DNA of 64,000 bases. Origin: Verrucomicrobiota bacterium (GTDB lineage: Bacteria; Verrucomicrobiota; Verrucomicrobiia; Limisphaerales; AAA164-E04). This document shows positions 1 through 64,000 of this stretch, piece after piece (the stretch's first letter is position 1; the number at the start of each line of letters is the position of its first letter). The DNA is taken from NCBI GenBank assembly GCA_047947115.1, contig CP170459.1:3488001-3552000 (forward strand), in the 5' to 3' direction. A program made the translations under genes and the position numbers. The notes under the pieces are model-generated. The model worked only from the letters and a program-made list of their open reading frames with translations. It searched no databases and was not told the origin of the DNA.

Positions 1-804
1 TTGGGCCGCAGATCGAATCCAGTTGTCGCCCAGTAAATAGGAGCCGGTGCGGATGCCCCTAGCGTCAAAGTAGGTCCTTCCCCACAATCCTTCCTTCTCG
101 GCTTGGATCGCTTTGTCAACAAGCCCTTTGGCTATCTCCGGAGTCGGTCCGTCCAGTCGGCTGACAATCATGACGCCGTTCTCCGGATGGAGATCCGTGG
201 CTTTTTGCGTGGCATAAAGCGGGTTTTCGATGGGGCCGGCCAACACAAGGCGCTTGGGATCCCGACCGAACCAGGACAGTTCATGATCCACTGCGGCACC
301 GTTGAATCGGAGTTCCACGCGCATGGATTCCGTGGCGTCTTCATGCAGATTCGGATCGCCTTCAATGCGTACTGGAATGCCGTAACAGAGGACCAGATAG
401 CGGATCTTGGATTTTTGAAGATTCTGATACACCGTTCCCGGACGTTCGCGTGTTGCCGGGACGATTTCGTAATCGGTGTCAAAGAATTCCCGATCCTTGA
501 ATATCTGAAACAGGGGATCGTGCAATGTTTCGTTGAAATCTTTGCGGGAAATGGTTTCCTCTTTGCTCAATTCAAGCCCGATCAGGTGGTTCTCCGGGAT
601 ATTTCGAACGTCGGCATAATGATTCGCCACAGATTTGGATTCCGGCATGGCGCTGTTGTAAATCACCACCACACTTTTCTCCACGCCCGTTACTTCCGCT
701 CTGAGGACCACTGATGCGGCGAGGTTGATGCCGGCCAGGATCAGGTAGATCAGGTGGCTGGATGCCAATGAATTGTAGAAACGGTCAAGTGAATGGGAAT
801 GCAT
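1..804 (-). CDS. TIGR03790-family protein (partial, runs off the window start)
   Basis: Not in the ORF track; translated by hand from ATG 804: MHSHSLDRF...VVVIYNSAMPESKSVANHYADVRNIPENHLIGL...IRYLVLCYGIPVRI...SRLDGPTPEIAKGLVDKAIQAE...YFDARG. Open to base 1; starts 5 nt after the stop of the upstream MBL gene. Confidence 0.75.
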   Translation of the reverse strand, partial: MHSHSLDRFYNSLASSHLIYLILAGINLAASVVLRAEVTGVEKSVVVIYNSAMPESKSVANHYADVRNIPENHLIGLELSKEETISRKDFNETLHDPLFQIFKDREFFDTDYEIVPATRERPGTVYQNLQKSKIRYLVLCYGIPVRIEGDPNLHEDATESMRVELRFNGAAVDHELSWFGRDPKRLVLAGPIENPLYATQKATDLHPENGVMIVSRLDGPTPEIAKGLVDKAIQAEKEGLWGRTYFDARGIRTGSYLLGDNWIRSAAQ

Positions 805-808
805 GATA

Positions 809-1633
809 TCAACTCAAAACAGATTGAGGCGTAATCGCCAGTTTTAATCCATCATATGCCAGGCTCACCCCGGGCGGTAACTCGGCCTGATGAAGGTCGT
901 GATCGTAATCGTGTGTCAAATGAGTGAACCAGGTCTGCTCCGCGCCAATGCGTCTGGCTGTGGTAAGTGCTTCGTCGTAGCACATGTGAGTCGGGTGAGG
1001 CTGGAAACGCAAAGCATCCAAAACGACCACAGGGATCCCTTGGACCTGTTCGATGATCTTCTCAGGGACTTCTTTGCAATCGGTGAGATATGCCAGCAAG
1101 GGATTGCCTCCGATGCTGAAGATGTAGCCGAAAGAAGTCATTTTACCGTGGGGCAACGGCGCCGGTGTGATATCAAGGTTTCCAATGGAAAACGGTCCGT
1201 CCACCGTTCTTGGGTCGGGATGAAAATACCCTTTGAAGATGGGGCCTCCATGAAAGGCGTATTCGAACACCCGTTTGATGTGTTTAAAAGCTTCCGCGCT
1301 GGCGTAGACTGGCAGGGGCTTGTCTGCTTGATGACAAAAGCGGCGGCAATCGTCCATACCCATAATATGGTCGGCGTGCGCGTGGGTGATTAATACGGCA
1401 TCCACCTGCTTGATGCCCTCCCGTAATACCTGAATACGCATTTCAGGGGTCGTGTCCACCAACAGTCGCACCTGGCTGGTCTCTACATAAATGGATGGGC
1501 GTGTACGGTGGTTCTTGGGGTTGGCCAGGTACTCTTCAGGATAGTCCGCTCCGATGATGGGCACTCCCTGAGAGGTTCCGGATCCCAAAAACACGACATT
1601 TAACTGCTCATCTGTCAATTCTGTGTCTGTCAT
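809..1633 (-). CDS. MBL-fold metallo-hydrolase, PhnP/YycJ-like phosphodiesterase
   Basis: [11 protein letters not shown] start, THAHADH metal motif, YLTDC, HPTHM, THLTH, LAYDGL end. Confidence 0.9.
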
Positions 1634-1694
1634 TTACGTTTTAACTTGGCGAAAACCTAGCACGGAAGGCAAATTGGTCACGATCTTTTATTCG

Positions 1695-3386
1695 ATGTTA
1701 ACCACGCTGCGCATCAAGAATCTTGCCCTGGTAACCGATCTGACACTGGAACTCAGACCGGGGTTCAATATTGTCTCCGGTGAAACCGGGGCCGGTAAAT
1801 CCATTATTATCGGGGCCTTGAACCTGATTCTCGGGCAGCGCGCGGATCGATCACTCATCCGTTCGGGGGCGGATCAGAGTGTAGTGGAGGCCGTGTTTGA
1901 GGTTAAACCGATCAAATCACTGCTGGACCCCGTCCTGGATGATCTGGGGCTTGAGCCCTGCGAGGACGGGGTGTTGATTCTTAAACGGTCCATCAAGGCG
2001 GTTGGGGCAAATCGACAGTTCGTCAACGGATCTCCCACCACCCTCGAGGCATTGGAACACGTGGGCCAGTTTCTGGTGGACATGCATGGCCCACATGATC
2101 ATCAATCCCTGCTGGATGGCGCCCGCCAGTTGGAGATCCTGGACGCCTATGGCAATCTGGAACCCCTTCGACAGGCATTTGAGGATTGTCTGATGGAATG
2201 GCGGCACTTGGAAAACCACAAGGCCTCACTCTTTGTCGATGAACAAACCTATGCGCAACAGCTGGAGTTGCTCAGGCATCAGGTTCGGGAAATCGAATCG
2301 GCCCAGCTCGATCCCAAAGCCGAGGAAGAACTCGAAGCGAATTACGAGCGAACCCTAAACGCGGCAAAGTTGCTGGAGCTTGGACAGGGAGCACTCTATG
2401 CATTGAACGAACAGGATGGATCCCTCTGGGATATCTCCGGATCGATCGGGCGCGCCATTGATTCCATTTCCTCACTGGATGGACGGGGGAGCGAATTGCA
2501 TGAGTTGCACCAACAATGCACCCAGAGTGTGGCCGATTTGGAACAGGCTCTCTCCAACTACGTGGACGGGTTGGATCTGGATCCCGCGATGCTGCACGAG
2601 ATGGAGGAACGTATTTCGGTCATACAATCGTTGAAGCGCAAGTATGGGCCAACACTCGAACAGGTTATTGAATTCGGTAAAAAAGCGGCTGCCAAGCTGG
2701 AAGAGTTGGAGTCTCGCGAAGAGACCCTGGCTCATTTGAACGCCGACATTGAAAAGCAGATGTCCAAGTTATCTGCGGCAGGAAAAAAACTGTCCAGGGC
2801 GAGGCAGGCATTGATTCCCGATTTGAACAAGGCGGTCGTTGCCGAGTTGAAGGACCTTGGATTCAAACAAAGCCGCTTTGATGCAAGCTTGACCACCCAG
2901 CCTGTTCTGTCCAGCAAGACCGGACACATTCAGGCGACCGTGACCGGTCTGGATAAAATCGATTTCCAATTCGGTCCCAATCCAGGCGAGCCCATCCGTC
3001 CGCTCAAGCTGATTGCTTCGTCCGGTGAAATGGCACGTGTGATGTTGGCGTTAAAATCCGTTCTCGCCGAACAGGACCGCGTGCCTTTACTGGTATTCGA
3101 CGAGGTGGATGCCAATGTGGGCGGCGAGACAGGAAAGGTGGTGGGTGAAAAGATGAAGCAAATCGGTCAACGCCATCAGGTGATTTGTATTACCCACCTC
3201 GCTCCCGTGGCTGCTGCCGCCCCTCATCATTTTTTGGTGGAAAAGATCGAGAAAGACGGACGCACCGTGTCGGAAATCAACGAACTTTCAACCAAGGACC
3301 GTGTGTTAGAAATTGCACGCATGCTGGGTAGTGGCGGTAAAGCGGCCATCAAACACGCCAAAGCTTTGCTGGCCGGCGAGGAATAA
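1695..3386 (+). CDS. recN: DNA repair protein RecN
   Basis: MLTTLRIKNLALV start (ATG 1695), Walker A SGETGAGKS, DMHGPHDHQSL, coiled coil, signature ASSGEMARVMLALK, Walker B FDEVD, CITHL. Confidence 0.97.
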   Translation: MLTTLRIKNLALVTDLTLELRPGFNIVSGETGAGKSIIIGALNLILGQRADRSLIRSGADQSVVEAVFEVKPIKSLLDPVLDDLGLEPCEDGVLILKRSIKAVGANRQFVNGSPTTLEALEHVGQFLVDMHGPHDHQSLLDGARQLEILDAYGNLEPLRQAFEDCLMEWRHLENHKASLFVDEQTYAQQLELLRHQVREIESAQLDPKAEEELEANYERTLNAAKLLELGQGALYALNEQDGSLWDISGSIGRAIDSISSLDGRGSELHELHQQCTQSVADLEQALSNYVDGLDLDPAMLHEMEERISVIQSLKRKYGPTLEQVIEFGKKAAAKLEELESREETLAHLNADIEKQMSKLSAAGKKLSRARQALIPDLNKAVVAELKDLGFKQSRFDASLTTQPVLSSKTGHIQATVTGLDKIDFQFGPNPGEPIRPLKLIASSGEMARVMLALKSVLAEQDRVPLLVFDEVDANVGGETGKVVGEKMKQIGQRHQVICITHLAPVAAAAPHHFLVEKIEKDGRTVSEINELSTKDRVLEIARMLGSGGKAAIKHAKALLAGEE

Positions 3387-3394
3387 TACAACTC

Positions 3395-3572
3395 GGAGAA
3401 GAGCAAGCTCCCGTTTGCGCACACTTCAGACCTTGTGGCGTTCAGGATCCGTTAAGTGTGCGAAGGAAACGCGGTTGGTGTTCGGGAACCGAGATCTACC
3501 CGCGTTCCGTGGTTTTTTGGTTGGCGATACTTTGAGGGAGAAGTTTGGGATCGAGGTGGAACTCGTCCCTCC
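3395..3572. repeat. Diverged solo copy of the ~177-bp REP-doublet element
   Basis: Begins GGAG and ends CTCC. Shares CACTTC.GACCTTGTGGCGTT, TCT.CCCGCGTTCCG and AAGT.TGGGA.CG.GGTGG.AC.CGTCCCTCC with the array unit at 12591-12767, in the same order. Confidence 0.8.
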
Positions 3573-3581
3573 ATTTTAATG

Positions 3582-3613
3582 AAAAAGCGGGAAGGCATTG
3601 CCTTCCCGCTTTG
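3582..3613. terminator. Intrinsic terminator between convergent recN and LamG gene
   Basis: AAAAAGCGGGAAGGCA-T-TGCCTTCCCGCTTT inverted repeat with A/T tails. Confidence 0.8.
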
Positions 3614-3636
3614 TGATTTCAAATGATGTGCCTCGA

Positions 3637-6600
3637 CTAGTTTGGTGCAACCACCACATTGTCGATGTAGAACCCGGCGCCTTCACCCACACTGTCGGTC
3701 ACCAATCGGAATTCGAGACGAATCTTTCTTCCAGCGTTGGCTCCTGCAAGGCGAACACTTCGGTCCGTCCAGGCATTGGTGGCTCCGGCCATGACCCATA
3801 CCTGTTCGATCAGGTTACCCGATTCATCGAGTACGTTGACACTGACATTGTGGAATTCAATGTCCGTATCCACCTGATGAAATTCGGAGAAAGTCAGGTT
3901 GGCGATCGGTACTTCGGTCAAATCGATGACCGGCGACAGCAACCACGCATCGGAATTTTGCTCGAAATTTCCGTCCAGATCCGTTGCATAGGCATTGCTG
4001 CCTGAGGCGGCACCGTTGGGGCCGGAAGTCGGTGTTCCCAGTTCCCATTCGTCCTGACTGCCACCATGTGTCCAGCCGGGAGCTCCGGATTCGAAGTCGT
4101 CTTCAAATACAGGCGGCGGCGGCAGTGAAACGATTTGATAGAAGCCAGCGCTTTCCGGTGCGGCGAATGTGGTGGTGAAGTTCCCATCCCCCAAGTCCTG
4201 CATGTTCAATCCCTCGAGATCACTCCAGGGATCGTTGATGCTTGCTTTGGCTTGTACAGCGTGGGTGCGGGTTGTGAATGGCGTGAAGAAGTTCAACGTC
4301 AAGTTGCCTCCGTCAGCGCCAAGTGATTGAATGGATATGGGGTCCAGCTCTTCCGATAAGGGTTTGCCGCTTAATCCATTGGCGTAAATGGACAGGATGT
4401 CGTTGTTGGACAGAGCGCGTTGCCAGATACCCAGGTCATCCATGCCGCCTTGGTATGGGCGGTTGATCCAATTATCATCCTCGATTTCATAATTCCCCAA
4501 TACGAGCGGCAATGAGGTCAATTCACCTAATTGTCCTTTTACGGGGGCGCCTACAGGTTCTCCATTCTTGTACCACTGGATGGTTCCGTTGCGGGCGACA
4601 TAGGCGAAGTGCTGCCAAAGCTCGGCATCCACTGTTCCCCCCGGCGAAGAGTAGGGGGTTTTGCCGATGCCATGCACGCGGGCGACACCCCCATTGATCA
4701 ACACGAAGTCGTAGTTGACGTCCTTGCGAATCACGCGATCAAAGTCGGAACCCCCGGAGAATAGAACCGGGTTCAACCAAACAGACACCGTGGCTTCGGC
4801 TGCCAGGTTCAATGAATCACTGTGGGGCACTTCTCCGAAATCGTTGTCACCATCAAAGAACAAAGCGCCGCCAATCACTCCTGGCTGGTAAGCTCCTTCT
4901 TCAAAGTTTACCAGCGTGGCGCTGTTGTTGTTGCCGCTGGAGTCTTCCAAAGTGGTTCCCGATGTTTCGTCAAAGGTCAGGTGCAGTGCCAATCCACTGG
5001 TGATCGATCCCAACTCTTCCACCGTGAGCACGGCAGGTTCGCTGATGGTACTGCCTTTGGCGTTTGAGATTTCAACCGTGTAGGCACCTGCATCGGCGGG
5101 AAGGATACGGGTGAGGGTGAATTGACGTCCGGTTGCTCCATCAATGGCTTGTCCTTTGTGCATCCATTGATAGGAAACCGGTCGAAGTCCTGTAGCGACG
5201 ACACTGAATGTGGTGGAAGTTCCTTCCAGTTTCTTTTGTCCTGCCGGCTGTACTTCGACAACAGGTGCTCCTGCAATATCTTTGCCAGCAAGTTCCAGCA
5301 CTTCGGCTTCACTGATGGGACGTTGCCAGATGGACAACTCATCGAGTGTTCCATTCAGGTAACGGAGAGCGGTGTCCACGTCATCATAAGATCCGATCGT
5401 CAGAGGCAGATCATTGGGGACACCGAGGGTTCCGTCGGCGGGGTCCGCCATGGGGATGCCGTTGCGATAGAGGGTGACCGTGCCGTTTCGGTAAACCACG
5501 GTGATGTGCTGCCATTCCTCAAGCTGTATGGATCCTTGCGGGGCATTGATCTCCCAACCGCCTTTCGCCACACCGCCACCATCATTGCCAGTACCGGCCC
5601 GAACCGTGAATGTGCGGGTAACCGTGCCCGGATCATTGACGATGCGGAGGCCAAGGTGGTTGCCTTTTCGAAGGATATAGCTGGATTCACGTGTGTAGTT
5701 GCCGGCGTCTTCAATTTCTCCATAGGAGCGAAGATTGACCCAGAACGCGATGGAAGCCTCTCCTGTCAAAGCGTTCAATGAATCGCTGTCGGCAACTGCG
5801 ACAAACGCTCCAGCCCCGTCAAAATCAAGTCCATTATCCACTTGTGCGTTGGTAAATCCGTTGCCGGCAAAACCGAGCAGTTCGCCATCATTGCCGTTGG
5901 ACGAACCATCGGCTGCCGTTCCGCCGTTGCTTTCGTTGAAACTCCAGTACGCGACGCGTCCGGTATCCAGTCCGGTAACCGGAGTGACAGTAACCGTCGC
6001 GGAATCGCTGCGGATTTCCCCGGCGTCATTACTGATCACGACGCTGTAATCACCTGCATCGGCCGTGGTGACATCGGTGATCAACAAGGTGTCGGTTGTT
6101 TGTGAACGAAGGATTTCATCGCCGCGATACCAGAGGTAGCGCAGGGGAGGGGCTCCATCGCCGCTTGCTTTCAAATTGAGAGTGCTCCCTTCGAACACGA
6201 TGGCGGATTGTGGATGGCTTACAACCGAAGGCGGACCTTCGGGTTCGCTGCCTGCAATGATGGTGCCGATCTCAGCTGCGTCGAGAGCTCTATTGTAAAT
6301 CAACAATTGATCCATCGCCCCATTGAAGTGATTGCCGCTGTCATCTGAACCGATGTAAAGTGTCATTTGAGCGTCGTCGATGGGGCCGCTTGAGTCTACG
6401 GAACCCTTGAGTTCGCCATCGATATAAATGTGGGCTTGTGAGCCGTCAAACACACCGGCAATGTGATGCCAGACATCCGCATCAAAGGATTGACCGGAAG
6501 TAGCAGTTCGATTGGCTCCACCATCTTTGATGAGGAAGTTCATGCCACCATTACCGACCCCTTGGAGAAAGAAGTAGCTGTTACCCTTTTCCAGCATGCG

Positions 6601-6960
6601 GTTTCCGGCGCCACCCGCATCCAGAGGCACGTTGGATTTGAACCAGGTCATGATGGTCATGGCGGTGTTGATGTCGCCTCCTATGGCCGGATCATCCGGA
6701 ACTTCGATGTGATTGCTTCCGTTGAAGGCAATCGCGCCGCCATCCCTTCCGACCAACCAGTGGGACGAGTCGTTGTCGAAACCAATCAAGTCTCCGTTCA
6801 ATCCGTTGACGCTTTCGGAAGCAACCAAGCCGCTCGTTTCGTCGAAGTCCCATTGGGCCACGAGGCCGTCGGAGACCGCCGGCTGGGCTGCTGAAGCTGG
6901 CAAGGTATACACGCCTGCCAGAGCGACTGCAATAGCCGCATTACGTAGTGTTCGTTTCAT
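3637..6960 (-). CDS. Secreted LamG-like jellyroll (x3) / Ig-like (x2) surface protein with a C-terminal beta-sandwich domain
   Basis: Signal peptide (...LPASA); three LamG-type units (LVAQWDFDE...WHHIAGVFDG...YIDGEL...MDQLLIYNRAL); Ig segments (SHPQSAIVFEGS...YLWYR...DAGDYSVVISN); final FEDDFESGAPGW...WELGTP...GFYIDNV domain. Confidence 0.85.
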   Translation of the reverse strand: MKRTLRNAAIAVALAGVYTLPASAAQPAVSDGLVAQWDFDETSGLVASESVNGLNGDLIGFDNDSSHWLVGRDGGAIAFNGSNHIEVPDDPAIGGDINTAMTIMTWFKSNVPLDAGGAGNRMLEKGNSYFFLQGVGNGGMNFLIKDGGANRTATSGQSFDADVWHHIAGVFDGSQAHIYIDGELKGSVDSSGPIDDAQMTLYIGSDDSGNHFNGAMDQLLIYNRALDAAEIGTIIAGSEPEGPPSVVSHPQSAIVFEGSTLNLKASGDGAPPLRYLWYRGDEILRSQTTDTLLITDVTTADAGDYSVVISNDAGEIRSDSATVTVTPVTGLDTGRVAYWSFNESNGGTAADGSSNGNDGELLGFAGNGFTNAQVDNGLDFDGAGAFVAVADSDSLNALTGEASIAFWVNLRSYGEIEDAGNYTRESSYILRKGNHLGLRIVNDPGTVTRTFTVRAGTGNDGGGVAKGGWEINAPQGSIQLEEWQHITVVYRNGTVTLYRNGIPMADPADGTLGVPNDLPLTIGSYDDVDTALRYLNGTLDELSIWQRPISEAEVLELAGKDIAGAPVVEVQPAGQKKLEGTSTTFSVVATGLRPVSYQWMHKGQAIDGATGRQFTLTRILPADAGAYTVEISNAKGSTISEPAVLTVEELGSITSGLALHLTFDETSGTTLEDSSGNNNSATLVNFEEGAYQPGVIGGALFFDGDNDFGEVPHSDSLNLAAEATVSVWLNPVLFSGGSDFDRVIRKDVNYDFVLINGGVARVHGIGKTPYSSPGGTVDAELWQHFAYVARNGTIQWYKNGEPVGAPVKGQLGELTSLPLVLGNYEIEDDNWINRPYQGGMDDLGIWQRALSNNDILSIYANGLSGKPLSEELDPISIQSLGADGGNLTLNFFTPFTTRTHAVQAKASINDPWSDLEGLNMQDLGDGNFTTTFAAPESAGFYQIVSLPPPPVFEDDFESGAPGWTHGGSQDEWELGTPTSGPNGAASGSNAYATDLDGNFEQNSDAWLLSPVIDLTEVPIANLTFSEFHQVDTDIEFHNVSVNVLDESGNLIEQVWVMAGATNAWTDRSVRLAGANAGRKIRLEFRLVTDSVGEGAGFYIDNVVVAPN

Positions 6961-7022
6961 GCTGATAGCAGTTAGTGATTTGTAGTTCTGGATAAGAGTT
7001 TTGATTCAATCAGATTCAGGGT

Positions 7023-7094
7023 TGATGCGCAAGGGGAAGATTGAGCCCTCACAGGCTCCAAGCACCGGTAGGACGTGCTGTCCCCGGCGCGTCA
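7023..7094. other. Candidate structured RNA (multi-stem junction) in a divergent intergenic region
   Basis: Nested pairings by eye: 7023-7030/7087-7094, 7033-7037/7081-7085, 7043-7047/7054-7058, 7061-7065/7075-7079. Confidence 0.35.
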
Positions 7095-7267
7095 CCTTGT
7101 AGTATCCATAGGTTCGAAACAGGCTCGTTTTGGGAAGCCTGTGGTATTTGAATACCCTCATCCATCCATCATTGCACAGGACGGGATGATCAAATCTACC
7201 TTGCCGCCCCAACGCGTGCACAGTATTGGCCTGACGTGGTGTGTTTCCTTCACTATGATCAAAGCCC

Positions 7268-8806
7268 ATGAAAAAACGGTTCTTTTGGGTGTTTCTGATG
7301 TGTTGGTGTTTTGTCGTGAAGTCTTTCGCAACGGATAAGAACTTCTACGGCATTCGAGCGGTGGATGCTCAAACCAAACGTGGAGTTCCATTGATAGCAT
7401 TAAAGACCGTGCACCATGTTTCTTATTGGACGGATAGCTTGGGGTATGTGGTGGTGGACGAACCCGGGTGGTATGATCGGGAGGTTTACTTTTATGTGAG
7501 CGGTGATGGATATGAGGTGGCCACGGATGGCTTCGGATATCAAGGAGTGCGCCTGAAACCCAGGGCTGGTCAAATCGATGAAATCGTCGTCCGACGCACT
7601 CAATTGGCTGAGAGGATGTATCGCATCACGGGTGCGGACAAATATCGAAATGCGCAGTTGCTGGGGATTGATTTGCCTTATGAGAGTTCATGGCCGGATG
7701 GAAATGTGGTCGGCCAGGATTCCGCCCAGGCAAAGGTTTATAATGATCGCATATATTGGTTCTGGGGAGATACGTCGATTTTTCGATATCCTTTGGGCAA
7801 TTTTAGAACTGCAGGGGCTTATTCCCTGAAATCCGGGCAAGGTGGTCTTTCACCGGCTCAAGGGATTTTGTTGAACTATTTCGTTGACGAAAACGGAACG
7901 AACGCCGGGATGTGTCCGATGCCTCCGAATGGAAATCTGATTTGGATCGATGGATTACTGGTGGTGAAAGATGCAAATGGTAAAGAAAGAATGGTGGCGC
8001 ACTATTCCAAGCGAAAATCATTGTCGGAACAAATGGAACATGGCCTGGTTGTTTTTGATGATACGACCCAGCGATTCGGGTTGTTGAAAACATTCGAACA
8101 GGAAAATACTTGGCAACATCCCCGAGGGCATCCGATACGTGTTGCTTTTCCCGAGGGTGATTTCTTTGTTTTCGGAGATGTATACTATCACATCCGTGTG
8201 CCGGCTGATTGGGAAGCTGTTCAGGATCCAAACCAATATGAAAGTTTCGGACCGGACGATAGTGGTTCGTTGCATCTTCAATGGCGAAAAGGCAAACCGC
8301 CTCTGACGGTGAAACAAGAGCGAGCAGGCATTGATTCAGCTTCCATGCCTGAGGGCGACGCCTGGTTGCAGCCGAAGGATGTGATGACAGGGATGCCCAT
8401 CGTTCTCCACCGTGGCTCCGTTCGGTGGAACAAGCATCGTCAAATGTATATCATGATTGCCAATCAGATCGGTGGTGACTCCATGTTGGGTGAGGTTTGG
8501 TATGGAGAAGCCTCACGCCCGGAAGGTCCATGGCAAAAGGTAATCAAGGTGGCAAGTCACGCAGACTATTCCTACTACAATCCAGTGCACCGTGAATTCT
8601 TCGATCAGGAAGGCGGACGGATGATTTACTTTGAAGGCACCTACGTGACGACCTTCTCAGGAAATGAGCATCCCGTGCCACGTTACGATTATAATCAATT
8701 GATGTATCGCCTGGATCTGGATCATCCGGGTTTGGCCGATGTGCGACAGGCCTATGACGAGCGAGGCCAGAATGGTCGGGGTGTCACTTGCTCTCCGGCT
8801 GAATGA
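7268..8806 (+). CDS. Secreted hypothetical protein, probable beta-propeller/glycosidase-like (PVC-type)
   Basis: 512-aa ORF with signal peptide and motifs GQDS...IYWFWGDT, SYYNPVH, IYFEGTY, RYDYNQLMYRLDL. Its 3' end overlaps the convergent gene by 23 bp. Confidence 0.7.
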   Translation: MKKRFFWVFLMCWCFVVKSFATDKNFYGIRAVDAQTKRGVPLIALKTVHHVSYWTDSLGYVVVDEPGWYDREVYFYVSGDGYEVATDGFGYQGVRLKPRAGQIDEIVVRRTQLAERMYRITGADKYRNAQLLGIDLPYESSWPDGNVVGQDSAQAKVYNDRIYWFWGDTSIFRYPLGNFRTAGAYSLKSGQGGLSPAQGILLNYFVDENGTNAGMCPMPPNGNLIWIDGLLVVKDANGKERMVAHYSKRKSLSEQMEHGLVVFDDTTQRFGLLKTFEQENTWQHPRGHPIRVAFPEGDFFVFGDVYYHIRVPADWEAVQDPNQYESFGPDDSGSLHLQWRKGKPPLTVKQERAGIDSASMPEGDAWLQPKDVMTGMPIVLHRGSVRWNKHRQMYIMIANQIGGDSMLGEVWYGEASRPEGPWQKVIKVASHADYSYYNPVHREFFDQEGGRMIYFEGTYVTTFSGNEHPVPRYDYNQLMYRLDLDHPGLADVRQAYDERGQNGRGVTCSPAE

Positions 8807-11800
8807 TCTGAAGCGGGTTGGTGAAGCGATCGTTTGTGATTTGGGAAAGTGTTCCGTCCGGCCATCGTACGTCAACTTGCTGTAATTTGTCTGGTGACGT
8901 GGCAAACAGAGTCGGGGAAGATTGGCTGAGGTAGCCGTTTCCGGCATAGATTTCGCGAACTTCTGTTTTTCCGGAAGTGTGCCGGATGGTGATGCGTGAT
9001 CCAATGCCATGCTGATTTCCCGGTCTGCCCAGGAGCCGGATGCCGAGTGGTTGCGATCCGTAAACGGCCTGGTTGATGAATGCCAACAAACGATCGTTGT
9101 TCTGGGTGGCGACCAGATCAGGCCAACCATCCGCATTCAAATCCGTAATCGCAAGACCCTTTCCATCGCCACCGACTTGAAAGCCGGTTTGTTCGAAATC
9201 CTGGATTTGAAAAACTCCATTGGAATCAAATACGCCAGAAAAACCAATGCCGCCGCGCCATAAACCGGTTTCGGGTTCCCGGGTGTAGAAGTTTTGAACG
9301 CCATAGTAGTCGAGTTGACCGTTTCCATCAAAATCGGACACCACGGTTCCATAGCCAGGCGAGGCTTGAATCAACCGAGGAAAGGCTTTCCAATCAAACG
9401 AACCCTTGCCGCCATTGATGAGGATGCCCGACTCGAAATGATTGGCCAAATACTGCCGGGCTGAATTGAGTTGGTTCACCGGGTAGATCTCATTGAGTTT
9501 TGACGATGCAAATTGACGAAAAGTCGGAAACTTCTCTCTCAACCAGGGCATGACCCCTCCTGCAAAACTCAAGCCACGAACAGGAAGGTATCCTTGGTCT
9601 CCTTTGTGAACCTCGATCAGGAAAGGGCGATTGGTTTGATCCATCGCACCATAAAGCAGGATGGCGGGATTGTTTTGACTGGCTGTTTGATACTTCGTGT
9701 TCAAACCGACGTTCATGACCACATAATCCATGTCGCCGTCTTTGTCCACATCCGCGCCGTTGATGACGTTCCACCAACCCAGGCGCCCGGAAAGCTTTCG
9801 GTTTTCGGTTTCGTCCGCCAGTTTGCCGTTGTGGTTTGCAAAGCATTTCACTGGTCCCCATTCAAGTGTGAGCATCAGGTCGAGGGTTCCGTTGGAATCC
9901 GTGTCCGTCCAAAGCGCCGAGGTGACCATTCCGACGGACCGAAGGCCGGGGGCAATTGTGTCCGTGACATCTACGAAGCGTCCACCTTCGTTCCTCAGTA
10001 ACCGGCTTTCCGGAGTGGTCGGGTAATGGGCTGGAACGACGCGTCCTCCGATGAACAGATCCAGATCTCCATCGGCATCAAAATCTGCAGCGACTGCGGG
10101 GCCGCTCGAGATTGGTTTTTGGGGGAGCACCTCTTCAGGAGCCACGGTAAATTTGCCTTTCCCGTCATTCAGGTAAAGCCGATCATTCAAGACGGGATCT
10201 CCCGGGTTGCATTCCACACCGCCACTGGAGACGAACAAGTCAAGATCTCCGTCCAGATCTACATCCAGCCACAAGGGCGCCATGTCTTCGTGGCGTTGGT
10301 GGGAGTTGAAAATGATTTGATTATCAGTGTCTTTTTCAAAATGTCCCGGGCTTATCTGGATAAAAAGAGCTCCGGGCTGTCCGGATGCACCCGCCAGATA
10401 GACGTCTTCGTCTCCGTCACCGTCCACATCTCCCCAGGCCATGCCTCCCCCGAGTTGCGAATGTTTGGACGGTAATAAAGGCTGACGTTGCCGGTCTTCA
10501 AAAATCGTCTCCTGATGTTTGAAATCGAGACCGATCTGCCGGCTCATTTCGATGAAGCGTTTTCGAGGCCTTTCTGTCGTTGGAGCGGCTTGTCGGGTGG
10601 TGGTTTCTTCAATGGTGTAACGCAGGTTTGTTTGCAGGTTGGTGAAAACCTGCTGAACGCCGCTGGGCCAGTTGACGGTCAATTTGCTGATAGTCTTCTC
10701 ATTTCCCAGTCCAAAATGCAGACTTGGTTCGTTGCTGGCCAGGAAACCTGTCATGGGATTGAGCTGTCGAATCTGAGTGCCCAGCTTTTCACTCTCCACA
10801 TGAACAACGGCCCCCAGGCCATACCGATTACTTGGAGTTCCTTTCAGTCGAATGGTGATACGGTTTCCGGAATGGCTGTTGTTTCTGTAAATGCCGACGG
10901 GTTCATTGAGGTCTGCGGTCACCAGGTCCAGGTCGCCGTCCCCATCGAGGTCTCCATAGGCTGCCCCATAACTCATGCCCATATGATCCAGACCCCATGC
11001 TTTGCTGGTATCTTTAAAGATCAGGTCTCCATGGTTTTTAAAAGCGAAATTCTGTTCCCTGAGAGGCGGTGTGTCTTTCCAAAGGTCCCATTCGGTTTTT
11101 CCTATCAGCATGGAAAGTGATATGGGCATGTCGGCGTCGGTTGACATGCGGGATGCGCCGTTGGTGGTGAACACGTCAACCCGGCCATCGTTGTCAAAAT
11201 CCGCCAACTTGATGGCCCAGGTCCAGTCGGTCGCTGCCAGGTTTGCCATGAATGCGACTTCCATGAACCGATCGGTTCCAGTATTCAGGTAAAGCGTGTT
11301 GTGCGATGTTTGACGTGGCCAGACATTTTCCAGAAACCACCGGCGATCGCCCATTTCGCCATTGCTGATGTGCCATTTGTAATGTGTGGTGGCCATCATA
11401 TCCGCACTCATGAAATCAAGCCGCCCGTCGTTGTTCAGATCGGCACAGTCAGCACCCATGGAAGACCAGGTCGTGTAAGGCATCACATCGGCAATGACAT
11501 CTGTGAAAGTCCCGTCGCCATTGTTGCGGTAAAGATGATCCGGATCCGTGAAATCATTGCCTACATAGAGGTCGATTTTGCCATCCGAGTTGTAATCCCA
11601 CCATGTAGCCGAAAAACCGTGACCGTTTTCTGTGATGCCTGCCTGGACGCTGACATCGGTGAACGTGCCGTCCCCGTTATTGCGAAACAAACGGTCAGGG
11701 CGTCCGCAGGTATCCGCAGTGTAGCTGTTGGGACCGGTCTGGCGCAGGTGATAATACTTTTCGTGCTCCGCTAGGATGTAGGGGCGGCCGTTTTTAAATC

Positions 11801-12521
11801 CAACGGGCGGTTTTTGGGGGCGGCCGCCGGGACGAACATACCGATAGGTCAACACAAAGACATCCAGATCACCGTCATTGTCGTAATCGGCAAAAGTCGG
11901 AAAGATACTGGCATCTACCATGTCCAGACCGCAGGCAGCGGCAGATTCGGTGAATGGTTTCCCTGCGCCCTGATTGATGAAAAGTTGATTGGGGGCGTCA
12001 TAATTGCAGACATAGATATCCAGATCTCCATCGTTATCGATGTCTGCCATGGCCGTTCCCGCTCCCCATCGATCCTCACCCGATGTGTTGGATGCTTCGG
12101 TCATGTCCTTGAACTTAAAAGGTGTCTCCTGAATGTAGAGTCGATTGGATTCAGGTGCGTTGACAAGGTAAAGGTCGGGTTTTCCATCACCATTGACATC
12201 GCCGATTGCGATTCCTCCGCATACGGAGCCTGCGTAATTCAGGTAGCTCTTGGGATGGTCCAGGATCATGTTGTTGGAGAAATGCACGCCGGTGTCATCT
12301 GGCAGTAATCGTTCGAACAATGTGGCGGCAGAGATTTTTTGCGACCGGGGTGACAGGGGGGCTTGATGGATTGTGCCATTTGACATGTCCGCAGATTGCA
12401 TGGAACTCACTGCAAGACAGCATCCAAACAGAACCCCTGCGACGAAGAACCAGTCAACCAAGCAAGAACGTTCCCCGGTGGGGAGGGGCGTGAGATGCTG
12501 CCTGGTCAAATGAAGATTCAT
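8784..12521 (-). CDS. CRTAC1/ASPIC-UnbV family protein with two FG-GAP/VCBS + ASPIC modules
   Basis: Many DxDxDGDLD repeats; two ASPIC-type segments (GTPSNRYGLGAVV...GFLASNEPSLHFGLG and GNQHGIGSRITI...GYLSQSSPTLF). The ORF-track start at 12650 lies inside the repeat array, so ATG 12521 was chosen; the start is uncertain. Confidence 0.85.
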   Translation of the reverse strand: MNLHLTRQHLTPLPTGERSCLVDWFFVAGVLFGCCLAVSSMQSADMSNGTIHQAPLSPRSQKISAATLFERLLPDDTGVHFSNNMILDHPKSYLNYAGSVCGGIAIGDVNGDGKPDLYLVNAPESNRLYIQETPFKFKDMTEASNTSGEDRWGAGTAMADIDNDGDLDIYVCNYDAPNQLFINQGAGKPFTESAAACGLDMVDASIFPTFADYDNDGDLDVFVLTYRYVRPGGRPQKPPVGFKNGRPYILAEHEKYYHLRQTGPNSYTADTCGRPDRLFRNNGDGTFTDVSVQAGITENGHGFSATWWDYNSDGKIDLYVGNDFTDPDHLYRNNGDGTFTDVIADVMPYTTWSSMGADCADLNNDGRLDFMSADMMATTHYKWHISNGEMGDRRWFLENVWPRQTSHNTLYLNTGTDRFMEVAFMANLAATDWTWAIKLADFDNDGRVDVFTTNGASRMSTDADMPISLSMLIGKTEWDLWKDTPPLREQNFAFKNHGDLIFKDTSKAWGLDHMGMSYGAAYGDLDGDGDLDLVTADLNEPVGIYRNNSHSGNRITIRLKGTPSNRYGLGAVVHVESEKLGTQIRQLNPMTGFLASNEPSLHFGLGNEKTISKLTVNWPSGVQQVFTNLQTNLRYTIEETTTRQAAPTTERPRKRFIEMSRQIGLDFKHQETIFEDRQRQPLLPSKHSQLGGGMAWGDVDGDGDEDVYLAGASGQPGALFIQISPGHFEKDTDNQIIFNSHQRHEDMAPLWLDVDLDGDLDLFVSSGGVECNPGDPVLNDRLYLNDGKGKFTVAPEEVLPQKPISSGPAVAADFDADGDLDLFIGGRVVPAHYPTTPESRLLRNEGGRFVDVTDTIAPGLRSVGMVTSALWTDTDSNGTLDLMLTLEWGPVKCFANHNGKLADETENRKLSGRLGWWNVINGADVDKDGDMDYVVMNVGLNTKYQTASQNNPAILLYGAMDQTNRPFLIEVHKGDQGYLPVRGLSFAGGVMPWLREKFPTFRQFASSKLNEIYPVNQLNSARQYLANHFESGILINGGKGSFDWKAFPRLIQASPGYGTVVSDFDGNGQLDYYGVQNFYTREPETGLWRGGIGFSGVFDSNGVFQIQDFEQTGFQVGGDGKGLAITDLNADGWPDLVATQNNDRLLAFINQAVYGSQPLGIRLLGRPGNQHGIGSRITIRHTSGKTEVREIYAGNGYLSQSSPTLFATSPDKLQQVDVRWPDGTLSQITNDRFTNPLQIIQPESK

Positions 12522-12590
12522 GATCTGGTCCGCGTATTTTATGGAGAGCATCAAGTGCAACAAGGATTTTCCGGTCAAGTCCAAGAAATT

Positions 12591-13853
12591 GGAGGGTCCA
12601 GCGCCTGCTTGAACCCACTTCGGACCTTGTGGCGTTTGAGGGCCGGTCATTGTTCCGTGGAAAAGCTGTTGGCGATCGAATCGCTGTGGTCTGCCCGCGT
12701 TCCGGTTGCTTTGCTCAGGGGGGAGGTAAAGGGGTAAGTATGGGAACGGGGTGGCACCCGTCCCTCCGTTGTAAACAATGGAGGGTCAAGCGCCTGCTTG
12801 AACCCACTTCGGACCTTGTGGCGTTTGAGGGCCGGTCATTGTTCGGTGGAAAAGCTGTTGACGATCGAATCGCTGTGGTCTGCCCGCGTTCCGGTTGCTC
12901 TGCTCAGGCGGGTGGTAAAGGGGTAAGTATGGGAACGGGGTGGCACCCGTCCCTCCGTTGTAAACAATGGAGGGGCAAGCGCCTGCTTGAACCCACTTCG
13001 GACCTTGTGGCGTTTGAGGGCCGGTCATTGTTCGGTGGAAAAGCTGTTGACGATCGAATCGCTGTGGTCTGCCCGCATTCCGGTTGCTTTGCTCAGGGGG
13101 GAGGTAAAGGGGTAAGTATGGGAACGGGGTGGCACCCGTCCCTCCGTTGTAAACAATGGAGGGGCAAGCGCCTGCTTGAACCCACTTCGGACCTTGGGGC
13201 GTTTGAGGGCCGGTCATTGTTCAGTGGAAAAGCTGTTGGCGATCGAATCGCTGTGTGCTGCCAGCGTTCCGGTTGCTTTGCTCAGGGGGGAGATAAAGGG
13301 GTAAGTATGGGAACGGGGTGGCACCCGTCCCTCCGTTGTAAACAATGGAGGGGCAAGCGCCTGCTTGAACCCACTTCGGACCTTGTGGCGTTTGAGGGCC
13401 GGTCATTGTTCCGTGGAAAAGCTGTTGGCGATCGAATCGCTGTGGTCTGCCCGCGTTCCGGTTGCTTTGCTTAGGGGGGCGTAAAGGGGCAAGTATGGGA
13501 ACGGGGTGGCACCCGTCCCTCCGTTGTAAACAATGGTGGGTCAAGCGCCTGCTTGAACCCACTTCGGACCTTGGGGCGTTTGAGGGCCGGTCATTGTTCT
13601 GAGGAAAAGCTGTTGGCGATCGAATCGCTGTGGTCTGCCCGCGTTCCGGTTGCTTTGCTCAGGGGGGTGGTAAAGGGGTAAGTATGGGAACGGGGTGGCA
13701 CCCGTCCCGCCGTTGTAAACAATGGAGGGGCAAGCGCCTGCTTGAACCCACTTCGGACCTTGGGGCATTTGAGGGCCGGTCATTGTTCGGTGGAAAAGCT
13801 GTTGCCGATCGAATCGCCGTGGTCTGCCCGCATTCCGCTTGGCGTTGCTCAGG
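12591..13853. repeat. Tandem array, 189-bp period, 6 full + 1 partial copies of a REP-doublet (BIME/REPIN-like) element
   Basis: Unit starts at 12591, 12780, 12969, 13158, 13347, 13535 and 13724 (one period is 188). Each unit is a 177-bp GGAG...CTCC element plus the 12-bp linker GTTGTAAACAAT. Copies differ only by scattered substitutions. Confidence 0.95.
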
Positions 13854-13873
13854 CGAGGGAGTTCCTCATTGTT

Positions 13874-13909
13874 AAAAAGAAAAGCCCGTCCGCTGGGTAG
13901 CGGACGGGC
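13874..13909 (-). terminator. Intrinsic terminator of the LamG/PA14 gene
   Basis: GCCCGTCCGCT-GGGT-AGCGGACGGGC 11-bp stem, followed on the minus strand by TTTTCTTTTT. Confidence 0.85.
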
Positions 13910-13940
13910 GTGATTAAAGGTCGTTCTTTAGATTGCTCGA

Positions 13941-16832
13941 TTACTCGGCAATGTAGAACTGGGCAGCCTGATCAGGAGACACCGAGTAAGGTGAGGTGGC
14001 TCCGGCCACTGCACTGTAACTTCCGTTGACAGTGGCAGAGGATTTCAGTGTGCCAGTGAACTCAATGACAACGCTTCCGTCTTGCAGTGCGACTGAGCTG
14101 ATGGAACCGCCACCGGTGCTACCGCCACCGATTTCGGTGTCGAAGTCCCAGTGAGCCACCAGGCTTGCAATGTCAGCAGGAGAACCGCCGCCGGCGATGC
14201 CCTTCAATTCTGCTTCAGTCAATGCCTTGGAGAAGATCGCGAAGTCATCATAGACAGCGCGGTCTTTGTTGCCAAGGTCAGCTGCAGAACCAATGAACAA
14301 ACCGGTCACATCGGCGGTCAGCGGATCTGCATCCACACCATCGAGGAACAATTCGCCATCAATACGGATTTCCTTTACGCCACCCTTCTTGGAGAAGGAA
14401 TACAAGTGCCATTCGCTCGTGAAGTCAGGATTGTCATCGAAATCAGCGAGCGGAGCATTGATGCGTTGACCAGGAGATGCACAGCAGCCCTGGGTGTCGA
14501 AGTAGATCTGACCGTTACTCCAAGGCAAGTGAGCTTGGAATCCACGGTTTCCGGAACCAGCGGAGTTCGCGATCCAGACTGCTGAGTTGTTGGCGATCGT
14601 GTGCTTCTTGCTCCACAATGCAACGGTGATTTCGTCGGCAGCGAACAGCGGGTTCAACCAATCGTACTCGGTTACGATAACGGAACCGCCTTCAGGGGTC
14701 AGGTCAAGACCACGATCACCAGGTTTGCCAGAGCGTCCTTCACCATCAGCTGTGGAGACGGCGTTGCCGATCACCAAGCCAGGGTATCCACCGACGTTGT
14801 CCAAAGTAGGACCGCCGTATGCCAGGATGCTGAAGCTCCAATCCATGGTGGCAGGATCGCCAACAGGATCTGGATAGGTCAGCGTAACGTTCACGGTTTG
14901 ACCGGAAGGCCAAAGCTCGGTTGGGGTGTAGGTCAGGGTGGCCACTTTGCCTTCGAGGTTCAAGCTTGTTTCGACCTCGGTGCCGTTCACTGACAGGCTG
15001 GTGTTAGCATTCGTCCAAGCAACAGGACCGTTGTTGTGCACCACGGTGATGCCAGTTGTGGCAGGATTGCGGTCCGTTGCGCCATCAGCAGGAGTGATCG
15101 TGCCGAAGGAACCACCAGGAGGTGTGAGCTGAGGTGTAGCAGAGCTCAGGAACTTGCCAGGAATAGGCTGCAAGTTGGCTGCAGGGGTGTCGTCGTTGAC
15201 GTTACGCCAAGCAACCTGGGCGAAGTCGCCGCCGCCGCCCTCTTTGTAGAGAACCTGGATGAAGTATTTTCTGCCCGCGGTCATGGAGATCGGGGTGAAG
15301 GTGGTTTGATCGGCACCCACTTCTAGGAAAGCGTTACAGCAACCAGGCTCTTCAGCTTGGAATTGCAGGTTGGCTTCATCGTCGTCTGTGCTGATCCACA
15401 ATTCGGAAGCGTCGTCCGAACGCAGGAAGAAGTCGTATTCGCCGGTTTCTTCAGGAGTGATCCAACCTTCGATGACAGCACCATAGTTGTCGTTGCTGTC
15501 ATTCGGGAAGATATCACGGCTGTTGAATGAGAAAACAGGTCCCATGAAATCCCAGTCGTTGGGATAGCGACCATCGTCAAACAGACCGACAACAGGAGTT
15601 CCACCGATACCATACCAGGCTTTGAAGGTCAGGATGCCTTCGGTGCCTTCCACACAGGTGTAGATCTTGCCGCCTGAGTTGTCAGGGATGCTGTTTTTGG
15701 ATTCATCCGTGATGTTGGAAGCAGTGACAGTGTAGCTGGAAGCTGGATTCTGCCGAGCGGTGACGATTGTAATCACACCCTTTTTGTGGGTGATGCTTTC
15801 AATGGCCACAGAGGGGTCAATGGTATAGTTACCAGGATCTGTTGCAGATGCTTCGTCCAATTTTTCGGAGAAGGTCATCGTGATGGTGTTCAGGGAACAA
15901 TCGGTCTCCACAGACACGAACGCAGGATCGGTTGTATCGTTGGGATCGGTTCCTTTTTCGAACTCGGCCAAGTTGTTGTCTCCATCGCCATCAGGATCCG
16001 TGGTGGCATCCGAAGCGTCATTGATATCGAACCCGAACTGCTCTTCCCAGTAATCAGGCAGACCATCGCTGTCAGTGTCAACAGGAGCCTGGAAGGGGGA
16101 TCCACCATTGACTAAGAGTTGGATTTCTTCCTGTGTCAAAGCACCTTTGAAGATGGCGAAGTCGTCAATGATTCCATCGGGCTGATTTTCGTCACTTGCT
16201 GCACCGATGAACAATTGAGTCACGTCGGTGGAGAGTGGTGTTGCATCGTCAGACTCAATCAGGATTTGACCGTCGACATAAACTGTTTTGCGCCCTTCGT
16301 CTTTGACAAAAGCGTAGTGATGCCATGTTTCGGCCCAGTCAATGTCCGGAGCAGCATTGACACGTTGTGTGCCTGCTGCACAACAGCCCATGGTGTCAAA
16401 GTAAATGTTCCCGTTGGACCATGGAATGTGGAACTGAAAATGACGCCCTTGAGTTTCTGATACTGCCCAGAAGCTACTGCTGTCGATATTGGAGAAGTTT
16501 TTCTGCCACACGACGATGGATACTTGATCCTCCTCAGCTGCGAGATTCATGGGGTTGTCTTCGCCTTCCGCTTCAAGCAAAAGGTAACCGGCGTTCGCCT
16601 CGGAGACATCAAAACCGTTGCCGCCTCCGTTAGGACGACCATCGCTCACGACTTGAGCGTCTCCGACGATGATTCCGGTGTATTTGCCGTCGGCCGAACG
16701 GAGTTCATCCCCGTTTGGTTGCGAATTAAAGTCCCATCCGGTCACCAATTGGGCCGCATGGACTTGCGCTGTTGTAGCTCCAGCAGAAGCCAATAAGGCG
16801 ACTGCGAGCCATTTTGTTAATTTATTTCTCAT
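13941..16832 (-). CDS. Secreted LamG - TSP3-like - Ig-like - PA14 - LamG surface protein
   Basis: Signal peptide (...QVHA); LamG units; DTDSDGLPDYWE/DPDGDGDNNLAEF Ca-type repeats; ITMTFSEKLD Ig-like segment; PA14 motif NYGAVIEGWITPEETGEYDFFLRSDDASELW...YKEGGGGD; short C-terminal domain ending QFYIAE. Confidence 0.85.
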   Translation of the reverse strand: MRNKLTKWLAVALLASAGATTAQVHAAQLVTGWDFNSQPNGDELRSADGKYTGIIVGDAQVVSDGRPNGGGNGFDVSEANAGYLLLEAEGEDNPMNLAAEEDQVSIVVWQKNFSNIDSSSFWAVSETQGRHFQFHIPWSNGNIYFDTMGCCAAGTQRVNAAPDIDWAETWHHYAFVKDEGRKTVYVDGQILIESDDATPLSTDVTQLFIGAASDENQPDGIIDDFAIFKGALTQEEIQLLVNGGSPFQAPVDTDSDGLPDYWEEQFGFDINDASDATTDPDGDGDNNLAEFEKGTDPNDTTDPAFVSVETDCSLNTITMTFSEKLDEASATDPGNYTIDPSVAIESITHKKGVITIVTARQNPASSYTVTASNITDESKNSIPDNSGGKIYTCVEGTEGILTFKAWYGIGGTPVVGLFDDGRYPNDWDFMGPVFSFNSRDIFPNDSNDNYGAVIEGWITPEETGEYDFFLRSDDASELWISTDDDEANLQFQAEEPGCCNAFLEVGADQTTFTPISMTAGRKYFIQVLYKEGGGGDFAQVAWRNVNDDTPAANLQPIPGKFLSSATPQLTPPGGSFGTITPADGATDRNPATTGITVVHNNGPVAWTNANTSLSVNGTEVETSLNLEGKVATLTYTPTELWPSGQTVNVTLTYPDPVGDPATMDWSFSILAYGGPTLDNVGGYPGLVIGNAVSTADGEGRSGKPGDRGLDLTPEGGSVIVTEYDWLNPLFAADEITVALWSKKHTIANNSAVWIANSAGSGNRGFQAHLPWSNGQIYFDTQGCCASPGQRINAPLADFDDNPDFTSEWHLYSFSKKGGVKEIRIDGELFLDGVDADPLTADVTGLFIGSAADLGNKDRAVYDDFAIFSKALTEAELKGIAGGGSPADIASLVAHWDFDTEIGGGSTGGGSISSVALQDGSVVIEFTGTLKSSATVNGSYSAVAGATSPYSVSPDQAAQFYIAE

Positions 16833-16894
16833 AAGTTACACTATTTTGAGTAAGTAACGTTTGGGTTTCACTGCAACGTTCACCAAATTACAGC

Positions 16895-16940
16895 CAACGG
16901 GTACACGGCACACACGGTTTATTTCGCCGCGTACCCGTTG
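16895..16940 (-). promoter_or_regulatory. Leader hairpin with loop GAAAUAAACCGUGUGU upstream of the LamG/PA14 gene
   Basis: 15-bp stem CAACGGGUACGCGGC/GCCGUGUACCCGUUG with one G-U pair on the minus strand. A TTGACA at 16994-16989 would place it in the 5' UTR. Confidence 0.55.
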
Positions 16941-17078
16941 CACTGATATCATTGGTGAGAAGGCATCCTGCTAAAAAAACAGGCCCAGTGTCAAGAATGG
17001 AACTTCTGCAAGTAGAAAAATGTAAAAAATTCAACCTAAGTGCTTGATGAGAGTAAATCGGAAGCCTTTTCGGATGCC

Positions 17079-20000
17079 TCAGGGCTGCATTGCAGGCAGT
17101 GTGAATGCCCTTTTCTGGCGATATCCATTCACTCGTTGCTGGATCTGTGTGGTTTGCTGGCTTCCGGATGGAAGATGTTGCAATGCTCTTTGGGCTGTTC
17201 GTATGGCCAGATCAAATTGACCATCGGCTGCATAGGCCGCGGCGAGGACATCCAATGTTTCCGGCGCCTGGTTTCCGGTTTGCTCGCATGCCTTCCTGGC
17301 AAGCTGAATGGCTTGAGAGGGGCTCAACAGTTCCGGCTCCGGAGCAGTTGCCAACAGCCATCCCAAAGCAGCGGTGGCTCTCAAATGTTCCGCATCCATC
17401 TCCAGAACCCGGCGATAGTCGGCCATCGCAGATTTGAACCGTCCCGAGGACTGGAAAAACATGGCTCTCGCGTATGGGTGTTCGGTGTCGTGTGGCGCGA
17501 GTCTGATGGCTTCGTTGAATAATTCTTCCGCCAAGGAAACATCAGAGGTCGAGGCTTCCATTGCCGCATTTCTGCAGAGAAGGGATGCCCTTTCTTTTTC
17601 GCCTGGATGGATCAGCTCTACCTTGGCCAGGTAGTCGGCCAAATCGGAAAAGCGTTTCTTTTCTCCCAGGATGGTTGCCAGAGCCAAATGGTCGGGAGGA
17701 TAGGGTTCCACATACCATCTGCCTGCATAGGGAACCGCGTGCTGCCGGTCATGACCTTGGCGGAAAAGTGTTTGGGTGTCTGTGGTCAGGGTGTCCAATG
17801 TCGGGCTGCCTTCGTAAAATGCCAGCAATCTGTTTTCTTCATCGAGCAGGAGGGAGCAGGGGATGGACCAGGTCCATTGTCTGCCAAGGATGGTTTCACG
17901 CGCGGCATCTGCAATTTCCATCAATGAAGAGGTTGCCAACCCGCTGTTCAGGGTCCAGTTTTGGCGGCGCCACATGCGCTGCACGGTGCTCATTCGCTCA
18001 GGCGACGGTTTGTTCAGGTCATCCAGGTTCAGCGGTAAAATATCCAATCCCTGCTTGGACAGGTTTTCTTGATGCCGGTTGAGCTGGGTGAGTTCCTGGA
18101 CGCATGGCAGACACCAGGTCGCCCACAGGACGATCAACTTCCTTCGGCCAGTGGCGGTTAACTGTTTGTCAGTCCCTTCTTTATCCACGTAAGAAATCGT
18201 TGGCAAGGGCAAGGGACTGTGAGGAATCATTCTACTGACTTTTGGTGCGGGCAAATCCGGGGCTTTGGACGGTATCAGGTTCTGCCGGATTCGGGGCGAG
18301 CCCAGCGAGGTGGGTTCAGCCTCGTTTTGAGTCAGTTGCAGGAGCGTTGCGTTTGCCGGAGGTGTCCAGGATTGGTTCCGACCATTGGGCCAGCGCACTT
18401 TGATGGTTGATACGGAGCCGTCCGTCCCCAGGCCGAAATGCAGGCTCTGGCTGGACTGTGCCAGGTAACCTTCACCGGCCCTCAAAGTGCGCACCTGACG
18501 TTGCCCGGCAGCATCAACAACCTCGACTCTTGATCCGATTCCATGCCGGTTGCCATTGAGACTTTGCAATTGGATGCGGAGGGATTTTGCTGCCGAATGA
18601 TTGTCGTTTCGAAGAAATCTAAGCCGAGGTGCAGTGCGCTGAGTGATCCAGAGATCCAGATCTCCGTCATGATCCCAATCGACCAGAGCCATGCCCCGGC
18701 CGTCCGCAGGGGAATCAAATCCGGTCAAGGCAGACACCCCCGCAAATCTTCCATCCCGGGTGTTCAGAAAGGCGACGTTGCGTTCGTTTCCGCTCCAGTT
18801 ATGCCCGCTTTCGACCAGATCGGCGGTGGCTTCCCATGCGGCGAGGTAGCCGTCGGCCGAGTTTTCGGTCTGGTTGTTGGTGGGGGCTTCCTCCGGTGAT
18901 TGCGACGTGACCCGCCGCCAGAAGAAACTTCACAAATCCCCGGTATCGGGCGTACCGGTGACCATTCCATTTGCCACAATCAGGTCCTCCCACCCATCAT
19001 TATTGAAGTCGACAAAATTTGAACTCCATGCCCAGCGTCCGAGAGTGACACCCGCTTCCTCGCTGACATCCAGAAAGGTTCCGTCCCCCTGGTTTGAAAA
19101 CAGGCTGTTTCCTCTGGCGTGTCGTTGAAACCCGGATGCATCCTGTCCGTCGCGGTAACGGCGCTGAAATGCGATGCGATTGCCCGCCGAGGAGAACATG
19201 TTTCCCACATAGAGGTCCATCCAGCCGTCGCGGTTGAAATCCCCCCAACTCACCGACATGCCCGCTGACAAATCTTCCACGCCTGCTTGTGCGGCGATGT
19301 CGGTGAAGTGACCTCCGTCATTGCGATACAAATTGTTTCTTCCAAAATCATTGGCAACGTACAAATCAGGATCCCCGTCATTATCAAAATCCTCCCAAGA
19401 AGCGGCGTAGCTGAATCGTTGGTTGTTCTGATTCAATCCTGTTTCGGTCGTGACATCGTCAAACTGCCATCGCCGGTTTCGAAGCAGGAAGTTCTGCACG
19501 CCATTGTTTGCGTCGTGGTAGGGCATGGGGCGTCCCAGACCTAACCGGTCTCCGGATCGATCATAGTAGCCGCACAAAAAAACGTCCAGCAGACCGTCCA
19601 CGTCATAATCGATGGCTGAGATTGAGCGTATGATGGAGTTCGAAGAGAATTGAGTGCGTCGTTCGAAATGTCCCGTTCCATCATTGGCAAAGAACAGGAC
19701 ATGGCGACCGGATGCCATGACCAGATCCAGATCTAGATCATTGTCCAGATCCACCAGCAGCGCGCTGGCGGTGGGTTCCAGATAATCCAGCCCTGCTTCC
19801 GCTGACGCATCCAGGACGGTACCATCTTTGTTTTGCATCAGCAGTCGATTGGGCAGGCCTCCAGGTTCGCAGACGTAAAGATCTTCCAATCCATCCCCGT
19901 TGACATCGCCGACGGCCAGTCCGTGGGGGCCGGTGACGTCCAGCGTGAAACGCCAGTCCAAATGCTTTCGCCAATGATCGATGCCTCGGAGCAGTGGATC

Positions 20001-20825
20001 CTCCGAATCAGGTGTCCACCCCATGACCGATGCCGTGCAGTCGGCAAACCATGGCGTGTTCCGGTGCGGGGACGTGACTTCCTCATAATCCAGCACTCTG
20101 AGTTCGGTTAAAAGCGGTAGGCCTCCCGGTTTTTTCGCCTGCACCCAGGTACATTCCCAGGTTGCATGCTGCTGCAACGTCACACCGTTTCCGTGACCGT
20201 GAGATTCAACGATCACCACCGTCGTGCTGGTAACCTGGTCCACCGCCACTCGAACGGTTTTGAAATGCATGTCAAAATGCAGGAAAGGAGAATTGTCCGA
20301 TACGTTTATGGGAGATGTCAACTGGATCAACGCCTGTGTGAATCCCGATTGGTTTTGGAAAGCTTTCGGGGCATCGGATGGTTGATTTCTCCGATGCCGC
20401 CAAACTTTGAGCGTGCCATCGTCGAAGCTGAGGGCTTGAGGAGAGGGGCGCAAGGCATCTCCGCTGAAACTGTCGTTGATCATATCGGCCAGGTGCTCCT
20501 GCAGGGCCCGGTTGCCTGCGTGCATGGCCTTGTTCATCTGTTTGAACTGGATGCCTGTTGCGTCGTTGATGACTTCGGTCACCCAGCCATCTGCTCTGGG
20601 GTCGAGGTGCTCCATTTCCCGCGCCACTTCGGGTGCGACCTTCGATTCCGTCAATCCCAGAATTGGAATCGAAGTTTCGCTGACAGGTGACTCCGCTGCC
20701 TTTGCACGAAGGTTGCCAGATCCAATCAACAGGCAGCAAACGAGGGCAAATAGTAACCTGCCCCAGGGCATCCGTGTTTCAGCATGACGGTTCTGATGGA
20801 GGATACTTCTATGGGATTTGTTCAT
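17079..20825 (-). CDS. Putative selenoprotein: FG-GAP/CRTAC1-ASPIC + TlpA-like thioredoxin (WCLPC) + TPR, with in-frame TGA at 18932-18930
   Basis: ORFs 18930-20825 and 17079-18737 are in the same frame. The 64 codons between them are open and read ...DTGDL*SFFWRRVTSQSP...GHNWSGNERNVAFLNTRDGRFAGVSALTGFD, continuing the FG-GAP propeller. A SECIS-like hairpin follows the TGA directly. Confidence 0.8.
18886..18929 (-). promoter_or_regulatory. Bacterial SECIS-like element
   Basis: UGA-AGUUUCUUCUG-GCGGCG-GGUCA-CGUCGC-AAUCAC-CGGAGGAAGC: 6-bp apical stem beginning after an 11-nt spacer, GGU-containing loop, and a 10-bp lower stem with 3 G-U pairs. Confidence 0.75.
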
Positions 20826-21141
20826 ATCTGGTGTGCGGGCATTCTACCGAGGTCTGCTTTTCATTCAAGTTCGAAACTTTACCCCCATGGCAAGGGGATA
20901 CTTGGGGTGGGGCGGGTGCTGATGGGGACTGACATTTCTTTGTTTGATGGATTTGGTCTTGAGGGTGATCCGGATAAAAGTGATTACAGAAATGAACTGA
21001 TCGCCCACTGTGGCTTAAACATGGACATTTTCTGGTAACCTTCAGTATGATTTTCTCATCACTAATCTAAGTATACTCGAATTCGGGGCAATCTGGATTC
21101 CCGTGAGGCAAGTGGCGGTTTATTTGGGTGGTGCATGTTAT

Positions 21142-22611
21142 ATGTTTGATAGTCAGAAAAATAGAGAGAACTTCGCAGGCCTGTTGACTTTACTGTGCGT
21201 TTTAAGCCTGGTGTCCGTTTTGGTGGGGCCGGGTTGTGTGCGTCCTGTGGGATCCCATATGGGACAACATGGGGTGCAAACGCCCGATCAGTTTGGGGGA
21301 CAAGGAGCTTCAGGTCCGGCGTTTGAAGATGGATGGATTACTGATTTTCAAGATGCCTCATTGGAAGCCCTCATCGAGGAGGCGCTGGAGCGCAATTACA
21401 ATCTCCAGGCCGCTGCTGCCCGGTTGGAAGCGGCTCACGCCTCTTTTCAATCCGCCAATGCCGGTTGGAAACCCACTCTCAATCTGAGTCAAAGCGATTC
21501 TCGTAGCAAGACCGTGTTCAATCCGTTTGCCGGTGAATTGCAGAGCCGTTATATCAATCGGTTCGACCTTGGTGTCAACCTGTCCTGGGAGCTGGATATC
21601 TGGGGGCGACTTCGCAGTCAAAGCCGTGCCGCGTTTGCGGATCTGGAAGCGGCTGAAACCATTTACATGTCCGCCTACTTGTCGCTTGCGGCCAATACGG
21701 CGGCCGCCTGGTTCAATCTCATTGAATCGGAATTGCAGGTTAAGTTGAACGAGGAAACATTGGAGAGTTTTGAAGCGAACCTTCAGGTGGTGGAAGAGTC
21801 CTTTAGACGAGGCATCCCAAACCGGGCGCTTGATGTGCGTTTGACCCGCGCCAACGTTGAAAGCGCGCGCAGCAATCTGGCTGTGCGAAAGCGCCAGCGC
21901 GATGCAGCCAAACGTTCTCTTGAGACGATTCTTGGAAGGTATCCGTCGGCGGAAATGGAAGTGAGTCATGCTTTGCCGGTGATCCGTCATGCGGTGCCCA
22001 CGGGTTTGCCTTCCGAATTATTGCTGCGGCGGCCTGATATCCTGACTGCCGAGCGTCAGCTTGCTGCTGCAACGGAACGTCTCAAAGCTTCGCGTCGAAG
22101 TCTGTTGCCATCCATTCGGTTGACATCATCCGCCGGAACAACGAGCAATGAACTTGCGGATCTGCTCGATCCGGAGCGCTTGGCAATATCTTTGGCAGGG
22201 TCCATTTCTCAACCGCTCTACCAGGGGGGACGTTTGCGTGCCAATATTCGTTTGTCGGATGCCCGGGTGAAGGAATCCATGGCCCAGTTTTCGCAGACCG
22301 TCCTGACCGCCTTTCAGGAGGTTGAAACATTACTGGCTGCCGAACATTTTTTACAGGAACAGGAAGCGGCCCTCCGTGCCAGTGCGACCGAATCCATGGA
22401 AGCCGAGCAGCTTGCCAAGGAACAGTATGAGCGGGGATTGGTGGACATCATCACCGTTCTGGAATCCGAAAGACGGGCTTTCAACGCGCGCAGTTCCTTG
22501 TTGAACCTGTCCAATTTACTTTTGCAGAACCGGCTCGACCTGTATCTGGCTCTCGGCGGACATTTCTCTCCTGAGCGTCCTGTCGATGCCACCGAGGAAA
22601 AAGAGCATTAA
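21142..22611 (+). CDS. RND efflux outer-membrane factor lipoprotein (NodT/OprM/TolC family)
   Basis: Lipobox-like LVGPGC, LIEEALERNYNL, SWELDIWGRLR, GLPSELLLRRPDI, LYLALGG. Start at 21103 or 21142. Confidence 0.92.
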   Translation: MFDSQKNRENFAGLLTLLCVLSLVSVLVGPGCVRPVGSHMGQHGVQTPDQFGGQGASGPAFEDGWITDFQDASLEALIEEALERNYNLQAAAARLEAAHASFQSANAGWKPTLNLSQSDSRSKTVFNPFAGELQSRYINRFDLGVNLSWELDIWGRLRSQSRAAFADLEAAETIYMSAYLSLAANTAAAWFNLIESELQVKLNEETLESFEANLQVVEESFRRGIPNRALDVRLTRANVESARSNLAVRKRQRDAAKRSLETILGRYPSAEMEVSHALPVIRHAVPTGLPSELLLRRPDILTAERQLAAATERLKASRRSLLPSIRLTSSAGTTSNELADLLDPERLAISLAGSISQPLYQGGRLRANIRLSDARVKESMAQFSQTVLTAFQEVETLLAAEHFLQEQEAALRASATESMEAEQLAKEQYERGLVDIITVLESERRAFNARSSLLNLSNLLLQNRLDLYLALGGHFSPERPVDATEEKEH

Positions 22612-22639
22612 TCACCTTTAAGAACGACCATTTAGTGAC

Positions 22640-23923
22640 ATGCAGAAATTATTGAAATGGGTTGCCCCGGCCGTGTTTCTGATGCTGTGCATCGGCATTG
22701 CTTCAATCCTGATGGCGACCAAACCCGAACCGCAGCGACGGATCCCACCGACTCCCGTTCCCACAGTGAATGCCATGCGGCTGGCGAAACAGACTTTTCA
22801 GGTCATTGTTCCGTCCCAGGGTGTTGTGCAGGCTAGAACCCGCAGCTCACTGATTCCCCAGGTGAGCGGAGAGATTACCTGGATCTCTGAAAGTTTCAGG
22901 TCGGGTGGTTTTTTCAAGCCGGAAGAAGAACTTGTAAAGATCGATCCACGTGATTATGAGACCGCCTTAGTGGTGGCCAAGGCGACCCTGGCCCAGCGCG
23001 CCAGCGCCTACGAGGTTGAAAAGGCCCAGCATGAACAGGCCAAGGTTAATTGGGGGCGACTCGGAAATGGAGAAAAAGCCTCGGCGCTCGTTCTGCGGGA
23101 ACCTCAACTCGCCGAAGCCAAGGCCCTGATGGAATCCGCAGCCGCCAACGTTGAGCGGGCTGAACGTGATCTGGAACGGACCGTGATCAAAGCGCCCTAC
23201 GAAGGTCGCATCATGGAGAAGAACGTCGATGTGGGGCAGACCGTCTCGCCGGGAACCACCCTTGCCGAAATCTTTGCCACGGATTATGTGGAAATCCGAT
23301 TGCCCCTGAGGAATGAGCATCTTGATTTTGTCGATCTGCCCGAAATGTTCAGGGATTTGAAGCCGCAAGAATCATTGCTCCGGCCGGCCGTGCGATTGAC
23401 GGGGCAATACGGCAGCAGGGATGTGACATGGAACGGACGGGTGGTCCGCACTCAAAGTGCCTTCGATGCCCGGAGCCGGGAACTGTTCGTGATCGCTCAG
23501 GTTGATGACCCTTATGGAAAAGTCGACGAGGAACATCCGCCGCTCAAGATCAACCAGTATGTGCGTGCGGAAATTCAGGGTGACCAGTTGGAGGATGTTT
23601 TTGTGGTCCCGAGGGCTGCATTGAGGAACAACGACGAAGTGGTTTTGATTGGAAAAGACAACAAGATCATCCGTCGAGCGGTGGAAGTGATCTGGAGACA
23701 GGGGGAGCAGGTGGTGATCAGGGATGGTGTTACGGAAGGCGAAGTGTTGTGCCTGTCCTCATTGCTGTTTGCCGCCGACGGGGCCGAAGTGAGGCCTGTG
23801 ATTGAGGGGGAACCGGTCATGATGCCGGACGGCAAGGGCAATCGGGTTCGTCAGGGAAAAACGGAGGAAGGCAAACCCGGTAACGCAAGTCAAACGCAAG
23901 CAAATCAAACAAAGGAACCCTGA
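22640..23923 (+). CDS. RND efflux periplasmic adaptor (membrane fusion protein)
   Basis: N-terminal TM, PQVSGEI, LERTVIKAPYEGRI...VDVGQTVSPG lipoyl halves, VVPRAAL. Confidence 0.92.
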   Translation: MQKLLKWVAPAVFLMLCIGIASILMATKPEPQRRIPPTPVPTVNAMRLAKQTFQVIVPSQGVVQARTRSSLIPQVSGEITWISESFRSGGFFKPEEELVKIDPRDYETALVVAKATLAQRASAYEVEKAQHEQAKVNWGRLGNGEKASALVLREPQLAEAKALMESAAANVERAERDLERTVIKAPYEGRIMEKNVDVGQTVSPGTTLAEIFATDYVEIRLPLRNEHLDFVDLPEMFRDLKPQESLLRPAVRLTGQYGSRDVTWNGRVVRTQSAFDARSRELFVIAQVDDPYGKVDEEHPPLKINQYVRAEIQGDQLEDVFVVPRAALRNNDEVVLIGKDNKIIRRAVEVIWRQGEQVVIRDGVTEGEVLCLSSLLFAADGAEVRPVIEGEPVMMPDGKGNRVRQGKTEEGKPGNASQTQANQTKEP

Positions 23924-26900
23924 TGCATGGCATGATCGCATGGTTCGCGCGCAATGGCGTGGCGGCAAATTTATTGATGGTTGCCATTCTTTTGGCGGGC
24001 GTGAACACGCTTTTCAAACGGATGCCGACCGAGGTGTTTCCTGAATTTGAACTGGACATGATCACTGTGTCCGTGCCTTACCGGGGATCAACGCCTGCCG
24101 AAGTGGAAGAATCGATCGTGATCAAAATCGAGGAAGCCATCCAGGATATTCAGGGAATCAAAAAGATCACCTCCACCGCATCGGAAGGTGCCGGATCGGT
24201 CACGATTGAAGTGGACAAGGGATATGATTCGCGTGAGTTGCTGGACGACATCAAGAATCGGGTGGATTCCATCAACACCTTTCCGGCAGAAACCGAAAAA
24301 CCGATCATCAACCTGGCGCAGCCCCGAGGCGAAGTGATCACTGTCGTTCTGGCGGCGGACATGCATGAGAAGGACCTTCGGGTGTTGGGAGAACAGGTTC
24401 GGGATGAAATATCCAATTTACCCAACATCACCCAGGTCGCTCTGCAAGCTGTCAGGCCTTACGAAATTGCGATCGAAGTGTCCGAACAAACCTTGCAACG
24501 GTATGGGCTCACGCTGGAAGGCATTGCCCAGGCGGTGCGTTCGACATCCATTGATCTGCCGGCCGGCGCGATCAAAACCGAAGGAGGCGAGATTTTGCTG
24601 CGCACCAAGGGGCAGGCTTATGAAGGAAGCGAATTTGCCGACATTGTATTGTTGACCCGAAACGATGGCACGCGCATTACCTTGGGAGACATTTCGAACA
24701 TCAACGACGGGTTTGAGGAAACACCGCTCTTTGCGCGCTGGAATGGCAAGCCCTGCGTGATGATCGCCGTGGCACGTGTCGGGGATCAGAACGCCATTGA
24801 TCTGGCCAATACGGTCAAGGATTACCTCACCGAGCGACAAAAGAGTTTGCCGGACGGAGTGGATTTGGATTTTTGGAACGACCGCTCCCAGATTGTCATC
24901 GGGCGTTTGAATACACTGCTTACCAGTGCGCTGCAGGGTGGTTTTTTGGTTTTTCTGGTGCTTGCCTTGTTTCTGCGGTTGTCTCTTGCGATTTGGGTGT
25001 GTGTCGGCATACCCGTTGCGTTCATGGGGGCCATTGCCTTCATGCCTCAGCTTGGTGTGACCATCAATATCATCAGCCTTTTCGGATTCATTCTCGTGCT
25101 GGGTATTGTCGTGGATGATGCCATTGTGACCGGAGAAAACATTTTCAGCCACTTGCAACATGGGGACGATCCCACCAATGCGGCGGTGACGGGGACGCAG
25201 GAGGTGTCGGTGCCGGTGGTCTTCGGTGTGTTGACCACGGTGGCGGCATTCACCCCCATCATGATGATTGACGGGTTTCGCGGGAAGATATTTGCCCAGA
25301 TACCGCTGGTTGTCATTCCGGTGCTTTTATTCTCACTGGTGGAATCGAAACTGATTCTTCCCGCTCATTTGAAACATATGCGGATTCGCAATCGTGATCG
25401 GAGCAAGTTGGGTTTTTTGACCCGTTTTCAGCGTGTTTTTGCCGATGGTATGGAAGCGTTTGCACGAAATGTATATCGGCCTGTTCTGGCTTTGGCGATG
25501 AAGTATCGCTATCTGACCTTGTCCGGTTTTATCGGGATTTGCCTGGTTCTATTCACATTACTGGTCAGTAACCGCATGATATTCGTGTTTTTTCCACGTG
25601 TTCCGACCGAACGGATCACAGTTCGATTGACGATGCCGCAGGGGACGCCCTCCGAAGTGACCCAGGGGCATGTGAACCACATTTTGGCCAAAGCTCGTGC
25701 ATTGCAGGTGAGAGAGGATTACAAGGAGCCTTCGACCGGTGAAAGCGTGATTGAAAACATCTTGGATGTCGTGGGGGCGTCGGGTTTCACCGGGGGCAGG
25801 GGGCGGAGTTCTGGACAGACCAACGTCGGTGAAGTGGCAATGAACATCACCGAGGCCGAAAGTCGCCAGAATCCATTGACGAGTCAGGACATTGTCGGGG
25901 AATGGCGCCAGTTGATCGGTTTGATCCCGGGGGCTCAGGAACTTAGTTTCCGGGCGGAAATTGGTCGTGCGAGTGATCCGATCGACATCCAGTTGACCGG
26001 TCCCAGTTTTAATGATTTGCAACTGGCAACCGAGGAGGTCAAGGAGCGCCTGGGGCAATACCCGGATCTTTTTGATATCATGGACACGTTTCAGGATGGC
26101 AAACCCGAGCTGAAAATGAAGATCAAACCGGAAGCGGAAATGCTTGGTTTGAGCATGACAGACCTGGCTCGCCAACTCAGGCAATCCTTTTTTGGCAGCG
26201 AAGCTCAGCGTATCCAGCGCGGACGCGAAGACGTGCGTGTGATGGTTCGTTACCCGTTGGATGAGCGTTCTTCTTTGGCCAACCTGGAATCGATGCGGGT
26301 TCGCACGCCCCAGGGCCAGGAAGTGCCGTTTTCCGCCGTTGCCAATGTCGAGCAGGGACGCAGTTTTTCATCCATCACCCGTATCGACAGGAACCGCACC
26401 ATTCGTGTGACGGCGGATGCCGACAAGGAAAAGGCGAATTTGCAGGTCATCCAGGAGGATATCATCAAGTTCATGCCCGAAATTGTCGCCAAATTCCATG
26501 GAATGAGCTTTTCTCTCGAAGGTGAAGCCCGCGAACAGGAGGAATCCTTTGCCAGCGTCTGGTTGGGATCGATCTTTGTCATCTTCACCATCTACTCGCT
26601 GCTGGCCATCCCGTTCAGATCTTATGTTCAGCCCTTGATTGTCATGTCGGTGATACCATTTGGAATAGGGGGAGCAATTGTCGGTCATTTGGTCATGGGG
26701 CATCATCTCAGCATCATGAGCGTTTTTGGGATGCTGGCTTTGTCCGGCGTGGTGGTGAACGACAGTCTGGTGCTGGTGGATTACATCAACCGCAAGCGGC
26801 GTGAAGGTGTTGATCTGCATGATGCGGTGAGCAATGCCGGTGTTGCCCGGTTCAGGGCGATCATGCTGACTTCCTTTACAACCTTTGCCGGGTTGATTCC

Positions 26901-27117
26901 GATCATGTGGGAAAAGAGCACCCAGGCACAGTTTTTGATCCCGATGGCCATTTCATTGGGTTGGGGAATTTTGTTTGCCACTTTTATCACCCTGTTGCTG
27001 GTCCCGATCAATTACCTGCTGCTTGAGGATATCCAGCGGGGAGCCCGCCGATATTTTCGGTGGCAGTTTGGCCTGAAACCCGAAGATTCCAAGTCCGTCA
27101 AATCTGCTCATGCTTAA
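23923..27117 (+). CDS. RND efflux permease (AcrB/AcrD/AcrF family)
   Basis: 1064 aa; WFARNGVAANLLM, LGIVVDDAIVTGENI, GVVVNDSLVLVD, RFRAIMLTSFTT. Start overlaps the MFP stop. Confidence 0.95.
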   Translation: MHGMIAWFARNGVAANLLMVAILLAGVNTLFKRMPTEVFPEFELDMITVSVPYRGSTPAEVEESIVIKIEEAIQDIQGIKKITSTASEGAGSVTIEVDKGYDSRELLDDIKNRVDSINTFPAETEKPIINLAQPRGEVITVVLAADMHEKDLRVLGEQVRDEISNLPNITQVALQAVRPYEIAIEVSEQTLQRYGLTLEGIAQAVRSTSIDLPAGAIKTEGGEILLRTKGQAYEGSEFADIVLLTRNDGTRITLGDISNINDGFEETPLFARWNGKPCVMIAVARVGDQNAIDLANTVKDYLTERQKSLPDGVDLDFWNDRSQIVIGRLNTLLTSALQGGFLVFLVLALFLRLSLAIWVCVGIPVAFMGAIAFMPQLGVTINIISLFGFILVLGIVVDDAIVTGENIFSHLQHGDDPTNAAVTGTQEVSVPVVFGVLTTVAAFTPIMMIDGFRGKIFAQIPLVVIPVLLFSLVESKLILPAHLKHMRIRNRDRSKLGFLTRFQRVFADGMEAFARNVYRPVLALAMKYRYLTLSGFIGICLVLFTLLVSNRMIFVFFPRVPTERITVRLTMPQGTPSEVTQGHVNHILAKARALQVREDYKEPSTGESVIENILDVVGASGFTGGRGRSSGQTNVGEVAMNITEAESRQNPLTSQDIVGEWRQLIGLIPGAQELSFRAEIGRASDPIDIQLTGPSFNDLQLATEEVKERLGQYPDLFDIMDTFQDGKPELKMKIKPEAEMLGLSMTDLARQLRQSFFGSEAQRIQRGREDVRVMVRYPLDERSSLANLESMRVRTPQGQEVPFSAVANVEQGRSFSSITRIDRNRTIRVTADADKEKANLQVIQEDIIKFMPEIVAKFHGMSFSLEGEAREQEESFASVWLGSIFVIFTIYSLLAIPFRSYVQPLIVMSVIPFGIGGAIVGHLVMGHHLSIMSVFGMLALSGVVVNDSLVLVDYINRKRREGVDLHDAVSNAGVARFRAIMLTSFTTFAGLIPIMWEKSTQAQFLIPMAISLGWGILFATFITLLLVPINYLLLEDIQRGARRYFRWQFGLKPEDSKSVKSAHA

Positions 27118-27134
27118 ACACAGGAGACAATGAC

Positions 27135-27482
27135 ATGCCATTACTGCGCCTTCAAACCAATCTCGATCTTGCCCCGGAACATCAATCAGCCCTTTCAGCC
27201 GCGCTCAGTCAAAAAGCAAGTCAGTGGATCGACAAACCTGAAGATTACGTCCAAGTCATACTTGAAACCGGTGTGACGATGCGATTTGGAGGGACCGAAG
27301 ATCCTACTGCCTTTGTCGAGATAAGGAGTCTCGGATTTTACGGGCTGAACCAGGCCGAGATCAGCCACGCCTTATGTGATTTTCTGGATGCTGAATGCTC
27401 TATTTCACCGAACCGGGTTTTTATTAATTTCTTTGATCTGGCCCGTGAAAACTGGGGGTGGGACGGAAAGACCTTTGGGTAA
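27135..27482 (+). CDS. MIF / phenylpyruvate tautomerase family protein
   Basis: MPLLRLQTN (catalytic Pro-1 after Met removal), KPEDYVQV, FGGTEDPTAFVEIRSLG, NRVFINFFD...NWGWDGKTF; RBS AGGAG at 27122. Confidence 0.88.
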   Translation: MPLLRLQTNLDLAPEHQSALSAALSQKASQWIDKPEDYVQVILETGVTMRFGGTEDPTAFVEIRSLGFYGLNQAEISHALCDFLDAECSISPNRVFINFFDLARENWGWDGKTFG

Positions 27483-27536
27483 TAGTTTACCCCATCCCTT
27501 CAACTCGGAATACAAAGTCCCGCCGGATCCTGTTCT

Positions 27537-27764
27537 TTATTTGGTCGCTGGCTTTTCGGTTTCCAGGTCCTCATCATCGGTCGAGACTTGGTTGTTTTCA
27601 GGCTCCGGAGAGAGGTGCTGAGCCCGGCTGTCGAGTGGATTGGAGTAGTGCATTTCCACATAATTTGGTTCAGCGCTTTCTTCCGAGACCGGATCCATGT
27701 TCCAGACCAAAAGGAATGCAACGGCCAAAAAAAACAATGGTAATGGTGCTGTTTGTTCGGACAC
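27537..27764 (-). CDS. Possible small membrane-anchored acidic protein
   Basis: 75-aa ORF with a hydrophobic N-terminus (LFFLAVAFLLVW) and acidic tail, filling an intergenic gap; no family recognised. Confidence 0.3.
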   Translation of the reverse strand: MSEQTAPLPLFFLAVAFLLVWNMDPVSEESAEPNYVEMHYSNPLDSRAQHLSPEPENNQVSTDDEDLETEKPATK

Positions 27765-28031
27765 AGTGCTTTAGCTTGTTTGTTGGTTTGTGTTTTCCTG
27801 TCTAGGTGAATCAACGTTTCACCTCTTTCGGTCAGGTTATCGGCAGTTGAGGCCGGAACTTTAGAATTTTATTTTTGGAATGGACCGGATGGCTTTTTGC
27901 GTCCCATGAAGGCGGTTTGATAATTTTTTCAGCTTTCTTCTAATACCTTTCGTGGTTGGATGTCTTATTCGCATGAGAGAAACAAGCGGATCAGGTGTAT
28001 GAACCTGAGTTAAGGAACAACCAGAAACCGA

Positions 28032-28592
28032 ATGAGGACTGTGTCGACATCGGACCCAGGCAACAAGATGGTGAGTATCGCCGAGACATTGGAGGCTCTT
28101 TTCGAGTCTTTGGAATCGCCTTTGCTTGCCTACGCCTACCGGCTGACCAAGTCCGTTGAAGTGGCACAGGATCTGGTACAGGAATCTTTTCTGAAGCTTC
28201 AGGAACATTTTCACAAGGTCAAAGAACCCAAACCATGGCTGTATCGAACCGTTCACAATCTCGCCGTCAATCATCATCGCAAGACCCATCGTATGGTGAC
28301 CATGCAACATCAGGACAAAGAAGGAGACCTTGTGGAAATGGAAACCAAGGACGACGGGATGTTGCCCGATGAATCGATTGTGCATCAGGAGGCCCTCGGT
28401 ATGGTGCGTTTGAGCCTTGAAACATTGGATTTGCGGAGCCGCGAATTGGTTCGCTTGAAGTTTGAAGAAGATATGACCTATCGCCAGATCGCTGAAAAAA
28501 CAGGTCTATCGGTGAGCAATGTTGGTTATGTGCTTCACCACGCCGTGAAGTCACTGTCCATTGAACTTAAAAAGTTAGGAGTTGGAACATGA
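28032..28592 (+). CDS. ECF (sigma-70 group 4) RNA polymerase sigma factor
   Basis: Region 2 AQDLVQESFLKL...WLYRTVHNLAVNHHRK; region 4 MTYRQIAEKTGLSVSNVGYVLHHA. Confidence 0.93.
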   Translation: MRTVSTSDPGNKMVSIAETLEALFESLESPLLAYAYRLTKSVEVAQDLVQESFLKLQEHFHKVKEPKPWLYRTVHNLAVNHHRKTHRMVTMQHQDKEGDLVEMETKDDGMLPDESIVHQEALGMVRLSLETLDLRSRELVRLKFEEDMTYRQIAEKTGLSVSNVGYVLHHAVKSLSIELKKLGVGT

Positions 28593-31500
28593 AAGATCCC
28601 TTACCCCCATATGAAGACATCGAGGTCCAACTGACCGCGCTTCTTCTCGGTGAAGTTGGTGAGGAAGAAGCCCGAAGATTGCATGCCAAGATAAATTCGG
28701 ATCCGGCGTTGCAAGCCTTGCATCAGGAGCTCAAAGCCTCCACGGAATTGATGTTGGAAGCGGCCCAGGTGGGCTTGTGTGCGACCTCGGCTGATGAGCA
28801 GGCTCCCGTTCAAATGTCCGAAGACCGAAGACAGGCCTTGTTCGAATCATTCCGTAAAGAGGAGTCCGTAAACGTTCACTCGGGTAGTAAAGTGGTCCGA
28901 GGGATTCCCTGGTTTGTGCCGATGGGCATCGCTGCCGCGTTGATCGCGCTGATGTGTGTGACCAGTATGTTCCTGAACACCAAATCAGTCATGGGATCCA
29001 TCCGCAATGAGTTGGCTTCCATCGAAAAGCTCCGCGAATCCAATGTTGAAAGGGGATTCACCCACACCACCGAACTCTTCAGTAATGCGCCTGTTTCCTT
29101 CACTTCCGGGCAAGATGCGACAGTTCCTGCCGACGATTTTTATGTTTTAACACCTCAGGCGCCTGAGTCGGAGGTGACGGCAAAGCCACCCATGATCCGG
29201 AGACAGGAAACATTAAGTCGATTGGAAGACCTGCCTGCGACCCGACTTGCCCGCCGTCAGGTTTCAGTCGGCACGATGCAAGCCCAAACAGAGAACGCGG
29301 TTGCCTCGCCAGATTCCACGTCGGAGTCGTCCCGGGTGCGTGAATCACTGATGGGTTTTGGTTTGGAACGGGGCAACGTAAGTGACGCACTGGAGTCAGA
29401 AAGCCTGACCCGGGCATACAAAAATGAACTGCCCGGCATCCAGGCTGAAAATGAAGTTCAGATGCAACGCAATTTCTCAAAAGGCGTTTCCCCTGCCGAT
29501 TCAAAGGACTCTCTCGGGATTTTATCCAAGGCACCGGAGTTAAACAACCGTCCACAGATGGCAGCCGAAACCGGAACCCTGTCCTTGGGGCGACCTGCCT
29601 CCAGTCCGGCTGAGGGGCTTGCCGCAGGAAATATGTTGGCGAATGAGTCAGGGGAGGAAAGGTTTTACTTCAAGGCAGGTTTTGCCGGAAAACCCGATGA
29701 AGAACCTACAGTTCGATATAGAGATCAAAAGAGGACTGCCGAATCGCTTGAATCTGGATTTGGTGACCATCCAACATGGGGGATTCGTGAAGAGCTGTCA
29801 CCGCAAGAAAGTGTGGTGAACCGAGTTGACGACAGTTCCAATGACACTGGATCCTTGGATTTATTTGGTGTGCCGGCAAGCGAAGATACTCCTTTCGATG
29901 ATGTGCGAGGTGGATATGGAATCAACGTGGATCAAGATTTTTCGGTGCGCGACAAAGGCTTTGTGCAGGGGGTAGGGGGATTGCCCGCCGGAACAAGCGA
30001 TGTGCCGGCTGGTAATACTTTTGCGAGTGGCGAAGGTTCAGTATGGGCACTGGCAGACGATGGGCTGGGCGTTTCGGGAGGGCTGGGCGGTGGAGGTGTT
30101 GTCGCCGGTAATGCAGCCAGAGGTGGATCATTAGTTGAAGGATATGAACTTGAAAGCCGGGCGAAGGTTGATTCGTTAGGTGGGATGCAGAAGCATTTCG
30201 GTCGTGCTTCCGGTAATGCTTTCTTTCAATCGGAAACCATGCCTGGCGTTACCGAGCCTGATCAGGTCGCGCGGTTTGATGATAGGGCGACCGTTGTTGA
30301 TTTTTCGGTGGCCAGTTCTAATGCCCAGTTTGCGGAATGGGAGGAGCAGGTCATTGCCGAAAAGGAAATCGATTTGAGTAGCGATGGACTTGAACTGGCA
30401 GAAAACAGGAAATCTGTCAGTTCACCAGTTGATACCGCTGAATCCGTCGCATCCCTGAAGCTCAGTCAACAAATCGCCCCGGCCCCGGAAAGAGGTCGTG
30501 GATCACGACAACTCGGTGAGCAACAACAAAACATTCTTCAGCGCCGCTTGGAGCTGGGTGACACCTTTCAAGGACAGGTTCAAACCCTGAATAGAGGATT
30601 GACAACAGTTGCCGATAAAAACAGTGCGGTTGACTTTACTCCGCAAGTTGCATCGTCAAACGGATTGGATGCAGGGCTCGACTTTGACGCCGACGCCCCT
30701 CTTGACAGATCAGTCAAGGAGCTCTCGAGATTTTACGATGCAACGCGCAGCTTATCCAGTTTGGGAGAACAAATCCTGCCCGGCCCCCCTCAGGGTGAAA
30801 TCCAGGCACCTTCCCTCGGCATCGGGGAATCAAAACGATTGGGGGAAATTGCTCTGAAACAGGCAAAACCGGATGAGGCCGTCAAGCAGTGGTTCGCATC
30901 GCCATTGTCACCAGCTGTTGTCGAACCTTCAGGTTCCAGATCGGATGACACGGCATTAAGTCTGCTTGGGAAAAAACGTTCCATCTCCAAACCGCTGGCC
31001 GGAGCCAATGTGGAACACCGGCCGGAACAGGATGCCGGTGACGAAGCCATTTCGACATTTTCACTCAATGTTTCCGATGTTTCTTTCAAGCTGGCGCAGG
31101 CGGCTTTGGATCAGGGACAACTGCCAGATCCTGAAAGTATCCGAAGCGAGCAATTTCTGAATGCTTTTGACTTTCGCGATCCCGCGCCTTATTCGGGGCA
31201 GGCGATTGGTTTCAACTGGGAAGTGGCACGTCATCCGTTCGCTCATCATCGCAACGTTCTGCGTCTCGCTTTGAAGACTGCAGCCACCGGACGCGAAACG
31301 GGGCGTCCCATGAGTCTGACCCTGTTGTTGGATAATTCTGGATCGATGGAACGAAGTGATCGCCGGGAGATTCTACGTCAGGCGCTGGATGTTCTGAGTC
31401 AAACATTGAGCGAACAGGATAAGATCAGCGTGGTCAGCTTCGCCCGCACAGCGCGGCTTTGGGTGGATGGTGTGCCGGGTGGTTCGCCGGGTTCGGTGTT

Positions 31501-32350
31501 GGAACCCGTGCAAAAGCTGGTTCCCCAAGGAGGCACCAATCTCGAAGAGGCGCTGAATGTGGCCTACGAGGTGGCGCAGAATCATTACCTTAAGGACGGC
31601 GTGAACCGGGTGATTTTACTGACAGATGGCGCAGCCAACCTGGGCAACGTCGATCCCGAAACACTTAAACAAAAAGTCGAATCAGAGCGTCGTCGCGGTG
31701 TGGCTTTCGATTGTTTTGGCATTGGATGGGACGGGTTGAATGATCCGATGCTCGAATCGCTTTCACGAAACGGCGATGGCCGGTATGCTTTCCTGAATGA
31801 TCCTGCTGTGGCGGGGCATGAATTTGCCGGTCGTCTGGCGGGTGCTTTGAATGTGGCGGCCTCCGATGTGAAGGTTCAGGTGGAATTCAATCCGGGCCGG
31901 GTCGGAAATTGGAGGCAGATTGGATACGCCAAACATCAGTTGACGAAAGAACAATTCAGAGACAACACCGTTGATGCCGCCGAAATAGCCGCTTCCGAGG
32001 CAGGCAATGCGCTTTATGTGATCGAACCCAAAGAAAGCGGGACAGGTCCCATCGGCGCGGTAAGAGTCCGTTTTCGTGAACCGCATACGAACCAATATCA
32101 CGAAAAGGAATGGACCGTGCCTTATCGCAGTTCCATTCCTGAAGCCGACGAAAGCTCGCCATCAATGAAACTCGCCATGACGTCGTCTCTATTCGCGGAG
32201 TGGTTGAACGGCAATCCGCATGCAGGAAGTATTTCCATCGGAGATTTGAAACGCCTCCTCAATGGCGTGCCGGAGATATACGGCAACGACCCGCGGCCTC
32301 AGACACTCGATCGCATGCTGGAACAGGCAAGGCAAATCAGCGGCCTTTGA
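28589..32350 (+). CDS. Membrane-anchored vWA protein (YfbK-like C-terminus) with anti-sigma-like N-terminus
   Basis: LTALLLGEVGEEE N-terminus, one TM, long low-complexity linker, STFSLNVSDVSF, MIDAS DNSGSM, NRVILLTDGAANLG, DVKVQVEFNP, DNTVDAAEI. Start overlaps the sigma stop (ATGA). Confidence 0.85.
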   Translation: MKDPLPPYEDIEVQLTALLLGEVGEEEARRLHAKINSDPALQALHQELKASTELMLEAAQVGLCATSADEQAPVQMSEDRRQALFESFRKEESVNVHSGSKVVRGIPWFVPMGIAAALIALMCVTSMFLNTKSVMGSIRNELASIEKLRESNVERGFTHTTELFSNAPVSFTSGQDATVPADDFYVLTPQAPESEVTAKPPMIRRQETLSRLEDLPATRLARRQVSVGTMQAQTENAVASPDSTSESSRVRESLMGFGLERGNVSDALESESLTRAYKNELPGIQAENEVQMQRNFSKGVSPADSKDSLGILSKAPELNNRPQMAAETGTLSLGRPASSPAEGLAAGNMLANESGEERFYFKAGFAGKPDEEPTVRYRDQKRTAESLESGFGDHPTWGIREELSPQESVVNRVDDSSNDTGSLDLFGVPASEDTPFDDVRGGYGINVDQDFSVRDKGFVQGVGGLPAGTSDVPAGNTFASGEGSVWALADDGLGVSGGLGGGGVVAGNAARGGSLVEGYELESRAKVDSLGGMQKHFGRASGNAFFQSETMPGVTEPDQVARFDDRATVVDFSVASSNAQFAEWEEQVIAEKEIDLSSDGLELAENRKSVSSPVDTAESVASLKLSQQIAPAPERGRGSRQLGEQQQNILQRRLELGDTFQGQVQTLNRGLTTVADKNSAVDFTPQVASSNGLDAGLDFDADAPLDRSVKELSRFYDATRSLSSLGEQILPGPPQGEIQAPSLGIGESKRLGEIALKQAKPDEAVKQWFASPLSPAVVEPSGSRSDDTALSLLGKKRSISKPLAGANVEHRPEQDAGDEAISTFSLNVSDVSFKLAQAALDQGQLPDPESIRSEQFLNAFDFRDPAPYSGQAIGFNWEVARHPFAHHRNVLRLALKTAATGRETGRPMSLTLLLDNSGSMERSDRREILRQALDVLSQTLSEQDKISVVSFARTARLWVDGVPGGSPGSVLEPVQKLVPQGGTNLEEALNVAYEVAQNHYLKDGVNRVILLTDGAANLGNVDPETLKQKVESERRRGVAFDCFGIGWDGLNDPMLESLSRNGDGRYAFLNDPAVAGHEFAGRLAGALNVAASDVKVQVEFNPGRVGNWRQIGYAKHQLTKEQFRDNTVDAAEIAASEAGNALYVIEPKESGTGPIGAVRVRFREPHTNQYHEKEWTVPYRSSIPEADESSPSMKLAMTSSLFAEWLNGNPHAGSISIGDLKRLLNGVPEIYGNDPRPQTLDRMLEQARQISGL

Positions 32351-32394
32351 ACAACATTCATTTTAAACATCAGGACATTGAAAAAGGAATCCAC

Positions 32395-35300
32395 ATGAAA
32401 CGCTCAGGCAACACCATCAAATTTACCTTCGGTCTTTTGGGAATAATGCTTTTATTATCGGGACTCAACGCATTCGCTGCGGAAGCCAGGTTGGCCGGCC
32501 TGGATATTGATGGTTCAAGCAAAAGCAATCAATGGGTGATTCGCGCCGATATCGAACCGTTGGCAGAAGCGAAGGAGCCCGCCGTGGTGTCTCTGGATCA
32601 ACAAATCCATCTTGATATTCGGTCAGACAAGGCAACAGGCACATGCCATCTGGAGGCAACAGCGATCAAGGGGGATCTTTCGCATCTTGAATTGAGTATT
32701 CACGGTCAGGGGGAAGTGATCTCGGTTGAAGTCGAGGGGATGCTTTACTGGAGCGTGCGCAGCGATTCGGAAAAGGGGCGTTTACTGGTGATTCAAATGC
32801 CCCCGTCCGAGGAGCCTCGTACAAGGCTCAGCGGGGTGATTCGAGTGGAACAGAAATTTGAACCATGGACAGGCGCGACCTACTGGGAACCCCTTCGATT
32901 GTCGTTGGTGAACGAAGGTGTTTCTGGCGGTTACATCAGCTTGACCGGAGGGGCTGACCTGCAGGTGGAATCCGGACGCGTGTCCGGGTTGGTTCCCATT
33001 GAATTGCAACATGTCCGTCCCTGGTTGAAGTCGCAAATCAAAACTCCCGCCAAAAAGGATCGTCATTATCGTTTTCTCCAGAGCGACTATGATTTGAATT
33101 TGACCCTGCGCCGGTCGGATCCGGATCAACGCTCGGTGGTGGTCGATGGTTTTCGGCTCAATGGAACCTGGGGGCAGGATGCGGTGGCGTTTCATTTCAT
33201 GGGGAATGTTCAAGTGAAGGAACCGGGAGGAGCTTCCCTGCATCTTTTGGGAGGCGATGCCGCCCTGTTGGATGTCGTTCAATCCGAGGGTGCGGAAATC
33301 AAGTATTTGGAACCCATCTACCATGAGGTAAAGGCGGGAGATAATTTGTGGCAGATTGCCGAACGTTACCGCACCACTGTTGCAAAACTGGTCAGGCTGA
33401 ATGAGTTGCCGGATCATCGCATTCTTGTGGGACAGCGTTTGTTGGCACCCGGCCCGAATGGCGAGACCGGGTATGTGGCGCAATACAAGGACCCCGGAAC
33501 GTATCCGTTGGAATTCAAATTTTTGGCACATATCACCTCCAGGGACGGGACTCAATCCATGCAGTTTACCACCGTTCCAAGTGTGCTGCGTCCTGTTCAC
33601 ATGTTTCAGATGCCGAAAGATGTTCAACTGGATCCAATGACTACCCTTGTTGCCGGAAGCTCGAAGGATGACGGGCAGGAAAATGTCTTTTTTGCATCGG
33701 CGGATGGACCGATTGTTCTGAAGGTTCAGCAGGATTTTTCAAAGGAAAACAGCCGTTTGTTCTTTGCCGCCGAGTCTTGGGAAGAGGTTTTGGTGAGTCC
33801 TGGTTTGATGCGTCAGTCGGTTTTGTACCAAATGGACATCATGCAGGGAGAGATGTCGGAGGTATTGTTCCAGGTGGCGGGTGATGGTGAGATCATATCG
33901 GTTGAATCACCCCAGTTGTTTGGTTGGGAACTGGAATCGACCGGTGACGAAAATATTCGCCTGTTGAAATTGAAATTGAATGAACTGCAATCGGAAGGGT
34001 TTCAGGTTCGCATTACGGCTCAATCCAGCCTCGGAACATTTCCCGCCTCTGCCAAGCCGGTGCGGTTGTCGCCACTGGAAGCCACGCGTTATGGAGGATG
34101 GATAAGGATTGCCAACAGTGGTGCTGTGCGTTTGGAAGTGGCCCAGCCCATTGGGTTATCACAGATTTCACCGGATCAGTTCAGGCTGCCATCCGTGCCA
34201 CGCGGGGCTTTTTCAGAAGTTGGTAACCAGGTTTTTGCCTATCGCTTCGCATCGGTGGGGCATGAATTCGAAATCAGGGCCGACAACATCATTCCTGAGA
34301 TCGGCGTTTCCGAATTGTTGATTTACCATGTCGGGTTGGCCGATATGTCGATCGAGGCGGAGTTTGAGTTGAATGTGCGTGACGCTCCCATCCGGGAGGT
34401 GGAAATAAGAGGTCCAGCATCCTTTGCCTTGTCTGGTATTCAGGCCTCCCAACTGGCCGACTATTTTGTCGGCGATGCGGATGAAGACGGCAATGTCATT
34501 TTGAAGTTGCAGTTTTCACAACCTTTCATTGGCCGTCGCGTGGTTCAGCTGGTGTTGGAACAGAATAATCCGGTGGCGCCCGGGCCGTGGGTGTTGCCCT
34601 CTTTGAGAGTGGTCGCGGCTAAATCGACACGCGGTAATCTAGCTGTGACCGCCGATGACGGGCTCAGGGTTCAGCCAGCGCAGATCTCAGGCCTGGCGGA
34701 GATGCCTGCCGGTTTTTTTCCGCGTCAATTGAACAGCATACAATCGGCGTTTCGTCTGAGGGATCCTGAATGGAACGCTCAGTTTACCATTGAAAGACTG
34801 GACCAATCCGTCCAGGCGGATGTGCTGCACCTCTATACCATCGGTGAAGGGCTGGCTTATGGCAGCAGCGTGATGCATTACTTTATTTCCGGGGCTCCTT
34901 TGAGTGTGTTCGAAGTGGAGCTTTCCGATGATTATTTTAATTTGGAATTCACAGGGCGTGACGTCCGTGATTGGGTGAAGAGTGAGGCGGGGTACACTGT
35001 TTATTTGCACAAGCCCGTCTCGGGAGCCTATACCTTGCTTGCAAGCTACGAACGCCCCTTCAACGCCCTGGGTGAGACCCTGGCTTTTTCGGGGGTGCGT
35101 CCGTCCGATGCCCAGTCCGAGCAAGGCTACACTATTATTACCAGCGCCTATCAGTTCAGGGTGAATCCGGTTTCCGTTTCCGAGGCACTGAAATCACTCG
35201 AGCCCGCCGAAGTGCCGGCCGAACATCGCCTGTTCATTGATGCCCCGATTCTGGGAGCTTATCACTATACCTCCCTACCGGTGGAATTACAGTTGGAACT

Positions 35301-38300
35301 GCAGCCGTTGACCCAGGGCAAGACCCTGGATCTGGTCGTGGATCGTGCTTCCATCAAGACCCATGTTTCGGCTTCCGGGGAGATGATTACGGATGCGACG
35401 TATTTCATCAAATCTCAGGGCAATGCCATGCTCCCTATCCGCATACCTGAGGAAGCGCGTCTTTGGTCAGTGAGCGTGAATCAGAAGACAGTCGCCCCCA
35501 TTCAGGTGGAAGGTGGCTACCAGATTCCCATTGCGTTTGAACAACGACCCGATGCCCTTCAGTCTGTCCAGATAAAATGGGCTGCCCGCTCGGAACGTCC
35601 GGATCGTTTGACCGTTGAAACCGCAGCTGTAGGAGTGCCTGTTGTGTTGGCCGAGTGGGTGATTGAGCCGGATCCCGGGCGTTTTATCCAATTTCGAAAT
35701 GGGAGCCTGCAGCCTTTGGTGACGCCCAGGGATGTGTCTGGCTGGGTTGCTCTTCAGCGCGTGCTCAAAGGGCACGGAAGCCGGGGAAGCGATCAATTGA
35801 TTCAATTGATGCTGGCCATGGGGTTGGGTGCGGTTGCCATATTTGTCTGGTGGTATGCCCGAACATCGGATCCAGTCTCCGGTCGCATCAAGTTTTGGTC
35901 CGGAGCCATCCTAGGAGTTGCCGCACTCATGGCCTCCTTGTTCATTCTGAAAGGGGTGGCTCAACCGGTACTGGCCACCGACATGACGGAAGAGAAGGCT
36001 TCGATTGAATTTCTCGCGCCTGTGCTGGGCGCCGACGCATCACTGACGGTAAGCCTGGATCATCTGGATCAACATCGTGCTTCCTCTCACTATGGGCTTC
36101 GTTTCTGGTTGGTGCTGGGTATTGTTTTTTGGCTGGTCGGTTTGGTCATGGGGGCGTCGTTCCGTCGAACACTTCTTTGGGTTGCTTCCTGGCTGCTGGT
36201 TTTCGGTGCTTCGTTGTCAAGGGACTTTGGATGGTCCGGCTTTGTTTTCTGGTTGGGAGGTTTTTATCTGCTGCACATTGCCTTGCCATGGCTTTGGGCT
36301 TTGTATCGACATTCCAAATCCAAGGTTGCAACTGCGGGTGTGTTGTTCCTGATGACCTTTCAACCTGTTGATTTGTCGGCACAGGACACGTTGCCCCTTT
36401 ATTCAACCGGAGGTTCTGCCACCCGCCTGGAGCAATCTCTGGTGGTCAAGGGGGAGCAGGTGGTGGTGGATGCTCAATTGAAGTGGCAAACCAGAGGCCC
36501 TGCGAATCTGAACTTTTTGACCGAACCCGCCATTCTGAAGTCGATTGAATGGTCCGGCGGTCAAGGCAAGGTTTTTCAAGGGGAATTCAACGGTCAGCGA
36601 ACCCACTCATTTGCCGCCGAGGAAGCCGGGGAGTTTCTCCTCACCTTCAGGTATGAAGTCAGGACGCAAGGCGGGGATTCGTCTGCAGGTTTCACATTGC
36701 CGACTCCCGCCGCTTTGATTCATCAGGTGACAGCTTTGGTGGTGGGGAAAGAGGTTGACCTGACTTGTGTTCAGGCTGTTTCAACATCCAGCAAGATTAC
36801 TGGAAAAGGAGATTCCGAAATCAGGATGTTGCTGTCACCTTCGAGGGCGGTTCGGTTTCAGATACAGCCGAGAGTGCGCGATGCCAGGCGGGAAGAACCG
36901 GTGTTTTTCGCCGAGTGGAATCATTTGATCCTTCCCACGGCCGGTATGGTGGAAGGGTTCCATACCGTATCGGTTCGGTTGTCACAAGGTGAACTCTCGA
37001 TGGCTCGCATACAAATGCCGGAAGGATGGACGGTGGCAGAGGTGGCGGGGCCCGGTTCGGAGGGATGGCGGTTTGACCCTGAATTGGGCGCCCTTTCTGT
37101 GCCCTTGAACCCTCCTCAACAGAGGTCTTTTCTGATTTCATTACGCTCACAGCTGGCCGGAGAACCTCTGCCATATTCCAGTGATGTTCGACTTCCATCT
37201 CTTCAGGCTGCCGAACGTGAAATCGGTATGGTGGCTGCCGCCTCCTTGGCGGATGTCCAGTTGGTGGATATCAAGGCCGCATCTTTATCAGAAATCCGTC
37301 TGGAAGACTTTTCCGACAACATGCGGCAACTGGCCGGGCGGTCGCTCAACGAATTGCCGATGATGCGAAAGGCCTATCGTTACTCGGGAGGAGAACCGGT
37401 GTTGACCGTTACGGCCGATGTGGTCAGTCCGGATTTAAGAGTCGTGACCCGTCAGACGCTTTCCCTTGGAGAAGATCGGTCAGTGCTTGGTGTGGACTGT
37501 GATTTAACGATTACGCGTGCGGGTTTGTTCCGACTGGATTTTCCAATGCCAGCCAATCTGGATGTCGAAAGCATCACAGGCCAAGCATTGAGTCATTGGA
37601 CGGAAGCGGATCAGGATGGCATGAGTGTCGTCACCCTGCATTTCCGCGACAAAACCATCGGGCGAACGGACCTTCAAATGAGTTTCGCGGGCCCAGGGCC
37701 GCAGGTGGGGAGCACCTGGCAGGTTCCCCGTATTCGTTTTGCAAATGCGTCCAAGCAAACCGGACGGTTGACCTTATCCACCGAACAAGGCATGCGCCTG
37801 CAAGTTGAATCTTCGGACGGTGCCATCCAACTGGATCCGGAGGAACTTGGAATGGGGAACAAGGATGCTGTGGTTTTTCGACTGCTCCATCAGGATTGGT
37901 CCATTGGATTTGACGTGGAACAGCTTCCACCCTGGATTCAGGTCGACGGGTTTCAATTTGTTCGTTTGTCCGAAGGGAGGGGAGAGGTGCAAACCCGCCT
38001 CAAGTATCATGTCAAGAATGCGGGTGTTCGCGGATTCAGACTGGCTTTGCCGGCGTTGGCTGAGGGAGTTCGGTTTCAAGGTGAACATATATCGGATTAC
38101 ATTTCATCGCCTTTGGATGGTGATACGGATCGTCTGGAATGGCATCTGGAATTGGATCGACGTGTGATCGGAGAATACTCCGTGACAGTTTTTTACAACC
38201 TTCCGGTAGAGACAAATGCTGAAATCTGGGCATTTTCAGGTGATGTGGCGTTGGATGCCAGGCTGCAGCGCGGTTATGTGGCGCTCGGGTTGGAGGGACG

Positions 38301-39549
38301 ATTGCAGGCCTCATTGGCGTCACTGCCATCCGAGCTTCAGATGGCCGATTGGCAATCCATTCCTTCCGAATGGACCGAGCCAGTGCAGGCCTCCGGAACC
38401 CGCATGAGTTTTCGATTGATCCAGCCTGATTTTCGGATTCAGTGGAACCTGCAACGACATGAAGTCGCGCGCTTGTTGCCCGCACAGGTCGGGAAGGTCG
38501 ATCTACGTTCCGTGGTCTCGGACAATGGAACGATATTAACAGAGATTCGCATGGAAATGCAGCCGGGAGACAAGAGCCTGTTGCCAGTTGATTTGCCTGA
38601 AGGCGGCGTCTTCTGGTTTGCTTTGGTGAATGGAAGCAGTATCTGGCCATGGGAATCGGAAGGCCGTATTTTGATTCCCCTGGAGGCGGCATCCAATCCG
38701 GACGAACCAACCGTTGTGGAATTTCTCTATGCCGAGCGGCTTGGCGAACCCGGCGCGGAGCAATTGCGTTTTGATATGAAAGGTCCGGAATTTGATCTGC
38801 CTTTGGAAAATGTGACCTGGCAGGTGTTTCTGGATGAAAAATGGCACATGCACCGTCATGATGGTTCTTTGCAATTGATCGACTCTTCTGCCAGATCCGT
38901 TTCCGCGAAAATGGATTGGCAACAGTATTTCCAGAACCAATCCCTGCAACAACAGGCACAATCCCGGACGGCGGAACAGTTTCTAAATCTAGGGAATCAG
39001 TTGCTGGAGTCGGGAGACCCGCGGTATGCACGCAAGGCCTTTGAACGAGCTTATGGCTTGTCCGGACATGATGCCGCCTTCAACGAAGATGCCCGCACAC
39101 AACTCCACAGCCTGAAAACCCAGCAGGCGTTTCTCGGGTTGAACTTTCGCAACAATTACGTTCAACACCAATCGGGCGCGCCCAATCAGATGAGCTGGGC
39201 TCAAAACCTGGCGGATGAAAAGATGCAGTTCAGTCAGGAAGATGTGGAGCAGTTGATCGTATCCAATGGTGACGAAATCAATGCCGCGTTTACCAGTCAG
39301 GCCGAACGCATCATCCGGCAGCAGGAAGCGGCGATTGAGAAGCCAGAGCTGTTGCGGACAACCTTCCCGCAGCATGGAAAGGCCTACACCTTTCAGCAAT
39401 CCATCCAGGTGGAAGACTGGTCGGATCTGGTTTTGTCCATCGACGCGAGAAAGGTCAGCGAGGGAACCGGGTTGGGAATGAAGATGTTGCTGCTGATGTG
39501 CCTGACGGGATTTGTCGGGATGGTACTGCTTGTCGGGCGGCCTCGATGA
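32395..39549 (+). CDS. Giant (2384 aa) repetitive membrane protein with a LysM domain
   Basis: RBS AAGGA before ATG 32395; signal peptide (...LNAFA); LysM HEVKAGDNLWQIAERYRTTVAKLVRLN; central cluster of hydrophobic helices; C-terminal TM. Confidence 0.85.
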   Translation: MKRSGNTIKFTFGLLGIMLLLSGLNAFAAEARLAGLDIDGSSKSNQWVIRADIEPLAEAKEPAVVSLDQQIHLDIRSDKATGTCHLEATAIKGDLSHLELSIHGQGEVISVEVEGMLYWSVRSDSEKGRLLVIQMPPSEEPRTRLSGVIRVEQKFEPWTGATYWEPLRLSLVNEGVSGGYISLTGGADLQVESGRVSGLVPIELQHVRPWLKSQIKTPAKKDRHYRFLQSDYDLNLTLRRSDPDQRSVVVDGFRLNGTWGQDAVAFHFMGNVQVKEPGGASLHLLGGDAALLDVVQSEGAEIKYLEPIYHEVKAGDNLWQIAERYRTTVAKLVRLNELPDHRILVGQRLLAPGPNGETGYVAQYKDPGTYPLEFKFLAHITSRDGTQSMQFTTVPSVLRPVHMFQMPKDVQLDPMTTLVAGSSKDDGQENVFFASADGPIVLKVQQDFSKENSRLFFAAESWEEVLVSPGLMRQSVLYQMDIMQGEMSEVLFQVAGDGEIISVESPQLFGWELESTGDENIRLLKLKLNELQSEGFQVRITAQSSLGTFPASAKPVRLSPLEATRYGGWIRIANSGAVRLEVAQPIGLSQISPDQFRLPSVPRGAFSEVGNQVFAYRFASVGHEFEIRADNIIPEIGVSELLIYHVGLADMSIEAEFELNVRDAPIREVEIRGPASFALSGIQASQLADYFVGDADEDGNVILKLQFSQPFIGRRVVQLVLEQNNPVAPGPWVLPSLRVVAAKSTRGNLAVTADDGLRVQPAQISGLAEMPAGFFPRQLNSIQSAFRLRDPEWNAQFTIERLDQSVQADVLHLYTIGEGLAYGSSVMHYFISGAPLSVFEVELSDDYFNLEFTGRDVRDWVKSEAGYTVYLHKPVSGAYTLLASYERPFNALGETLAFSGVRPSDAQSEQGYTIITSAYQFRVNPVSVSEALKSLEPAEVPAEHRLFIDAPILGAYHYTSLPVELQLELQPLTQGKTLDLVVDRASIKTHVSASGEMITDATYFIKSQGNAMLPIRIPEEARLWSVSVNQKTVAPIQVEGGYQIPIAFEQRPDALQSVQIKWAARSERPDRLTVETAAVGVPVVLAEWVIEPDPGRFIQFRNGSLQPLVTPRDVSGWVALQRVLKGHGSRGSDQLIQLMLAMGLGAVAIFVWWYARTSDPVSGRIKFWSGAILGVAALMASLFILKGVAQPVLATDMTEEKASIEFLAPVLGADASLTVSLDHLDQHRASSHYGLRFWLVLGIVFWLVGLVMGASFRRTLLWVASWLLVFGASLSRDFGWSGFVFWLGGFYLLHIALPWLWALYRHSKSKVATAGVLFLMTFQPVDLSAQDTLPLYSTGGSATRLEQSLVVKGEQVVVDAQLKWQTRGPANLNFLTEPAILKSIEWSGGQGKVFQGEFNGQRTHSFAAEEAGEFLLTFRYEVRTQGGDSSAGFTLPTPAALIHQVTALVVGKEVDLTCVQAVSTSSKITGKGDSEIRMLLSPSRAVRFQIQPRVRDARREEPVFFAEWNHLILPTAGMVEGFHTVSVRLSQGELSMARIQMPEGWTVAEVAGPGSEGWRFDPELGALSVPLNPPQQRSFLISLRSQLAGEPLPYSSDVRLPSLQAAEREIGMVAAASLADVQLVDIKAASLSEIRLEDFSDNMRQLAGRSLNELPMMRKAYRYSGGEPVLTVTADVVSPDLRVVTRQTLSLGEDRSVLGVDCDLTITRAGLFRLDFPMPANLDVESITGQALSHWTEADQDGMSVVTLHFRDKTIGRTDLQMSFAGPGPQVGSTWQVPRIRFANASKQTGRLTLSTEQGMRLQVESSDGAIQLDPEELGMGNKDAVVFRLLHQDWSIGFDVEQLPPWIQVDGFQFVRLSEGRGEVQTRLKYHVKNAGVRGFRLALPALAEGVRFQGEHISDYISSPLDGDTDRLEWHLELDRRVIGEYSVTVFYNLPVETNAEIWAFSGDVALDARLQRGYVALGLEGRLQASLASLPSELQMADWQSIPSEWTEPVQASGTRMSFRLIQPDFRIQWNLQRHEVARLLPAQVGKVDLRSVVSDNGTILTEIRMEMQPGDKSLLPVDLPEGGVFWFALVNGSSIWPWESEGRILIPLEAASNPDEPTVVEFLYAERLGEPGAEQLRFDMKGPEFDLPLENVTWQVFLDEKWHMHRHDGSLQLIDSSARSVSAKMDWQQYFQNQSLQQQAQSRTAEQFLNLGNQLLESGDPRYARKAFERAYGLSGHDAAFNEDARTQLHSLKTQQAFLGLNFRNNYVQHQSGAPNQMSWAQNLADEKMQFSQEDVEQLIVSNGDEINAAFTSQAERIIRQQEAAIEKPELLRTTFPQHGKAYTFQQSIQVEDWSDLVLSIDARKVSEGTGLGMKMLLLMCLTGFVGMVLLVGRPR

Positions 39550-39555
39550 GTGGTC

Positions 39556-39593
39556 AAAAAAAGGAGCCGGCATTGAAACTCCGGCTCCTTTTT
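39556..39593. terminator. Bidirectional intrinsic terminator
   Basis: AAAAAAAGGAGCCGG-N10-CCGGCTCCTTTTT between convergent genes. Confidence 0.88.
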
Positions 39594-39617
39594 GGAAAAC
39601 GTGGCTTTGGCAAGGCT

Positions 39618-40601
39618 TTATCCGCCGACCTCTGCGCGGGCTTCGGCCGCCAGCGGGGTGCTGAGGTAGCGCTCGCCGGTCGAACAGGCAACCGTGACGA
39701 TGGTCTTACCTTTGTTCTCGGGGCGACGTGCCACTTCCAGCGCTGCCACCACATTGGCTCCGGTACTGATGCCCACGAGCATGCCTTCTTCTTTGGCCAG
39801 GCGTCGGGCCATGGTGAATGCGTCGTCGTTGCTTACCTTGACGCACTCGGTGATTTGTGGTTCTCCGTTTTCACCTTTCAGGTGGAGGTTGCCAGGAATG
39901 AATCCGGCACCTGTACCCTGGATTTTGTGAGGCCCCGGGGTCAGATCCTGACCAGCCAGTGTCTGGCTGATGACAGGGGAGTCGGCGGGTTCGACCGCGA
40001 TGGCCTGGAATTCGGGTTTTCGTTGTTTGATGACCTCCATGCAACCGGTGATCGTGCCTCCCGTGCCCACCCCAGCCACCAGGATGTCGACGGCGCCGTC
40101 GGTATCCGCCCAGATCTCCTCGGCAGTGGTTTTTCGGTGGATTTCCGGATTAGCGCTGTTTTCAAATTGTTGGGGAATCCAGGAATTGGGGGTGGTCTCC
40201 GCCAGTTCCTGGGCTTTTTCAATGGCTCCTTTCATTCCCTTTGGACCGGGAGTCAGTACCAACTTGGCGCCCAGCAGTGCCAGGAGGGTGCGACGTTCCA
40301 ACGACATGGTCTCCGGCATTGTAAGGATCAGTTGGTATCCTTTGGAAGCCGCAACGAATGCCAATGCGATACCAGTGTTGCCGCTGGTGGGCTCGATGAT
40401 GATGGTGTCCTTGGTTAAAACACCTCGACGTTCCGCATCCTCAATCATGGCCATGCCGATACGATCCTTGACACTTCCCAGAGGGTTGAAGAATTCGCAT
40501 TTCAGAAGCACTGTGGCATCAATACCTTCAGTTACTCTGTTTAGTTTGACCAACGGGGTGTTGCCGATCGTCTGGACAATGTTGTCGTAAATTTTAGCCA
40601 T
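39618..40601 (-). CDS. cysK: Cysteine synthase A
   Basis: [21 protein letters not shown] (PLP lysine), [37 protein letters not shown]. Confidence 0.97.
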
Positions 40602-40609
40602 TTGGTTTT

Positions 40610-40667
40610 CCTTAGTTTATGGAGTCAAAAGATGAGTAAATTGTATTTTTCCATAAAATAGAGTCAA
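40610..40667 (-). promoter_or_regulatory. Sigma-70-like cysK promoter with a candidate operator pair
   Basis: TTGACT (40667-40662), 16-nt spacer, TACAAT (40645-40640). Inverted pair TCCATAAAATAGAG (+, 40650-40663) and TCCATAAACTAAGG (-, 40623-40610). Confidence 0.5.
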
Positions 40668-40749
40668 TCTTCAAAAAAATCCCTCTGTCCCTCCGGATGG
40701 TTCTTCCCGGAGGAAGGTTGCGCATCCAGGGATACAGAGTGGACAAGAC

Positions 40750-41655
40750 ATGGGAAATATTCATCATGGGGCCGTGAAGATTTTATTTTTGCATGCTCAT
40801 TTTGATGACTATGAGTTTACCGCCTCAGGCTTGTTTGAGTTGTGGAGGAGAAAGCTAGGGGACGAACTCCGGGCACGAGTGGTTGTGTGCACCGATGGCA
40901 GGGCGGGACATCATTTCAGGTCACCAGAAGAAACGACCGAGCTTCGGATTTCTGAACAACTCGCTTCGGCAAAGGCGGGGCAGTATGAATTTCAATCCCT
41001 GCGCCTGCCTGATGGCTCGATTCCAAGAGAGGCTTGCCTCCTCGTGACACGCGATCTGTTGGCCGCACTTTGGAAAACCATACGTGATTTTGAACCGGAT
41101 TACCTTTTTTGTCCCCCATTGCCTGCCGATCCGATGGCCGGAATTCATGTTGATCATGTGGCCGTGGCGGAAGCTGTTCGCAAGGTGGCTTACATGATCA
41201 ACGTGCCACACGCCTTTCTGGAGGAATATCCTGCCGAAGTGGGAAAGGCCAAACCCTGCAAGGTGCCGGTGATTTTGAATACATTTGACTGTTACATGGC
41301 AGGCGCCAATGCACTCGATTTTGTGGTGGATGTGGAAGACGCTTTCGAATCCATCTGCGAAATGACCTGGTGCCACCAAAGCCAGATCATGGAATGGCTT
41401 CCTTGGGTGGGGAGGCATAAAATGAGTCCGCCTGAGTCGTTTGAAGAGTGGAAGCACATTTTGCGGGACCGGTTTGCCCGGCAAAACCGGGAGTTGGGTG
41501 TTCCCGGGTCCCAGGCTTCCGAAGCTTTCATGGTGACTGCCTGGGGGGAGGTGCCCACCAAAGATCAGATCATGGCGGATTTTCCGGGGATCAACCCGGT
41601 ATGGAGTCCGTTTGGGAATTTGAGCAAGTTTGCCAGCGTACATCACGAGGAGTGA
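40750..41655 (+). CDS. PIG-L/LmbE family deacetylase
   Basis: ILFLHAHFDDYE, TDGRAG, R..EQ..SA, HVDH, CHQSQI motifs. Confidence 0.85.
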   Translation: MGNIHHGAVKILFLHAHFDDYEFTASGLFELWRRKLGDELRARVVVCTDGRAGHHFRSPEETTELRISEQLASAKAGQYEFQSLRLPDGSIPREACLLVTRDLLAALWKTIRDFEPDYLFCPPLPADPMAGIHVDHVAVAEAVRKVAYMINVPHAFLEEYPAEVGKAKPCKVPVILNTFDCYMAGANALDFVVDVEDAFESICEMTWCHQSQIMEWLPWVGRHKMSPPESFEEWKHILRDRFARQNRELGVPGSQASEAFMVTAWGEVPTKDQIMADFPGINPVWSPFGNLSKFASVHHEE

Positions 41656-41726
41656 ACGATCCTCTTGATGGCAATCTTTACGCTGGTGAGTGAGGAATCT
41701 GCGTATTACGATGCCCGCGTTCACCT

Positions 41727-42647
41727 ATGAAAACTTCACGTCGACAGTTTATTCGAACTCTGGGAATGGCAGGGGCAGGGTGTACGGTTGCTCCGGGACT
41801 CTCTTTCGTACTGCATGCCCAAATGTCCCGCAAGAACATGGATCCTGACTACGTTGCTGACGACGGTCCGGTGCGGCATTCGGTGATGGGATGGTGTTTT
41901 AATCCGATGCCTCCGGCCGAACTGGCCCGCAAAGGCAAGGCCATGGGGCTTTCCGGAATCGAAGGCATTCCTCAGTCAGCCTATCAGGACGCCATGAAGG
42001 CTGGTTTGAAGATTTCTCTGGTCTCGGGGGGGCATGGATTCAGGGAAGGCCCGTGTCATCCACAGTTCACCAACAAAGTGGTGGATGGTTTGACCAAAGC
42101 CATTCATACCGCTGCTGATATTGGCGCCAGGAACGTGATCACTTTTACAGGTATGCGCTACGAAGGCATGGATCCCACGCGTTCGGCCCGTTTATGTGTG
42201 GAGACCTGGAAAAAAGTATTGCCCATCGCTGAATCCAAGGGAGTCACGCTGGTGCTCGAGCACCTCAATTCAAGAGACAGTTCGCATCCGATGAAAGGGC
42301 ACCCGGGTTACTTTGGGGATGATGTGGATTTTTGTGTCGAGTTGATCAACGAAATTGGATCAGAGCATTTTAAACTTCTGTTTGATATCTACCATGTATC
42401 GGTCATGAACGGGGATGTCATCCGTCGTATCAGGAGATACCATCCGGTTATCGGGCATTATCACACCGCAGGCAATCCGGGCCGGGGGGAGCTGGATAAC
42501 AATCAGGAAATCAATTACCCGGCTGTTATCAGGGAAATCCTCCGAACCGGCTACGAAGGATTCATCTCTCACGAATTCATCCCGACCTGGGACGATCCCA
42601 TGGCGTCCTTGCGTCATGGGATTCAGGTCTGTGATGTGCGGATCTGA
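41727..42647 (+). CDS. Tat-exported hydroxypyruvate isomerase-like TIM-barrel protein
   Basis: SRRQFI Tat signal, LEHLNS, FKLLFDIYH, HYHTAGNPGRGELD, QEINYP, HEFIP. Confidence 0.88.
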   Translation: MKTSRRQFIRTLGMAGAGCTVAPGLSFVLHAQMSRKNMDPDYVADDGPVRHSVMGWCFNPMPPAELARKGKAMGLSGIEGIPQSAYQDAMKAGLKISLVSGGHGFREGPCHPQFTNKVVDGLTKAIHTAADIGARNVITFTGMRYEGMDPTRSARLCVETWKKVLPIAESKGVTLVLEHLNSRDSSHPMKGHPGYFGDDVDFCVELINEIGSEHFKLLFDIYHVSVMNGDVIRRIRRYHPVIGHYHTAGNPGRGELDNNQEINYPAVIREILRTGYEGFISHEFIPTWDDPMASLRHGIQVCDVRI

Positions 42648-43040
42648 CGGGGTCACGCTTTTGCAAGCGCGGCAACGCAGCTGCGATTCCTTGGGCAAAG
42701 GGCTAGTGCTGGGATTTTCCCGTTTCATCCCTGCCCAGAAAGTGACGTGCCAGTAGCAAGGCTGATACGGGGCACAAGGCGGCGATCAATAAGATGATAA
42801 TGGTAGTAAGGTCCATGGCTGCAAATGTTCAGGATTTGATGTCTATGATACCGCCCCGATTTGGCACGGGGCGGTGTGAGTCTCTTGCATAGCATTACCA
42901 CTATGGGGTTGGGCTCCACATAATTTGTCAAGCTGTTGCCTTTTGTTGGCGTGGATCGATTGCGTTTTTCGTATTGCGTTATTCAAGTTCTTTTTGCAGA
43001 GATTGTTCAGCCAACATTCCATTCAGCCGAATATAAAATT

Positions 43041-43871
43041 ATGAGTATTGCCTTAGATCAAGTTTTTCATCCGACCGATTTTTCTGAAGGAAATCAATCT
43101 GCCATGGCGCATGCGTTGAGGTTGGCGCAGTTGGCGCGTGGGGAATTTTCCGTGCTGCACGTCACCGAGCCAAACACGGATGTCGAGTGGGGAGCTTTTC
43201 CTCCTGTCCGCAAACTGCTGCAGCAATGGGGGCTGTTGGGGGAAGGAGCCGAGCATGAGGATGTGGTTCGGCTTGGATTGTTGGTCAAGAAAGTGGTGAG
43301 ATCCGGCAAAAAGGCCGTGCCGGTCATCAGTAAATATGTGGCCGATCATGAGCCTGATTTGATTGTTTTGTCTACTCATCAGCGGAAAGGCATGGCGAGA
43401 TGGCTAAGCGACGCCACTGCCGAACCTATCGCTCGATCTTCCAAAGTGGCGACCTTGTTCGTGCCACGACAGGTCCATGGTTTTATTTCCAAAGAAACCG
43501 GAAACATCATGCTCAAGCGCATCCTGATCCCCATTCATCATGCCCCCATGCCTCACGGAGCCGTGGAGGCTGCGGTTCGGCTGGCCGAGATTTGTGAGTG
43601 TGATGATGTCGTCCTTACTACTCTTTATGTGGGGAAGGAAGGAGACCAGCCCTCTGTGGAAATACCGCTCAGGGATGGTTGGCAGGTTGAACACCTCGTC
43701 AGGGAGGGGGATGTCGTGGAAGATATTCTTTCCTGCAGCGAAGACAATCACGCCGATTTAATCGTGATGGCAACACAAGGGCAAAACGGGTTCCTCGATG
43801 CTCTGCGTGGAAGCACCACTGAACAGGTGCTCCAACAGGCCAAATGTCCATTGCTGGCCATACCTCGGTAA
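43041..43871 (+). CDS. Universal stress protein (tandem Usp domains)
   Basis: HPTDFS, DLIVLSTH, ADLIVMATQG...LRGSTTEQVLQQAKCPLLAIP. Confidence 0.9.
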   Translation: MSIALDQVFHPTDFSEGNQSAMAHALRLAQLARGEFSVLHVTEPNTDVEWGAFPPVRKLLQQWGLLGEGAEHEDVVRLGLLVKKVVRSGKKAVPVISKYVADHEPDLIVLSTHQRKGMARWLSDATAEPIARSSKVATLFVPRQVHGFISKETGNIMLKRILIPIHHAPMPHGAVEAAVRLAEICECDDVVLTTLYVGKEGDQPSVEIPLRDGWQVEHLVREGDVVEDILSCSEDNHADLIVMATQGQNGFLDALRGSTTEQVLQQAKCPLLAIPR

Positions 43872-44038
43872 GATGAGTCGGTTTGTCACCTTTTGTTCGG
43901 TGGTCGTGTTGTCTTTTCGGCATGCAACAATAACTGATCATCGAATAACAAAATAGTGTAAGACACCTTCACGCGCTCAGATCAACCTATGGGCATCAAA
44001 GTGAGTGCCACTTCTCTTTAACCGGTCCTTTCAGATGG

Positions 44039-46546
44039 TTGAAAGGACCGGAAGCCGAGGGGTACAGTCACTCGATGATGCCAATGTCGTTGATTGCTTC
44101 AGCAGAAAACAGCAGCACCACCACTGAAAGGAGTGGTGAGTCTGTCCTGTGCTTTCATTGTGGCACACCTTGTGCCGATCACCAATGGGATCACCAGGAC
44201 CGGTCTTTCTGTTGCCAGGGTTGCCGGATTGTCTATGACCTGCTGAATGAGAACGGCCTGAGCAGTTTTTACCGTATCCAGCCTCAATCGGGCGTAAGAG
44301 TTGAGGCGGGAGCCGATTCGGATCGTTTCGCGTATCTTGATGACGCTGTTGTGCTGGATGCCTTGCTGGACTATCATCAGGGCCGGCGGGCAAAGGTTAC
44401 TTTTTCAATTCCTTCCATTCATTGCGTGGCCTGTGTGTGGTTGTTGGAGAACCTTTATCAATTGGGCACCGGGGTGGGTGAGTCCAAAGTCAATTTCCCG
44501 CGCAAGGAGGTTCGCATCAATTTTGATCCCACAGTTCTTAAATTAAGCGAACTTGTCCACCTGCTCACCCGGATGGGTTATGAACCTGAGTTGACCTGGT
44601 CGGATGTTTCAGGGAAGACTGGCAAATCTCGCTTTAAACGCATCCACCTGCAGGTTGGGATAGCGGGTTTTGCCTTTGGGAACATCATGTTGTTCAGTTT
44701 TCCGGCTTATGCGGGAATGAACCAGTTGGACGGTCATGGTTTTCATGCTTTTTTTGCTTGGCTCGGGGTGTTGGTTTCTGTGCCTGTTTTGTTATACAGC
44801 GCGCTTGATTATTGGAAAGCCGTCTGGAACTGCTGGAGCAGGCGCATGTTGACCATTGAATTTCCCATTGCCATGGGATTGGTGGCTCTTTTCGGGCAGA
44901 GTCTTTACGAAATTTCAAGCGGGACCGGGGATGGGTATCTGGATTCATTTTGCGGACTCGTGTTTTTTCTGTTGTGCGGAAGATTGTTTCAACAGAAGAC
45001 CTATGATCGCATGTCGTTTGATCGGGATTTCCGTTCCTTTTTTCCGTTGTCCGTCATTCGCCTGGAAGAAAACAAAGAACGAACTGTGCCTGTTTCCTCG
45101 GTTCAGATTGGCGACAGGGTCCTGCTCAGGCACGGCGACCTGGTTCCTGCTGATGCCCGGTTGCTGGCTGGGGAAGCGGTCATGGATTACAGCTTTGTCA
45201 CAGGCGAATCCGATCCGGTGGAATGCCGGGAAGGTGATAAAGTTTATGCCGGAGGTCGACAAAAGGGGGGGCGAATGGAAGTGGAAATCATCAAACCCGT
45301 TTCTCAGAGCTACCTGACTTCGCTTTGGAATCAGGACGTGTTTAACAAAGCGGGGAGGGGGATGCTTCAGTCGATTACGGATCGAATCAGCCGCTATTTC
45401 ACTGTTGCCGTGGTCGGAGTTGCAACCGCTTCGGCTGCCTATTGGGCGGTGGTTGATTCCGGGAAAGCTTTGAATGCCTTTACTTCGGTTTTGATTGTGG
45501 CTTGTCCCTGCGCCCTAGCTCTGGCGGCGCCTTTTGTTCACGGGGCGGCGCTGCGGCTTCTGGGGGCCAGGGGGATTTTTGCCCGGAATGGAGAGACGCT
45601 TGAGGCTGTGCCGACCACCGACACGGTGGTGTTTGATAAAACGGGCACCTTGACCCAGTCCAGTCAAAGCACAATCATTTTCGATGGGGAACCTTTGAGC
45701 GACAAGGAAGCCGCATGTCTCGATTCCCTGGCAAGGCATTCCACCCATCCTCACTGTCTGTCCATTGCCTCTTTTCTGTCCGAATTCAATGTTTACCCGG
45801 AACCGGTCCGGTCCTTCCTCGAGACGAGTGGGAAGGGGATTGAGGGAACGGTGTGTGGAATGGAAATTTGGATGGGAGCGGCCGCTTGGTTGGAGTCTCG
45901 TCAGGTGAATTTGCCGGACGACATGGAACGGCAGGGTTCTGTTGTGCATGTCGCCGTTCAGGGAGTTTATCGTGGCAGTTTTCGCATGACGGCACCCTAT
46001 CGGCCCGAGATTGATCATATGTTGGAAAGGATAGGGAGAAGGCGGAAGCTGGCATTGCTTACCGGGGATCGTGATCGGGAAGCGGTTCGGCTGGCCGAAT
46101 TGTTGGGGGGGGATACGCCCTTGCTGTTTGAACAGTCGCCGCATGACAAGTTGAACTATGTGAAATCCCTTCAGGAAGCCGGTCGGCGGGTGTTGATGGT
46201 CGGGGATGGATTGAATGACTCCGGAGCTTTGAAACAGAGTCATGTGGGGGTTGCCGTTTCAGAAGATGTCGGACGATTTACTCCCTCCAGTGATGTGATC
46301 ATCCGGGCGGACAGGGTGAAGGATTTGGAACGTCTGGTTCGGTTTTGCGGGGGGATGACTCGGGTTATCTACGCCGCTTTTGCGATTTCGGTCTTATACA
46401 ATTTGTTGGGTGTGACATTCGCTGCCCGAGGTCTTTTGTCACCACTTATCTGTGCGGTACTGATGCCTCTCAGCAGCATAACGGTCGTAACCTTTGCCTG
46501 TTTCGCGACGAAATGGCAGGGGCATAAAGCAGGATTAACGAAATAG
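44039..46546 (+). CDS. ccoI: cbb3 oxidase-associated heavy-metal P1B-type ATPase CcoI/FixI
   Basis: CFHCG, CCQGC, HCVAC, TGES, ACPCAL, DKTGTLT, GDGLND; directly upstream of ccoS/ccoNO. Start uncertain (TTG 44039 or ATGs near 44075). Confidence 0.92.
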   Translation: MKGPEAEGYSHSMMPMSLIASAENSSTTTERSGESVLCFHCGTPCADHQWDHQDRSFCCQGCRIVYDLLNENGLSSFYRIQPQSGVRVEAGADSDRFAYLDDAVVLDALLDYHQGRRAKVTFSIPSIHCVACVWLLENLYQLGTGVGESKVNFPRKEVRINFDPTVLKLSELVHLLTRMGYEPELTWSDVSGKTGKSRFKRIHLQVGIAGFAFGNIMLFSFPAYAGMNQLDGHGFHAFFAWLGVLVSVPVLLYSALDYWKAVWNCWSRRMLTIEFPIAMGLVALFGQSLYEISSGTGDGYLDSFCGLVFFLLCGRLFQQKTYDRMSFDRDFRSFFPLSVIRLEENKERTVPVSSVQIGDRVLLRHGDLVPADARLLAGEAVMDYSFVTGESDPVECREGDKVYAGGRQKGGRMEVEIIKPVSQSYLTSLWNQDVFNKAGRGMLQSITDRISRYFTVAVVGVATASAAYWAVVDSGKALNAFTSVLIVACPCALALAAPFVHGAALRLLGARGIFARNGETLEAVPTTDTVVFDKTGTLTQSSQSTIIFDGEPLSDKEAACLDSLARHSTHPHCLSIASFLSEFNVYPEPVRSFLETSGKGIEGTVCGMEIWMGAAAWLESRQVNLPDDMERQGSVVHVAVQGVYRGSFRMTAPYRPEIDHMLERIGRRRKLALLTGDRDREAVRLAELLGGDTPLLFEQSPHDKLNYVKSLQEAGRRVLMVGDGLNDSGALKQSHVGVAVSEDVGRFTPSSDVIIRADRVKDLERLVRFCGGMTRVIYAAFAISVLYNLLGVTFAARGLLSPLICAVLMPLSSITVVTFACFATKWQGHKAGLTK

Positions 46547-46551
46547 AAACG

Positions 46552-46713
46552 ATGAGTGTTGTTTACATACTTGTACTGGCCAGTCTGGTGATTGCATCAG
46601 GTTTTCTGGCGGGCTTTATCTGGGCGGTTCGATCCGGTCAGTTCGAGGACACCTGCACTCCTTCCATGAGGGTGCTGAACGATGAGGAATGTCATGGGAA
46701 TTTGGATACATAA
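46552..46713 (+). CDS. ccoS: cbb3-type oxidase maturation protein CcoS/FixS
   Basis: Below the ORF-track cutoff; translated by hand as MSVVYILVLASLVIASGFLAGFIWAVRSGQFEDTCTPSMRVLNDEECHGNLDT. Confidence 0.9.
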   Translation: MSVVYILVLASLVIASGFLAGFIWAVRSGQFEDTCTPSMRVLNDEECHGNLDT

Positions 46714-46740
46714 ACATTGGGAACAAGAATACTAAAGAAA

Positions 46741-48885
46741 ATGAGCACTAACATTGAAACGTTCAAATACGACAATCGCATCGTGCGCGCTTTTGCGATC
46801 GCGACGGTGCTTTGGGGCGTGGTGGGGATGAGTGTGGGGCTGCTTGCAGCCCTGCAGTTGTTCATGCCAGCCATGAATCTGGATCTGGCGTTTACGACCT
46901 TTGGTCGCATCCGTCCGCTCCACACCAATGCTGTCATCTTTGCCTTTGTGGGCAACGGGATGTTCATGGGGATCTATTATTCCCTGCAGCGATTGTGCAA
47001 GGCCAGGATGTTCAGCGACAAACTCAGTTGGTTGAATTTCTGGGGATGGAATGCCATCATCGTCGGCGCCGCACTGACCTTGCCGCTGGGGATTACCACC
47101 AGTAAGGAATACGCCGAACTGGAATGGCCCATCGACATCGCCATCGCTCTCATCTGGGTGGTGTTCACCATCAATCTGCTCGGAACCATCATCAAGCGCA
47201 GGGAACGACACATGTATGTGGCCATATGGTTTTACATAGCCACCGCGGTAACGGTTGCCATACTCCATATTTTCAATTCCCTTGAAGTGCCGGTCAGCAT
47301 GACCAAGAGCTACAGTGTTTATGCCGGTGTGCAGGATGCTCTGGTGCAGTGGTGGTACGCGCACAACGCCGTGGCTTTCTTCCTAACGACGCCCTACCTG
47401 GGTTTGATGTATTACTTTCTCCCCAAAGCGGCCAATCGACCGGTGTTTTCCTACCGACTTTCGATTATTCATTTCTGGGCTCTGATCTTTCTCTACATCT
47501 GGGCGGGACCTCATCACCTGTTGTTCACGGCCTTGCCTGATTGGGCGCAGACGCTGGGGATGGTCTTCAGTGTGATGCTGGTGGCTCCTTCCTGGGGTGG
47601 TATGCTGAACGGTCTGCTGACTTTGCGTGGCGCATGGGACAAGGTGCGACAGGATCCCATGTTGAAATTCATGGTGGTTGCGGTGACTGCTTATGGTATG
47701 TCCACGCTTGAAGGACCGTTGTTGTCCATTAAAAGCGTGAACTCATTGTCCCACTACACTGACTGGACCATTGCTCACGTGCATACCGGTGCGTTGGGTT
47801 GGAACGGCTTTTTGACATTCAGCATGCTGTATTGGTTGTTTCCAAAACTTTACAATACCAAACTTTGGTCCACCAAACTGGCCAATTATCATTTCTGGAT
47901 TGGTTTGCTGGGTATCGCACTCTACGTGGTGCCTATGTATTGGGCTGGTTGGACTCAAGGTTTGATGTGGAAAGAATTCACCGAAGAAGGATTTATGGCT
48001 TATCCCAACTTCCTTGAAACGGTGACTCAGTTGATTCCTATGTATCAATTGCGTGCAGTGGGTGGAACCATCTACCTGGTGGGAATGTTCCTGATGGCGT
48101 TCAATCTATACAAGACCGCCAAATCAGGCCAGTTGGAACCCGATACCGAAGCCAAGGCGCCAGCCTTGGACAAGGGAGCGCATGAAGATGAGCCACACCC
48201 CTACAAACATCGTTGGTTGGAATCCAAACCAATCACCATGACCATTCTTGCCGTGATTGCCATTTCTGTGGGCGGTTTGGTTGAAATCGTCCCGATGTAT
48301 CTCATCAAGAGCAATGTGCCCACCATTTCCAGCGTCAAACCTTATACACCGCTGGAGCTGTTGGGACGAGATATCTATATCCGGGAGGGTTGTGTGGGAT
48401 GTCATTCCCAGATGATTCGTCCGTTCCGTTCTGAGACCGAGCGATACGGTGAATACTCCAAGGCGGGTGAATTTGTTTATGATCATCCGTTCTTGTGGGG
48501 ATCAAAACGAACCGGTCCCGATTTGCATCGTGAGGGTGGTAAATATCCCGATGGTTGGCATTATCTGCACATGCAGGATCCCGAGACCACATCGCCCGGA
48601 TCGATCATGCCGAAGTATCCCTGGTTGTACACCCAGGAAATGGAAGTTGACACTTTGGCAGCGCGTATTGGCGCCCTGCGCAAAGTGGGTGTGCCTTACC
48701 CTGAAGGAGCCGAGGACACTGCTCAGCAGGAACTGGAATCCCAGGCTTTGCAGGTTGTTGAAAATCTGAAAAAAGACATGGTTGAAAATCCGGCAACGGA
48801 CAAGGAAATCATCGCCTTGATTGCCTATCTTCAACGACTTGGTCGTGATATCAAGACCGGTGCGGAATCGGAGGTGGCACAATGA
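46741..48885 (+). CDS. ccoN: cbb3-type cytochrome c oxidase fused subunits I/II (CcoN-CcoO)
   Basis: FGRIRPLHTN, QWWYAHN, WAGPHHL, AHVHTGALGW, then the CcoO part GRDIYIREGCVGCHSQMIRP, WGSKRTGPDL. Confidence 0.97.
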   Translation: MSTNIETFKYDNRIVRAFAIATVLWGVVGMSVGLLAALQLFMPAMNLDLAFTTFGRIRPLHTNAVIFAFVGNGMFMGIYYSLQRLCKARMFSDKLSWLNFWGWNAIIVGAALTLPLGITTSKEYAELEWPIDIAIALIWVVFTINLLGTIIKRRERHMYVAIWFYIATAVTVAILHIFNSLEVPVSMTKSYSVYAGVQDALVQWWYAHNAVAFFLTTPYLGLMYYFLPKAANRPVFSYRLSIIHFWALIFLYIWAGPHHLLFTALPDWAQTLGMVFSVMLVAPSWGGMLNGLLTLRGAWDKVRQDPMLKFMVVAVTAYGMSTLEGPLLSIKSVNSLSHYTDWTIAHVHTGALGWNGFLTFSMLYWLFPKLYNTKLWSTKLANYHFWIGLLGIALYVVPMYWAGWTQGLMWKEFTEEGFMAYPNFLETVTQLIPMYQLRAVGGTIYLVGMFLMAFNLYKTAKSGQLEPDTEAKAPALDKGAHEDEPHPYKHRWLESKPITMTILAVIAISVGGLVEIVPMYLIKSNVPTISSVKPYTPLELLGRDIYIREGCVGCHSQMIRPFRSETERYGEYSKAGEFVYDHPFLWGSKRTGPDLHREGGKYPDGWHYLHMQDPETTSPGSIMPKYPWLYTQEMEVDTLAARIGALRKVGVPYPEGAEDTAQQELESQALQVVENLKKDMVENPATDKEIIALIAYLQRLGRDIKTGAESEVAQ

Positions 48886-49076
48886 TCAAGAACGTATTAC
48901 TGGATATTGGAGGTGTCGGCATCTACGGCATTATCGCCCTGTCCATCTTCTTCCTCTTTTTTTCAGGAATGTTGATATGGGTGTTGAACCTCAAGAAAGG
49001 ATATTTGAACCAAGCCGGAAGCATGCCGCTTGAACTGGATTTGAACGAAGAACAAAAGGATACATGCCATGAGTGA
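48882..49076 (+). CDS. ccoQ: cbb3 oxidase small subunit CcoQ-like
   Basis: 64 aa with one TM and MPLE motif; overlaps ccoNO and ccoP. Confidence 0.8.
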   Translation: MIKNVLLDIGGVGIYGIIALSIFFLFFSGMLIWVLNLKKGYLNQAGSMPLELDLNEEQKDTCHE

Positions 49077-49656
49077 AGAAAAAGATCCCTTGTTGATGAG
49101 TCACGAGGCGGACGGCATCAAGGAACTGGACAATAATTTGCCTCGTTGGTGGGTTTGGTTGTTCAACCTCTGTATCGCCTTCAGTATAGTGTATGTGCTG
49201 TATTACCATGTTCTGAACATGGGGATGTCGAGCGCCGAAGCCTATGATGCGGCCATGAAGATCGCCAATGAACAGAAAGCGGCTGCGATAGCCAAGTTTG
49301 AAACAGATATGGCCACGATGGAACCGTCCACAGACCAGGCTGTTTTGAGCGCCGGACAAAAAACGTTCGTCACTTACTGTTCACCTTGTCATGGCATGGA
49401 AGGACAAGGATTGGTGGGATCCAATTTGACGGATGATTATTGGATCCACGGATCGGATTTCAAGGACACCTTGAAGACCATTTCCGAAGGCGTGCCTGCC
49501 AAGGGGATGTTGACGTGGAAGGACCAGATGCGTCCCTCTGAAATCTATGCGGTGGGATGTTACATCTTCACCCTGCGAGGCACGAATCCGCCCAACCCCA
49601 AAGCACCTGAAAACGAAATCACAACACCCGCCATTGACGCGGGAATGTTTGAATAA
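49069..49656 (+). CDS. ccoP: cbb3 oxidase subunit III, monoheme CcoP
   Basis: HEADGIKELDNNLPRWW, single CSPCH, NLTDDYWIHG, GVPAKGM. Confidence 0.92.
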   Translation: MSEEKDPLLMSHEADGIKELDNNLPRWWVWLFNLCIAFSIVYVLYYHVLNMGMSSAEAYDAAMKIANEQKAAAIAKFETDMATMEPSTDQAVLSAGQKTFVTYCSPCHGMEGQGLVGSNLTDDYWIHGSDFKDTLKTISEGVPAKGMLTWKDQMRPSEIYAVGCYIFTLRGTNPPNPKAPENEITTPAIDAGMFE

Positions 49657-49694
49657 CGTTTGCGTTTAACGCGCATTTACTGCGTTTGAAAATC

Positions 49695-49727
49695 AAAGCG
49701 GAATGAGGAAATTCATTCCGCTTTTTT
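49695..49727 (+). terminator. Intrinsic terminator of the cco operon
   Basis: AAAGCGGAATGA-GGAAAT-TCATTCCGCTTTTTT. Confidence 0.88.
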
Positions 49728-49740
49728 AGTTGCCGGCTTG

Positions 49741-49949
49741 TAGTTGATAGTTGATAGTTGATAGTTGTTAGTTGTTAGTTGTTAGTTGTTAGTTGTTAGT
49801 TGTTAGTTGTTAGAGTTTATTCTCTAAAAGCTAAAAGCTAAAAGCTAAAAGCTAAAAGCTAAAAGCTAAAAGCTAACTGCTAAAAGCTAAAAGCTAACTG
49901 CTAACTGCTAACTGCTAACTGCTAACTGCTAACTGCTAACTGCTAACAG
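49741..49949. repeat. Inverted pair of heptamer microsatellites
   Basis: (TAGTTGW)x10 at 49741-49810, centre TAGAG-TTTATT-CTCTA, then 18 units of CTAAAAG/CTAACTG/CTAACAG at 49824-49949. Confidence 0.95.
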
Positions 49950-49974
49950 CCAGCTCCTATTGATTGTTTCGAAG

Positions 49975-50868
49975 TTAGGGCAGCCACTTCCTCAGAGTGG
50001 CCAGGTCGGTTTCCAATGCGTCGGTGTTTGCCTTGAGCCCTGCGTGGTCCAGGTATTCGACATGCAGTGAGATGGGGCCATCGAATGCATGGAGCCGATC
50101 TTTTGTGAAGAAGCCGCTATCCACCCATCCTTTGCCCAGAGGCACATTCTCGACCTTGCCATCTTTCCATAGAAAATCCTTTACATAGACGGCTCCAAGA
50201 TGCGGTTGAATCATGTTCCAGTAAACCGGCCAGCTCATGCCGGCTTCGACCTTGGCATGGCGAATATCGAATCCGACCGCCATCTGATCCACGGGGATTC
50301 CCTCCATCAGGGAACTCAGATCCCAAAGTGTGCTTCCCAGATAACGAGCCCCGGCGTGGTTCTGATAGATGGCCTGCATGCCAAGTTCCTTGTTGAGGTC
50401 GGCCAGGTCCTTTGCCATGGAGCGAAAATCGGCCAGTTGTCTGGAGATCGGTTTGTTGAGGTCATATCGATAATAATTCATCCGATATCGTTTGATACCC
50501 AGCTTTGAGGCCGTCTGGAGGGTCTTGATCGATAAGGGATCGTCGGCCCGATTGATGCCGGAGGCCATGATGGTCATTTCCAGCCCATGTTGTTTCAAAG
50601 CGGCCATCAATTTCGGCAGTTCCTCTTCGACGTGTTCGGGGAGGATTTGGCCACCGGGACGAATGGTTCCCTCGATGCCGTCGAAACCAAGTCGCTTGAT
50701 GCTTGCCGCGAGATCTTCGTGGGATAATTCCTGCAAGAACTTGACGAAGGCGCAGATGGGGTGTGGTTTGGAATCGGCTGCGTTGAGCCAATGATGTTGT
50801 AAGCACGCAGCTGCTCCAGTGACGACAGCGGCCTGGCGTAAAAAATGTCTTCGGTTGCTTGTTTTCAT
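49975..50868 (-). CDS. Tat-exported sugar phosphate isomerase/epimerase (xylose isomerase-like TIM barrel)
   Basis: NRRHFL Tat signal, GFDGIE, YQNHAG, FDIRHA, YVKDF, VPLGKGWVD, SLHVEY. Confidence 0.88.
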   Translation of the reverse strand: MKTSNRRHFLRQAAVVTGAAACLQHHWLNAADSKPHPICAFVKFLQELSHEDLAASIKRLGFDGIEGTIRPGGQILPEHVEEELPKLMAALKQHGLEMTIMASGINRADDPLSIKTLQTASKLGIKRYRMNYYRYDLNKPISRQLADFRSMAKDLADLNKELGMQAIYQNHAGARYLGSTLWDLSSLMEGIPVDQMAVGFDIRHAKVEAGMSWPVYWNMIQPHLGAVYVKDFLWKDGKVENVPLGKGWVDSGFFTKDRLHAFDGPISLHVEYLDHAGLKANTDALETDLATLRKWLP

Positions 50869-51011
50869 GGATGCAAAAGGATGACCTTCAGCCTAACCAC
50901 AAAAAAAGTTTCAACCAAGTCGAATTCCAAATGATATCCATGTGAAAAAAAACTAGCGAGAAGGGGGTGGATCGACGCATGATGAGGGTTCGTTAGGATT
51001 GAAACGAAGCA

Positions 51012-51251
51012 ATGAAGGCCAAAATTATCATCACACCCAAGAAAGCCGTCCTCGACCCCCAGGGCAAGGCCGTGCTCAACGCGTTGGAGCACATGGGTTA
51101 CGAAGGGGTTCAGGATGTCCATGTTGGGCGTTTTCTGGAGTTGGAGCTGGACGGTGATCGTGCCGCTTTGGAGCCGAAAATTGAGGAAGCATGTCACCGC
51201 TTGCTGTCGAATCCGGTCATTGAGGACTATCGGATTGAATGGGAGGATTGA
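51012..51251 (+). CDS. purS: Phosphoribosylformylglycinamidine synthase subunit PurS
   Basis: VLDPQGKAV, LLSNPVIEDY. Confidence 0.96.
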   Translation: MKAKIIITPKKAVLDPQGKAVLNALEHMGYEGVQDVHVGRFLELELDGDRAALEPKIEEACHRLLSNPVIEDYRIEWED

Positions 51252-51313
51252 GTTTTAGGCTTTCTTCAGCCCAAGCCCCCCGGTGAATTCATCGTTTGAC
51301 GATTACGACACAC

Positions 51314-52072
51314 ATGAGCACAACAGCTACAGATACAGCGCCAGCCACCCCTGCTGAAACCGGCCAGGGATCCAAATTCAGCTTCGGAGTCCTTCAGTTT
51401 CCGGGGTCCAACAGTGACCAGGACTGCGTCAACGCCATTGAAGTCCTTGGGCATGAAGCTCACTATGTCTGGCACAAGGATGATCAACTCGGACATTTGG
51501 ATGCCGTTTTGGTGCCCGGCGGGTTTTCCTACGGGGATTACCTGAGGGCAGGGGCGATCGCCCGCTTCAGCCCGGTGATGCAGTCGCTTGCCGAATTTGC
51601 GAACAATGGAGGTTGGGTGCTTGGCATTTGCAATGGATTCCAGATTTTGTGCGAGGCGGGCCTGTTGCCCGGGGCTTTGATTCGCAATCGCTCACTCCAG
51701 TTTCGTTCCGAATTCGTTCATCTTGCGACGGTGAATCATGGCACACCGTTCACACGGGCGATTCCTGAAGGTGCCCTGATGCGGGTACCCGTTGCCCATG
51801 GCGAGGGTTGTTATTTTGCCGATGAAACGACTCTCTCCGAAATGGAAGCCAACGGACAGATCCTCTGGCAGTATGCAACCGCCGATGGCAAGGTGGAGGA
51901 TCATGCCAACCCGAATGGTTCCGTGCGCCACATAGCGGGGATTTGCAATGCCAACAAGAACGTGGCCGCCCTGATGCCGCATCCCGAACGTGCCTGTCAG
52001 GGGTTGATTGGCAGTGACGATGGTCAGTGGATTTTCCGCAGTCTGATCGAGCATATGTCCGCCAAAGCTTGA
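51314..52072 (+). CDS. purQ: Phosphoribosylformylglycinamidine synthase subunit PurQ
   Basis: FPGSN, PGGFSYGDYLRAGA, GICNGFQIL, AHGEG, MPHPER. Confidence 0.96.
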   Translation: MSTTATDTAPATPAETGQGSKFSFGVLQFPGSNSDQDCVNAIEVLGHEAHYVWHKDDQLGHLDAVLVPGGFSYGDYLRAGAIARFSPVMQSLAEFANNGGWVLGICNGFQILCEAGLLPGALIRNRSLQFRSEFVHLATVNHGTPFTRAIPEGALMRVPVAHGEGCYFADETTLSEMEANGQILWQYATADGKVEDHANPNGSVRHIAGICNANKNVAALMPHPERACQGLIGSDDGQWIFRSLIEHMSAKA

Positions 52073-52123
52073 ACCAACACCAAAACCGATTTTTACGATT
52101 TACCACAAGGATATCCAAACACC

Positions 52124-54442
52124 ATGTCCGAACCGAAGATCACTCCCGAATTGATCCGTCAGCACAACCTCACCGATGAGGAATACCAGCTCATTCTTGA
52201 GCAAATTGGCCGTGAACCCAACATGACCGAGCTGGGCATTTTCTCGGTCATGTGGAGCGAACATTGTTCGTATAAAAACACGCGACCGCTGTTGAAAGGC
52301 TTTCCCACGCGTACCCCCAAAGTGCTGGTGCCTGCTGGTGAGGAAAATGCCGGGATCATCGATATTGGGGACGGGCTTGCAGTGGCCTTCAAGATCGAAT
52401 CCCACAACCATCCCAGTGCCGTGGAACCATTTCAGGGCGCCACAACAGGGGTGGGGGGCATCATTCGCGACATTTTTACCATGGGAGCCCGCCCAATATG
52501 CGCGGTGAATTCACTGCGTTTCGGCAAACTTGATTCCGCCGAAGTGCGACGCCTGTTCCGAGGTGTCGTGGCCGGTATCGGGCATTATGGAAATTGTTTC
52601 GGCATTCCAACCGTTGCCGGAGAGGTTTATTTCGACGAGTGTTACGAGGGCAATCCACTGGTGAATGCCTTTTGTCTGGGAGTGTTACGACACGAACAGA
52701 TTGCACGTGGTGCGGCCAAAGGGGTGGGGAATCCTGTTTTTTACGTCGGTCCGGCCACAGGACGCGATGGCTTGGCGGGGGCGGCGTTTGCTTCACAGGA
52801 CTTGACCGAAGAATCGGCCGAACAGCAGCGCGGAGCAGTGCAGGTGGGAGATCCCTTCATGGAAAAACTCTGCATGGAGGCTTGTCTGGAGTTGCTGGCT
52901 ACCGGCGCCGTGGCGGGCATTCAGGACATGGGGGCCGCAGGCCTGACGTGTTCAACCTGTGAAACCGCTGCTCGCGGCGGCACGGGTATTGAAATTGAGT
53001 TGGATAAAGTCCCTCAACGTGGACCGGGGATGTCGCCCTATGAGATCATGTTGAGCGAATCCCAGGAACGCATGTTGATTATTGTCCACAAGGGACGCGA
53101 GGACGAGGTCAAACGTATCTTCGACAAATGGGATTTGCCTTGGGCCGAGATCGGGCATGTCACCGACACGGGGCAAATGGTGGTGAAGCATCACGGCGAA
53201 ATCGTGGCGGACCTGCCCGCGGCAAAACTCGCGGATGAGGCTCCCATTTATCATCGTGAAGCGGCTGAACCGGCTTATCTCAAGGAAACCCGCGCGTTTG
53301 ATCTGAATTCGATTCCCGATACCGAGGATCCGGTGACGGACCTGAATGCCTTGATGGCCTGGCCGACCATTGCCTCCAAAAACTGGGTTTATCGCCAATA
53401 CGATTACACGGTGAGAAACGGCACCATTGTTCATCCGGGTTCGGACGCCGCCGTTGTCCGCGTCAAAGCGGACTCTCTTCCTCTGTTGCCTGACGACGCT
53501 CCGAACAGGAACGAACCCGTTTCCGAAAAATACCTGGCGATGAGTGTGGATGGCAACGGAGCCTACGTTTATCTCGATCCTTACGAAGGCGGAAAGATCG
53601 CTGTGGCCGAGGCAGCCCGTAATCTGGCTTGTTCCGGTGCGGTTCCACTCGGAACGACGGACAATCTGAATTTTGGCAATCCGCACAATCCGGAACTGTT
53701 CTGGCAGTTGAAGGAAGCTGTGCGCGGCCTGGCCGATGCCTGCAGTCACTTTGAAGCTCCCGTTACCGGTGGAAACGTGAGTCTATACAATCAAAATCCC
53801 AAAGGCGCCATTGATCCAACTCCAACGGTTGCCATGGTGGGCCTGATTGAAGATCCGGCGCACATCACCACTCAGTGGTTCAAAAATGAAGGTGATTTGA
53901 TCTTGTTGCTGGGAGACCCTGTGGATAAGGGTGATGTGTTTCAGGGGCTGGGTGGTTCGGCTTACCTCAAGGTCAAACACCAGTTGAAAAAGGGGCTCCC
54001 GCCTCGCTGTGATTTGAGCAAGGAAAAGAGTCTACACGACGCGTTGCGCGGTTGGATTGCCCAAGGTGTGGTGCATAGCGCGCACGATTGCAGTGAGGGA
54101 GGACTGGCGGTTGCTCTCGCAGAATCCTGTATCTCCCGTGAAAAGGCACGCCATACTTCCGAACTCATCGGTGCGGATATTCACCTCAAAGAAATAACGG
54201 GGAGCAGGTTGGATGCACTGCTGTTCGGGGAAATTCAGGGGCGAATCGTAATTTCCATTTCTCCTGTTTATCTGGGAAAAGTGTTGGGGCAAGCCGAAAT
54301 ATTGGGTGTGCCTGTCGAACAAATCGGAACGGTGGGTGGTCAGCGATTGTCCATCAAGGTGGGAGAACGTTCTTTTGAGTGGGGGTTGGAATCGCTCCAC
54401 GACTCGTGGTTTAACACCATCGATCGCATGATGCAGGATTGA
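52124..54442 (+). CDS. purL: Phosphoribosylformylglycinamidine synthase subunit PurL
   Basis: [49 protein letters not shown]. Confidence 0.97.
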
Positions 54443-54443
54443 T

Positions 54444-54525
54444 AAAAAAAAGCGGGTCTTGGTGTACACACGGTTATTTTTAACACCAAAACCCGCTGTC
54501 TCCGCACTCGCGAAGACACCCATCT
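54444..54525 (-). ncRNA. Candidate small RNA or structured 3' end (two hairpins + U tract)
   Basis: Minus strand: GUCUUCGC-GAGU-GCGGAGAC hairpin, then a 15-bp stem with loop UAAAAAUAACCGUGUGU, then a U run. Both stems rely on G-U pairs that form only on the minus strand; an AT-rich region lies upstream. Confidence 0.4.
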
Positions 54526-54770
54526 TTTAGCTACTTTCGCGCCATTATCAAAGGCAAAATTGAATTTTTTTGCTGTTTTTCATTAGCTGGACTTTACGAT
54601 AGTTTGGGCTGAGGTGGTTGTTTTATTGTAACTAATTGTTGTAAAATAACTTGAGAATACGTTGTTTTCTTTGATGTTCTTTTTGCTGGAGTCTCTTTAT
54701 TAAAATATTGCTTTGAGTGCCACGAAGCTGTATCGATAAAGAAGTTGGGTTTTTGCGGTTTAGTAAGGCT

Positions 54771-57584
54771 TCAATGCGCTTCCAACCAGTTGGCACCGGT
54801 TCCAATTTCGACCTCGATGGGGACTTCCAATGGCAGCGCATCAATCATCCGTTTTCTGACCAGGGGTTCCACTTCCAGCCTTTCCGTTTCCTTCAAGTCG
54901 AATATCAATTCGTCATGGACCTGCAGCACCAGCTTGGTTTCGAGGTTTTTTGTATTCAGTTCATTCCAAATCGCGGACATCGCCAGCTTGATCATGTCTG
55001 CGGCCGTGCCTTGGATCGGAGTGTTGATTGCATTGCGCTCTGCCATGCCTCGGATAGTGCCGTTTCTGGAATTCACATCGGGCAGGTAACGGCGTCTACC
55101 TGTCAATGTTTCCACATATCCCTTTGAACGAGCAGATTCGAGTGTTTCATCCATGTAACCCTTGATGGCCGGGAAACTGTCAAAATAGTGGTCGATGATT
55201 TCAGATGCTTCTTTTCTGGGGATGCCCAATCGTTGGGAAAGACCGAACGCCGAAATGCCATACATAACCCCGAAATTCACGGTTTTGGCACGGCGTCGCA
55301 TGTCGTTGGTGACGTCCTGAAGCCCAACTTTGTAGACATGGGCAGCAGTCGCGGCATGAATGTCTTCACCCGCTTCAAATGCGGCTTTCATGGCGGGATC
55401 ACCACTGATGGAGGCCATGATCCGAAGTTCGATCTGGGAATAATCCGCCGAGAGCAAGGTATAACCTTCCCCGCGAGCCACGAATGCCCTTCTGATTTCC
55501 TGTCCGAGTTCTCTTCGGATGGGGATGTTTTGCAGATTGGGGTTCTGCGAGTTCAGACGTCCAGTAGCGGTGGCTGTCTGGTGGAAGGTGGTATGAATGC
55601 GACCAGTCTTGTCAAAGATGCTTTGGGGCAACGCTTCGGCGTAGGTGCTTCGCAGTTTGGTGACGGTGCGGTATTTCAGGATTTTCTGGATGATTTCATG
55701 TTCGCCGGCCAGGGTTTGCAGGACGGTTTCGTTGGTGGCGTATTGACCGGTTTTGGTTTTTTTGGGCTTGTCCACGAGCTTGAGTCTGCCAAAAAGGATG
55801 TCTCCAAGCTGCTTTGGGGAAGCGATGTTGAAGGTCTCTCCGGCCATGCTGTGAATCTGCTTTTCCAGACCCAAGGATTGCTCGAGCAATTGGGCTGAAA
55901 ACTTGACCATCGAATCGGGATCCAATCGGATGCCTTCATATTCCATCGCAGTAAGCACCGGGACCAGGGGCATTTCCACTTCGTAAAAGACTCGCTGTTG
56001 ACCTTGTTTTTCCACCTCCGGCTTGAGTTTTCGGAAAAGCTGCCAGGTGATGTCCGCATCTTCGGCTGCATATTCGGCCAGTTTGTTCATGGGGACATCT
56101 TTCATGGATTTTTGATCTTTTCCTTTGGGACCGATCAATGACTCGATGGAAACAGGGGTGTAGCCCAGGTAAGCCTCGGCGAGAAAATCCATCCCGTGTT
56201 TCTGATCCGCCCGCACCAGGCTGTGGAGTATCATGGTATCGATGAGGGGGCCTCGGATTTCGTATCCATGCCATCTCAACACACTTAGATCGTATTTGAG
56301 ATTATGTCCTACTTTTCCTATGTGGGCGTTTTCAAATAGAGGCGATAGTTTTGCCCGAATGGTTTCCGATGGCAGGCTTCCTTCACCAACGGTTGGCAGA
56401 TAACAGGCTTTGCCTTCTTCACAGCTGAATGAAAAACCAAGCAATTCCACAATTTTTGGATCCAGACCGGTGGTCTCGGTGTCCAGACAAAACCATTCCT
56501 GTGCGCTCAGCTTTTGAATCCAGGCATCCAGCGCTTCTTCGGTTTGAACGCACTCGTATTGGTGAGGCACTTCGGCGAGTGTTTTCAGGTTGGCTCCTTC
56601 GGCCTGGTTCGGTTCAGCTACATTTTCAGCAGTGGAAGCAGCCGAGAAGTCCAGTTCGAATTGATTTCCTTCAGCCTTTGATTCGGTTGCGAATCCGCGT
56701 CCGGCTTTGAAGGAGTCGCCGAACAGGCGTTTCCCGAGGGCATTGAATTCCAGTTCAACGATCAAGGGCTTCAGGAGATCTTCGTTGGGGGCGGTGATGG
56801 CGAGGTCTGTTTCATTCCAATCGATGGGGACTTGCAGGTCGATGGTGGCCAGTTTTTTCGACAGCAGAGCCTGATCCTTGTTGGCTGCCAGTTTCTCGCC
56901 CATCTTGCCTTTGACTGATGAAGTGTTCTCCAGCAGGGATTCGATGGAATGATGTTCGCTGATGAGCTTTTTGGCCGTTTTTTCTCCCACTCCGGGTACT
57001 CCGGGGATATTGTCTGAAGCATCGCCCCAGAGTCCCAGGATGTCGATGACTTGTTCGGGACGTTCCACTTCCCAGCGTTTGCAGGTTTCCTCCACACCTT
57101 CAATCTCGGGCGCACCGCCTTTGCGTCCGGGCTTGAACAGAAAAGTGTGTTCGGTGACGAGTTGGGAGAAATCTTTGTCCGGTGTCACCATATAGGTGGT
57201 GAATCCTTCTTTCTCCGCTTTACGCGCAAGAGTGCCGATGATGTCGTCCGCTTCGTATCCATCCAGCTTGAGCAACGGGATGTTCATTGCTTCGCAGAGT
57301 CGGTGAATCAGCGGGATGGCTGCAGCCAGATCCTCCGGCATGGCTTCACGTTGGGCTTTGTATTCAGGGTAAATGCGGTGTCGTTCAGTGGGTTCAGGGG
57401 TATCCAAAGCCACAGCCAAGTGGGTGGGTTGTCGGTTCTCTTTCAGATCCAACAACACATTCAGGAAGCCATAGACCGCAGATGTGTTGAGTCCCTTCGA
57501 GGTCCGTATCGGATTCGATATGAACGCAAAATGCGCCCGATACAGCAACGCCATCCCGTCCAACAAAAACAAAGTCTTATCCAT
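54771..57584 (-). CDS. polA: DNA polymerase I
   Basis: LLDGMALLYRAHFA, YEADDIIGT, GDASDNIPGVPGVGEKTA, 3'-5' exonuclease DTETT, NPNLQNIP, ADYSQIELR, AKTVNFGVMYG, QVHDEL. Confidence 0.98.
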   Translation of the reverse strand: MDKTLFLLDGMALLYRAHFAFISNPIRTSKGLNTSAVYGFLNVLLDLKENRQPTHLAVALDTPEPTERHRIYPEYKAQREAMPEDLAAAIPLIHRLCEAMNIPLLKLDGYEADDIIGTLARKAEKEGFTTYMVTPDKDFSQLVTEHTFLFKPGRKGGAPEIEGVEETCKRWEVERPEQVIDILGLWGDASDNIPGVPGVGEKTAKKLISEHHSIESLLENTSSVKGKMGEKLAANKDQALLSKKLATIDLQVPIDWNETDLAITAPNEDLLKPLIVELEFNALGKRLFGDSFKAGRGFATESKAEGNQFELDFSAASTAENVAEPNQAEGANLKTLAEVPHQYECVQTEEALDAWIQKLSAQEWFCLDTETTGLDPKIVELLGFSFSCEEGKACYLPTVGEGSLPSETIRAKLSPLFENAHIGKVGHNLKYDLSVLRWHGYEIRGPLIDTMILHSLVRADQKHGMDFLAEAYLGYTPVSIESLIGPKGKDQKSMKDVPMNKLAEYAAEDADITWQLFRKLKPEVEKQGQQRVFYEVEMPLVPVLTAMEYEGIRLDPDSMVKFSAQLLEQSLGLEKQIHSMAGETFNIASPKQLGDILFGRLKLVDKPKKTKTGQYATNETVLQTLAGEHEIIQKILKYRTVTKLRSTYAEALPQSIFDKTGRIHTTFHQTATATGRLNSQNPNLQNIPIRRELGQEIRRAFVARGEGYTLLSADYSQIELRIMASISGDPAMKAAFEAGEDIHAATAAHVYKVGLQDVTNDMRRRAKTVNFGVMYGISAFGLSQRLGIPRKEASEIIDHYFDSFPAIKGYMDETLESARSKGYVETLTGRRRYLPDVNSRNGTIRGMAERNAINTPIQGTAADMIKLAMSAIWNELNTKNLETKLVLQVHDELIFDLKETERLEVEPLVRKRMIDALPLEVPIEVEIGTGANWLEAH

Positions 57585-57736
57585 GCCCCAAGGTTCTACC
57601 CACGGAACCGGGGCTCGTCACGCTTTTAGAAATTTTTGTCAGGATTCTGGCCTGTCATGCGTTTGGTTCTTTGAATACTGTCTCAAGTCTGTGTTTTGTG
57701 GGACACATTTATTTCAGGTTAAGAGACATTGCACGT

Positions 57737-58267
57737 ATGCAATTACAGGAAACTCAAATACTTCAATGCCTCATGGAGGCGCGTATCAGATTATCAGCTG
57801 CAGCCTGGTTGGTAACTCGGGACGCACATGCGGCTGAGGATGTCTTTCAGAACATGGCATTGAAGGCGATCACTCGGAAGGTTGTGTTTGAGAATGAATC
57901 CGCCTTGCTGTCCTGGGCCTTTATCGTGGTGCGACGTGAAGGTATTGACTGGCTTCGCCGTCATCAACGCATCACCTTGGAGATGGATGATGAGCTGGTT
58001 GATCTTTTGAACCAGGATTGGGTCGCGAAGCAAAAGCATGCCCCGGCCGGAGGTAGGCTTGAGGCTTTGTCACAATGTCTGGAATCCTTGCCCGAAAAAT
58101 CCAGGTCATTGCTCAATTTGAAATATTTCGAAGGACTCAATGGCAGCGAAATGGCGGCCCGGATAGGCATTGACCTGAACGCCGTCTATAAAAGGTTGTC
58201 CCGGTTGCACCATGCCTTGCGACAATGTGTGGAACGAAAGATGGAATCAGCGTGTTCGAAATCTTAA
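57737..58267 (+). CDS. ECF sigma factor (Rhodopirellula/Verrucomicrobium-type)
   Basis: AAEDVFQN, LSQCLESLPEKSRSLLNLKY, AVYKRLSRLHHALRQCVE. Confidence 0.9.
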   Translation: MQLQETQILQCLMEARIRLSAAAWLVTRDAHAAEDVFQNMALKAITRKVVFENESALLSWAFIVVRREGIDWLRRHQRITLEMDDELVDLLNQDWVAKQKHAPAGGRLEALSQCLESLPEKSRSLLNLKYFEGLNGSEMAARIGIDLNAVYKRLSRLHHALRQCVERKMESACSKS

Positions 58268-58283
58268 TGTACTTTGATGCCAT

Positions 58284-59636
58284 ATGAACGAGGAATCATC
58301 TCAACTTGAAACTTTGATTCGTTACCTGGACGGAAATTGCACTTCATCCGAGGAGGCGGTCGTGGTGGAGATGCTCAAAAGGGACGCAAGCGCTCGTCGA
58401 TTGCTGAGTGAATTATGCGAACAGGCTGTTTCGGTGGCGGATCTGACTCGAACACATGCCATTACCCAGGGCAAAGATACAGTGAGATTGTTCCCATCAG
58501 GAACGGCTGATGTTTTAAAGCCCAATAGCTTTCGAAAAGCGGGCGGAAAGGTGGCGGTTTTTGCCGGGGTGGCTGCCTTGCTGATGATTGCCGGGCTTTC
58601 CTGGAAGAGCGTGTTTGACAGTCAAGAAGCAAAACCCCTGCTCACCATATCGGGTAGCAACAGCGCCTGCCAGATTCTGACAAGGTTTGGCCAGGTGAAA
58701 ACCCGGCTGGAAAAGGGGCGATCCGTTCAGATTGGTGAAACACTTGAATCTCAATGCAGTGATTCATTCCTCAAACTCAGACTGGGGAAGCGTTCTGGAA
58801 TCACCATGGCAGGGTATGCCTACCTGCAGCAAATGGAACAAAATGACAGTTTTCCTCTTTTTAATTTCCCTCACGGAAGCTTGTGGGCTGAAATTGAGCC
58901 CGACAAAGATTTTGATGCCCTGAGGATACAAACGACGAGCGCCACTTTTGAGTTTCGAAAGGCCCAGTTTGACCTTCAAACCAAGCGGGGAAACACCCGG
59001 CTCCGGATGAATGAAGGAGAAGCCAAAGTCATGCGACTTGTGGATCAATCCACCTTGACCATTGGCAAGGGGCAGATGGTTGAGATCACTTCTCAAGCCG
59101 ATAAGCCTCTTCTTGCGTTGGATCAGCCAAAACCTGTTCTGCAATGGCAGTTTCATCAGCTAAAAGGTCCAGATATTCTTCTGGGTGAAACGCGAGCCAC
59201 CTTGAAACCTGGATACGCCAATATACAGGCCGCACCCCTGCCTTGGAGAATTGCGGAGCATCAACACATCATGCTGTATGCGGCTGCCTTTTCTGTATCG
59301 CGTAGTAGTCCCAATCCCGTTTTGCTCAAGGACGGGTCAAGGATTCGCTATCAATTCAGCTATGACAAAAAAATACCCATCCGATTTGGTTTCAGTACGC
59401 AACGGATGCAGGGAGTTTTCGCCGGAAAATATGAAACCGATGTCAGTCATGACATGATCCAGTCTGAAGGTGATATATATCAAGTAGACCTGAGTTTGGG
59501 CCGATTCCGACCATTGCAAGCCAACCAGCCGCTTTCTCCTGAAGGTTTGGAAATCAATGATATCTACGCCCTAACCATTCAGGAGGATGCAGGCTTGCAC
59601 ATTCATTGGATTGAAATACTACCGCCCGAACGATGA
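58284..59636 (+). CDS. FecR-like membrane anti-sigma factor
   Basis: LIRYLDGNCT N-terminus, one TM, FecR-like HGSLWAEI...LRIQTTSA...RLRMNEGEAKV; follows the ECF gene. Confidence 0.75.
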   Translation: MNEESSQLETLIRYLDGNCTSSEEAVVVEMLKRDASARRLLSELCEQAVSVADLTRTHAITQGKDTVRLFPSGTADVLKPNSFRKAGGKVAVFAGVAALLMIAGLSWKSVFDSQEAKPLLTISGSNSACQILTRFGQVKTRLEKGRSVQIGETLESQCSDSFLKLRLGKRSGITMAGYAYLQQMEQNDSFPLFNFPHGSLWAEIEPDKDFDALRIQTTSATFEFRKAQFDLQTKRGNTRLRMNEGEAKVMRLVDQSTLTIGKGQMVEITSQADKPLLALDQPKPVLQWQFHQLKGPDILLGETRATLKPGYANIQAAPLPWRIAEHQHIMLYAAAFSVSRSSPNPVLLKDGSRIRYQFSYDKKIPIRFGFSTQRMQGVFAGKYETDVSHDMIQSEGDIYQVDLSLGRFRPLQANQPLSPEGLEINDIYALTIQEDAGLHIHWIEILPPER

Positions 59637-62600
59637 TTGGATGGACGTATATGACCCATTTAAGGGGGAACAAATTGAACACCCTACGGAAGCGTGTGAA
59701 TTGCTCGAAACCTCCATTTCCTCCGAATAAATTTCGAGACCATGCATTTTTCCGTCAGAAAACCCTTTGTTTGACCGTTTCAACATCACAGCGAATGAAA
59801 CTAAAAGAACTTTTACATTCAGATATTGGAGTGCGTGTCCTGGGAGCTGTTCCTAGGGGTGTCCGATTTGTGAAGATCCATAGCCTGGTTCGCTCATGGT
59901 TTCTTGCCCCGGTAGCCATGCTGCTGTTTTCGGTGGTCTCCCATGCCGAACAGATTGGATTCGACACAAATGCCATGAGGGAGCCTTTAGGGTTTACCCA
60001 GTTTTTGAGTCCGCATGTGAATCCCATCATTGTTCAGGGGAAACATGTTTATGTGGTGAACACTCCTTCAGGGACGGTCGATGTGATCGATGCTACCTCG
60101 CTGGAAGTGGTTGATCGTATTCCAGTAGGATTGGAACCTGTCAGCTTGGCCTGTCGTCCGGATGGTCAGGAGATTTGGGTATCCAATCATGTTTCCGATT
60201 CGGTGAACGTGATTGATATCAATCCAAGCCGCTCAACCTGTCACGCGGTCATTGCCACGATTCAGGATTTGGATTTTCAAACCAAATCAACCCGGTCCGA
60301 TGAACCCGTTGGCATTGCATTTGCCAATAACGAAAAGGCTTATATAGCATTTTCTTCGGAAAACAAAATTGGTGTGGTGGATATCACAACCCGGAGAATT
60401 ACCGGCTATTTAAAGATTCCCGCCCAGGATCCGCGCGCCATAGCCGTGCGCCATGGCAAGCTCTTCGTGATTCCATTTGAGTCGGGTAACAAATCCCAGT
60501 TGTCTGGAGGCACGGGGAAATTGGATGCCCCTTATGAGACATTTGATGCCTGGGAACACTCCATCGCCCATAACAACGTGCTTTCCATCGGGCACGTGGT
60601 GGACATTGCGAAGCACCCGAACGTGCCGGACAAGGATCTTTTTGTATTTGATGTTGAAACCGACACGCTGCTTGCCACCGTTGAATCCCTGGGCACTTTG
60701 CTTTATGGATTGGCTGTGGATTCAGCCGGGACCGTTTACATCACACAAACGGATGCCAGGAATGACGCCAATGGTCGATCCGGCACAGAAAAGCATGGTC
60801 TGGATGAAATGGAAAACCGGGCCTTTCTCAATCGCATCACCAAAATTCAATTCGATAAGGCATCAAAAGCCGAAGTCAGCTTTATCGAACTCGAACCACT
60901 GCCTCCAGATCATCCTGACAGAGAGATGGCATTGGCCACACCCTATGCCATTCAGATTTCTGGTGATGACCGAACATTACTGGTAACGGCCTCGGGCTCC
61001 GACAAGGTGTTTTCCGTGGAAACGGAGACTGGAAACATTTTGGGGCGGACAGACACTGGATCGGTACCCGAAGGTTTGGCTTTGGAATGTTCCGAGGATG
61101 GAAAACCTCGACGAGGCTGGGTCTTGGACGCTGTGGGCAATTCAGTGAGCATCTTTGATGTCGAGAATCCTTCTGATTTAAAGCAGCTGGCAAACATCGA
61201 ATTGATCGATCCTACTCCTTCCAAAATTAAAAAGGGCAGGGCAGCCTTTGAAACAGCATCTGCTTCCACAACCGCTACGTTTTCCTGTGCGAGTTGTCAT
61301 CCGAACGGTCATACCGACCAGTTGTTGTGGGTTTTGAAAACACCTGTGGTGACTGGAGGAAACCAAATCATGCCGAGATCAACCATGCCGATCAGGGGCC
61401 TGCGCGATACGGAACCCTACCATTGGGATGGGATTCCAGGCGATCCCTACGGCGGCATTCATTCCGCCAGCGTTCGCAAGGCGGTTCCACCCAACAGTGA
61501 GTTGGGCAAACCCGAGACGAGTGCACGTCATTTGATTGACGGCGGCCTGGAAGGAACGATGCGATTACAGAGTGATACGCGTAGCAATGATGAAGGGAAA
61601 TTAGGTGAATTGTCCAAAGCAGAACGGGATGCCATGGCCGAGTTCATTCTGTCCGTCAGCTATCCTCCGGCACAACGGCGCGCCTTTGACGATCAGCTCT
61701 CGAGTCGTGCGCGCCGGGGGTTTGATCTGTTCCATGTCCGTGGTGACAATGATCCGGGAAAACCGCGTCCCAATGTCTGTGGTGATTGTCATCGCATGCC
61801 TTACTGGGTGAGCACGAATACTCCGGGTACCGGAATGGATGCACCCACTTGGCGCGGTGCTTATGATCGTTGGCTGATCTTGCCCCAAGGACGCCTGAAT
61901 ATCATCGATTTTAATTTTTATGGGGACATCGCCGATCAGGGAGTGCCCGAGGAAAAATTATGGCGATTCTCGTGGGGAGGACGTGAGCGGTTTCATCCCG
62001 TCTGGGACATGGTGCTGGAAGGGAGTACCGGTTACTCCGGTGCGCTGGGACGGCAGTGGACCATGGATCAATCCACCGTGAAATCACCCATGAACGACCT
62101 TCTCCTGGATGCGTTGGAGCAGAGTGATCGAGCCGGAAGTACGGTGCTTCAAATGGAGGGGGTTGTCACAGGCGATCAGGGCAGCATGAAATTATCCCTC
62201 AGTTATCAGCCGGTGGGTGAGGAAGGTGTTTATGTCACCTCGGATGGAGCTCGAACAGTGTACTCCAGAGATCATCTGACGCAACTCGCTCTCAATGGAG
62301 CATTGACAGGTACCTTCACGGCGAGACCCCCCAAGGGTTTGAATGGCCGGCAAATTCAGCCGGCATTGTGGACGCGTGGCCCCATTCAGAAGCAACGGGG
62401 CAGGCAGGATTTTCCGGTGGTTTACCCAGCATCATTATCCATGGAATTCAGTGGTCGGCATATCCGGGCGGATGCGGAATGGCTGGTTGATGGGAGCCCC
62501 GCCAAAGGCAACTGGAACATGTCCGGAGAGGATGTGTCACTCACACTGGATCAACTGCCCGAACCGGGTTTGCATTTTCTGCAGGTGATGAATCCTGAAG

Positions 62601-63088
62601 GCTTATTGAGCAATGAATTTCTATTTCACGTATCCCTCGAAAAACCAAGCAAACGGATACCCAAGTCCGATAGTCTGGCCGCCAAATTGAGAGAAAAAGG
62701 CTGGGACCGTCTCATTGGGACATGGGTGGATGTGCACAGTGGAGGTAAGGATCTCAAGACCATGTTCGCTTGGAAATTGAAGGATCGGTCCATTGACATC
62801 ACCACCTGGGAGAATCACAAGACCACCGTTTCCTTCATGGCAATGAATGCCCAAAGCAAGGATGTGTTTCAGGTCGGAACAGATAGCCTTGGGGGAAGTT
62901 TTCTTGGCTCTTGGAATTTTGAAGATCGTTCGAAGGCGGTGTTTAATTTGGGTTTTACCAGCCCTGAAGGTGAAGATGGCAGGCTGTCCATCTCCTACAG
63001 ATTCAAATCGGATGACCTGCTGGAATTGACCTTGGGATTTCCTGAGCCGATCCGGTTACAAATGGAAAGAGTCAAAAGAGGGAAATAA
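59633..63088 (+). CDS. YVTN/YncE beta-propeller fused to a di-heme cytochrome c (peroxidase/MauG-like) domain
   Basis: VYVVNTPSGTVDVID, IPVGLEPVSLA, two heme motifs CASCH and CGDCH, PYHWDG. The true start is probably downstream of 59633. Confidence 0.8.
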   Translation: MIGWTYMTHLRGNKLNTLRKRVNCSKPPFPPNKFRDHAFFRQKTLCLTVSTSQRMKLKELLHSDIGVRVLGAVPRGVRFVKIHSLVRSWFLAPVAMLLFSVVSHAEQIGFDTNAMREPLGFTQFLSPHVNPIIVQGKHVYVVNTPSGTVDVIDATSLEVVDRIPVGLEPVSLACRPDGQEIWVSNHVSDSVNVIDINPSRSTCHAVIATIQDLDFQTKSTRSDEPVGIAFANNEKAYIAFSSENKIGVVDITTRRITGYLKIPAQDPRAIAVRHGKLFVIPFESGNKSQLSGGTGKLDAPYETFDAWEHSIAHNNVLSIGHVVDIAKHPNVPDKDLFVFDVETDTLLATVESLGTLLYGLAVDSAGTVYITQTDARNDANGRSGTEKHGLDEMENRAFLNRITKIQFDKASKAEVSFIELEPLPPDHPDREMALATPYAIQISGDDRTLLVTASGSDKVFSVETETGNILGRTDTGSVPEGLALECSEDGKPRRGWVLDAVGNSVSIFDVENPSDLKQLANIELIDPTPSKIKKGRAAFETASASTTATFSCASCHPNGHTDQLLWVLKTPVVTGGNQIMPRSTMPIRGLRDTEPYHWDGIPGDPYGGIHSASVRKAVPPNSELGKPETSARHLIDGGLEGTMRLQSDTRSNDEGKLGELSKAERDAMAEFILSVSYPPAQRRAFDDQLSSRARRGFDLFHVRGDNDPGKPRPNVCGDCHRMPYWVSTNTPGTGMDAPTWRGAYDRWLILPQGRLNIIDFNFYGDIADQGVPEEKLWRFSWGGRERFHPVWDMVLEGSTGYSGALGRQWTMDQSTVKSPMNDLLLDALEQSDRAGSTVLQMEGVVTGDQGSMKLSLSYQPVGEEGVYVTSDGARTVYSRDHLTQLALNGALTGTFTARPPKGLNGRQIQPALWTRGPIQKQRGRQDFPVVYPASLSMEFSGRHIRADAEWLVDGSPAKGNWNMSGEDVSLTLDQLPEPGLHFLQVMNPEGLLSNEFLFHVSLEKPSKRIPKSDSLAAKLREKGWDRLIGTWVDVHSGGKDLKTMFAWKLKDRSIDITTWENHKTTVSFMAMNAQSKDVFQVGTDSLGGSFLGSWNFEDRSKAVFNLGFTSPEGEDGRLSISYRFKSDDLLELTLGFPEPIRLQMERVKRGK

Positions 63089-63132
63089 GGTTCGATGAGT
63101 GACCCGGCAACGAGTCTTTCAAAAAGAATGCC

Positions 63133-63543
63133 ATGAAACCATTAGCAAACACGAAATTGCCATACCTGTTGGTCGGATTACTCGCTTTGGGAGTTGCGTG
63201 GTGGTTGATGGGACGTGAAACCACCGAACCCATTCCGGTGTTCAAAGATGAAGCCGAAGCACGGACTTACCTTGGATCACAGGTGGCCGACGGTCACATG
63301 ACCCAGGTGGAGGCTCAGTTAAGGCTGGCAGAATCCATCTCCACCATCAAGAAACGGGATCGAAAAGCCGACTGGCAAAAGGCATTCGCTGAAAAAATGA
63401 AAGAAACCATGAATGAAAGGAATGTCTCTGAGGAGGAAGCCAAGGAGATGTTGACGGAAGATTTGAAGAATCGAAAAGGTAAAAGTAAAGCGAAATCTGG
63501 CGCCGAGAAGAAGAAGGTCGATGGTAATCCAGAAACAAAATAA
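63133..63543 (+). CDS. Hypothetical membrane-anchored Lys/Glu-rich protein
   Basis: 136-aa ORF with an N-terminal TM, in operon position. Confidence 0.65.
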   Translation: MKPLANTKLPYLLVGLLALGVAWWLMGRETTEPIPVFKDEAEARTYLGSQVADGHMTQVEAQLRLAESISTIKKRDRKADWQKAFAEKMKETMNERNVSEEEAKEMLTEDLKNRKGKSKAKSGAEKKKVDGNPETK

Positions 63544-63592
63544 AGAATCATCTGTCTGATCGAAGGTTTTACCCTTCCTTCATGAAAGTCAC

Positions 63593-64000
63593 ATGCATAC
63601 TTTCGAACCAAACAAATCCAAAAAAGGGATCGAATCAGCATTCACTCTCATTGAGCTTTTGGTGGTGATTGCCATCATCGGAGTGCTGGCGGGTATTTTG
63701 CTGCCATCATTGTCCAAAGCCAAAGCACGCGCCAAGCGGACCCAGTGTCTGAGTCAGGTGAGGCAGATTCAACTTGCCGTCCGGATGTACGCTGATGATC
63801 ATGACGACCACCTCCCGCCGCGTTCGTATCAGTCCGGGGCGGTCTGGATGGATTTATTGCAATCCTACTATCAAAACCGGGGGATCTTGCATTGCCCCGT
63901 GGATCGGGGAGAGGTCGAAACCAGTTACTTGTTCAACGGATTTCTGGACTATTTCGCGGTTGAATCTTTCCAGGGAGATTGGAATGCGTTCTTCGGTGCT
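63593..64000 (+). CDS. Prepilin-type N-terminal cleavage/methylation domain protein (DUF1559-like, partial)
   Basis: Not in the ORF track: [69 protein letters not shown]...LHCPVD. Confidence 0.9.

Follow-up and report, generated by a model that had tools for sequence, protein, structure and literature searches.

Two open reading frames on the minus strand of the window, by which we mean the whole 64,000-nucleotide stretch of DNA analysed, lie in the same frame between positions 20825 and 17079 and are joined by a lone TGA and 64 open codons, which raises the question of whether this TGA ends a gene or is decoded within one. The upstream frame (18930..20825, minus strand) comprises 631 codons from an ATG and the downstream frame (17079..18737, minus strand) 552 codons from a GTG, with the TGA (18930..18932, minus strand) at codon 632 in the context DTGDL*SFFWRRV, exactly as the initial annotation had described. 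We conclude, with a probability of about 0.9, that 20825..17079 is a single gene for a protein with an FG-GAP/ASPIC propeller, a TlpA-like CxxC domain and tetratricopeptide repeats (TPR), and that its UGA at codon 632 can be predicted to encode selenocysteine (Sec).

One gene annotated as two

When read through, the coding sequence (17079..20825, minus strand) runs for 1248 codons in one frame, with a single internal TGA, to a terminal TGA at 17081-17079, and Pfam domains of its 1248-aa product lie in the same frame on both sides of codon 632. The FG-GAP beta-propeller, at about residues 300-745 (18591..19928, minus strand; FG-GAP_3, PF13517, E 6.4e-41, five stretches), is interrupted by the Sec codon and is followed by an UnbV_ASPIC domain at residues 762-825 (18351..18542, minus strand; PF07593, E 6.2e-18), a TlpA/ResA-like redoxin domain at Pfam residues 874-957 (17955..18206, minus strand; Redoxin, PF08534, 1.9e-7), which contains the redox active site WCLPC with its two Cys at residues 904-908 (18102-18116, minus strand), and C-terminal TPR repeats at about residues 1080-1240 (17106..17588, minus strand; TPR_1, TPR_2, TPR_14). 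Both PF13517 and PF07593 exceed their gathering scores, which gives the CRTAC1/ASPIC-UnbV domain pair; PF08534 is likewise above its cut-off and, with the thioredoxin fold and CxxC, places the redoxin region with TlpA/ResA at domain level, whereas the full-length NCBIfam TlpA model reaches only 47.7 bits there (E 1.5e-12) against a cut-off of 230. The NCBIfam scan returned nothing at residue 632 and only sub-threshold thioredoxin-fold matches on the redoxin domain. Residues 1-44 (20694..20825, minus strand) carry the hydrophobic stretch LLFALVCCLLIGSG followed by AKA-AE, in which a signal peptide is predicted by eye from the translation, and on the strength of this N-terminus the protein is probably exported.

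The 64 codons that lie after the TGA and ahead of the downstream call's first start codon (18738..18929, minus strand; residues 633-696) encode a helix and a propeller blade, include WSGNERNVAFLN at residues 677-688, and hold residues that are nearly invariant in the family (W636, V639, P644, Y660, W664, G679, E681 and N688, each in at least 90% of 86 aligned homologues). In the AF2 model of residues 290-1010 (pLDDT 91.2, pTM 0.90), residue 632 is the first of a helix spanning 632-642 (pLDDT about 92 over the 10-residue block), another helix and strands follow (pLDDT mostly 84-96), and propeller strands flank residue 632 on both sides, so that a stop at this codon would indeed cut the propeller in two. 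With domains in frame across the TGA, conserved residues in the 64 codons and a propeller that spans codon 632, the proposal of one gene of about 1248 aa is supported.

The expectation that gene callers would split such a gene also proved right, as all 120 of the best short database matches end exactly at the Sec codon, in ...DL, and among full-length database entries none was found above 57% identity. A large, multi-phylum family is thus systematically mis-annotated as two genes, and since the databases break it at the Sec codon, errors follow for Planctomycetota, Verrucomicrobiota and related groups in genome annotation, in pangenome counts and in the size given for selenoproteomes.

A hairpin downstream of the UGA

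Beginning 11 nt after the UGA, the transcript can form a 6-bp apical stem (GCGGCG/CGUCGC) that closes the 5-nt loop GGUCA at 18912-18908 (18902..18918, minus strand), within an extended hairpin that includes a 10-bp lower stem (18886..18928, minus strand; MFE -22.1 kcal/mol). The window sequence therefore folds as had been claimed, with both stems, the loop and the 11-nt spacer in place. The fold of this single sequence is no better than chance (z = -0.94; 40 of 200 shuffles were equal or better), and for that reason support for the hairpin is taken from comparison and not from folding significance.

Comparison upheld the apical part of the proposed SECIS, but not its base. Of the 18 loci that were folded, only the window (L021) and a relative 93% identical to it (L033) show the 10-bp lower stem. 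The apical stem, on the other hand, is paired in 144/144 cells in 28 sequences and in 584/588 cells in 98 distinct sequences, a level that none of 500 shuffles reached, with compensatory changes at three of the six pairs (CG/AU, GC/AU and GU/AU/GC/CG). Sliding the partner strand out of register lowers pairing to 13-68%. The loop is GGUCR, its G and U being invariant in 99 sequences. Furthermore, stem pair 4 is G-U in 45 of the 98 distinct sequences and would be C-A on the opposite strand, which agrees with the earlier statement that the G-U pairs work on the coding strand only.

The published bSECIS model asks for an apical loop of 3-9 nt, an upper stem of 4-16 bp, a G within the first two positions of the loop, a distance of 16-37 nt between UGA and loop and an MFE of -7.5 kcal/mol or lower (PMC13188914, Fig 2 legend). 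Here the loop GGUCA has 5 nt and begins with G, the stem has 6 bp and the loop lies 17 nt from the UGA, all within these limits, and the MFE is -20.6 kcal/mol for 60 nt of the window and -10.4 kcal/mol for the apical hairpin alone in L036. Rfam models, run over the entire window at their gathering thresholds, gave no matches.

As a control, 74 homologues with an Asn codon at the site and the motif DLN-SFFWRQVV were compared over the six stem pairs; they pair in 222/444 cells (50%), and the complete set of six pairs is present in one of these sequences. Since pairing falls to half in these sequences, the hairpin is not a by-product of the peptide motif, and the element provides a clean natural example of RNA structure in a coding region constraining protein sequence.

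Conservation of the TGA

Homologues with an in-frame TGA inside a long open frame were found in 17 of 41 related genomes (27 matches, 48-100% identity), and the TGA falls in the same alignment column in 32/32 homologous loci of the 17. It occupies that column again in 80/80 of the best genome_contigs loci, which come from named MAGs and cover six or more groups of phylum rank, Verrucomicrobiota, Planctomycetota, Lentisphaeria and Acidobacteriota among them. Counts across the compared genomes are not independent, as these are related to one another. Homologues thus keep both TGA and hairpin, which was one of the checks that the initial annotation had proposed. The host genome itself holds a second TGA-containing gene of the same kind (C1:5559115-5559972).

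The TGA is not an assembly error. Independent contigs, assembled from a pair of DNA runs belonging to separate studies and from one RNA library, span 18600-19300 with no indels and are identical to the window at 18930-18932 and over the hairpin. The contig from the RNA library crosses codon 632, although RNA coverage does not show translation, and another RNA run (X15) has no contig over 18912-18983 and bears on neither side.

The residue at the Sec site and its possible role

At the column of residue 632, 109 aligned full-length homologues carry D (24), S (23), N (19), E (12), G (10), C (6), H (5), L (4), A (3), Q (2) and R (1), and none of the 109 carries Trp. Cys forms do exist, therefore, and both closest full-length homologues, P0009 (57% identity) and P0011 (53%), are among the six; the other 103 have mostly D, S, N, E or G. 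Because most full-length homologues lack Cys at the site, the residue is not essential to the basic function of the family. The rarity of Cys at the site is atypical for selenoproteins and bears on the origin of Sec sites.

The presence of a Sec site and a CxxC domain in one protein suggests redox chemistry. Tentatively, and at somewhat less than even odds, we propose that Sec632 acts as a redox nucleophile in an exported protein, with a thiol close by resolving its oxidised form. The fused WCxxC domain would provide this thiol in clades A-C; clade D, which is short and devoid of the redoxin domain, has U-x-C instead, and there this local thiol would take the same part.

That the CxxC domain could recycle the Sec, as was first suggested, found support of an indirect kind only. 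In clades A-C, all 25 Sec forms with a redoxin domain in their locus keep the motif [W/Y]CxxC, but in the clade that contains the 26 Sec forms of A-C (support 0.973), 16 of the 19 non-Sec members, which carry S, H, G, A, D, R or C at the site, keep it too, so that the link between CxxC and Sec is not specific. Covariation of CxxC with Sec (kept in U/C forms, lost in D/S/N/E forms) had at first been read as strong, and the tree showed it to be mostly the trait of one clade.

A rival account, itself doubtful and yet a serious contender, accepts the Sec as real and makes it a metal ligand or a helix-capping or otherwise structural residue, with the TlpA-like domain acting on some other substrate. 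Residues of the D, S, N, E and G type are classic helix N-cap residues, and those seen in the column (D, S, N, E, G, H and C) are of N-cap or metal-ligand types, which makes a structural role conceivable. Moreover, the retention of CxxC by 16 of 19 non-Sec clade members means that this motif serves some function independent of Sec, and His forms carry it as well (5/5). What speaks for a catalytic residue is that in each Sec form examined a thiol is available as candidate partner, be it in the fused CxxC or in the local UxC, and that the AF2 model puts Sec632 at the first residue of a helix, which is the position of the nucleophilic Cys or Sec in thiol oxidoreductases. Sec is also costly and nearly always catalytic in known cases (review PMC13188914, section 7).

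Returning to the redox reading, a more ambitious version of it, speculative and on the whole unlikely, would see here a new class of exported selenoenzymes. Sec would have been recruited on a CRTAC1-like propeller at a helix N-cap position where most relatives have Asn, Asp, Ser or Gly and not Cys, and the catalytic site would be wired to the fused TlpA-like CxxC or, in the shorter clade, to the local UxC. The SECIS within the frame would dictate part of the peptide that follows, with Ser at position +9 and a codon beginning with C at +10. The family, of which one genome often holds two or three paralogues, would rank among the most widespread selenoprotein families of Planctomycetota, Verrucomicrobiota and Lentisphaeria that are missing from catalogues.

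Decoding of the UGA

The machinery for Sec insertion is present in the host genome, with selA (462 bits) adjoining selB (302 bits), a Sec-type selD (398 bits) that has an in-frame TGA of its own, all three above curated cut-offs, and selC, detected by ARAGORN as a tRNA-SeC with anticodon tca and also scoring above the cut-off of the Rfam tRNA-Sec model. ARAGORN found no tRNA in the window. Among the 17 genomes with TGA forms, selA is above cut-off in 14 and partially matched in two, and among the 14 genomes without a selA match a TGA form occurs only in G019, which is 85% complete. By analogy with established bacterial Sec biology, SelB with its load of Sec-tRNA(Sec) would attach to the hairpin 11 nt past the UGA and so be held at the ribosome as the UGA enters the A site, with SelA, SelB, SelD and tRNA-Sec(UCA) supplied by the host genome. 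Judged from sequence comparison, UGA 632 is very likely read as selenocysteine, and each check from the initial annotation that was carried out points the same way.

TGA is an ordinary stop in the window, where it ends 11 of the 18 open frames of at least 400 codons, the present gene included, and is the commonest stop among them. It might thus be a true stop also at codon 632, leaving a 631-aa fragment and either a separately initiated C-terminal protein or a pseudogene, and the GTG 64 codons downstream and the annotation as a stop in the 120 short database entries would fit this account. We consider it very improbable, because the 64 codons, which contain no start codon, hold nearly invariant family residues and belong to one confidently predicted propeller, and because the TGA and a covarying hairpin are retained across phyla at 48-100% protein identity, which is not the behaviour of a pseudogene. 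Truly degraded copies (L047 and L075) look different, with many stops.

Reassignment of UGA to Trp in some Verrucomicrobiota is stated in the abstract of PMC13462651. Downstream hairpins can in general stimulate read-through. Decoding without selenium, as Trp or by hairpin-stimulated near-cognate insertion of Cys, Trp or Arg, nevertheless hardly deserves credence here, given that TGA terminates the long frames just mentioned, that only tRNA-Trp with anticodon cca was seen in three loci scanned with ARAGORN, that none of the 109 aligned homologues has Trp at the column, that the hairpin fits the SelB-type bSECIS model and that TGA forms are almost confined to genomes with selA.

Relation to known systems

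The proposed recoding resembles the SelB/bSECIS type of E. coli fdhF, whose element has a GGUC loop and 11-nt spacing, in its in-frame UGA, its short coding-region hairpin with the stem base 11 nt after the UGA, its small apical loop with G then U (here GGUCR) and the presence of selA-D. It differs in that the protein has no kinship with formate dehydrogenase and that the stem has only six conserved pairs.

CRTAC1/ASPIC proteins are abundant in these phyla and are also present in animals. Murine CRTAC1 (crystal structure 9etn) shares the FG-GAP and PF07593 pair and gave the best PDB sequence match (E 2.2e-17), and 9etn_A also ranks first by fold, with a Foldseek E of 1e-26 and a TM of 0.72 on the target, at an identity of only 18%; in contrast to the present protein, CRTAC1 is eukaryotic and extracellular and has no Sec, no fused redoxin domain and no TPR. 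The redoxin domain shares its fold and WCxxC with TlpA/ResA (PDB 1jfu, 4txo and 1st9; PDB E 4e-11 for 1jfu; Foldseek TM 0.64-0.78 on the targets), but is here one domain within a fusion of 1248 residues. A UGC-containing TlpA disulfide reductase is catalogued as a selenoprotein with a TlpA-like domain (PMC13188914); its Sec lies inside the TlpA redox motif, whereas here WCLPC is all-Cys and the Sec lies 272 residues upstream, in the propeller.

The initial annotation had placed the protein outside the classic bacterial selenoprotein families, and this is supported, although an earlier mention of the family exists. A 2026 catalogue of 119 prokaryotic families and subfamilies contains no FG-GAP, ASPIC, CRTAC1 or VCBS entry (PMC13188914, Table 1), the deep-Sep and BSepDB supplements gave no matches to the same terms, and a literature search for selenoproteins with FG-GAP, ASPIC, bacterial CRTAC1 or VCBS found nothing relevant. 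However, four ASPIC UnbV/FG-Gap selenoprotein candidates from planctomycetes P1 and P2, each annotated as two adjacent genes, had already been listed in 2016, with bSECISearch positive for three of the four and Gly at the aligned residue in the closest NCBI match (PMC4807772, Table S9); they appear only in this supplementary table, the main text mentioning neither 'ASPIC' nor 'FG-GAP'. The domain description and the split annotation are the same as here, and Gly is also seen among the present homologues, whereas Table S9 offers neither conservation nor covariation data and has no mention of a redoxin domain. These candidates almost certainly belong to the same family, matched by description since only IMG identifiers are given. 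With the present family, the list of selenoproteins gains a non-thioredoxin-fold, probably exported member of roughly 135 kDa.

The gene neighbourhood was examined and provided no functional lead; it comprises LamG/Ig/PA14 secreted proteins, a second FG-GAP/ASPIC gene without a TGA and a divergent RND efflux operon.

Gene structure and predicted selenocysteine

The feature is real. On the minus strand, an upstream ORF (18930..20825; 631 aa, ATG start) and a downstream ORF (17079..18737; 552 aa, GTG start) share a single frame and, as the initial annotation had proposed, translation of 20825..17079 meets just one internal stop, a TGA at 18932-18930 (codon 632, context DTGDL*SFFWRRV), followed by 64 open codons up to the GTG, WSGNERNVAFLN among them; the read-through frame itself terminates at a TGA. 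We predict, with a probability of about 0.9, that codon 632 of this CRTAC1-like propeller gene encodes selenocysteine (Sec) by way of a bSECIS of canonical type. As a decoding mechanism this is ordinary; what is new is the protein that hosts the Sec and the kind of site it occupies.

The 1248-aa read-through protein (P0001) begins with a hydrophobic stretch followed by AKA-AE, which, read by eye, is a predicted signal peptide. It carries FG-GAP repeats (PF13517, 6.4e-41), and domain searches placed a UnbV_ASPIC domain at residues 762-825 and TPR repeats at the C-terminus; a Redoxin/TlpA-like domain, with the active-site motif WCLPC at 904-908, occupies residues 874-957. An AlphaFold2 model of residues 290-1010, built with an 86-sequence alignment (pLDDT 91.2, pTM 0.90), has propeller strands on either side of residue 632, and therefore termination at the TGA would split the propeller domain. 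The best solved match was murine CRTAC1 (9etn_A; phmmer E 2.2e-17, Foldseek E 1e-26, TM 0.72 on target), and the redoxin domain matched the structures of TlpA (1jfu, 4txo) and ResA. No NCBIfam 20.0 model spans the Sec site of P0001.

Conservation of the in-frame TGA

The TGA is no assembly error, since positions 18600-19300 are spanned by contigs from two DNA runs of different studies and by one RNA-library contig, all with TGA and hairpin unchanged and no indels. When 41 related genomes, the organism's own among them, were searched in six frames, 27 matches at 48-100% identity were obtained, each with exactly one TGA inside a long open frame, which runs to about 1180-1380 codons if the contig covers the whole gene; the TGA was likewise present in five weaker matches. 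In all 32 excised loci it occupies the identical alignment column, and the same was true of the 80 best loci (80/80) of a species-genome collection, whose record titles name Verrucomicrobiota, Planctomycetota (Pirellulaceae, Planctomycetaceae, Phycisphaerae), Lentisphaeria, Acidobacteriota (Polarisedimenticolaceae, Thermoanaerobaculia, Terriglobia), Krumholzibacteriia and single otherwise-labelled bins.

The 32 loci fall into five clades, distinguished by the peptide around the Sec codon: clade A, to which the window gene belongs (DLU-SFFWRRVTSQSP; L021, L033-L042, L047, L075); clade A' (DLU-SFYWRRVASQTP; L043, L045, L070, L071); clade B (DLU-S[VL]YWRQVVSQSP; L022, L044, L046, L072, L073); clade C (DLU-MFFWRRVAP; L062-L066, L074); and the short clade D of about 840-860 aa (DGU-[PS]CLWQ[AV]VVSQP; L050, L067-L069, from genomes G039, G019 and G030), which is devoid of the redoxin and TPR parts. 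The organism's own genome holds a second, clade B copy (L022, C1:5559115-5559972; 60% identity, DLU-SVYWRQVVSQSP) that likewise has a TGA and a hairpin, and two or three TGA-form paralogues occur in several relatives (G003, G004, G006, G019, G030). Two decayed copies, L047 (G010:C42) and L075 (G003:C19), contain many stops, with at least three in-frame TGAs or a frame break, and still retain the Sec codon and the hairpin; they give a picture of what a genuine pseudogene looks like in this family.

Hairpin downstream of the UGA

The RNA 3' of the UGA folds into a 10-bp lower stem and a 6-bp apical stem closed by a GGUCA loop (MFE -22.1 kcal/mol), the apical stem beginning 11 nt after the UGA. 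Fold, loop and spacer are those of the initial annotation, but the lower stem it had included is limited to the window and one relative (L033), conservation being restricted to the apical stem. The 11-nt spacing and GGUC loop resemble the E. coli fdhF element, which we take to have both. By itself the window hairpin is not unusual (z = -0.94; 40 of 200 shuffles fold equally well).

Support for the hairpin comes from comparison between sequences. Among 28 relatives (24 distinct), apical-stem pairing was complete (144/144 cells) with compensatory changes at two of the six pairs, and fell to 17-65% when the partner was slid by 1-3 columns; in a larger set of 99 sequences (98 distinct) it reached 584/588 cells (99.3%), with compensatory changes at three of six pairs and a drop to 13-68% on sliding. 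None of 500 shuffles did as well in either set. The varying pairs in the larger set were CG:92/AU:6, AU:76/GC:22 and GU:45/AU:37/GC:10/CG:4/UG:1, and loop bases 2 (G) and 3 (U) were invariant in the 99 sequences. As read from the sequences, clade D has a separate 6-bp stem (GGCUGU/ACAGCC) located 3 nt further 3', with a compensatory CG-to-UA change in L069 (GGUUGU/ACAACC). The consensus bSECIS given in a 2026 review comprises a 3-9 nt loop, a 4-16 bp stem, a G among the first two bases of the loop, a UGA-to-loop distance of 16-37 nt and an MFE of at most -7.5 kcal/mol (PMC13188914); our element agrees with that consensus on all four structural counts (loop 5 nt, stem 6 bp, GG, UGA-to-loop 17 nt), and the apical hairpin of L036, a clade A locus, alone gives -10.4 kcal/mol.

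Conserved pairing could also arise from a conserved peptide motif, and homologues with Asn at the column served as controls. Among 80 metagenome loci of this form the region was located in 74, every one of which had an AAC or AAT codon at the column and encoded DLN-SFFWRQVV; pairing at the analogous positions amounted to 222/444 cells, and all six pairs were formed in a single locus (1/74). Since Asn forms with the same type of peptide pair poorly, the hairpin is no by-product of the peptide motif. The influence runs the other way. In Sec forms, position +9 is Ser (UCG) or Pro, and position +10 is taken by Q, R, H, P or L, residues with the C-initial codons that the hairpin needs (column 37 is C in 95/98 sequences); in homologues of the Asn form, the +10 residue is N, K, R or Y (columns 34-37 of alignment A3 hold these two codons). 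The RNA structure shapes the peptide and leaves an imprint visible in the protein sequence.

Selenocysteine machinery and genetic code

The organism, which occurs in estuary and seawater samples, has the full set of Sec genes in its genome: selA (462 bits) adjoining selB (302 bits), a tRNA-SeC with anticodon tca, and selD (398 bits; L010, C1:3992967-3993893). The latter contains one in-frame TGA and is predicted to be a Sec-type selenophosphate synthetase, therefore providing independent evidence that UGA is decoded as Sec in this organism. A selA match above the cut-off was present in 14 of the 17 genomes with the TGA form and a partial one in two more (G004, G022), leaving only G019 (85% complete) with a TGA form and no selA match; conversely, G019 is the only one of the 14 genomes devoid of a selA match to carry the TGA form. 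These genomes are kin, so that the co-occurrence is a consistency check rather than a statistic. In G022, the sole selA match is a 97-residue fragment (G022:C19:36542-36799); it shares a contig with that genome's TGA-form propeller gene and lies about 3 kb downstream of it.

A reassigned genetic code is excluded, since TGA acts as an ordinary stop for 11 of the 18 open frames of at least 400 codons in the window, and Trp, the residue that would have spoken against Sec, is found at the column in none of 109 aligned full-length homologues. In the window, an Rfam scan returned no match and ARAGORN no tRNA.

Relation to known selenoprotein families

The initial annotation had placed the protein outside the classic selenoprotein families; in agreement, FG-GAP, ASPIC, CRTAC1 and VCBS have no entry among the 119 prokaryotic families and subfamilies in Table 1 of the review (PMC13188914). 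The same terms are absent from the main text and supplement of deep-Sep (PMC12013277) and from those of BSepDB (PMC13326102), the latter supplement possibly incomplete, and full-text searches combining them with selenoprotein or selenocysteine yielded nothing relevant. The sole prior mention in these sources is a row of Table S9 in a 2016 PLoS One study, where four ASPIC/FG-GAP candidates, each annotated as two genes, are listed with Gly at the site in the closest hit and a positive bSECISearch for 3/4 (PMC4807772). Almost certainly, the family was thus flagged once, in a supplement and without analysis, and did not enter the catalogues as far as these cover it.

Gene callers split the gene, as had been anticipated: in a collection of 5.8 billion proteins, the 120 top-ranking hits with a length below 686 aa, at 67-100% identity, all stop at ...DL, exactly at the codon. 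The best full-length hit to the read-through protein is only 57% identical, and the read-through form is therefore unannotated. Very likely, this is a widespread family, essentially uncatalogued and universally mis-annotated.

Possible role of the selenocysteine

Helix 632-642 of the predicted model starts with Sec and lies in a 10-residue block of pLDDT about 92. Thioredoxin-fold enzymes place their nucleophilic Cys or Sec at a helix N-terminus, and D, S, N and G are usual helix N-cap residues. The 109 full-length homologues have D (24), S (23), N (19), E (12), G (10), C (6), H (5), L (4), A (3), Q (2) or R (1) at the column, Cys being found in the closest ones (P0009, 57%; P0011, 53%).

As for function, we can only infer: a redox relay from Sec to the CxxC of the redoxin domain is the most likely single mechanism, if at somewhat less than even odds, and its main rival is Sec as a metal ligand or structural residue. 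A [W/Y]CxxC motif is present in 25/25 Sec forms of clades A-C with the redoxin domain in the locus, and clade D, devoid of that domain, has U-x-C instead; where the column of a homologue holds a different residue, CxxC is kept in 20/100. With the Sec column masked, a phylogeny built on the propeller-ASPIC region groups the 26 clade A-C Sec forms in a single clade (support 0.973) together with 19 non-Sec members (C 3, H 5, S 5, A 2, G 2, D 1, R 1). Since 16 of these 19 retain CxxC, the motif is a trait of the clade and not of Sec.

The gene neighbourhood, with LamG/Ig/PA14 secreted proteins, an FG-GAP/ASPIC gene and an RND efflux operon, gave no functional lead. FG-GAP/ASPIC genes number dozens in the organism's genome (57 matches to the query region at E <= 0.001), and one of them, a 1288-aa paralogue with eight FG-GAP stretches, two UnbV_ASPIC domains and no in-frame TGA, lies 4.4 kb downstream of the selenoprotein gene (8784-12650, minus strand). 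Directly upstream and divergent is the RND efflux set (21103-27117, plus strand), composed of an outer-membrane factor, a HlyD-type adaptor and an AcrB-type pump.
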